Origin: Candidatus Multivoradales bacterium
Lineage (GTDB): Bacteria > Acidobacteriota > Thermoanaerobaculia > Multivoradales > JAHEKO01
Length of the DNA: 64,000 nt
Reading direction: 5' to 3'
NCBI GenBank assembly: GCA_965223155.1
Contig: CBDCVR010000013.1
Location: forward strand, 997,538 to 1,061,537
Shown one piece after another: positions 1-64,000 of the stretch. The first letter of the stretch is position 1, and each line of letters begins with the position of its first letter. A model generated the notes under the pieces. That model was not told where the DNA came from. It made no database searches and saw nothing but the letters and a program-made list of their open reading frames with translations. The position numbers and the translations under genes are program-made.

Positions 1-15
1 TCGCGTCGGCAAAGC

Positions 16-624
16 TCATGAGGATTCTCCTTGGCGATTGGCCTCGCGATTCGTCGCCGCCGGGCGGGCCGCGGTCGCGGATCCGGCGGGCTCGATCACG
101 ATCTTGCCCAGCATCAGATGGTGGTTGATGCCGCAGAACTCGTTGCAGATGACCTTGTAGTCACCGGGCTGGTTGGGCGTGATCTTGAGCCCGTAGTCGT
201 ATCCGGGGACGATCTGAAAATTGACGTTGGCCGGATAGAGACTGAAGCCGTGGTTGACGTCGAGCGATGAGATATGAAGCGTGTAGTCGGCGCCTTCTTC
301 CAGTACCAGGACCGGGGACCACTTCCACATCGTGCCCTGGAGATAGATGTCGCTTCCGGCCGGCGGCTTGACGACGGGAATTCCGCTTTCCTCGCCGACC
401 TGGTAGTCGTTGATGAAGCGCTGGACCCGTTCCGCGAACGCCTTGGGCTCGACCTTCGAGCGAATGCCGGACGGGTTCTGCCCGCCCTTGATGTGCCAGA
501 AGGGCATCGCCGCGAACAGAACCATGCACCAGATAAAGGCGACGACGATCCAGAACCTTTCTTGCTTGCCGGCAGGCTTCCACCAGACTCCCTTGGGCGG
601 GACGACCGCGGTATGGAGACTCAT
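16..624 (-). CDS. coxB: cytochrome c oxidase subunit II (CuA-binding)
   Basis: Translation contains the CuA motif ICNEFCGINHHLM and an N-terminal TM segment. The ATG (MSLHT...) was chosen inside the longer ORF. The stop overlaps an ATG at 17-19 on the same strand, which looks like the start of coxA/ctaD running off the window. Confidence 0.8.
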   Translation of the reverse strand: MSLHTAVVPPKGVWWKPAGKQERFWIVVAFIWCMVLFAAMPFWHIKGGQNPSGIRSKVEPKAFAERVQRFINDYQVGEESGIPVVKPPAGSDIYLQGTMWKWSPVLVLEEGADYTLHISSLDVNHGFSLYPANVNFQIVPGYDYGLKITPNQPGDYKVICNEFCGINHHLMLGKIVIEPAGSATAARPAATNREANRQGESS

Positions 625-766
625 GGCAGGGGCGCCTCGGGCAGGTTCGCGACCTCCCACAGACCCCAGCCGGTGTAGAACAGAAACATCACTACCAAGC
701 CGAGAAGCAGCAGCAGGAACGGCCGGTCGAATAGTCGCTGGCCGAGCGGAGCTTCTTCCTTCATGA
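621..766 (-). CDS. small hydrophobic protein (about 48 aa) upstream of coxB
   Basis: ATG...TGA ORF MKEEAPLGQRLFDRPFLLLLLGLVVMFLFYTGWGLWEV.. with one predicted TM helix. Its stop overlaps the coxB ATG (ATGA). It is below the 60-aa cutoff of the ORF track. Confidence 0.35.
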
Positions 767-904
767 AACCTCCTTCCGGGTTCGCATCACGGCGCCGGGT
801 CCGCGCTCACCGCGCCGCCCGCGCCCGGGCTTTGTTCTGGCGCCTCAATATGCCCGAAACCGCAACCGAGCGAACCATCCGTTGGGGTGGGGCTCCGTTT
901 TGGC

Positions 905-930
905 CTAGATCGCCCGGACCTAGATCGCCC
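905..930. repeat. tandem direct repeat ctagatcgccc x2 (15-bp period)
   Basis: Read directly: cctagatcgcccggacctagatcgccccgcc. It overlaps the stop codon of the 920..1405 gene. Confidence 0.4.
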
Positions 931-1405
931 CGCCCCGCCAATCCTCGATCACCTCGGCCTTGAGCGCCCACTCACTACCGGGGAAGCGGCGCCGGAGGTC
1001 GTTCCAGGCGTCGGCCAGCGCCTGGATGTCGCGGCGGCCGGCCAGGAAGCGGGCGACCCCCAGCCAGCACGCAGCCTCGGGAGCCGCCGGAGCCTCGGCA
1101 TGATCCGCCACCACCGAGCCCAGAAGCCCTTGGGCGTCCTCGGCCGCGCGGCGGGTGATGGCGTAGATGCCCCGGGCGGTCCGAAGCTCGGCCACGAAAT
1201 CCGCCGGCGGCAGCCAGCCCACCGACCGGCGGCGCGCTCGACCCTTGCCGTCGAGGTACACGAACGTGGGCGCCCACGGTACCGGAGCCCCGCCGCTCGC
1301 CTCGACGAAGTCCGGGTGGCGCTCGGTCAGGTTCGCCTTGAAACAGGCGAAACCCTCCTCCAGCTCCGCCTCGACCTCCGGATGTGGATACGTCACGGTA
1401 TCCAT
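920..1405 (-). CDS. hypothetical protein (possible thioredoxin-like fold)
   Basis: 161-aa ORF with an ATG start and no strong family motif that I can name. The thioredoxin-like impression is weak. Confidence 0.5.
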   Translation of the reverse strand: MDTVTYPHPEVEAELEEGFACFKANLTERHPDFVEASGGAPVPWAPTFVYLDGKGRARRRSVGWLPPADFVAELRTARGIYAITRRAAEDAQGLLGSVVADHAEAPAAPEAACWLGVARFLAGRRDIQALADAWNDLRRRFPGSEWALKAEVIEDWRGGAI

Positions 1406-1621
1406 GCGCCGGCACCCGAGTCAGCCAGGCGCCCAGAGATAGGCGAGAACAAGGGCGTCATCGGCCGCGGCCGCCTGCGCGGCCTCGAGGTACTCGTGCC
1501 AGTCAACCGGCATTCCACTATTGTACCGAGGCTCTTGGACACCAGGCCCACCCAACTACCGCTCACTGGAGAGGCGACGGGTGCCCAACGGCACCCGTCG
1601 CACTCCAATTGGCCTTCTGTC

Positions 1622-2641
1622 CTAGCTTCCGATCAGGTCGATCGCCGTCTGCGCCGTCGCTATCAAGGTGTCGGCATCCGCTTCCGCGATCGCGCCTCCG
1701 CGTTGCGCCTGGACCGCGTTGATAAACGCCTCGAGACTTCCGATAGCGGCCACATCGTTGTGGGTATTCAGATCTTCGAGCGCCTTCAGGGCCGCATCGA
1801 GCTTCGCATCGAGGCTGTTGGCGATCCCCTGGCTGAGGTTCAGACCAATGATATCGGCGACGAGCTGAGCAACCAGGTCGGACGCAGTGCCACATGCCGG
1901 GATTCCGGCGACACCGCGATCGTAGAGATCGGTGACTTCGGAGGCGGTCAGTGCCGTGTCGTAGACGACAATCTCGTCCAAGTGGCCGCTGTAGTACGAC
2001 GAGCAACTGTCCCATCCAAGCTGGACCATCTGGAGCTCGTCGTTGATGAGTCCACCGTAGATCGGCACCACCGAATCCACCAGAACACCATCGACGTAGA
2101 AGTCGACCGAATCCGTGGTGTAGGTTGCAGCCACGTGCTTCCACTCACCAAACGGAAACGGCGCGAACGAGCTAGAGACTTCATCTTCGGTGACCGGTGG
2201 ATCCGCCCACTTGCTGAAGTAGAGCTCCTCAGAGAACAGGTGTGCGTACAACTGAAAGTTCCCCGCGTTGCAGTACGTTCTTGCCGTGATGACGGCGCCC
2301 AGCCCGTCCCCCACAGGGCCGGCCGGCCCACGATAGACCCACGCCGCAATGGACATCTGGTCGCCTCCGAAGTCCGTCAACGCGGCGTGAGCTCCCACGT
2401 CGACGTACGATCCGTCACCGCCCAGGCCCATGGCTTGGCCCACGGGACCCGAGCCATACGACACCGAGCCGATGGGCGTGCCGGCAATGCCGTTCACCAT
2501 CTCGGTGGTGTCACCATCGAGCGGCCAATAGCCCACGACGTTGGCGTCGCACTGATTCGCAATCGCCAATTGCGGTGTCATCAAGAGCACGGCCGCCACA
2601 CCCGATGCAACAAGTCCTCTCACTGCCAGTCCTCGATTCAT
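1622..2641 (-). CDS. secreted LamG/concanavalin A-like lectin domain protein
   Basis: Internal ATG (MNRGLAV...) with a GGAG-type RBS and signal peptide; the upstream part of the 512-aa ORF is Arg/Pro-rich junk. The body resembles LamG jelly-roll proteins (WVY...GEWKHVAATY...). The C-terminus has an alpha-helical tail. Confidence 0.65.
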   Translation of the reverse strand: MNRGLAVRGLVASGVAAVLLMTPQLAIANQCDANVVGYWPLDGDTTEMVNGIAGTPIGSVSYGSGPVGQAMGLGGDGSYVDVGAHAALTDFGGDQMSIAAWVYRGPAGPVGDGLGAVITARTYCNAGNFQLYAHLFSEELYFSKWADPPVTEDEVSSSFAPFPFGEWKHVAATYTTDSVDFYVDGVLVDSVVPIYGGLINDELQMVQLGWDSCSSYYSGHLDEIVVYDTALTASEVTDLYDRGVAGIPACGTASDLVAQLVADIIGLNLSQGIANSLDAKLDAALKALEDLNTHNDVAAIGSLEAFINAVQAQRGGAIAEADADTLIATAQTAIDLIGS

Positions 2642-2820
2642 TTCTAGCTCCTCTCTCGTTTCAATCCCATCGCCTCTCTTGCTCAAGGCGCCTAGCTTCG
2701 TCAGTGAGACGGACGCTGGCTTTCGATTTCGCGACCCGACGCTGTACCAACTGCAAGCGATGCCATTCCGAGGCTGTAGGCACGGCCACCACCCACGCTC
2801 GACTCCGATAGGCTCGAAGC

Positions 2821-3603
2821 GTGCTCGGCATCGTGGAGGAGAAGGCTGAGATCGCCTACGAGATCCGGCGCTCGCGCCGGGCAAAGCGCGTTCGGCTAAC
2901 GGTTCGGCCGGAGGGGGTGCGGGTCTCGGCGCCGCCATGGACGCGGGCGGCGACGATCCGGAGGTTCGTGGAGTCGAAGCGGCCCTGGATCGAGCGCCGG
3001 TCGCGGGAGCTGGCCGAGGAGGCGCGGCGATGGGCTTTGCCGGAGTCGCTCTCGCCGGGCGTTCTCGTTCCGCTTCGCGGAGACCGGGTCGAGCTCCACG
3101 TGCTCGACGCTCAGGCTCCGGTTGCCGCTTCGGCCTTCGCCTCGGGACTGACCTCAGCATCGGGGCGCCGGTCGAAGAGGGCTTCGGTTGAGCTCGCGGG
3201 CCGGCCCGCGGACCGAATCAAGGTGCTGGTGCCGGGAACCCAGGCCAAGTCCGAGCGCCAGACCGAGATCCGGCGAGCGCTCGTCGACTGGCTGAAGCTC
3301 CAGGCGCTTGCCGACGCCGAGCGCTGGGTCGGCGTGTACGCTCCCCGCCTCGATGTCCGTCCCACCAAGATCCGGATCGGCAACCAGAAGACCTTGTGGG
3401 GGAGCTGCTCGGCGCGCGGGACGATCTCGCTCAACTGGCGCCTGGTGACTCTGCCGGAGGCCTTGTTCGAATACGTGGTCGTCCACGAGCTCTGTCACCT
3501 AGTCGAGCGCAATCACGGACTGCAGTTCTGGAGCCTCGTGGGCTCGCTCCTGCCTGACTACGGCGATCGGCGCGCCGCGCTACGGCGGCGGACGATTCTC
3601 TAG
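2821..3603 (+). CDS. YgjP-like zinc metallohydrolase (DUF45/M48-related)
   Basis: Family-typical N-terminus (IAYEIRRSRRAKRVRLTV) and C-terminal HELCHL zinc motif. GTG start. Confidence 0.8.
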   Translation: MLGIVEEKAEIAYEIRRSRRAKRVRLTVRPEGVRVSAPPWTRAATIRRFVESKRPWIERRSRELAEEARRWALPESLSPGVLVPLRGDRVELHVLDAQAPVAASAFASGLTSASGRRSKRASVELAGRPADRIKVLVPGTQAKSERQTEIRRALVDWLKLQALADAERWVGVYAPRLDVRPTKIRIGNQKTLWGSCSARGTISLNWRLVTLPEALFEYVVVHELCHLVERNHGLQFWSLVGSLLPDYGDRRAALRRRTIL

Positions 3604-3673
3604 AGCCCGCGACAGCTAGAGAGAGGCTACCGGCCCGGCAACCACGGCTACACGATCCCGGGCGGCCGCCCGA

Positions 3674-4582
3674 TCAGCTTCGCTCGTGCCGCAGAAAGGT
3701 GCCGTCTTCGAGCTCGGCGTAGGCCTGACGCAGCTCGCCGGGAGAGTTCATGACGATCGGCCCGTGCCAGGCCACCGGCTCGCGCAGGGGCTGGCCCGAG
3801 ACCAGCAGGAAGCGCATTCCCTCGTCGCCCGCCTCGACCACGATCTCGTCGCCGCGGTCGAAGAGAACCAGCGAGCGGTCGCCGGCCGGAGTCAAGCTCA
3901 TCGCCCCCGAGGCCAGATCTTCGGTGGGCACGCCGCGCGGGTCGGACGCGCCGGCGAACCGGCCCGACCCGGCAAAGACGTAAGCAAAAGCGTGGTCGGC
4001 GGTCTCGACCGCCAGGCGCTTGCGCCGGTTGGGCGGAACCGAGACGTCCAGGTACCGGGGATCGGCGGCTATGCCCTCGACCGGTCCGCGGGCGCCCCAG
4101 AACTCGCCACAGACGACCCGCACCCGGGTGCCGTCGTCGTCGGTCACCTCAGGAACGTCGCCGCTCGCGATGTCCTGGTAGCGCGGCGCAGTCATCTTCT
4201 TCGACGCCGGCAGATTGGCCCAAAGCTGGAAACCGTGCATGCGGCCGGCCGGGTCCCCGGCCGGCATCTCCTGATGGACGATGCCGCTGCCGGCGGTCAT
4301 CCACTGCACGTCGCCGGCGCCGACGACGCCGGAGTTGCCCAGGCTGTCGGCGTGCTCGACACTACCGGCCAGAACGTAGGTGATGGTCTCGATGCCGCGG
4401 TGCGGGTGCCAGGGGAACCCCGCCCGGTAGTCCTCCGAGCGCTCGTTGCGGAAGTCGTCCAGCAGCAGAAACGGGTCGAAGTCCTTGGTCTTGCCAAAGC
4501 CGAAGGCGCGGTCGAGGCGAACGCCGGCGCCTTCGATCGTGGGTTGGGCTTGACTGACGGAACGGGCAGGCCGGATGGACAT
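3674..4582 (-). CDS. pirin family protein (cupin)
   Basis: Pirin signature region FPWHPHRGIETITYVLAG..H...G and a bicupin-length protein. The ATG at MSIRP was chosen within the longer ORF. Confidence 0.85.
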   Translation of the reverse strand: MSIRPARSVSQAQPTIEGAGVRLDRAFGFGKTKDFDPFLLLDDFRNERSEDYRAGFPWHPHRGIETITYVLAGSVEHADSLGNSGVVGAGDVQWMTAGSGIVHQEMPAGDPAGRMHGFQLWANLPASKKMTAPRYQDIASGDVPEVTDDDGTRVRVVCGEFWGARGPVEGIAADPRYLDVSVPPNRRKRLAVETADHAFAYVFAGSGRFAGASDPRGVPTEDLASGAMSLTPAGDRSLVLFDRGDEIVVEAGDEGMRFLLVSGQPLREPVAWHGPIVMNSPGELRQAYAELEDGTFLRHERS

Positions 4583-4725
4583 CAGGCACCTCCTGGAACG
4601 GTCGCTGTCGAGAAAAAGCACTACGCGGATGCGCACCCCGAACAACGGATTCGGAGCGTTTGAAATTCCCTCCCGCGATGTCTCCGGGACTCGCCCCGGC
4701 GGTCGCTTGCAGGTACCCTCGGCCG

Positions 4726-6078
4726 ATGCTCGCGACCCGGCCTTCGACCGAGACCGGCCGGCTTCTGCGCCTGGCCGGCCCGATGATCGTCGGGCAACTC
4801 GCCGGGGTGCTCATGACCTTCGTCGACACGGTCATGGCCGGAAGACTCTCGGCCGAAGCTCTGGCGGCGGTGGCCGCGGGCAGCGCCATCTGGCACACCC
4901 TGATGCTCGCGGGCATGGGTATCCTGCTCGCGGTCTCGCCTTCGGTGGCGCAGCTCGACGGCGCCGGCCGGCAGAGCGAGATCGGCCCCCTGGTCCGGCA
5001 GGCCGCCTGGATTGCCCTCGCCCTGGCGGCGGTCACCGTCGCCGCATGCCTGGGCGCCGGCCCGCTTCTCCACGCACTCGACATCGAACCGGGGCTCCAC
5101 GAGACGATCCTGGGATACCTCAAGGCCCTCCTCTGGGGTGCCCTGCCGATGTATCTCTTCCTGGCGCTTCGTTTCCTGTGCGAGGGCGTCGAGATCAGCC
5201 GGCCGGTGATGTATTTCGGCTTCGTCGGGCTGGCGGTCAACGTGGTCGCCAACTACGGCCTCATCTACGGCCACTGGGGCCTGCCGCGACTGGGCGCCGT
5301 GGGCTGCGGCTACGCCACCTCGGCGGTCTGGTGGACCGAGCTGGCCGGGCTCGTGGCCTACGTCCGGCTCCATCCGAAGCTGCGCCGGCTCCACGTCTTC
5401 GGCCGCTTTGACCGTCCGCGGGTCGAGCCCCTGCTCGAGCTCCTGCGCCTGGGTGGACCGATCGGGTTCAGCTTCTTCGTGGAGGTCAGCATGTTCGCGG
5501 GGGTGGCGCTGCTCATGGGCTCGATCAGCGCCGTGGCGGTGGCCGGACACCAGATCGCGATCAACGTCGCCTCGACCACGTTCATGGTGCCCTTGGGGAT
5601 CTCGCTGGCGACCACGGTCCGGGTGGGTAACGCCCTGGGCCGCGGCGATCGCGGCGGCGCCCGGCGCGCCGGATGGCTGGGCATCCGGGTCGCGCTCGCC
5701 GCGCAAGTGCTGTCTTCGATCCTGCTGGTGGTCTTCCCGCGCGCCATCGCCGGCATCTACAGCCGGGATCCGGCGGTAGTCGCGGTCGCGGTCCAGCTGC
5801 TGCTGGCGGCGGCGATCTTCCAGCTCTCGGACGGACTCCAGGTTTCGGCGGCGGGCGCCCTGCGCGGCGCCAAGGACACCCGGGCCCCGATGCTCGTCAC
5901 GGTCGTCGCGTACTGGGCGGTCGGCCTGCCCTTCGGCTACTGGCTGTGCTTTCGCCAGGGGCTGGGGGCGATCGGCCTCTGGATCGGCATCATCGGCGGC
6001 CTCACGGTCGCCGGCCTCTTGCTCACGGCCCGGTTCCGTCAGCTTCTGAGCGGGCCGGCGCCCGCGGGCGCCGGCTAG
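4726..6078 (+). CDS. MATE family efflux transporter
   Basis: 12-TM profile and the N-terminal LAGPMIVGQL motif typical of MATE/NorM/DinF. Divergent from the pirin gene. Confidence 0.85.
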   Translation: MLATRPSTETGRLLRLAGPMIVGQLAGVLMTFVDTVMAGRLSAEALAAVAAGSAIWHTLMLAGMGILLAVSPSVAQLDGAGRQSEIGPLVRQAAWIALALAAVTVAACLGAGPLLHALDIEPGLHETILGYLKALLWGALPMYLFLALRFLCEGVEISRPVMYFGFVGLAVNVVANYGLIYGHWGLPRLGAVGCGYATSAVWWTELAGLVAYVRLHPKLRRLHVFGRFDRPRVEPLLELLRLGGPIGFSFFVEVSMFAGVALLMGSISAVAVAGHQIAINVASTTFMVPLGISLATTVRVGNALGRGDRGGARRAGWLGIRVALAAQVLSSILLVVFPRAIAGIYSRDPAVVAVAVQLLLAAAIFQLSDGLQVSAAGALRGAKDTRAPMLVTVVAYWAVGLPFGYWLCFRQGLGAIGLWIGIIGGLTVAGLLLTARFRQLLSGPAPAGAG

Positions 6079-6144
6079 GGCTGAAGACGACAGCGGGCCG
6101 CCGCCGACAAGGCGGCGACCCGTGTCCGTTGATCGCGGAGGCCT

Positions 6145-6894
6145 CTAGCGGCCGGCGTCGGCCGCTTCCGCCATCGCCTCGCGGGCGGCGACGTCGTCCG
6201 ACGACATGTCCACGGTCACCATGAAGCCGGTTGTACCGCTGAACTCGAAGGCCTTGTCTCCGACCTTCCAGGTCTCGATCTCGTTCGGCATCATCTTGAA
6301 CCCGTCGTTACGGGCGGCACCGAAGTACGCGATGTTGTTGAGAAAGCCGGGACCGCCGTCCATGCCCGCCCACTTGTTGAGAGCGATGTGGGCCTTCTCG
6401 CCGCCGTCCAGCTTGGCCTCGGCCCGGTCCTCGGTAGCCATCCACTCGATGTCGCCATCCGCGGCAACCTCGAAGGACTTCCACTGCACCGGAAAGATGT
6501 GGCCCAGAGCCGTGGCGACACCCGCTTTCTGCGCGTCGGTCGTACCCTCTTGGAAGGTCACGATCGCCCACTCGGTCTCGCCGTCCTCCCAGTTGTCACC
6601 CAGGTCCCCGGCGACCCAAAACCTGACTCCGGCCAGATCGGTGTCGCCATGGTGACCTTCGTTGACCTTGTAGGCCATGTTGAACTTGCAGAAGTGCTCG
6701 GGGTCGTGGGCCACATGGGAGGCGGGCTCGAAATTGAAGTAGCACTGGCAGAACATCGGACAGCTACAGGCCTCGATCACGGTTCCGTTGAAGTGCCAAT
6801 CCTCGCCGTCGCCGGCCCAGACCATGGGCGCCGCCAGGATCGCGACAGCCGCCACGAGCGCAGCGCCAAGAAACCACGTTCTCTTTCGATTCAT
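6145..6894 (-). CDS. DUF1326 domain protein, secreted
   Basis: Signal peptide plus the ACSCPMFCQCYF Cys motif that I recall as characteristic of DUF1326. GGAGGG RBS 7 nt upstream of the ATG. Confidence 0.6.
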   Translation of the reverse strand: MNRKRTWFLGAALVAAVAILAAPMVWAGDGEDWHFNGTVIEACSCPMFCQCYFNFEPASHVAHDPEHFCKFNMAYKVNEGHHGDTDLAGVRFWVAGDLGDNWEDGETEWAIVTFQEGTTDAQKAGVATALGHIFPVQWKSFEVAADGDIEWMATEDRAEAKLDGGEKAHIALNKWAGMDGGPGFLNNIAYFGAARNDGFKMMPNEIETWKVGDKAFEFSGTTGFMVTVDMSSDDVAAREAMAEAADAGR

Positions 6895-7080
6895 ACTTCC
6901 CTCCATGGATGGTCCAGGCGAGTTGTGACTCGCCCGGTGTTGCCGCCGGCGAAGCCGCTCCGCCGGCGCCTTACGAATGATCTACTGAACCTATCTCCAG
7001 CAATCGAAATCGTCAATCCCGCTCTGCCCGGCCTGGAAGGCCTCGCCGCCTTGCCAGATCGCACCAAATAGTGCAACATT

Positions 7081-7098
7081 CGTTAACTCGTTAACGCG
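7081..7098. promoter_or_regulatory. candidate operator: CGTTAAC-TC-GTTAACG twin palindrome
   Basis: Read directly in the divergent intergenic region between the DUF1326 gene and the 7208 secreted-protein gene, about 110 bp upstream of the latter. Confidence 0.25.
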
Positions 7099-7207
7099 TG
7101 GCGGGAGTGACGCACGTTGGCGCTGGGCTCGGACGTTTGACCGGCCTAGGGGTAGAGGGCGGGGTGTCTCTACAGGCGAAACGGCCGGACCGGCAGGAGG
7201 GACAGCC

Positions 7208-9262
7208 ATGACGCAATTCCAAAATCCTTGTCGCCGGCTCTTCGGAGCCCTTCTCGTGACCTCGGTCCTCGGTGTGGCTCCGGCCAGCGGCAGCGACCCG
7301 CAGCTCGCTGATCCGCTGCCGCCACCGCTGTCCGAAAGCGAGACAATCCACGAGCGCATCGATGTGCACGCGCAGCGGGCGATCGTCAGGCTCTCGCACG
7401 GCGCCACCTTCGAGGACCGCGCCACCTCGCGCTATCTCCTGCGTGGCGTCCAGTACGGTGTCCTGGGCGGCATCTACAAGGTCGATACCCAGGTTCCGGC
7501 GTTGCGAGCCCAAAGTCTTGGCCAGGGGTGGTGGACGCTGCTCGACGGGCGTCCGGCCGGATGCATGCTCGAACCGGCGCACGAGAAGCCCATCTTGATC
7601 TTCAGCAAGACCGTGGCGCCGCAGACCGACGCCCTGGCCCAGGCGCTCAAGACCGCTCTCGACGAGTGCGGCTTCCGCCGGCTGGACGTTCTCGTGACCC
7701 GGGGCGGCTACCCCTGCACCGAGGCCTACGTCACGATCTCGAGCGAGCCCGTGGGGGTCGCCAACGATCCGCCCTGCCGCACCTACCCGTCCGGTCTCTG
7801 CCGCTTCTACGTTCCCACCGCGATGTACGAGTTTCGCGTCACCTGCAACAGCGAGTCGACCGACCCGGTGGGAATCTACCGGGCCGTAGCCCCCGGGGCT
7901 GGCGTCCAGACGGAAGCGTTCGATTTCGCCGGGGCTCCCGAGCCATCCACCCCACCGGCGCCGCCGCCGGCCACACCGCCGGGCACCACTCCCCCGCCGG
8001 GCTCACCGCCGGGGCAAACCACTCCGCCGCCACCGCCCACGACCAAGGGAACGCCACCGTCGAAGACGCCGCCGCCGGCGACTCCGCCTCAGGCGACACC
8101 TCCGGCCTACGGTCGCGTTCCGCTCGGCAAGCTGCCGCCGTCGACCAAAGGACCGCCGCCGACCCCCTCCAAGCTCCCCCGCACTCGGATCACCCGTCCG
8201 CCCAGCCGCCTGCGCCTTCCGGGGCGCACGGCGACGCCGCCGTCTGAACCTCCACAACCTTCGGAGCCCCCGCCCACGGGAACGCCGCCGGCGTCCGTCG
8301 CGGTACGCGACTGCCCGGTCACGCCGGTTCGTGGCGGCCCTTGCTGGACGACCGAAGACGTCATCAACTCGGCGATCGACCATCACGCCCAGAGCGCCTT
8401 GCTACGTATGTTCGCCGGCGGCGGCGTGCCGGCGGCCGAGGCCTCGCAGATCCTGTGCGCGGCCAAGGCGGGCGAGCTCGAGGGCGTGTACTTGCCGGAC
8501 CAGCAGGTCCCGGCGCTCCGCGTCCGCTCTCAGGGCGGCAATTGGTGGGAAATGATTCCGGCCGGCAGCCATTCGGTCTGCTACCAGCCACCGCCCGACC
8601 GGGCGCCGCTGATCGCCTTCAGCAAGCAGATCAAGGACGACCGCGCTCTGGTGGCGATCGCACTTTCCAACGCCTGGCACGATTGCAAGCTTCCGCCGAC
8701 CGCGCCCCGCTGCTACGTCGCGACGATCTCCAAGCCCAAGCCCGAGCTGGTCTGCCCCCCCGGCACCATCCCGGATCCCGAGGGTGAGGTCTGCGTACCC
8801 CAGGTCGTCTGCCCGCCGGGCTCGGATCCGAAACCAGACGGCACCGGCTGCGTCGAGCGCGAGTGCCCGCCCGGAACGATTCCGGACGGTGACCTCTGCA
8901 TTCTGGATCTGCCCGGAACGGTGCAGACACCGTGTACGCAATCCGAGATCGAGCAGCAGTTCCAGCAGAAGACCGACTTCTGCGCCTCGATCAAGTTCGG
9001 CCTCGACGCCGCCTGCGGCCTGGGCCAGAGTCCCTGCGATCATCTGCGGCCGGTAAAGTTCGGCTGCGACGTCTTCGAACGGATCTTCGGCAAGCCCATC
9101 CCGGGCGCCAAGCACCCGGCCTGCTCCGAGTCGAACGCCGGCTTCTACAAGAGATGCGTACTCTCGACCCTCGAGGGCGAACGCAAGACCCTACCCTGCA
9201 CACTGCCGTCAGCCAGCGACCTGCGCCAGAAGTACGACTCCTGGCCCGGGAAGCAGAAGTAA
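7208..9262 (+). CDS. secreted protein with two copies of an uncharacterised Cys-containing domain, Pro-rich linker and C-terminal CPPG-repeat Cys-rich region
   Basis: GGAGG RBS, ATG and signal peptide (LGVAPASG). Internal duplication: IDVHAQRAIV... and IDHHAQSALL... Pro/Thr-rich low-complexity region at about aa 245-360. Tandem repeats VCPPGTIPDPEG / VCPPGSDPKPDG / ECPPGTIPDGD. Confidence 0.7.
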   Translation: MTQFQNPCRRLFGALLVTSVLGVAPASGSDPQLADPLPPPLSESETIHERIDVHAQRAIVRLSHGATFEDRATSRYLLRGVQYGVLGGIYKVDTQVPALRAQSLGQGWWTLLDGRPAGCMLEPAHEKPILIFSKTVAPQTDALAQALKTALDECGFRRLDVLVTRGGYPCTEAYVTISSEPVGVANDPPCRTYPSGLCRFYVPTAMYEFRVTCNSESTDPVGIYRAVAPGAGVQTEAFDFAGAPEPSTPPAPPPATPPGTTPPPGSPPGQTTPPPPPTTKGTPPSKTPPPATPPQATPPAYGRVPLGKLPPSTKGPPPTPSKLPRTRITRPPSRLRLPGRTATPPSEPPQPSEPPPTGTPPASVAVRDCPVTPVRGGPCWTTEDVINSAIDHHAQSALLRMFAGGGVPAAEASQILCAAKAGELEGVYLPDQQVPALRVRSQGGNWWEMIPAGSHSVCYQPPPDRAPLIAFSKQIKDDRALVAIALSNAWHDCKLPPTAPRCYVATISKPKPELVCPPGTIPDPEGEVCVPQVVCPPGSDPKPDGTGCVERECPPGTIPDGDLCILDLPGTVQTPCTQSEIEQQFQQKTDFCASIKFGLDAACGLGQSPCDHLRPVKFGCDVFERIFGKPIPGAKHPACSESNAGFYKRCVLSTLEGERKTLPCTLPSASDLRQKYDSWPGKQK
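8477..8640 (+). repeat. near-identical DNA segment shared with 9578..9740
   Basis: Runs such as cgcgtccgctctcagggcggcaattggtggga and gcgggcgccgctgatcgccttcagcaagcagatcaaggacg are identical between the two paralogs. Confidence 0.7.
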
Positions 9263-9296
9263 GCAAGGGACGGAACCTGAAAGGAGCTGAACGAGC

Positions 9297-27107: not shown

Positions 27108-28019
27108 ATGGCTTGGGAGTATCCTGTCGCTTCGATGCGCTACCTCAAGACCGTCTCGCTTCTGGCCGCCGCCAGCGCGTTCTACCTCTTGATCGCGGGC
27201 TCCCAGGTCAATTCCTGGCAGGCGGCGCTCTCGGTGCCGGACTGGCCACTGTCGTACGGACACCTCCTGGCCCCTTCCTGGCCTGGCAACCTGTTCTACG
27301 AACAGCACCACCGAGCCACGGCGGCTTCGACGGTCGTGCTCTTTGCGCTGGTGCTGGTCGGATTGGCCCGGCGGCGGGAGCTGGCCGCCGCCCGGCGGCT
27401 CGGCTGGTGGGCAGCAGCAGCGCTGGCCGCTCAGACCCTGATGGGAGGCTTGATCGTTCTGAAGCTCAATCCACCGTGGCTCGGTGCCAGCCACGTGGTC
27501 CTCGCCATCGTCACGGTCGTCTTGATCGCGGTAACGGCCCTGCTCGTCTGGAGAGATCCGGTTCGAGAGGATCTTCCGGAGCCGCGGGACACCGGTCTCG
27601 AGCGCATCGAGCGAAGGGCTGCGCTCGGACTCGGCCTGCTCGGACTCCAGATCGCTCTCGGGTCGCTCGCCCGCCACCCCCCCGCCGGCGAGCTGGCGTT
27701 CATCGCGACCTTGCTCGCTCATCTCTTCGTGGGACTCGTCCTGATCGTCTGGACCTCGCTTGTGGGCCTGTCGGCGGGCCGCAGCCGGCGCATGGGCAGA
27801 GCTCGGGCTTGGGGCTGGGTGCTCGTGCTCGTCGCCGCACTCCAGCTCGCGGTCGGCGCTTGGGTGTTCGTGGTCGCCCCCGAGCCGTTCGCCGAGAGCT
27901 GGCCGCCGCCGTCCGGATTCCCGGCAGCCCACGCCCTTCACATCGTGCTGGCGGCGGCGCTCGCCACCGCGCTGGTCGCCGTCCGGATCGAGAGCCGCCA
28001 GCGGACTAGGGCGTGTTAA
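27108..28019 (+). CDS. ctaA: heme A synthase (CtaA/COX15 family); last codons supplied by the IS element
   Basis: Multi-TM protein with a PDWP motif in the first loop and paired His residues in TM segments. The ATG (MAWEYP) was chosen inside a longer GC-artifact ORF. The stop TAA lies inside the IS left inverted repeat. Confidence 0.65.
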   Translation: MAWEYPVASMRYLKTVSLLAAASAFYLLIAGSQVNSWQAALSVPDWPLSYGHLLAPSWPGNLFYEQHHRATAASTVVLFALVLVGLARRRELAAARRLGWWAAAALAAQTLMGGLIVLKLNPPWLGASHVVLAIVTVVLIAVTALLVWRDPVREDLPEPRDTGLERIERRAALGLGLLGLQIALGSLARHPPAGELAFIATLLAHLFVGLVLIVWTSLVGLSAGRSRRMGRARAWGWVLVLVAALQLAVGAWVFVVAPEPFAESWPPPSGFPAAHALHIVLAAALATALVAVRIESRQRTRAC

Positions 28020-28460
28020 CACTGTCGCAGTGCATCAGCGATGAGGGCGAAATGGATGAAGGCGATGTACATGACGTCGAGCTTCTCGAATCTGGAAAAG
28101 ATGCGCCGGTAGCCTTTGAGCCGGCGAAAGAGCCGTTCGATCTCGTTGCGACGTTTGTAGAGGAGCCGGTCGTAGGCCCAGGGCCGAAGGCGAGTGCTCA
28201 AGGGTGGCACGACAGGGGTATAGCCGAGATTCAGAGCGAGTTGTCGGGTTTCGTTGCCTTCGTAGGCTCGGTCCATGACAAGCGCGATCGGTTGCTTCGG
28301 TCGGCCCAGGTCTTTCAGCAAGCATCGGCCGACGGGCGCATCGTGCGCTTGGCCGGGCGAGAGGCAGAAGGTGATGGCTGTTCGAGCATCTGCGGCAACC
28401 ATATGAATCTTGGTGGTCCATCCACCGCGGGACTTTCCAATGGCCTGGGGGCCGTTTTTT
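28016..28460 (-). CDS. IS5-family transposase OrfB (DDE part), reached by -1 frameshift from OrfA
   Basis: ...KIHMVAADARTAITF...DRAYEGNETRQLALNLGYTPVVPP...RRNEIERLFRRLK is the typical IS427-group catalytic region. The frame is -1 relative to OrfA on the transposase strand. The upstream limit is approximate. Confidence 0.7.
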
Positions 28461-28779
28461 TTAATGCTCCCGTACCGTCGGGGTGAACCCGCACGATCGT
28501 GCTGTCAAGTGACACGGCCTCGATCTTGACTCGCACGATCTGCTCCTCTTGGAGCCGCGCGAACACCCGATCCAACACGCCGTTCTTGGACCAACGGTTC
28601 ATGCGAGTGTAGATCGTGTGCCAATTCCCGAATCGTTTCGGGAGCCCGCGCCACTTGCAGCCGTGTTCGGCAACGTAGAGAATTGCGTTCAGCACTTGAA
28701 CATTCGGCACGCTGACGTTGCCTCGCTGCACTGGAAAGCAATCTGCAATGCGCTCGTACTGTTTCTCCGTGATTTCCAT
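28315..28779 (-). CDS. IS5-family transposase OrfA (N-terminal DUF4096-like DNA-binding part)
   Basis: MEITEKQYERIADCFP...GCKWRGLPKRFGNWHTIYTRMNRWSKNGV is the typical IS5/IS427 OrfA. It ends shortly after the A8 run at about 28455-28462. Confidence 0.75.
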   Translation of the reverse strand: MEITEKQYERIADCFPVQRGNVSVPNVQVLNAILYVAEHGCKWRGLPKRFGNWHTIYTRMNRWSKNGVLDRVFARLQEEQIVRVKIEAVSLDSTIVRVHPDGTGALKKTAPRPLESPAVDGPPRFIWLPQMLEQPSPSASRPAKRTMRPSADAC

Positions 28780-28822
28780 GCACGGAGCTTATACGATCCT
28801 AACCCTTAAGTGTTAACAGGCC

Positions 28823-30418
28823 CTAGCCGCCGAGAGCCCGCGCCATGAGGTTCCGCCTGGCGATCGACGAAGCGGTCAGATAGCCCGACATCAAGGCTCC
28901 TACCACCCCACAGGTGGTCATGTCCTGGCCGGTCAGGTAGAGACCGCGGATCGGGGTCTCGGGCCGGAGCGTCCGGTCCGCGAAGCGCTCCGGTGTGTGC
29001 TCCAGGCCGTAGATCTCACCCCGCGCGTAGCCGGCGAAGTGGCGCGTGGAAAGCGGCGTTGACACTTCCATGTAGTCGATCTTGTCCCGGACTCCGGGCA
29101 AGGCGCCGTCGAGCCGATCCAGCATCCGGGCGGCAAGGGCCGCCTTGAGCTCTTCGTAGTCTGTGCCCCGCTCGCGCCACGGGGTCCCGCTCCAGCGCTC
29201 GAAGCGCTCCCAGGGAGCCAGGGTAATGAGCTCTATGGTGGCTCGGCCCGGATACTTGGCTTCGAACTCGGGGTCCTTGGCCGACGGGAACGAGGCGTAG
29301 ACCAGCGGCAGCGGCGCCTCAGGATCCGCGACGAAGGCCGCGACCGAAGCGTCGTGGTCCGGCCCCGGATAGATCCAGAGGTTGTGCTTGGGCAGCCCCA
29401 GCTCGGCAGCGGTGTGGCGGAATCCCAGGTAGAGGCAGAGATGCCCAACGGAGGGCGGCCGTTGTTCCGCCCGCCGATCGAGGCCGAAGCCGGCCGCGGT
29501 CTCCGCATCCAGGAGAGACCGGTAGGTCGCGTGGACGCCGGCATCGCTGATGACGATCGGGGCATGAAGCTCGCGCCCGTCGGTCATGCGAACGCCCACG
29601 GCACGGCGACCCTGAACCAGGACCCGCTCGACCTCGGCCTGGTAGAAGACCTCGCCGCCCGCTTGCTGGATGACGGGTGCGATAGCGGCGGCGATCCGGG
29701 ACGACCCGCCCACCGGGTAGTAGCCCCCGTAGAGATAGTGCTTGGCCAGCATCGCCTGCATGGCGAACGAGCTCTGGGCCGGCGGCAGGCCGTAGTCGCC
29801 GAACTGGCCGGTCAGCACACCTTGGAGCTCGGCGCCGGCTCCCAGCTCGTCGAGCACCGTGCGAGTCGTACGCCCGGCCCAACGCAGGAACGGAGCCCGG
29901 AGGAAAGGCCCGGCGAGCCGCGCCACCAGCGGCGGCAGCGCCTTCTCGGCAAAGAACCGGTTCGAGCTCCGGGCGACCTGATCCATCAGCTCGAGATAGC
30001 GGTCGACGGCGCCAGTCTCCCGCGGAAAGTAGCCGTGCAGCCGGTCGCGGAAGGCGTCGCGGCCGGACACTAGATCGTACGTTCGCTCCCCGAGCAAGAT
30101 GCGGTCGTAGAGCTCGCCCATCGGCGCCCATTCGAGGCTGCCGTCGGTAACCCAGTTGAGTAACCGAAGCGTGGGCGACTTGGTGCTCCCCATGCCACCG
30201 ACGTAGTGGACGCCGACGTCCCACTCGTAGCCGCGACGCCGGTAGACGTGGGTAAAGCCTCCCGGCATGTAGTGTCGCTCCAGCACCGCGACCCGCTTGC
30301 CGAGAGCCCGGCCCAGCACCGCCGCCGAAGCCAGGCCGCCCACACCGGAGCCGATGACCAGGACGTCGAACTCCCGGTCGGGTGGCTTCTTGCGATAGCT
30401 CCTGCCGACTCGGATCAT
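28823..30418 (-). CDS. FAD-dependent oxidoreductase, phytoene desaturase (CrtI-like) superfamily
   Basis: N-terminal dinucleotide-binding motif DVLVIGSGVGGLASAAVL..LERH and a length and profile typical of CrtI/retinol-saturase-like amine-oxidase-fold enzymes. The stop TAG overlaps the IS flank. Confidence 0.75.
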   Translation of the reverse strand: MIRVGRSYRKKPPDREFDVLVIGSGVGGLASAAVLGRALGKRVAVLERHYMPGGFTHVYRRRGYEWDVGVHYVGGMGSTKSPTLRLLNWVTDGSLEWAPMGELYDRILLGERTYDLVSGRDAFRDRLHGYFPRETGAVDRYLELMDQVARSSNRFFAEKALPPLVARLAGPFLRAPFLRWAGRTTRTVLDELGAGAELQGVLTGQFGDYGLPPAQSSFAMQAMLAKHYLYGGYYPVGGSSRIAAAIAPVIQQAGGEVFYQAEVERVLVQGRRAVGVRMTDGRELHAPIVISDAGVHATYRSLLDAETAAGFGLDRRAEQRPPSVGHLCLYLGFRHTAAELGLPKHNLWIYPGPDHDASVAAFVADPEAPLPLVYASFPSAKDPEFEAKYPGRATIELITLAPWERFERWSGTPWRERGTDYEELKAALAARMLDRLDGALPGVRDKIDYMEVSTPLSTRHFAGYARGEIYGLEHTPERFADRTLRPETPIRGLYLTGQDMTTCGVVGALMSGYLTASSIARRNLMARALGG

Positions 30419-30427
30419 GGCTCGATC

Positions 30428-31237
30428 TTACCGATCTCGCAGGGCGTGCCGGCAGATCTCGAGATTGATCGGAGTGTCGACGTCGAGACCCAGCTCGGGA
30501 TCCGGCACCGTCAGAACTCTGGCCCGGATCCGGTAGCGGCGCCACAGGGCGCGCTCCAGACTCGGCACGGTCAGGCGTCCCAAGAGGTACCGGACCAGCA
30601 GTCCGATGCCGATGAGGCGGGCCTGACGAAGAGCGCTCTTCCGCTGCTCGGTCAGCGCGGCCAGGGACTCGCGAACCCGATCTGCCCGGCGCACGTCGAA
30701 CACTCCGAAGTCGGCCGCGACGAACTCCCCTTCAGCCAGCCGCAGCCAGCTCTCGGAGACATCCGGGTAGCGGGACTCGAGGATCGCACGTGGCACCAGC
30801 CCGGCACAGACGTCGATCTCGGCGCCGGCTTCTTCGACCCGATCCAGAAAAGCTCGGAGCATCTCTCCGGTGACGAGAGGAATGTCCGACCAGCAGAACG
30901 CCACCCGCCGCGCCTCGGGATCGAGCTCCCGTACCGTGTCGATGGCCGCGAACAGATTTCCGGCAAGCGAGGTGTCGTGGCCAGTGGCGCTAGTAGAGCC
31001 AGCGGAGGCAGGCGAGCCGGCCACGGTCAGACCGCGCTCGAAGACCAGACCTTCGGACGAACCGAGCCCGGCCAGAACCACATGATCGATACGGCCGGAA
31101 GCCGCGAGAGCGTCCAGTACCCACTGCGCCATCGGCCGGCCCTCGAGCGGCAGCAACGCCTTCGGGAGACCCTGCGTTTCCTGAAAAAGCGGGGTACCGG
31201 GGACCGGAATCCCGCCGGCTAGAACAAGACAATGCAC
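30428..31237 (-). CDS. MobA-like NTP transferase domain protein (nucleotidyltransferase)
   Basis: N-terminal LVLAGGIPVPGTP...KALLPLEGRPM nucleotide-sugar/GTP transferase fold signature. 10 nt downstream of the oxidoreductase start, so a likely operon. Confidence 0.6.
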   Translation of the reverse strand: MHCLVLAGGIPVPGTPLFQETQGLPKALLPLEGRPMAQWVLDALAASGRIDHVVLAGLGSSEGLVFERGLTVAGSPASAGSTSATGHDTSLAGNLFAAIDTVRELDPEARRVAFCWSDIPLVTGEMLRAFLDRVEEAGAEIDVCAGLVPRAILESRYPDVSESWLRLAEGEFVAADFGVFDVRRADRVRESLAALTEQRKSALRQARLIGIGLLVRYLLGRLTVPSLERALWRRYRIRARVLTVPDPELGLDVDTPINLEICRHALRDR

Positions 31238-31308
31238 CGTGGTTGAATACTAGGTGTTTCCGGCACGATTCCGGCAAACCTTTGTTCCCAACTACCGTAT
31301 TAGTCTTC

Positions 31309-33567
31309 ATGCAACCACACCCGCGCCCGGCGCTCTCGGGAGCGCTTCTCGCCGTCCTCTGTCTCGCGGCCACGGCATCGCTCCAGGCGTTGCCGGAGGA
31401 TCCCCCGTTTCACGTCCAACGCACCGCCAAGGAGATCAAGGTCGATGGCGTCCTCGGGGATCCGGGCTGGTCTGACGCCAAGCCCATCGAGACCTGGTTC
31501 GAGACCCGGCCCGGCGACAACCTGGAACCCAAGATCAAGAACGTCGGCTACCTGACCTACGACGAGCAGTTCCTGTACGCGTCGTTCGAGTTTTTCGATC
31601 CCGAGCCGAAGCGCATCCGGGCGCCGCTGGCCAACCGGGACAACGTGCCCAGCTACACCGACTACGGCGGCGTCCTGATCGACGCCAACAACGACGGCCG
31701 CACCGCCCAGATGTTCCTGGCCAATGCCCGGGGCATCCAGTACGACGCGATCTCGAGCGACGCCGCCGGGGAGGACTCGGCGCCCGATTTCTTCTGGGAG
31801 AGCGCCGCCAAGATCACCGACGCCGGTTGGGTGCTGGAGATGCGGATCCCGTTCTCATCGCTGCGCTACACCGAGAGCGACCCCGAACAGTGGCGAATCC
31901 TGCTCTACCGGAACCACCCCCGAGAGTTCCGGTACCAGTACTTCTCCTCGAAGCTCCCCCGCGACTCCACCTGTTTCATCTGCAACTCCACTCCGCTCAC
32001 CGGCCTGGGCGGCCTGCCCACGGGCAGTCACTGGGTCGCCGCCCCCTACGTCACCGGGGTCCAGACCTCCGAGCCGATCAGCGACGTCGGCACGCCGCTC
32101 GAATCCATGGACCCGACCTCGGAGGTCGGACTGGACGCGAAGTGGATCCCCAACCCCAACACGGTTGTGGACCTGACGCTCAACCCGGACTTCTCGCAGA
32201 TCGAGGCGGACGTTCCGCTGATCTCGGCCAACGAGCGCTTCGCTCTGTTCTTTCCCGAAAAGCGGCCGTTTTTCCTCGAGGGGGCCGACCTCTTCGACAC
32301 TCCGCTGACCGCCGTCTACACCCGCAGCTTCGCCTCGCCGCGCTGGGGCGTGCGCGCCACCGGAGAGTTCAAGGGCACGACCTACACCTTCCTGACCGGA
32401 GAGGACCGGGGCGGCGGCAGCGTCATCATCCCCGGCCGCCAGGGCTCGGGCCTGGCCGAGCAGAATCAGGAATCGCTCATCACCATGGGGCGGCTGCGCC
32501 AAAACTTCGGCCAGTCCTTCATGAGCTTCATCCTGACCGGACGGGAAAATGACGACGGCTCCTTCAACCGCGTTTTCGGCCCCGACTTTCGCTGGGAGCC
32601 GACCGACAAGGACGTCATCAGCGGACAGGTCCTGTTCTCGCAAAGCGAGACCCCGAACCTCCCGGACCTCGCCGACGAATGGGACGGGCGCGATCTCTCG
32701 GGCCACGCCGCCGAGCTCTGGTGGTACCGGCAGACCAAGACCTGGGACTACTTCGCGCTCTACCAGGACCTGGCCGACGACTTCCGAGCCGACAACGGCT
32801 TCATCCCCCAAGTGGGCATCCGGCGCGGCTTCACCGAGCTGGGGCACAGCTTCTACCCCGAGGACAAGCCCATCACCCGCCTGCGACTGTTCACCATGGC
32901 TTCGTACCGGGAAGACCGGGACGGGAAGCTCTTGTCCCAGTTTGTGATGCCCGGATTCGGCTTCGACGCCATCCTAAACTCCTTCGTACGCTTCGAGTTC
33001 CTGTTCGACGAGACGAGGTCCGGCGACACCCTGATCCGGCGCAATCAAATCCGGCCGCGGGTGCTGATCCGGCCCGGCGGGGTCCTCTCCCAGGTGCATC
33101 TCTTCGGCCGCTTCGGCGAGGACATCGACTTTGCCAACGATCGGCCCGCCGACGTCACGGCGCTGGGAGTCGACGTCAACATCCGGCCCACCGACCATCT
33201 CGAGCTCAACGTGCGCGGCGAGCAGCGGGCTCTCGACGTTACGACCGCAGCGGGACTCTCGGGCGAGCTCTTCAACGCCGAGGTGGCGCGCCTGCGCGGC
33301 ACCTACACATTCAACGCCAAGAGCTGGCTGCGGCTGATCGGTCAGTGGCAACGCACCCAGCGCCAGCCCGATCTCTACAACGTTCCCGAGGACATTTCGC
33401 CCAAGTCGGAGAACTTCGGTGGTTCGGTGGTCTTCGCCTACAAGCTCAACTGGCAAACCGTGCTCTTCCTCGGCTACGGCGACGAGCGCCGGCTGGACGA
33501 CTTCGACAGCCTGGAACCGGCCCGCGAAGAGATCTTCCTGAAGCTGTCCTACGCCTTCCAGCGCTAG
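31309..33567 (+). CDS. secreted DUF5916 / CBM9-like domain protein
   Basis: Signal peptide (MQPHPRPALSGALLAVLCLAATASLQA). N-terminal carbohydrate-binding-family-9-like segment (KEIKVDGVLGDPGWSDAKPI) followed by a long beta-rich C-terminus, as in DUF5916 proteins. Confidence 0.65.
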   Translation: MQPHPRPALSGALLAVLCLAATASLQALPEDPPFHVQRTAKEIKVDGVLGDPGWSDAKPIETWFETRPGDNLEPKIKNVGYLTYDEQFLYASFEFFDPEPKRIRAPLANRDNVPSYTDYGGVLIDANNDGRTAQMFLANARGIQYDAISSDAAGEDSAPDFFWESAAKITDAGWVLEMRIPFSSLRYTESDPEQWRILLYRNHPREFRYQYFSSKLPRDSTCFICNSTPLTGLGGLPTGSHWVAAPYVTGVQTSEPISDVGTPLESMDPTSEVGLDAKWIPNPNTVVDLTLNPDFSQIEADVPLISANERFALFFPEKRPFFLEGADLFDTPLTAVYTRSFASPRWGVRATGEFKGTTYTFLTGEDRGGGSVIIPGRQGSGLAEQNQESLITMGRLRQNFGQSFMSFILTGRENDDGSFNRVFGPDFRWEPTDKDVISGQVLFSQSETPNLPDLADEWDGRDLSGHAAELWWYRQTKTWDYFALYQDLADDFRADNGFIPQVGIRRGFTELGHSFYPEDKPITRLRLFTMASYREDRDGKLLSQFVMPGFGFDAILNSFVRFEFLFDETRSGDTLIRRNQIRPRVLIRPGGVLSQVHLFGRFGEDIDFANDRPADVTALGVDVNIRPTDHLELNVRGEQRALDVTTAAGLSGELFNAEVARLRGTYTFNAKSWLRLIGQWQRTQRQPDLYNVPEDISPKSENFGGSVVFAYKLNWQTVLFLGYGDERRLDDFDSLEPAREEIFLKLSYAFQR

Positions 33568-33627
33568 CCAGCGGCTCCCACCGCGGCTCGGCCAGTCAGT
33601 CCCGAGCCGCGCCGGTACAATCCTCCG

Positions 33628-34950
33628 GTGGTCGAATTCCTGACGCTCTTCCTGGGTCTGGCCGCCGGCCCCTACGAGGTTGCCTTCGAAGCTTCGGAAC
33701 CGGTGGCCGCGGTCGCCGTCACCCTCGACGGCAGGACCGTGGCCAAGCTGGAGGACGAGCCCTGGCGCGCTCAGGTGGACCTGGGAACGCTGCGGCCGCA
33801 GCAGCTCGGGGCGGTGGCCTACGACGCCAAGGGAGCGATTCTGGACACCGCCTATCAGAGCGTCAACGTGCCCCGCTCGGCGGCCGAGATCTCGGTCCTC
33901 CTCGAGCGCGACGGCGAGGCCCCGCCGGATCGGCTGTCCATCGCCTGGGAAAGCAGGGTCGGGGCGGACCCGGTCCGGATGTCGGTCCGGTTGGACGGCG
34001 TCGAGCTGGCGAGCGAAGTCGCCGGCTCGGTGCCGCTCCCGGCTCTCGACCCGAAGGGCTTCCACCTGATCGACGTCACTCTCGTTTTTCCCGGCGGAGT
34101 GGTGGCAAGCACGACCACCGGCTTTGGCGGACCCTACCTGGACGTCGCCGACGCCGGACTCACGGCCGCGCTGGTCGCCAGCGACGAAGACCTGGCCGAT
34201 CGGGGCGGGCGCGACGATTGGCTGGATCAGGCGGGAGAGCCCGCCGAGATCGTGGAGGTCGAGCAAGGGCCGGCCGAGGTCGTCGTGGTCGCCGGCAACC
34301 CGGCGCGCCGGGCGATCGCGCGCATGCGTGGTATTCCTCGGACGCGAGGCGTGGGCCGCTTGCCCGGGATGCGCGAGGCGGCGATGCAGGTGCTTCATCG
34401 CTCGGCGAGGCTGACCGAGGGTGACCGGTTCCGGATGCTCATCCCGAGAGCCCGCCATGTTCCCGGAAAGCTCCTGACCAATGAGCTCTTCTGGGTGACG
34501 CCGCCGGTCAATTCCGAAGACGGCGGCATCCTCTGGCACCTGCTGAGCGAGATCGTAGCCGGCACTAGAAACCAGGCCTTGCTGGCGGACGCGGTGGCGA
34601 CGGCCGGCATCCAGGCAGCTACCGGCAACCGGCGGCGCGCGGTGGTTCTGGTCCTGGCGGAGACGTCCCAAGACGCCGGCAGCCGCTTCGACCCGGCGAC
34701 GGTTCGCGCTTTCCTGCGCCACCTTCAGGTGCCGCTGGTGGTGTGGCGAGTCGGCCCGAACGACGCCTTCCACCAAGACTGGGGCCCCGGCGAGAGCTTC
34801 CGGTCGGTGCGCGGCCTGGAAGAGGCCGTCAGCAAGCTCCAGCAGGTTCTGGATCGCCAGTACGTCGTCTGGCTGCGCGGCGCCCACCTGCCCAACTCGA
34901 TCCGGCCGGCGGCCGGAGTCGATTTCCTCGATCTTGCGGGTTCAGGCTAA
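33628..34950 (+). CDS. hypothetical protein
   Basis: 440-aa ORF with a GTG start and no motif I can assign. Confidence 0.45.
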   Translation: MVEFLTLFLGLAAGPYEVAFEASEPVAAVAVTLDGRTVAKLEDEPWRAQVDLGTLRPQQLGAVAYDAKGAILDTAYQSVNVPRSAAEISVLLERDGEAPPDRLSIAWESRVGADPVRMSVRLDGVELASEVAGSVPLPALDPKGFHLIDVTLVFPGGVVASTTTGFGGPYLDVADAGLTAALVASDEDLADRGGRDDWLDQAGEPAEIVEVEQGPAEVVVVAGNPARRAIARMRGIPRTRGVGRLPGMREAAMQVLHRSARLTEGDRFRMLIPRARHVPGKLLTNELFWVTPPVNSEDGGILWHLLSEIVAGTRNQALLADAVATAGIQAATGNRRRAVVLVLAETSQDAGSRFDPATVRAFLRHLQVPLVVWRVGPNDAFHQDWGPGESFRSVRGLEEAVSKLQQVLDRQYVVWLRGAHLPNSIRPAAGVDFLDLAGSG

Positions 34951-35210
34951 CTGTCGATCAAGCGCGCCAAATCGAAGTCCTTGTCGGTCAGGGCGCCGGC
35001 CGAGTGGGTCGAAAGCGTCAGCGTGACCTTGCTGTAGCGCACGTCGATGTCGGGATGATGGTCGCGCTGCTCGGCTAGCTCGCACACCAGATTGACGAAC
35101 GCGACCGAGGCCCGGAAGCTGGGGAACTCGTAGGTCTTGGTGATCGAGTCGCCGGAGCGCTCCCAGCCCCTCAAGCGCTCCAGCTCGAGCTGCAGGCGCT
35201 CCGACTTCAT
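34947..35210 (-). CDS. phhB: 4a-hydroxytetrahydrobiopterin dehydratase (pterin-4a-carbinolamine dehydratase)
   Basis: About 87 aa with the EQRDHHPDI signature, [EQ]xxxHHPD. ATG MKSERL chosen. Confidence 0.8.
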   Translation of the reverse strand: MKSERLQLELERLRGWERSGDSITKTYEFPSFRASVAFVNLVCELAEQRDHHPDIDVRYSKVTLTLSTHSAGALTDKDFDLARLIDS

Positions 35211-35263
35211 CGGCCTGCCGGATAGTTGGGACCCCATGTCCGGAGGCTATCACCGGGTTCTTC

Positions 35264-37504
35264 CTATTCGCCTGAGCCCTCCGCCACCGGCCCCGGCGCC
35301 GCCTCCCGCGCCAGCTTGAGCAGAAAGGCGTACTCCAAGGCCCGATCCCGGTAGCGCTTGAAGCGGCCGGAGGCGCCGCTATGCCCCGCCTCCATGTTGG
35401 TCTTGAGCAGCAGCAGATCGTCGTTGGTCCGCAGGCTGCGGAGCTTCGCCACGAACTTGGCCGGTTCCCAGTACTGGACCTGAGAGTCGTGCAATCCGGT
35501 GGTGATGAGCATCGCCGGATAGTCCTTGGCCGCGAGCTGATCGTAGGGCGAGTAGGAGAGGATGTACTCGTACGCCTCCTTCTCGTTGGGATCGCCCCAC
35601 TCGTCGTACTCACTGGTTGTCAGCGGAATGTCCGGATCGAGCATGGTGGTCACCACGTCCACGAACGGCACCTGGCTGACGATGCCGCGAAATAGCTCGG
35701 GAGCCGCGTTGGCTACCGCGCCCATCAGCAGCCCGCCGGCGCTGCCACCCATGGCGAACAGGCGCTCAGGGCTCGTATACCCCTCCTCGGCCAGGAACTT
35801 GCCAACGTCGACGAAGTCGTTGAACGTGTTCTTCTTGCGCATGAGCTTGCCGTCTTCGTACCACTGCCGGCCCAGGATCTGCCCGCCGCGGACGTGGGCG
35901 ATGGCGAAGGCGAAGCCACGGTCCAGAAGCGAAAGGCGGCTGGGGCTGAAGCCCGGATCGATCGAGGCGCCGTAGGAGCCGTAGCCGTAGAGCAGAAGCG
36001 GCCCGGAGCCGTCCTTCGGGAAGTCCTTGGGGTAGACCACCGACACGGGCACGGAAACGCCATCGCGGGCCTCGGCCCACAAGCGCTCGGCCCGGTAGTC
36101 CGCCGCATCGAACCCGCCCAGGACCTTGTCCTGCTTGCGCAGAGTCTTCTCGCGAGTCGTCATGTCGTAGTCGAAAACCGAGGGCGGCGTGGTCATCGAC
36201 TCGTAGGAGAACCGCAGCAAGTTGGTCTCGAAGGTCACGTTGTTGTCGAAGTAGGCGTCGTAGGCCTGCTCGCCGAAATCCAGGTAGTGCTCCTGGGAGC
36301 CGTCCCAGGGGCGAACCCGCATCTGAATCAGTCCCTGGGAGCGCTCGGAGACCACCAGGAAGTCCCGGAAGATCTCGAAGCCGCCCAGGTAGACGTCGGT
36401 CCGGTGCGGCAGCACCTCGGCCCAGTCGTCCTTGGAAGCCGAACCGATGGGCGCTTTCATCAAGCGGAAGTTGGTGGCTTCCCAATTGGTGCGGATGAAG
36501 AACTCGGAGCCGAAGTCCTCAATCGCGTACTCGTGATTCGGCTCGCGCGGCAAGAAGATCCGGAACTCGCCCTCGGGCTCGTCGGCGGGCAGGTAGCGAT
36601 ACTCGCTCGACAGGGTTTGCTCGGAGGCAAGCATGACGTACTTGCGGGACTTGGTCTTCCAGACCCAGGCGTTGAACTCCTCGTCGTCCTCCTCGTAGAC
36701 GAGTACGTCCTCGGCCCGGTCGGTGCCCAGAACGTGACGGTAGATTCGGGCCCAGCGCAGGGTCTCCGGGTCTTGCTGGGTGTAGAAGAGAGTGCGGTTG
36801 TCGGCCGCCCAGGCCGAGTTGCCGGTGACGTTCTGGATCGCATCCGGAAGATCCTCGCCGGTAGCCAGGTCGCGAAACTTCAGGGTGTAGAGCCGCCGCC
36901 CGACGGTGTCGATGGCGTACGCCAGAACATCGTGGTCCGGGCTAGCCTTGACGCCCACGACGCGGACGTGCTCGTGCCCTTCGGCCAGCTTGTTGACGTC
37001 CAGCAGGATCTCCTCGTCGGCCTCGAGTGAGCCCTGCTTGCGGCAGTAGATCGGGTACTCGCCACCCTCCTCGTAGCGCGAGTAGTAGAAGAAGCCGTCC
37101 AACTCGTAGGGAACCGACGACTCGTCGGGCTCGATCCGCCCCTTCATCTCTTCGAACAACTCCTCCTGAAGCGCCTCGGTGTCGGCCATCTGGGCTTCGA
37201 CGTAGGCGTTCTCGCGCTCCAGGTACTCCAGTACCTCGGGGCTCTCGCGCTCCTTGAGCCAGTAGTAGTCGTCGATGCGCTCGTGGCCGTGCTGCTCGAG
37301 GCGATGCGGCTTGCGCGCCGCCGTGGGCTCCGCGGGACCATCCGCGGCAGGAGTTTCGGCGGCCTCCGGCGCGGCCGTAGCCGCCGAGGCGTCAGACTCC
37401 GGCTTGGGCTCCGTCCCCCCGTCCCGGTTCATGGACACACAACCCGAGGCGAGGACCAGTACGAGGCCGAGCGCGCACCCGGCGGCGGAAATCTGTCTTG
37501 GCAT
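35264..37504 (-). CDS. S9A prolyl oligopeptidase / oligopeptidase B-like lipoprotein
   Basis: C-terminal catalytic region GGSAGGLLMG (Ser nucleophile) plus Asp/His region. Lipoprotein signal LVLASGC. GGAG RBS before the ATG at 37504. Confidence 0.85.
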   Translation of the reverse strand: MPRQISAAGCALGLVLVLASGCVSMNRDGGTEPKPESDASAATAAPEAAETPAADGPAEPTAARKPHRLEQHGHERIDDYYWLKERESPEVLEYLERENAYVEAQMADTEALQEELFEEMKGRIEPDESSVPYELDGFFYYSRYEEGGEYPIYCRKQGSLEADEEILLDVNKLAEGHEHVRVVGVKASPDHDVLAYAIDTVGRRLYTLKFRDLATGEDLPDAIQNVTGNSAWAADNRTLFYTQQDPETLRWARIYRHVLGTDRAEDVLVYEEDDEEFNAWVWKTKSRKYVMLASEQTLSSEYRYLPADEPEGEFRIFLPREPNHEYAIEDFGSEFFIRTNWEATNFRLMKAPIGSASKDDWAEVLPHRTDVYLGGFEIFRDFLVVSERSQGLIQMRVRPWDGSQEHYLDFGEQAYDAYFDNNVTFETNLLRFSYESMTTPPSVFDYDMTTREKTLRKQDKVLGGFDAADYRAERLWAEARDGVSVPVSVVYPKDFPKDGSGPLLLYGYGSYGASIDPGFSPSRLSLLDRGFAFAIAHVRGGQILGRQWYEDGKLMRKKNTFNDFVDVGKFLAEEGYTSPERLFAMGGSAGGLLMGAVANAAPELFRGIVSQVPFVDVVTTMLDPDIPLTTSEYDEWGDPNEKEAYEYILSYSPYDQLAAKDYPAMLITTGLHDSQVQYWEPAKFVAKLRSLRTNDDLLLLKTNMEAGHSGASGRFKRYRDRALEYAFLLKLAREAAPGPVAEGSGE

Positions 37505-37792
37505 GAACAACTCCTTCTCACGAAGATCACGAGGATTCCAGGATCGGAGACCCGGAAGGACTCCAGAGGAACCGAGCGGGCGAGGACTCCGGACCGGAAT
37601 CGCTGCCCGCAGCTCATGATCCTACTGGCAATGCCCCGTCTCCACTAGCCTCACGAGCGCCCTGGGGCGCCGACCTTCTGAGAAGTCCTCTGAAGGAACG
37701 TGAGGGCCTGACCACGAACAGCCTCCGCCTCGGGGCCGCCAGCCCGCGGCCGAGCGAGGTGCTAGCCTTCCGCAATGGAGCACGGGCGGTTG

Positions 37793-38596
37793 ATGGAGCG
37801 GATCTTCGGGGCGCCGCGGGCCCTCATCGGCGTCGCGCATCTGGCGCCTCTACCGGGGACTCCTCGAGCCGGGCTGAGCGTGGACGAGATCGCCGAACGA
37901 GCGGTCCGGGACGCCGAGGTCTACGCCGGATCCGGCTTCGACGCGGTGCTGCTCGAGAACATGGGCGACCGGCCCTATCTCAAGCGCGGAGTGGGACCCG
38001 AGATCGTGGCCGCCGCCACCGCGGCCGGGCGGGCAATCCGTGAGGCCGTCGACCTTCCTCTCGGAGTCCAGCTCCTGGCCGGCGCCAACCGCGAGGCTTT
38101 GGCGGTGGCCCTGGCCGTGGGCGCGGCCTTTGTCCGCGTCGAAGGGTTCGTCTTCGGTCACGTCGCCGACGAGGGCTGGATGGACGCCGACGCCGGCGCC
38201 CTGCTGCGCTACCGCGAAACGATCGGCGCCGGCCACCTGGCGGTGATCGCCGACATCAAGAAGAAGCACTCGTCGCATGCCGCCACCGCCGACGTCGACC
38301 TTGCCGAAACCGCCCGTGCCGCAGAGTTCTTTCTGGCCGACGGCGTGGTCGTGACCGGCCGGGCGACCGCCGAGCCCACGGCGCCCGCCGAGGTCGACGC
38401 GGTCGCGGCGGCCGTGGGCATCCCGGTCCTCGTGGGCTCGGGCGTGACTCCCGACCGGATCGCCGGCCTGTCTCGCGCTAGCGGCCTCATCGTGGGCTCC
38501 TACGCCAAGACCGGCGGCGTCTGGAGCGACCCGGTCGATCCAGAACGGGCCGGGGAGCTAGTGGCGGCTTTCGCGCGAGCCCATGCGACCGCGTGA
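37793..38596 (+). CDS. BtpA/SgcQ family protein
   Basis: VLLENMGDRPY motif and a TIM-barrel-like length. Overlaps the downstream kinase gene by 14 nt. Confidence 0.7.
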   Translation: MERIFGAPRALIGVAHLAPLPGTPRAGLSVDEIAERAVRDAEVYAGSGFDAVLLENMGDRPYLKRGVGPEIVAAATAAGRAIREAVDLPLGVQLLAGANREALAVALAVGAAFVRVEGFVFGHVADEGWMDADAGALLRYRETIGAGHLAVIADIKKKHSSHAATADVDLAETARAAEFFLADGVVVTGRATAEPTAPAEVDAVAAAVGIPVLVGSGVTPDRIAGLSRASGLIVGSYAKTGGVWSDPVDPERAGELVAAFARAHATA

Positions 38597-39577
38597 TGAC
38601 GTTCCCACCCACACCGACCCAGCGCCCAGACCTCGCCCAGCGGTGACGGCTTCCGCGGCCGGATCGAGACCGAAACTCGTCGTCTTCGGCAACCTCGTCT
38701 TGGACGACGTGGTCTCGGACGACGGCTCGACTCGCTTCGGCCAGGCCGGCGGCGCGGTGGCGTATTGCGCTCTGGGAGCGGCCTTGTGGAGACGGCCGAC
38801 GGGCATCGTCAGCATTGCCGGCGGCGACTACCCGGAGTCGGTGCTGAAGGCACTGGCCGGGCGCGGCATCGACCTGGACGGCGTTCGTCGCAGTACCGGT
38901 CCGGGACTGCGAAGCTGGCTCCTGTATGAGGGCGAGCTGCGGCGGGTGGTGCACCGGCTGGCCGCGCCCTCCCACCATCGGATGTCTCCAACGCCTCGGG
39001 ACCTGCCGGCGGCCTGGCAACCGCGGGCCATTCATGTCGCACCGATGCCGCTCGACCGGCAGGCCGAGATCCTCGATGAGTTGGCGGCCCGGCCGGATCG
39101 ACCGCTGATCTCGGTGGATCCCTTCGAGCTCGTCACCACCGCCAACGAGGCCCGGTGCCGGGAGGCCTTGGGGACCGCCGACGTCCTGTTCGTGAGCCGG
39201 GACGAGCTCCGATTCGGGACCGGCCCGGACGGCGGCGATGACGAAACCGGGGCCGTCCATGCCTTGAACCGACTTGCCCGGTGGGGACCGCGCTACGTCC
39301 TGGTCAAGGAAGGCAGCCGCGGTGGCACGGCTCGCGACAGCCAGGGCGGGATCGACCGGGAGTGGCCGGGTCGCGCTCGGCGGGTTGTGGATCCGACCGG
39401 CGCCGGCGATGCCTTCGCCGGTGGCCTGCTGGCGGGCCTGGCCTTCGGCGAAGATCTCGAGGCCGCTCTCGAGCGGGCCGTGGTCTCGGCCAGCTTCGCC
39501 CTGGAGAGCAGCGACCTCGTCGAGCTGGCCGCGGTCTCGTCCGACCGCGCCGAGCAGCGGCGAGCGGAGTGGTTCTC

Positions 39578-39581
<4 letters not shown>
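38583..39581 (+). CDS. PfkB-family carbohydrate kinase, probable pseudouridine kinase
   Basis: Ribokinase-like signatures (VVFGNLVLDDVV ... DPTGAGDAFAGGLLAGL). Its stop overlaps the psuG ATG (ATGA). Confidence 0.75.
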
Positions 39582-40501
<920 letters not shown>

Positions 40502-40678
40502 GCCAACCGGACCGAGGCTGAGCTCGCGCGGCCCGGCGACGGCACCGGCCAGGAAGAATCTTCCGGCCACGCAGTCCGGCGTGTGAACTTTGCCATAGGC
40601 CCCACTTGAACGGCGGAGCATTCTTGCTCCATCGGTTCCCGGGGCGCGGCCTTGCCAAACCCCGACGCACAAGACACG

Positions 40679-41377
40679 ATGACAGAACCCAAGGCCAAGA
40701 AGATCCTGATCGTCATGTCCGAGGTCGAGGCCTACCGGCTCGTGGGCCGCTTCGTCGAACGCACCGGCATGACCATGCATCGCTGCGACACCGGGCGCCG
40801 GGCTCTCGAGCGCGCCACGGAGAGCGACTACGATCTCATCGTCGCCCGGCTGCCCCTGGCCGACCTGAGCCTGCCGACCTTTACTTCGACCCTGCGCCGA
40901 GGCGGCAGCAAGAACGCCGAGACCGCCCTGCTCTTGCTGGCCGAGGCCAGCCAGCATCGCGCGGCCCTGGCCATGCGCTCCCCGAGGACCGAGGTCGTGG
41001 ATCTGAGCCAACCCGAGCCGCAGCTCGACCGGGCGCTGACCAGCGTCCTCGGAGTCGCGCTCCGCGCCTCGGCCCGCCTGGACGTCGAGCTCGACCTGGA
41101 GGCCGAGCGCCGGCACTTTCGGACCCGGAACATCTCGCGAAGCGGCATGTTGGTCGAGGCCGAGGCTCCCCCGCCGGTGGGCCTCGAGATCGCCTTCAAC
41201 TTCACTTTGCCGGCCCGGTTCACCCCAATCCATGGCCTGGGCCAGGTCGTGCGGCATACCGACCCGACCAAGGAACTGGTCCCCGGCTTCGGCATCCGGT
41301 TCACCGCATTCCCGGAAGGCGCCGCCGACGCCATCGAGTCGTTCGTCGAACACCGGCTTCAGGCCGTAGCTTCCTAG
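40679..41377 (+). CDS. PilZ domain protein with degenerate N-terminal receiver-like domain
   Basis: C-terminal RTRNISRSGMLVE ... GLGQVVRH resembles the PilZ RxxxR/DxSxGG motifs. N-terminal KKILIVMSE is receiver-like. Confidence 0.6.
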   Translation: MTEPKAKKILIVMSEVEAYRLVGRFVERTGMTMHRCDTGRRALERATESDYDLIVARLPLADLSLPTFTSTLRRGGSKNAETALLLLAEASQHRAALAMRSPRTEVVDLSQPEPQLDRALTSVLGVALRASARLDVELDLEAERRHFRTRNISRSGMLVEAEAPPPVGLEIAFNFTLPARFTPIHGLGQVVRHTDPTKELVPGFGIRFTAFPEGAADAIESFVEHRLQAVAS

Positions 41378-41417
41378 GCGCCTGTCGGCGGCCCCACGGA
41401 TAGAATCCTTTCGAGCG

Positions 41418-42035
41418 ATGTGTCCTCCCACCTCCTCGGCTCTCACCGTTTCGCTGGCTGCCGCGCTGCTCGTGCTCGCCCTGGCCTGCAATCCCTCGGC
41501 AGAGACCGGCACAGCCGAGGGCGGGAAGCCCGCGGACGCCGCTCCAACCGGCGGCCAGGCACCCGGCGAGCCCACCGAGCCCTCCTATCGCCTGGCCGAG
41601 CTCCTACCCTACGGTGGCGAGCCCTTTCCGGAAGTCTTTACCGCCGGGCAGCCGTCTACCAACGATCTCCGCGGGCTCGTGGACCACGGCGTGACCGCTG
41701 TCGTCAATCTCCGCTATCCGACCGAACGCGGTGTGCGCTCCGAGATCGAGCTGATCGGGGAGCTGGGCCTCGACTACATCGCCATTCCGGTCCGCGGCTC
41801 CGAAGGGCTGACCCGCGAGAACGCTCTCGCATTGGACACCGCTCTGGCCGAGGCGGAAGGTCCCGTTCTGGTTCACTGCGGCAGCAGCAATCGGGTCGGC
41901 GGCCTGTTCGCCCTGCGCGCCTTCTACCTCAAGGGCGCGAGCATCGAGGAAGCCCTGAGCGTGGGTCGCTCGGCGGGTCTTACCCGCCTCGAGCCCGCGG
42001 TCCGCGAGATCCTCGAAAGCGCCTCGGTCGGCTAG
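41418..42035 (+). CDS. lipoprotein with DUF442-type (PTP/rhodanese-like, beta-lactamase-hydrolase-like) phosphatase domain
   Basis: Lipobox LALAC. VLVHCGSSNRVGG active-site-like CX4-5R loop. Confidence 0.55.
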   Translation: MCPPTSSALTVSLAAALLVLALACNPSAETGTAEGGKPADAAPTGGQAPGEPTEPSYRLAELLPYGGEPFPEVFTAGQPSTNDLRGLVDHGVTAVVNLRYPTERGVRSEIELIGELGLDYIAIPVRGSEGLTRENALALDTALAEAEGPVLVHCGSSNRVGGLFALRAFYLKGASIEEALSVGRSAGLTRLEPAVREILESASVG

Positions 42036-43453
42036 GCGTCCGCCCCGTCGATCAGGTGAGCGATCGAGTTGGCGTAGAAGGCCAGAAGATCCCGCTCCTC
42101 GGGCACAACCCGGAGGCCGGCGTCTTCGTCGTCCACCACCGCCCGGCGCAGCAATAGCATTCTCAGGCCGACATCGATGGCGTAGTCGCCGTCGTCCCGC
42201 GGCAGGTAGATCTGTCCGCCCGCCCCCTGGATCTCCTCCATCAACGAGTGCACCGCGGCCTTGAGCTCGAGTCGCGAGACCGGGCCTTCGGCACGGCTCA
42301 AACACGTCGCCACCAGAGACACGGGCAGGACCGGAATCACCGCCGCCACCTCGTCCATGAGGCTACCGGCCAGCTCGGCCACGCGGGCAAATCTCTGGGA
42401 GCGGTCGAGGGAAGCGACCTCCACGCCGGCCTCCTCAAGATACTCGCGCAAGCTCACCGGCCGCCCGAAGCTGACGCAGGCGTAGCCGAACCGGTACCAC
42501 TTGCCCTGGAGCCACAGCGCCAGGTTCTTGGTCCAGAACGCTAGCGTGGTCCAGGCGGCGGCCAGGCCCCGCTTGCGCTGTCTGCCGTCGGTCGTATCCA
42601 GGAGCAGTGTGCGGTCCTCCAGCACCCGGTCGTAATTGAGGCCGGCGGGCACGAAGACCACGTCGCGCGGGCCCGCGGGATCAAAGGACCGGACCATGTA
42701 GTCCAAGAGCCCCAGCTTGGCCTCGCCCAGGCGGCCGTCCCGGGACAGCCGACCCTCGGGATACATGGCCTGGGTGACGCCCTCGCGGGTCGCCATCGCC
42801 ACATAACGGGCCAGCACGCGGCGATAAAGCGGGTTGCGCGACCGCCGCCGCACGAAGTAGGCGCCCATGGAACGCACCAGACCCTCCAGGGGAAAACGTC
42901 GAGCCCACTCGCCGACGGCGTACGACAGCGCCGTGCGCTCCGCCACCAGGTACGAGACCAGGATGTAGTCCATGTTGCTGCGGTGGTTCATCACGAAGAC
43001 GATCGTGGAGCCTGCCGGAACCGACTCCAGGGCGGCGCTGTCGACCGAGCCCAGTCGCACCCGGTACAGCGCGCGCGCCAACCGGCGGGACAGCCAGTAA
43101 CCGAATCGAAAGTAGACCAGGGCATTGAATGACGGCACGATCTCGCGCGCGTAGCGCTCCACCCGGTCCATGACCACGGCTCGAGGAAACTGCTCCTCGG
43201 CGGCCAGCCGTTCGGCGGCCTCGGTCACCTGGGGATCGAACAGCAAGCGATCGATCAGCACCCGCCGCTTGGTCAGCTTGAAGGGCTGGATGTTGATCTG
43301 GAGGCGCTGGTTGACCTCCTCCAGAACGCGGTTGACCCGCCGGCGCAGAAACCAGCGCACGCTGGGCATGAACAGCCGTTCCAAGAGGAGCCAGCTTGCG
43401 GCAGCCACCAGGACCACCACCAGCCAGCGCGGCAGCATCACGGGATCCGTCAC
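42032..43453 (-). CDS. glycerolipid acyltransferase (PlsB/GPAT-like)
   Basis: HxxxxD acyltransferase motif (NHRSNMDYILV). N-terminal TM. GTG start at 43453, or ATG 15 nt downstream. Confidence 0.7.
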   Translation of the reverse strand: MTDPVMLPRWLVVVLVAAASWLLLERLFMPSVRWFLRRRVNRVLEEVNQRLQINIQPFKLTKRRVLIDRLLFDPQVTEAAERLAAEEQFPRAVVMDRVERYAREIVPSFNALVYFRFGYWLSRRLARALYRVRLGSVDSAALESVPAGSTIVFVMNHRSNMDYILVSYLVAERTALSYAVGEWARRFPLEGLVRSMGAYFVRRRSRNPLYRRVLARYVAMATREGVTQAMYPEGRLSRDGRLGEAKLGLLDYMVRSFDPAGPRDVVFVPAGLNYDRVLEDRTLLLDTTDGRQRKRGLAAAWTTLAFWTKNLALWLQGKWYRFGYACVSFGRPVSLREYLEEAGVEVASLDRSQRFARVAELAGSLMDEVAAVIPVLPVSLVATCLSRAEGPVSRLELKAAVHSLMEEIQGAGGQIYLPRDDGDYAIDVGLRMLLLRRAVVDDEDAGLRVVPEERDLLAFYANSIAHLIDGADA

Positions 43454-43573
43454 GGTGGCCCGATCTTAGTCTGCCGCGCACCGGACGGGCAGCGTCGGGA
43501 TCGTGCTCTGTGGCGCTGAGCCGTCCCGCGCGTCAGAGAGAGGCTAGAATCGGCGCTTCGAGGAGGCGCCACC

Positions 43574-44389
43574 ATGTCCGACGAACACCGCATCGAGCCG
43601 GGATCGACCGTCACCCTCGACACGATCCCGACCACCGCGGAGACCTACCACTCCGACCGGGAGGAGGCCGAAGCCGAGTTCAAGGCGCTGCGCCGCGAGC
43701 TGGCCGAGCTCCAGCACCGACTCTACTCGGAGGGCCGGCAGAAGCTTCTGGTCGTCCTTCAGGCAATGGACGCCGGGGGCAAAGACAGCACCATCCGGCG
43801 GGTCTTTTCTCGAGTCAACCCGCAGGGTGTCCGGGTCGCTTCGTTCAAGGCTCCGACCAAGGACGAGCTGGCTCACGACTTCCTCTGGCGGGTTCACAAG
43901 CAGGTGCCCGGCAAGGGCATGATCCGAGTCTTCAACCGGTCGCACTACGAGGACGTGCTGATCGTGCGGGTCGACCGGCTGGTCCCGGACGAGGTCTGGC
44001 AGGCCCGCTACGCCACCATCAACGAGTTCGAGCATCTGCTGGCCGGGACCGGCAGCCGGATCCTCAAGTTCTATCTCCACATCTCGAGAGAGGAGCAGCG
44101 GCGGCGCTTCCAGAGTCGTCTCGACGACCCTAGAAAGAACTGGAAATTCTCGCTCGAGGATCTCGAGAAGCGCAAGCAGTGGGATGAGTACATGGCCGCC
44201 TACGAAGCCGCTCTGGAACACTGTTCGACCGCGTACGCGCCCTGGTTCGCGATCCCCTCGGATCAGAAGTGGTACCGCAACCTGGCGATCGCCCGGATTC
44301 TGGTGGCCACGCTGCGGGACATGGACCCCCGCTATCCCGAGATCGAGCCCGAGGTCGCGGCCCGGCTCGACGACGTCACGATCACCTGA
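43574..44389 (+). CDS. ppk2: polyphosphate kinase 2 family (polyphosphate:nucleotide phosphotransferase)
   Basis: Walker A-like MDAGGKDSTI and PPK2 lid region. AGGAGG RBS. Confidence 0.85.
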   Translation: MSDEHRIEPGSTVTLDTIPTTAETYHSDREEAEAEFKALRRELAELQHRLYSEGRQKLLVVLQAMDAGGKDSTIRRVFSRVNPQGVRVASFKAPTKDELAHDFLWRVHKQVPGKGMIRVFNRSHYEDVLIVRVDRLVPDEVWQARYATINEFEHLLAGTGSRILKFYLHISREEQRRRFQSRLDDPRKNWKFSLEDLEKRKQWDEYMAAYEAALEHCSTAYAPWFAIPSDQKWYRNLAIARILVATLRDMDPRYPEIEPEVAARLDDVTIT

Positions 44390-44430
44390 AACTGCCACCC
44401 GGCGCCGCTGCCGACTGGTAGAGTCTTGGT

Positions 44431-45594
44431 ATGCGCCGCTGGTCGATCCGGCTCGCGATTCTCCTGGCCCTCGTGATCGCCGCCTGGCTGCTCAAGGAGA
44501 CGGTCTTCGCGCCGAAACCGCTCGAGGTGCGGCTGGCCACCGTGAGCCCCGGCCTGGTCGAAGACACCATCACCAACTCTCGCGCCGGTACCGTGCGCGC
44601 ACGCCGCCGGGCCAAGCTCTCTCCCGAGGTCGGCGGCCAGATCCTGGAGATCCCGCACCGGGAGGGCGACCGCGTCGAGGCCGGTGCGGTCTTGCTCCAG
44701 CTCGATGACGGCAGCCAGCGGGCTAGCGCCGAGCTCCGGCGCCGCGAGCTGGAAGCAGCCCGGGCGGAGGAGAACCGGGCCTGCATCGCGGCCGAGCGGG
44801 CCCAGCGCGAGACCGGCCGGCTGCGCCGCCTGGCCGAAGACTCCATCGTCTCGGTGGATCTCCTGGACCAAGCCGAGAGCGCCCAGGCCGAAGCCACTGC
44901 CGCCTGCCGCGCCGGCCGCGCGCAGACCGCCCGCGCTCGCGCCGCCGAGGCTCTGGCCCGCACCGAGCTCGCCAAGACCGTTCTCCATGCCCCCTTTACC
45001 GGCGTCCTCGCCGAGATCGCGGTCGAGGTCGGAGAATGGACAACACCCTCGCCGCCGGGCATGCCGATCCCCGCGGTCATCGACATGCTGGATCCCGAGT
45101 CGGTCTACATCAGCGCTCCGATGGATGAAGTCGATTCCGCCCGCGTCCACCTCGGACAGACGGTGCGAGTCACGGTGGACTCGCACCGCGGCCGCACGTA
45201 CGACGGTCAGATCTCCCGCGTCGCCCCCTATGTGCTCGACGTTCAGGAACAGAATCGGACCGTCGAGGTCGAAGCCGAGCTCGACGATCCCGGTCTGGCC
45301 TCCAGCCTGCTGCCCGGGACCTCGGCCGACCTCGAAGTGGTTCTGGAGGTCCGCGACCAGGTCCTGCGGATCCCCACGGAGGCCCTCCTCGAGGGTGGCC
45401 GGGTGTTCGTCCTGGACGGCGAGGTACTCGACGAGCGCGAGCTCGAGCTGGGCCTGCGAAACTGGAACTTCACCGAGGTCGTGACCGGCCTGGAAGCGGG
45501 CGAGCGCGTCGTCATCTCACTCGAGCAGGCCGGACTTGAAGACGGCCGCGAAGCGGTCGAGGCGCCCGCCGAACCAGCCGCTGGAAACGGCTGA
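44431..45594 (+). CDS. HlyD/MacA-like periplasmic adaptor subunit
   Basis: N-terminal TM anchor and coiled-coil plus beta-barrel adaptor pattern. First gene of a four-gene efflux operon. Confidence 0.8.
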   Translation: MRRWSIRLAILLALVIAAWLLKETVFAPKPLEVRLATVSPGLVEDTITNSRAGTVRARRRAKLSPEVGGQILEIPHREGDRVEAGAVLLQLDDGSQRASAELRRRELEAARAEENRACIAAERAQRETGRLRRLAEDSIVSVDLLDQAESAQAEATAACRAGRAQTARARAAEALARTELAKTVLHAPFTGVLAEIAVEVGEWTTPSPPGMPIPAVIDMLDPESVYISAPMDEVDSARVHLGQTVRVTVDSHRGRTYDGQISRVAPYVLDVQEQNRTVEVEAELDDPGLASSLLPGTSADLEVVLEVRDQVLRIPTEALLEGGRVFVLDGEVLDERELELGLRNWNFTEVVTGLEAGERVVISLEQAGLEDGREAVEAPAEPAAGNG

Positions 45595-45597
45595 GTC

Positions 45598-46335
45598 GTG
45601 TCCAAGGGCGCGCCGGTACCCGCAATCCGCCTGCGCGGAATCGGCAGGACCTTCGAGGTCGGAGGCAAGCCCGTACGGGCCCTCGCGGACGTCGACGAGG
45701 ACATCGGCGCGGGCGAGCACGTGGCCATCATGGGGCCCTCAGGCTCGGGCAAGTCCACTCTGCTCAACATCTTGGGATGCCTGGACCGGCCCACCGCCGG
45801 CACCTACGAGCTTGCCGGGCGATCGGTGGGCGAGCTCAGCTCGGCCCAGCTCACCCACCTGCGGCGCCACGAAATCGGATTCGTCTTTCAGTTCTTTCAC
45901 CTGGTGCCCAGGCTAACCGCGCGCGAGAACGTGGAGCTGCCTCTGCTTTTCGCCGGCGTCGGCCGCGCCGAGCGTGCCCGGCGTACGGACCGAGCGGTCG
46001 CGGCGGTCGGCTTAGCCGACCGAGCCGGCCACAAGCCCGATCAGCTCTCGGGGGGCGAGCGGCAGCGGATCGCGCTCGCCCGCGCTACGATCATGAACCC
46101 GGCGCTTCTGCTTGCGGACGAGCCCACCGGCAACCTCGACTCCAAGTCGGGCGCCGGCGTCCTGGATCTGCTGGACCGGATGAACGACGAGGGCCGCACC
46201 CTGCTGGTCGTCACCCATGACGCCAAGGTCGCTCAGCGCGCCGACCGGATCATCGTCCTCGTCGACGGCCGCATTGCGCGACGAGTGCCCGGCGACCGCA
46301 TCTCGGAAGTTCTGGAGCTCCTGGCGGGCCCGTGA
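45598..46335 (+). CDS. ABC transporter ATP-binding protein (MacB/LolD type)
   Basis: Walker A GPSGSGKST, signature LSGGERQR, Walker B LLLADEPT. GTG start. Confidence 0.9.
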   Translation: MSKGAPVPAIRLRGIGRTFEVGGKPVRALADVDEDIGAGEHVAIMGPSGSGKSTLLNILGCLDRPTAGTYELAGRSVGELSSAQLTHLRRHEIGFVFQFFHLVPRLTARENVELPLLFAGVGRAERARRTDRAVAAVGLADRAGHKPDQLSGGERQRIALARATIMNPALLLADEPTGNLDSKSGAGVLDLLDRMNDEGRTLLVVTHDAKVAQRADRIIVLVDGRIARRVPGDRISEVLELLAGP

Positions 46336-47573
46336 CGGAGGAAGCGAAAGCGGCCGCGGCGTCGAGCCGCCTGGCGCCTTCGGATCTGGTCCGATTCGCG
46401 GCGGGAAGCCTTGGCGGGCACGGCCTGCGCACGGTCCTGAGTCTCCTGGGGGTCGCCATCGGCGTGACCGCGGTCCTGGTGCTCACGGCCCTGGGCGAGG
46501 GCGCACGCCGCTATGTCGTCGACCAGTTCGCCAACCTGGGCACCAACATCCTGATCGTGCTGCCGGGCAAGACCGAGACCTCGGGGTCCTTCGGCGTGGG
46601 GGGCGTGCCCAACGACCTGACGCTCGACGATGCCCGCGCGGTCGCCCGGGAGTTGCCCGCGATTCGCCAAGTCGCGCCGGTGACCGTCGGCACCGAGGAG
46701 GTTTCTGCCGGTGAGCGGCGGCGGCAGATGGCGGTCATCGGCACCACTCGCGAGTACTCGGCCGTCCGCGAACTGGAGATGGCCCGCGGCGACTTCCTGC
46801 CCGACGAGGAGATGTTCCGGGGCTCACAGGTCGCTGTCGTCGGTTACTCGGCGGCGCGCGAGCTCTTCGGCACCCAGGACCCCGTCGGGCAGATCGTCCG
46901 GGCTGGCGGCTGGCGCTTCCGGGTCGTCGGCGTCCTGGCTCCGCAGGGGACGACCATGGGCATCAACTTCGACGACGTGACGATCGTGCCGGTGCAGACC
47001 GGCATGCGGATGCTGAACCGATCCTCCCTGTTCCGCATCGTCGCGCAGGTCCACGCGCACGCCGATCTGGACTCGGCCAAGGAGGCAATGCTGCGGCTCC
47101 TGACCGAACGGCACGACGAGGAAGACGTGACCGTCCTGACTCAGGACGCCGTCGTCTCGACCTTCGGGGCGATTCTCCAAACCTTGACCCTGGTGGTGGG
47201 GGCGATCGGAGCCATCTCGCTGTCGGTCGCCGGCATCGGCATCATGAACGTCATGCTGGTCTCGGTCTCGGAGCGGACCCGCGAGATCGGTCTGCTCAAG
47301 GCGATCGGGGCTTCCCGCCGGCAGATCCTGGGACTCTTCCTGGTCGAGGCGGTCATCATCTCGGCGGCGGGAGGACTCCTGGGAGCGCTGGTCGGCTGGC
47401 TGGTGGTAGGCCTCCTGGTGCGCCTGGTGCCGGCGCTTCCCGCCAGTCCTCCAACCTGGGCCGTGGGCGCCGCGTTGAGCCTGGCGGTGGTGGTCGGCGG
47501 CGTCTTCGGCCTGCTACCCGCCCGCCGGGCCACCCGGCTGGATCCCGTGGCTGCCTTGAGCGGCCGAGGCTGA
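46332..47573 (+). CDS. ABC transporter permease, FtsX/MacB-type
   Basis: 4-TM FtsX-like architecture with a large periplasmic loop. GTGA overlap with the ATPase gene. Confidence 0.8.
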   Translation: MTEEAKAAAASSRLAPSDLVRFAAGSLGGHGLRTVLSLLGVAIGVTAVLVLTALGEGARRYVVDQFANLGTNILIVLPGKTETSGSFGVGGVPNDLTLDDARAVARELPAIRQVAPVTVGTEEVSAGERRRQMAVIGTTREYSAVRELEMARGDFLPDEEMFRGSQVAVVGYSAARELFGTQDPVGQIVRAGGWRFRVVGVLAPQGTTMGINFDDVTIVPVQTGMRMLNRSSLFRIVAQVHAHADLDSAKEAMLRLLTERHDEEDVTVLTQDAVVSTFGAILQTLTLVVGAIGAISLSVAGIGIMNVMLVSVSERTREIGLLKAIGASRRQILGLFLVEAVIISAAGGLLGALVGWLVVGLLVRLVPALPASPPTWAVGAALSLAVVVGGVFGLLPARRATRLDPVAALSGRG

Positions 47574-47587
47574 CCGGAAGAACGACC

Positions 47588-48784
47588 GTGATCGAGCTCC
47601 CCGCCCTCGCCATCAAGACCGTGTTCGCTCACCGGCTGCGCTCGCTGCTCTCGGTGCTCGGCATCGCCATCGGCATCCTGTCGGTCATCCTGCTCACCTC
47701 CCTGGGCGAGGGCACCCGCCGCTACATGATCGAGCAGTTCTCCCAGTTCGGCACCAACCTGATCGCGATCAACCCCGGCAAGGCCGAAACCTCGGGCATC
47801 CCCGGGATCTTCGGCGGCACCACCCAAAAGCTCACCCTGGACGACGCCGAGGCCCTGCACCGCATCCCCGGCATCGAGCACGTCGTGCCTCTGGCCTTCG
47901 GCATGGCCCGAGTCGAGGGCGAGGGCCGGGGCCGGAGCGTGTTCATTTACGGCGTCACTCCGGCCATGGAAGAGGTCTGGCGCTGGTCCGTCGCGGTCGG
48001 GTCGTATTGGCCGTCGACGGATCCCCGGGAAGGATCCCAGCAAGCGGTCCTGGGCCCCAAGCTCAAGAGCGAGCTCTTCGGCACCGACAGCGCCTTGGGC
48101 CGATTCGTCAAGATCGGCGGCAGCCGATTCCGGGTGACCGGGGTCATGGAGCCCAAGGGGCAGATGTTGGGCTTCGATCTGGACGACGCGGCCTTCATTC
48201 CGGTGGCAACGGCCATGCGCGTCTTCAATCTGGACGAGCTCAACGAGATCGATCTGACCTTCGCAGCCGGCCGCGAGGCGGCCCCGGTCGAGAACGCGAT
48301 TCGGGCGCTCCTGACCGAGCGGCATGGCGGCAAGGACGACGTCACCATCACCACCCAAGCGGCGATGCTCGAGACCTTCGGCAACATCATGGACATCGTC
48401 ACGCTGGCGGTAGGCGCCATCGGCGGCATCTCGCTCCTGGTCGGAGCGATCGGCATCCTCACCATGATGTGGATCGCGGTCGGCGAGCGCACCAATGAGA
48501 TCGGCTTGATCCGCTCGATCGGGGCCACCCGGCGTCAAGTCGAGGTGGTCTTCCTGACCGAAGCCGCCTTGCTGGCGCTGCTCGGGGGATTGGCCGGCGT
48601 GGGCACCGGCCTGGGCATCTGCGCTCTGCTCCGCACCCTGGTCCCGGGCCTGCCGGTTCACACCCCGGCGGTCTTCGTGGCCGCGGCGCTCGTGATCAGC
48701 CTGGTGACCGGGGTCGCCTCGGGCGTCTTGCCGGCGCGGCGGGCCGCGTCCCTCGACCCGGTGGAGGCCCTCCGCGCCGAGTAA
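47588..48784 (+). CDS. ABC transporter permease, FtsX/MacB-type (second copy)
   Basis: Paralog of the upstream permease. Confidence 0.8.
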   Translation: MIELPALAIKTVFAHRLRSLLSVLGIAIGILSVILLTSLGEGTRRYMIEQFSQFGTNLIAINPGKAETSGIPGIFGGTTQKLTLDDAEALHRIPGIEHVVPLAFGMARVEGEGRGRSVFIYGVTPAMEEVWRWSVAVGSYWPSTDPREGSQQAVLGPKLKSELFGTDSALGRFVKIGGSRFRVTGVMEPKGQMLGFDLDDAAFIPVATAMRVFNLDELNEIDLTFAAGREAAPVENAIRALLTERHGGKDDVTITTQAAMLETFGNIMDIVTLAVGAIGGISLLVGAIGILTMMWIAVGERTNEIGLIRSIGATRRQVEVVFLTEAALLALLGGLAGVGTGLGICALLRTLVPGLPVHTPAVFVAAALVISLVTGVASGVLPARRAASLDPVEALRAE

Positions 48785-48795
48785 TCGGTGAGTGC

Positions 48796-49377
48796 CTAGG
48801 GGCCTTCGCTATAGCTCTCGACGCGGTATCGCCAGAAGCGAAGATCGTCCACGTCGTCACCGGGCCGAATACCCGCCTTTTGCTTCAGGCGGGCGACGAA
48901 GTCCTCCGAGTTTGCCACTTCGCTCCAGACCTGTGGCAGGAACGTTGCCCGCCGGCCGCCGCTGCGCAGGACGAGGCCGTCGACTCCGGGTCGCAGGACC
49001 TCCAGGAGCTCCGCTTCCGTGCACGGCGGCAGGGCCTCGGGCTCGCTCAGTACCGAGACCTCGACGCGGATCCGACCCACCTCCTCCGCAGTGACCGGGG
49101 CAAAGCGCGGATCTTCGAAGGCCGCGGCCCGGGCATTGGCCGCGATGTCGGCGGCCAAGGAGCGGCGAGCAACCAGACTCCCGATGCAACCGCGTAGCTG
49201 GCCGTCCAGAGTCAAGGTGACGAAGCTCGCGGCTGGCCGATCGAGCCATTCGGCCTCGGCGCCGGCCGGCTCAACCGCGTCCGGAACTGCCGTACCCAGC
49301 TCGGCGGCAAGCGTCCGCCGCGCCACCCCCACGGTCAGCTCGCCCCGGCGGGACCGATCCGGACAGGTACCGGTCAT
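48796..49377 (-). CDS. AMMECR1 domain protein
   Basis: LRGCIGS motif. Its ATG overlaps the stop of the upstream MEMO1-like gene. Confidence 0.8.
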   Translation of the reverse strand: MTGTCPDRSRRGELTVGVARRTLAAELGTAVPDAVEPAGAEAEWLDRPAASFVTLTLDGQLRGCIGSLVARRSLAADIAANARAAAFEDPRFAPVTAEEVGRIRVEVSVLSEPEALPPCTEAELLEVLRPGVDGLVLRSGGRRATFLPQVWSEVANSEDFVARLKQKAGIRPGDDVDDLRFWRYRVESYSEGP

Positions 49378-50186
49378 GGCGGATAGAACGCGAAGGCGCC
49401 GTAGCCGACGACCCGGTCGGATCCGCCGGCGGTGTCGCCCGAGTTGCGGAGATCGATCGCCCGTGCCTCGAAGCCCCTGCGCGCGGCCGACCTCAGCAAG
49501 CCGTTGATCGGCGCGGCGCCGCAAGCGTCTTCGGGACCGAGGGTCGCGTCACCGGCGAGGATCCGCTCGGCGGTGGCGCGATCGGCGGCGCGCGCCGCCC
49601 CGTAGGGCAGATAGTGCGACAGATCGGAGCTCACAACGACGCACACGTCGTCTCCGTCCCAGACGGCGTCGAGCACCGCCGCGACCTGAGTGGGTGCGGC
49701 CACGCCGACCACGAGAGGCAGCACGGTGAGCTCGTCGGCCAACAGTTGCAGAAACGGCAGCTCGACCTCGAGCGAATGCTCGCCGGCGTGCGCCCGATCC
49801 TCGACCGTAACCGGCGCCTGGGCCAGCGCGCGCCGGGCCAGCTCGCCGTCCACCTCCACCTCTCCCAGCGGCGTCGCCAGAGCCTCTGCGTCGGGAAGCG
49901 CCAGACCCGAGAGCCGGAGGCGATGCGCCGGCCCCAGAAGCACGACCCGCAGCTTGCCAGAGCCTCCTGCGAGCCGCGCGAAGGCGCTACCGGCGATCTC
50001 GCCCGAGTATCGGTAGCCAGCGTGCGGCGCGATCAGCGCTCGAGGCGGGCCCAGGTCGTCGAGCCCGGCGCCCAGCTCGGTACCCAGCTCCAGGTAGGCA
50101 CGGACCGCCGCGGCCAGCTCGGCGGCGTCGCCGGGATAGAACAGACCAGCGACAGCCGGCTGCCGCACCCTGTCGAGATCGGTCAT
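49374..50186 (-). CDS. MEMO1 family protein (AmmeMemoRadiSam system protein B)
   Basis: Family-typical GLFYPGD start region and HxGY..SG. The ATG MTDLDR was chosen within the longer ORF. Confidence 0.75.
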   Translation of the reverse strand: MTDLDRVRQPAVAGLFYPGDAAELAAAVRAYLELGTELGAGLDDLGPPRALIAPHAGYRYSGEIAGSAFARLAGGSGKLRVVLLGPAHRLRLSGLALPDAEALATPLGEVEVDGELARRALAQAPVTVEDRAHAGEHSLEVELPFLQLLADELTVLPLVVGVAAPTQVAAVLDAVWDGDDVCVVVSSDLSHYLPYGAARAADRATAERILAGDATLGPEDACGAAPINGLLRSAARRGFEARAIDLRNSGDTAGGSDRVVGYGAFAFYPP

Positions 50187-50301
50187 CCCTGAGCGTCCTG
50201 AGCGTCCCGCCTTCGATGCTAGCACCGGGTCTCCGGAAGGCAGCTTCCGGTTGCGGAGCCCGGCCCACAGACCCGGCGGACCGAATGGCTCGGACGACGC
50301 C

Positions 50302-51804
50302 CTACTTGATCCCGACCGCCAGCTTGCCGATCGGTCGCGCGAAGACCAGATACGCCAGGCCGCAGACCGCCACGATCGTCGCCACCGTGCCGAAGAGCTC
50401 GGGCAGAGGCATGGCATTGATGTAACCGGCCACCAGCCCGGCGACCAGATTGCCCAGGGCCGCGCCCATGAACCAAGTGCCCATCATCTGGCCGACCAGC
50501 CGCTGCGGCGCCAGCTTGGTAATGCTGCTGAGCCCCACCGGACTCAGGCACAGCTCGCCCACCGTGTGCAAGAAATAGGTCGAGACCAGCCAGCCCATGC
50601 CCACCTTGCCCGGGTCCACGTAGTTCGAACCCCAGGCCAGCACGAAGAAACCGGCGCCCAGGAGCAGCAGGCCCAGCCCGAACTTGACCGGGATCGAAGG
50701 ACTGCGCTCGCCCAGCTTGAGCCAGATCATGCCGATGACCGGCGCCAGCAGAATGATGAAGATCGGATTGACCGACTGAAGCGCACCGGCGGTGATCTCG
50801 CTGCCCAGAAACGTCCGATCGGTGAAATCGCGGGCGAAGAGGTTCATCGACGAGCCCGCTTGCTCGAAGCCGGACCAGAACATGGCGGCTCCGAGAAACA
50901 GCAGCGCACAGAGTCCGATGCGCTTCTTCTCGGTCGCGTCCCGGCACACAAAGGCGATGACGTAGGTGAAATAGGCGATCGCCAGGACGACGACGATGAC
51001 GCCGGTGGCCTGGGCGAACGACACCAGGGTGATCGGCAGCATGCCCGCCTTGCTCAGACCGACCAGTGCCGCCACGGCGACGACGGTCCCGACCAGAGCC
51101 TGGGCGAACGTCTTCTTGGCCTGGGCGCGAACCGTGGGCTGGGCCGACTCTTCGCCGAGCTCGCCCGCGCCCTTGAGGTACTTGCCTCCGACCACGTACT
51201 GAATCAAGGCCAGGGTCATCCCGACGCCAGCCGCGCCGAAGCCGTAGTGCCAGTTCACCCAACCGGCGCCGTCCCTGGGCTCGCCCAGGAACGAGCACAC
51301 GATCGGACCCAGAAAGGCACCGATGTTGATGCCCATGTAGAAGATCGAAAAGCCGGCGTCCCTGCGCGCGCCCTTGTCCTCGTAGAGGTCGCCGACGATG
51401 GCGCTGACATTGGGCTTGAGCAGCCCCGTGCCGAAGACGATGAGAAGCAGGCCTACGTAAAACGCCCAGTTCGCCGGAACGGCCAGCGCGTAGTGCCCGA
51501 GGGCGATCAAGATGCCGCCGTAGAGAACCGCTTTCTTCTGCCCCACCAGGCGGTCGGCGATCCAGCCGCCCGGCAGCGCCAGCGCGTACACGCCGAAGGT
51601 GTAGAGCCCGTAGATCGCCCCGGCCTTGTCCGGGTTCATGCCCAGGCCCTTGTTGGCGGCGTCGGTCATGAACAGGATGAGGAGAGCGCGCATCCCGTAG
51701 TAGCTGAAGCGCTCCCAGAGCTCGGTAAAAAAGAGCGTGGAAAGACCACGAGGATGGCCGAACCATTGGGCGTCCGAGGCTGCGCTGGCTGAGGTCTCGC
51801 TCAT
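50302..51804 (-). CDS. POT/PTR2 family proton-dependent oligopeptide transporter
   Basis: ELWERFSYYGMRALL signature. The ATG MSETSAS was chosen. Confidence 0.85.
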   Translation of the reverse strand: MSETSASAASDAQWFGHPRGLSTLFFTELWERFSYYGMRALLILFMTDAANKGLGMNPDKAGAIYGLYTFGVYALALPGGWIADRLVGQKKAVLYGGILIALGHYALAVPANWAFYVGLLLIVFGTGLLKPNVSAIVGDLYEDKGARRDAGFSIFYMGINIGAFLGPIVCSFLGEPRDGAGWVNWHYGFGAAGVGMTLALIQYVVGGKYLKGAGELGEESAQPTVRAQAKKTFAQALVGTVVAVAALVGLSKAGMLPITLVSFAQATGVIVVVLAIAYFTYVIAFVCRDATEKKRIGLCALLFLGAAMFWSGFEQAGSSMNLFARDFTDRTFLGSEITAGALQSVNPIFIILLAPVIGMIWLKLGERSPSIPVKFGLGLLLLGAGFFVLAWGSNYVDPGKVGMGWLVSTYFLHTVGELCLSPVGLSSITKLAPQRLVGQMMGTWFMGAALGNLVAGLVAGYINAMPLPELFGTVATIVAVCGLAYLVFARPIGKLAVGIK

Positions 51805-51907
51805 TCGAATCTCCAGTTGTTTGGGCCTTTCCGGCCGCGCAAGGATACGGCGAGACGACCGCCACGGCAAGCCGCCGCCAGGCCGGCGCCACTGCGAGCC
51901 GGGGCTG

Positions 51908-53350
51908 CTAGCCGGCCACCTCCGGCATCCAGCCGGCCAGCTGTTCCTTGACGGCCGCGTGCTCGGCCGCCGCCGCGAGGTTGATCCACTCGTTGGGGTC
52001 GCTGTCGTGATCGTAGAGCTCTTCCGAGCCATCGGCGTACCGGATGTAGCGCCAGCGCGAATCGCGCACCCCATGGCTGTCGGCATCGGCGGTGGTGATC
52101 GCCGGCAGCGGCCAGTCGGCGGCCGGGTTCTGGATCAGTGGCCGCAGCGAACGGCCTTCGACGTGCCCGGGAACTCCCACACCGCAGAGGTCGCAAATCG
52201 TCGGATAGAGGTGCATGAGGTCCACCGGAGCCGCGCTGAGCTCTCCGGGCGTAGCCATCCCGGGCGAGCGCAGGATGAAGGGAACTTGGGTGGCCTGCTC
52301 CCACAACTGGTACTTGTGCCACGCGCCCTTCTGGCCATGGTTGAAACCGTGGTCGCTCCAGAGCGCCACGACGGTGGTGTCCGCCTGTCCGCTGCGCTCG
52401 AGAGCGTCCAGCACCCGGCCCAGCATGGTGTCGATGAAGTACGTGGCCGCCAGGTAGGAGACCACCGCCCGCCGCCATTGCCGGCTGGCCCGGATCCGGC
52501 GGAAATGGCTGTGGAAGGAGCGCAGCCGCGCGTGGCGCGGCACGTCCCGACGATCGTTGGCCAGGACCTCGGGCAGATGCACCTTGGCCGGATCGAAGGC
52601 CCGGAAGTAGCGCTTGGGCACGAACCAGGGCAAATGGGGCTCGAAGAAGCCGACCGCGAGAAACCAGGGCTCCTCCCCAGCCGCCTCCAGCTTGCGCTCG
52701 GCCCAGGCCGCAAGCTGGCCGTCCCACATCTCAGCGTCCGGGATCGCGACCGGCCCCCAGTTGAGCATGGAGTCCTCGTTGAAGCCGTAGCGCTTGGGAG
52801 CCGCTCTCCGGCCGAAGAGATCCGGCACCTCGGGGGTGAAGAAGTCGTCAAAGACCGAGTCGCGCACCTCGTGGAAGATCTTGCCGCCCCCGGCCACGCG
52901 GTAGCCGGCCGCCCGGAAGTGCGCCGGCAGCGAGCCCCGCAGCAGATCCAGGGGAAACGGATCCGAGTTGGTGCGCACGCCGGATGTCCAGGGCCGCACG
53001 CCGGTCAGAACGGCCGTGCGCGACGCGTTGCAGTTGGTGCCCGGACTGTAGGCACGGCGGAAGAGCCGTCCGGAAGCGGCCAGCCCGTCCAGATTGGGAG
53101 TGCGCGCGTCCGGGTGGCCTCCCAGGCAGCCGACCCAGTTGTTGAGATCGTCGATCGAGATCAGGAGCACGTTTGGACGGCGGCGCGATCCGCACCCGGC
53201 CAAACTCAAGGCCCCGCTCGTGGCGAGAGCGAGCGAGCCGGCGCCCGCCAAACCCCATCGCAGGATGCCCCGGCGAGTTCTCTCCGTCTCGACCCCGGCC
53301 GCGACACCCCGCCTCTTTTTGACTCTCTTGCCAGTCTCGGTTCGTTTCAT
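51908..53350 (-). CDS. sulfatase (arylsulfatase family) with twin-arginine signal
   Basis: Sulfatase N-terminal LLISIDDLNNW plus an active-site region CNASRTAVLTG, which is a C-x-A-x-R variant. Tat motif TRRGILRWGLAGAGSLALATSGA. The upstream portion of the track ORF is a reverse read-through of the tRNA. Confidence 0.8.
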   Translation of the reverse strand: MKRTETGKRVKKRRGVAAGVETERTRRGILRWGLAGAGSLALATSGALSLAGCGSRRRPNVLLISIDDLNNWVGCLGGHPDARTPNLDGLAASGRLFRRAYSPGTNCNASRTAVLTGVRPWTSGVRTNSDPFPLDLLRGSLPAHFRAAGYRVAGGGKIFHEVRDSVFDDFFTPEVPDLFGRRAAPKRYGFNEDSMLNWGPVAIPDAEMWDGQLAAWAERKLEAAGEEPWFLAVGFFEPHLPWFVPKRYFRAFDPAKVHLPEVLANDRRDVPRHARLRSFHSHFRRIRASRQWRRAVVSYLAATYFIDTMLGRVLDALERSGQADTTVVALWSDHGFNHGQKGAWHKYQLWEQATQVPFILRSPGMATPGELSAAPVDLMHLYPTICDLCGVGVPGHVEGRSLRPLIQNPAADWPLPAITTADADSHGVRDSRWRYIRYADGSEELYDHDSDPNEWINLAAAAEHAAVKEQLAGWMPEVAG

Positions 53351-53560
53351 TCTTCTTGGGACCTCTTCGATTCGCGCTCTTCCGGGCCCAGGCACTTCCG
53401 GCTGACCCCGGCCGCCCGACCTGGGGGAAACGATCAGCGCATCATAGTCCCTCAGCGGCCCATCCCGGCTCGGGACCGACGCTTGACCGCTCGGAAAGCC
53501 ACCGATATCCTCGCCATTCTTTGGCGCCGGGGAGAGCCCGTCCCGGAGCCGGCGCCGAAT

Positions 53561-53637
<77 letters not shown>

Positions 53638-53804
53638 TTGTTTCGTGCCGCCGGTTGCAACCCGCGAACGAGGGAACCGGCGGCCCCGAGACCGAGCCGG
53701 CCAGGACTCGATCGCCTCCTCGAGGGCCAGCCCGAGCCGCCGACCTAGGCTAGAATGCTAGGTACGCGCGGCCGCCAACGGGCCCGCCGCGGAAAGGGGT
53801 TTCT

Positions 53805-55592
53805 ATGGCCATCAAGACGCTTGCCGACATCTTCTTTCTGGTCGCCGAGCGGCCGAAGCCGGACTGCCTGAAGCACAAGGTGGACGGCATTTACCGGGAC
53901 GTGTCCACGGCCGAGCTCGTGGACGGCGTCCAGCGCCTGGCCACCGCGCTCGTCGAGTTCGGCATCCAGCCCGGCGATCGCGTGGCGCTCATGGCCGAGA
54001 ACGGTCCCCACTGGCCCACCATCGATTTCGCGAGCTTGACTCTCGGCGCGGTGTTGGCGCCGGTCTACCCCACCCTGACCGGCGACCAGGCGGCGTACGT
54101 GATCAACGACTGCGGCGCCGAGATCGCGTTCGTCCAGGGGCACGCACGGCTCGACAGCTTGCTCGAGGAACGATCCAACATGCCCGCCGTGCGCCGCTTC
54201 GTGGTCATCGACGACGAGCCCAAAGGCGACGACATTCCCACCCTGGCATCCGTGCTCGAGGGCAGCGAGCCGATGCCGCTCGACGAGTTGCGCCGCCGGG
54301 CCGAAGCGATCGAGCCCGATGATCTCGCCACCTTCATCTACACCAGCGGCACCACCGGCAACCCCAAGGGCGTCATGCTCTCGCACGGCAACATCGCGTC
54401 CAACGTCGAAGCCAATCTCAACACGCTCGAGATCGCCAGCCACCAGACCGCCTTGTCCTTCCTACCGCTGTCGCATTCGTTCGAGCGCACCATCGACTAC
54501 ATCTACTTCGCCCAGGGCCTGACCGTCGCCTACGCCGAATCGGTCCAGACCGTGGGCGAGAACCTCCAGGAGATCCGGCCCCACTTCTTCGTCTCGGTGC
54601 CCCGGGTCTACGAGAAGGTGCTGGCGCGGGTACGCGAGAACGTGGCCAAGAGCTCCTCGACCAAGCAGAGGATCTTCCGCTGGGCCGAAAGCGTGGCCCG
54701 CGACGCGTTGCCGTACCGGCTCCGCCGCGAGAATCCGCCGGGGCTGCTCGGCTTGAAGCTCAAGATCGCCGACAAGCTTGTCTTCGCCAAGCTGCGCGAG
54801 CGCCTGGGCGGCCGCTTCGAAGCAGCGACCTCGGGCGGGGCCCCGCTCGGTCGCGACGTCGCGGCCTTCTTCTGGGGCGCCGGCATCGAAATCTACGAGG
54901 GCTACGGCCTGTCGGAGACCTCTCCGGTCCTGACCGTCAACCGCCCGGGCAAGGCCAAGCTGGGCACCGTCGGCACGGCTATCCCGGGCGTTACCCTGCG
55001 CATCGCCGAGGACGGCGAGATCCTGGCCAAGGGACCCAACATCATGCAGGGCTACTGGAACCTGCCAGAGAAGACCGCCGAGGCGATAGACAGTGACGGC
55101 TGGTTCCATACCGGCGACATCGGGGAAATCGACGACGAGGGCTTCCTCAAGATCACCGACCGCAAGAAGGAGATCATCGTCAACGCCTACGGCAAGAACG
55201 TGGCGCCGGCACCGATCGAGAACGCCATCAAGTCCAGCCCGTACATCGAGCAGGCAGTGGTCATCGGCGACCGGCGGAAGTTTCTCTCCGCCCTGATCGT
55301 GCCCGACTTCGCCACTCTCGACGTCTGGGCCGGCGAGCACGGATTGCGCAGTGATGACCGGAAGGCGCTGATCGGCGACGAGGCGGTTCGCGACCTCCTG
55401 TACCGGGAGATCGAGAGGGCCAACGAAGAACTCTCCAAGCACCAGCGGGTCCGCGCGTGGGAGCTCCTTCCGGATGAGTTCTCCATCGAGACCGGCGAGC
55501 TGACGCCGACCCAGAAAATCAAGCGCCGAGTCATCCAACAGAAATTCGGCACGGTCATCGACGAGGTCTACCGCCGAGCCGCCGAGGACTGA
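53805..55592 (+). CDS. long-chain fatty acid-CoA ligase (AMP-binding family)
   Basis: YTSGTTGNPKGVMLSH AMP-binding motif. Confidence 0.9.
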   Translation: MAIKTLADIFFLVAERPKPDCLKHKVDGIYRDVSTAELVDGVQRLATALVEFGIQPGDRVALMAENGPHWPTIDFASLTLGAVLAPVYPTLTGDQAAYVINDCGAEIAFVQGHARLDSLLEERSNMPAVRRFVVIDDEPKGDDIPTLASVLEGSEPMPLDELRRRAEAIEPDDLATFIYTSGTTGNPKGVMLSHGNIASNVEANLNTLEIASHQTALSFLPLSHSFERTIDYIYFAQGLTVAYAESVQTVGENLQEIRPHFFVSVPRVYEKVLARVRENVAKSSSTKQRIFRWAESVARDALPYRLRRENPPGLLGLKLKIADKLVFAKLRERLGGRFEAATSGGAPLGRDVAAFFWGAGIEIYEGYGLSETSPVLTVNRPGKAKLGTVGTAIPGVTLRIAEDGEILAKGPNIMQGYWNLPEKTAEAIDSDGWFHTGDIGEIDDEGFLKITDRKKEIIVNAYGKNVAPAPIENAIKSSPYIEQAVVIGDRRKFLSALIVPDFATLDVWAGEHGLRSDDRKALIGDEAVRDLLYREIERANEELSKHQRVRAWELLPDEFSIETGELTPTQKIKRRVIQQKFGTVIDEVYRRAAED

Positions 55593-55754
55593 CGGGCGGC
55601 CGACAGGGCCGGAGCCGCCCAAGCCGCCTCGCGCGCCTTCCGCGGCACGCTTCCCGGCTCGGGTGCCGGACCGGCGGCTCCTGGCTCTCGCGGCATCACC
55701 TACCCATCGTTCATCCGGTATCGTTACCGCCCCAACAGACCACCAGGAACATCC

Positions 55755-64000: not shown

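Follow-up and report, generated by a model that had tools for sequence, protein, structure and literature searches.

An IS427-type IS5 element at the convergent 3' ends of a COX15/CtaA-family gene and an oxidoreductase gene, with a conserved A8 run at its orfA/orfB junction

Within the 64-kb stretch of DNA analysed here (the window), an intact IS427-type insertion sequence (IS) of the IS5 family has very probably inserted into a CTAG at the ends of two convergent genes, and its transposase, OrfAB, would be produced through a -1 frame change at a run of eight A residues (A8). The element is an ordinary IS of a well-known kind. The coordinates of the element, its parts and the two neighbouring genes are collected in Table 1.

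Table 1 Features of the element and of the genes at the insertion point
Feature	Position in window	Strand	Basis
Complete insertion sequence, IS5 family, IS427-type, 815 bp	28009..28823	transposase on (-)	inverted repeat pair, flanks; boundaries from 106 related elements
Left TA copy of the target-site duplication, within CTAG 28006-28009	28007..28008		flank statistics of relatives
Right TA copy of the target-site duplication, within CTAG 28823-28826	28824..28825		flank statistics of relatives
Terminal inverted repeat distal to transposase start, GGGCGTGTTAACACT	28009..28023	+	motif also at relatives' ends
Terminal inverted repeat proximal to transposase start, GGGCCTGTTAACACT on the minus strand	28809..28823	-	1 mismatch to the other inverted repeat
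orfA, 154 aa, DUF4096 / helix-turn-helix-type N-terminal transposase part, has D92	28315..28779	-	Pfam PF13340, 79.5 bits
A8 slip site (A_AAA_AAA plus A), -1 shift from OrfA to OrfB	28455..28462	-	register, fusion, relatives
orfB-frame part of OrfAB, DDE catalytic domain, D170 and E213	28016..28456	-	DDE_Tnp_1 37.7 bits, DDE_Tnp_1_2 30.1 bits
COX15/CtaA-family gene, 303 aa	27108..28019	+	Pfam PF02628, 45.4 bits; identical to P0121 (303 aa)
Convergent FAD/NAD-binding amine-oxidase / CrtI-like oxidoreductase, 531 aa	28823..30418	-	right-hand CTAG supplies the TAG stop (as CTA)

Boundaries, target duplication and family of the element

The element is present once in the window and has a GC content of 57.7%, against 67.6% for the window as a whole. 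CTAG flanks it on both sides, as an earlier note on this DNA had seen. The core inverted repeats (IRs), GGCGTGTTAACACT (28010-28023) and GGCCTGTTAACACT (the reverse complement of 28809-28822), are 14 bp long with one mismatch; with the terminal G and C counted, the IR is 15 bp long and matches at 14 of 15 positions. Terminal inverted repeats had thus been recognised correctly before, but the length of 16 bp then given to them counted one base of the duplication. Two matches to the IR motif were found in the window, against 0.15 expected, and these are the two ends themselves. The mismatch lies at position 4, where G and C are both common among relatives and are at times mixed within a single element, and it represents normal variation in the family.

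The extent of the duplication was derived by comparing the flanks in 106 related elements, because a TA and a CTAG duplication are indistinguishable in a single copy. The 5' flanks of these relatives read CTAG in 88 cases and TTAG in 13, the 3' flanks read CTAG in 87 and CTAA in 14, and an identical non-CTAG tetramer on both sides was seen in no case. This YTAG-IS-CTAR pattern points to a true duplication of 2 bp, TA, within a YTAR target that is CTAG at the present site. A 4-bp duplication of CTAG, as the earlier note had assumed, is ruled out by the comparative flank pattern. The boundaries of 28008-28825 that went with it are asymmetric, and the flanks of the relatives set the limits given in Table 1 in their place. 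Direct repeats of 2 bp have been reported for the IS427 group (PMC3281130).

Membership of the IS5 family was assessed with protein models. OrfAB scored 246.2 bits against the NCBIfam IS5-family model NF033580 (cut-off 110), with positions 4-255 of 258 covered, and Pfam PF13340, PF01609 and PF13586 were all above their gathering scores. The first reading of this DNA as carrying an intact, IS427-like member of the IS5 family is thereby borne out by NF033580 and by the DUF4096, DDE_Tnp_1 and DDE_Tnp_1_2 domains. OrfAB is 76-80% identical to IS5-family transposases of 254 aa, and in an alignment of 15 sequences it retains every residue that is invariant across the 14 homologues. These include D92, D170 and E213, which would constitute the catalytic triad, judging from the usual family motifs LDST, MDRAY and NEIERLF. 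Placement in the IS427 group is supported by the architecture of the element and the literature description of the group (PMC3281130).

A set of 74 complete relatives was selected on protein similarity, and not on the slip site. Their DNA is 70-81% identical to the element, they are 800-851 bp long with the same ends, and their hosts include Acidobacteriota, Chloroflexota, Binatia, Burkholderiales, Thermodesulfobacteriota and others. The closest relatives at the DNA level (90.5% identity) are on metagenome contigs, at other CTAG sites. The element had no match in the E. coli genome collection.

Reading frames and the A8 slip site

The orfB frame is -1 relative to orfA and ends at 28016. A slippery heptamer of the form X_XXY_YYZ is in register with the orfA frame, as TT[A AAA AAA] ACG, and a -1 slip on it gives OrfAB as join(28779..28456, 28456..28016), a protein of 254 aa. 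The A8 frameshift site and the -1 overlap of orfA and orfB, both proposed in the earlier note, were confirmed in exact position and register, together with the fusion. D92 is encoded upstream of the slip, and D170 and E213 downstream, so that the whole DDE set is found only in the fusion; OrfA alone would be the default product. The junction-spanning peptide of OrfAB, ...GALKKNGPQ... (trans-frame peptide GALKKNGPQAIGK), contains the same ALKK-NGPQ junction as slippage-joined proteins at NCBI, and the annotated CDS of a RefSeq relative measures 764 nt, that is 3n-1.

The A8/T8 run is the sole homopolymer of at least 7 bases in the window. Among 70 distinct relatives the run was A8 in 53, A9 in three, A7 in four and shorter or interrupted in ten; A8 was followed by CGG in 53 of the 70. 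Relatives with A9 have a single continuous ORF. A metagenome scan with a 21-mer of the slip region yielded 39 loci, which were left out of the argument for conservation because they had been selected by the slip sequence itself. An exact 29-mer across the slip site had no match in the genome collection.

Were the element an inactive relic, no longer able to move, orfA and orfB would owe their separation to a frameshift mutation, or would only seem separate through a sequencing error in the homopolymer. The single copy in the window, the position at which the IRs differ and the continuous ORF of the A9 relatives are all compatible with such a history. Set against this, a split with A8 is the majority state among the distinct relatives, across phyla, and among the closest OrfA homologues listed, most have the 154 aa of the element's own OrfA. 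Furthermore, the invariant transposase residues are all intact, IR variation is common to multi-copy relatives, and two large contigs (1.24 and 1.31 Mb) are on record with exactly this OrfA, as against one each for the CtaA and oxidoreductase proteins. We therefore regard a relic as very unlikely, and an intact element with a programmed frame change as the better reading.

The frame change itself would come about in one of two ways: the ribosome slips on A_AAA_AAA, or RNA polymerase adds an extra A. Transcriptional slippage on the A8 template, in place of -1 ribosomal frameshifting, is a real possibility, though less likely than not. The conserved feature is a homopolymer of eight A, more than the heptamer alone would need, and it agrees with the proposed indication of transcriptional slippage, an ORF junction with a conserved A/T run at least about 8-9 long (PMC1088944). 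Conserved A9 or A8 runs have been reported in IS elements, with the argument that a run of eight As is enough for slippage to be productive (Baranov et al. 2005, PMC1088944). The continuous ORF of the A9 relatives is also the product expected from a transcript with one additional A. Regarding RNA structure, a stem-loop or pseudoknot downstream of the slip is frequent at -1 ribosomal frameshift sites without being required. No stimulatory fold was detected in a 121-nt stretch spanning the slip (z = +0.46 against shuffles), and no conserved downstream stimulatory structure was found among 56 A8-bearing relatives, whose consensus fold (alifold) had an energy of -5.5 kcal/mol and 0 compensatory pairs, the pairs being invariant or changed on one side only. 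In favour of the ribosome, A_AAA_AAA has precisely the X_XXY_YYZ register that tandem tRNA-Lys slippage requires, translational frameshifting is assumed for the IS427 group in the literature (PMC3281130), and one IS cluster with A_AAA_AAA is cited as proven -1 ribosomal frameshifting (PMC4066793). In sequence alone, the two kinds of slippage look alike.

At 28439-28456 on the plus strand, antisense to the slip site, there is a terminator-like hairpin followed by T8; shuffled sequences predict one site of this kind.

Genes at the insertion point and age of the insertion

Pfam matches agree with the earlier placement of the element at the 3' ends of two convergent genes, one of the COX15/CtaA family and one for a FAD/amine-oxidase-type oxidoreductase. 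The latter does not reach the cut-offs of the CrtI and carotenoid isomerase families, and for this reason it is named here only as a generic oxidoreductase. The final three codons and the TAA stop of CtaA are inside the IS end. When the element was removed in silico, CtaA ended in ...QRTSRREPAP-stop, against ...QRTRAC-stop at present: the frame stayed open and terminated 22 nt downstream, at a TGA at 28846-28848, with an overlap of 26 nt with the 3' end of the oxidoreductase gene. The uninterrupted junction was reconstructed as GCGGACTAGCCGCC, with the empty-junction sequence ...CAGCGGACTAGCCGCCGAGAG.... The same restored end, overlapping the oxidoreductase gene, had been put forward in the earlier note and was reached again by this excision arithmetic.

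We propose that the target CTAG held the TAG stop of the oxidoreductase and was situated within the COX15/CtaA-family gene, 26 nt from the 3' end of that gene, and that the central TA of the target was duplicated upon insertion. Because the element ends in G...C, CTAG would be regenerated on both sides, and the stop and sequence of the oxidoreductase would therefore be preserved. The TAG is indeed at the junction, as previously described, but it would not have been newly made there, having existed in the target CTAG beforehand and been regenerated by the terminal base of the element. CtaA would now read three codons into the IS end and terminate at the TAA contained in the IR's GTTAAC motif, with SRREPAP exchanged for RAC.

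In 20 relatives, the CtaA tail past the last helix is between 1 and 20 residues long and is unconserved. The tail has 7 aa at present and 11 aa in the reconstruction, both inside the range of the relatives, and the insertion appears to have altered only the last few, non-conserved residues of CtaA. A natural convergent overlap of 19 nt is found at the ctaA 3' end in one relative (L123). An empty site was not found among the available CtaA relatives, because even the closest of these shares only 61% identity and its neighbouring genes are different; synteny is not conserved, and the downstream genes of the relatives differ (ABC1 kinase, PALP enzyme). As no empty site was retrieved, the ancestral C-terminus of CtaA is given by arithmetic only.

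It is also conceivable, though unlikely, that the insertion is old and that the present CtaA end is effectively native, the ...SRREPAP end never having mattered or the flanks having changed since. An old insertion would be in keeping with the lack of an empty site among these relatives and with their CtaA tails, which are unconserved at any length from 1 to 20 residues, so that selection would not tell the two ends apart. Several features speak for a younger event: the GC content of the element is about 10 points under that of the host region; its ORFs, IRs and TA duplication are intact; and after excision the frame stays open to a clean stop 22 nt downstream, overlapping the neighbouring gene to an extent also found in a relative. 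None of these features dates the event. On balance, a recent and still mobile element is plausible, given its intact state, its low GC content and the identical OrfA on a second contig.

A wider proposal is that the family is 'stop-codon safe', in that G...C ends and TA duplication spare TAG stops embedded in CTAG on either strand and copies persist preferentially at gene ends, and that the OrfA tail DGPPRFIWLPQML is a regulatory peptide, with the amount of fusion set by transcriptional slippage on A8. TAGs adjacent to the IS closed an open frame of at least 80 codons in 29% of cases, compared with 18% at other CTAG sites (Fisher p = 0.003), but the figure was 26% at random positions in the same GC-rich loci. 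The post-slip tail of OrfA is conserved, and it could be a regulatory peptide because synonymous variation is suppressed in the orfB overlap. We consider this combined proposal doubtful.

Significance and comparison with known systems

The importance of the element beyond annotation is small. For annotation, both ORFs should be treated as one slippage-joined IS5-family transposase and not as pseudogenes; the 3' end of the CtaA-like gene is chimeric with the IS, and the oxidoreductase is intact. The element could be used as a strain marker and, should further copies exist, might also be a site of recombination. Elements 70-80% identical to it are widely spread phylogenetically, with A8 in 53 of 70, and the run is a clean case of a conserved recoding signal of a kind already accepted for the IS427 group.

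Elements of the IS630 / Tc1-mariner type likewise insert into CTAG and double its central TA. This likeness concerns the target only, and the transposase family is unrelated. The IS elements with A8 or A9 slippage runs described by Baranov et al. (2005, PMC1088944) resemble the present one in having a conserved A run at the orfA/orfB junction, 8 or 9 long among homologues; they differ from it in that the heptamer is here also in register for ribosomal slippage.

A close architectural parallel is the IS427 group as described from Paracoccus (IS1248, ISPpa2, ISPaes1 and ISPam4), whose members are 832-865 bp long with IRs of 13-21 bp, mostly 2-bp direct repeats, and two overlapping ORFs with a frameshift motif, the full DDE set being present in the fusion only (PMC3281130). 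The element shares with them its small size, short IRs, 2-bp duplication and a pair of ORFs that a conserved frameshift motif connects. In that group a genome often has several copies, and natural variants with a single ORF turn up occasionally (ISPha1; PMC3281130), as the A9 relatives do here. At 815 bp, the element is slightly under the size range of the Paracoccus set, and its host is apparently a Thermoanaerobaculia-like acidobacterium, whereas the Paracoccus set comes from a proteobacterium. Genes annotated by PGAP as 'IS5 family transposase' (NF033580) on plasmids and chromosomes of Variovorax, Burkholderia, Hydrogenophaga and Pseudomonas likewise encode a 254-aa slippage-joined product, with the ALKK/NGPQ junction and the same ends. 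Their identity to the present element is 76-80% in protein and 72-76% in DNA. By the criteria in common use, they count as IS species distinct from it.

Boundaries and target of the insertion sequence

Both ends of the insertion sequence (IS) were read from window positions 27700-29100: the left junction is CAGCGGA-CTAG-GGCGTGTTAACACT and the right junction AGTGTTAACAGGCC-CTAG-CCGCCGAG. A 14-nt core of the inverted repeat (IR), searched with up to two mismatches through the 64-kb window, gave two matches against 0.15 expected, both at the IS ends. The element, flanking CTAG, A8 run and overlapping frames described in the earlier note were all present, the A8 run at the coordinates given there; that account was essentially right, and the corrections to it are minor.

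In 106 related elements whose flanks are distinct, the tetramer on the 5' side was CTAG in 88 and TTAG in 13, and that on the 3' side CTAG in 87 and CTAA in 14; neither TTAG on the right nor CTAA on the left occurred in these flanks. This pattern fits a YTAR target in which TA is duplicated and the inner G and C are the element's own bases, which sets the IS bounds at 28009-28823. It disagrees with a 4-bp duplication of CTAG, which would need the same tetramer on both sides. Position 4 of the IR is G or C in relatives, at times unlike at the two ends of one element, so the single IR mismatch of the window copy is no defect. CTAG is about two-fold rarer in the window than expected from di- or trinucleotide composition (54 sites against ~95). 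About 50 further possible CTAG targets lie in the window, none occupied.

Features of the insertion sequence, its surroundings and the rest of the window
Feature	Position	Strand	Length	Remarks
IS	28009-28823		815 bp	IR 15 bp, 14/15 matching
TA target duplication	28007-28008 and 28824-28825			placed from flanks of relatives
Inverted pair	28006-28023 / 28809-28826		18 nt	repeat finder, 94% complementarity
orfA	28779..28315	minus	154 aa	
Second frame	open as far as 28016	minus		
T8/A8 run	28455-28462			overlap of the two frames
Conserved orfB third positions	28383-28420	minus		IS positions 403-440
Antisense hairpin	28439-28464	plus		AATGGCC-TGGG-GGCCGTT, then T8
ctaA stop, empty site	28846-28848	plus		TGA
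Oxidoreductase	28823..30418	minus	531 aa	NAD_binding_8 / Amino_oxidase domains
Oxidoreductase stop	28823-28825	minus		TAG, complement of CTA
Open reading frame	23607-26573	plus	988 aa	signal-peptide-like start; upstream of ctaA region
tRNA-Pro (CGG)	53561-53637	plus		only RNA-family match in window

Effect on the two convergent genes

The plus-strand gene 5' of the IS encodes a divergent COX15/CtaA-family protein (PF02628, 45.4 bits), identical to the 303-aa database protein P0121, which ends ...QRTRAC. Its frame enters the IS end as AGG GCG TGT TAA. When the IS was excised in silico, the frame read ACT AGC CGC CGA GAG CCC GCG CCA TGA. The empty-site terminus ...QRTSRREPAP proposed in the earlier note, by removal of the element and one CTAG, is thus recovered by removing the IS and one TA, which leaves the same empty site. 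Three residues now stand in place of seven. In 20 relatives the tail beyond the final helix is 1 to 20 residues long and holds no conserved position; the exchange is probably neutral. The ancestral overlap with the convergent gene would be 26 nt, which is plausible since one relative (L123, 4921-4939) has a 19-nt overlap between ctaA and an ABC1-kinase gene that converges on it. Synteny downstream of ctaA is not conserved in the nearest relatives, with an ABC1 kinase in L120 and L123 and a PALP enzyme in L122.

The convergent oxidoreductase shows a likeness to CrtI-type desaturases, with scores that stay under the cut-offs. The C at 28823, within the complement of its stop, is today the last base of the IS. 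The same CTAG provides the stop when the site is empty, so the protein is unchanged; the TAG is re-formed at the junction, as had been noted, and is not a new stop. Called genes in the most closely related loci, L124 (gene 3-272), L125 (gene 2-100) and L127 (gene 1-330), also end exactly on the TAG of the IS-flanking CTAG. Across the 106 elements, association with a stop codon was 29%; other CTAG sites gave 18% and random positions 26%, and a link of IS sites to TAG stops is not convincing.

Predicted production of the fused transposase

Pfam matches to the two frames, all above gathering scores, were DUF4096 (79.5 bits), DDE_Tnp_1 (37.7) and DDE_Tnp_1_2 (30.1). The A8 run is the sole homopolymer of at least seven bases in the window. 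Read in the orfA frame it is GCA TTA AAA AAA ACG, with A_AAA_AAA in the X_XXY_YYZ register, and re-reading of one A yields an unbroken 254-aa protein.

The 121-nt stretch spanning the slip site folded no better than shuffles (z = +0.46), and the consensus fold of 56 A8-bearing relatives was weak, at -5.5 kcal/mol and lacking compensatory changes. Conservation along the IS is highest at the slip site and in the next 70 nt (identity 0.84-0.96 against a mean of 0.72). Third codon positions vary freely across ~11 codons past the slip, and those of orfB are ~90% conserved from W403 on, where orfB overlaps the conserved 0-frame OrfA tail DGPPRFIWLPQML and where its internal ATG also lies. This suggests dual coding or another nucleotide-level constraint, more like dual coding than an RNA element. 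Unstimulated -1 ribosomal slippage on A_AAA_AAA is placed somewhat ahead as the source of the fusion, and for one cluster of IS elements with A_AAA_AAA the ribosomal mechanism is cited as proven (PMC4066793). Transcriptional slippage on A8 is given about one chance in three; it has been put forward for IS elements in which A9/A8 runs are conserved (PMC1088944).

On the opposite strand, the slip region reads as a terminator-like hairpin followed by T8, which might end transcripts that would otherwise run on from ctaA into the IS. One such site is the shuffle level in the scanned stretch, and the pairing is not kept in relatives.

Related elements, mobility and family

Two sets of relatives were collected. 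A metagenome scan with a 21-mer across the slip site, and therefore biased for that site, gave 39 contigs with elements 71-76% identical overall, including 29 complete elements of 800-821 bp with ends as in the window IS. Selection by protein similarity in species-representative genomes gave 80 loci (74 complete, 69 distinct), 70-81% identical to the window copy, in Vicinamibacterales, Dehalococcoidia, Binatia, Burkholderiales, Thermodesulfobacteriota, Nitrospirota and others. Many copies are present in several of these genomes. One Vicinamibacterales MAG (contigs CBDHGC010000003/4) accounts for at least 11 of the best 80 loci (L086, L087, L093, L095, L102-L105, L109, L115, L119) and one Thermodesulfobacteriota MAG (OZ220712.1) for four (L076-L078, L082); in both, this IS type has expanded strongly in copy number within one genome.

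The junction run among 70 distinct elements, the window IS included, was A8 in 53, A9 in three, A7 in four (loci L071, L079, L109, L119) and shorter or interrupted in 10. A9 gives one unbroken 254-aa ORF (loci L040, L041, L043, L056), in line with the 762-bp protein matches of the second search. The A9 and A7 relatives may be fused or dead forms that arose naturally, or may reflect homopolymer errors in MAGs assembled from long reads.

All parts of the window IS are intact, and it has a GC content of 57.7%, where the window has 67.6%. The window holds one copy. Two contigs (longest 1,309,891 bp) are on record with the exact 154-aa OrfA, and one (1,242,760 bp) each with CtaA and the oxidoreductase, a sign of at least one additional copy that encodes an identical OrfA. 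No empty site was found among the available relatives. Judged from sequence, the IS is likely mobile. The nearest DNA relatives, on three ENA metagenome contigs (L124-L126), are 90.5% identical and carry A8 as in the window IS; their left flanks are of at least two kinds and their right flanks of three. With the nearest named proteins at ~80%, the IS is probably a new species by the usual thresholds.

The fused protein reached 246 bits, against a cut-off of 110, on the NCBIfam model 'IS5 family transposase' (NF033580), and is 76-81% identical to very many 252-254-aa proteins of that name from Variovorax, Burkholderia, Hydrogenophaga, Pseudomonas, Gemmatimonadota and others. When it was aligned to 14 of these proteins, no invariant residue was missing from it, D92, D170 and E213 among them, and it shares the junction peptide GALKK-NGPQ with the annotated ones. 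One relative in RefSeq, carried by a Pseudomonas plasmid, has an annotated CDS of 764 nt (3n-1), a slippage-joined gene.

Work in which functional ISs were trapped in Paracoccus describes the IS427 group, part of the IS5 family: elements of 832-865 bp that have 13-21-bp IRs, direct repeats almost always of 2 bp, and two ORFs overlapping at a conserved frameshift motif, the full DDE motif being found in the fusion only (PMC3281130). One natural single-ORF mutant is reported in the group (PMC3281130), and ISPha1 from that work was likened to the A9 and A7 relatives as a possible natural variant. Compared by published description, the window IS agrees with the group on every architectural point. 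It is an ordinary member of this well-described kind, whose structure, target, recoding site and location hold no surprise for a specialist.
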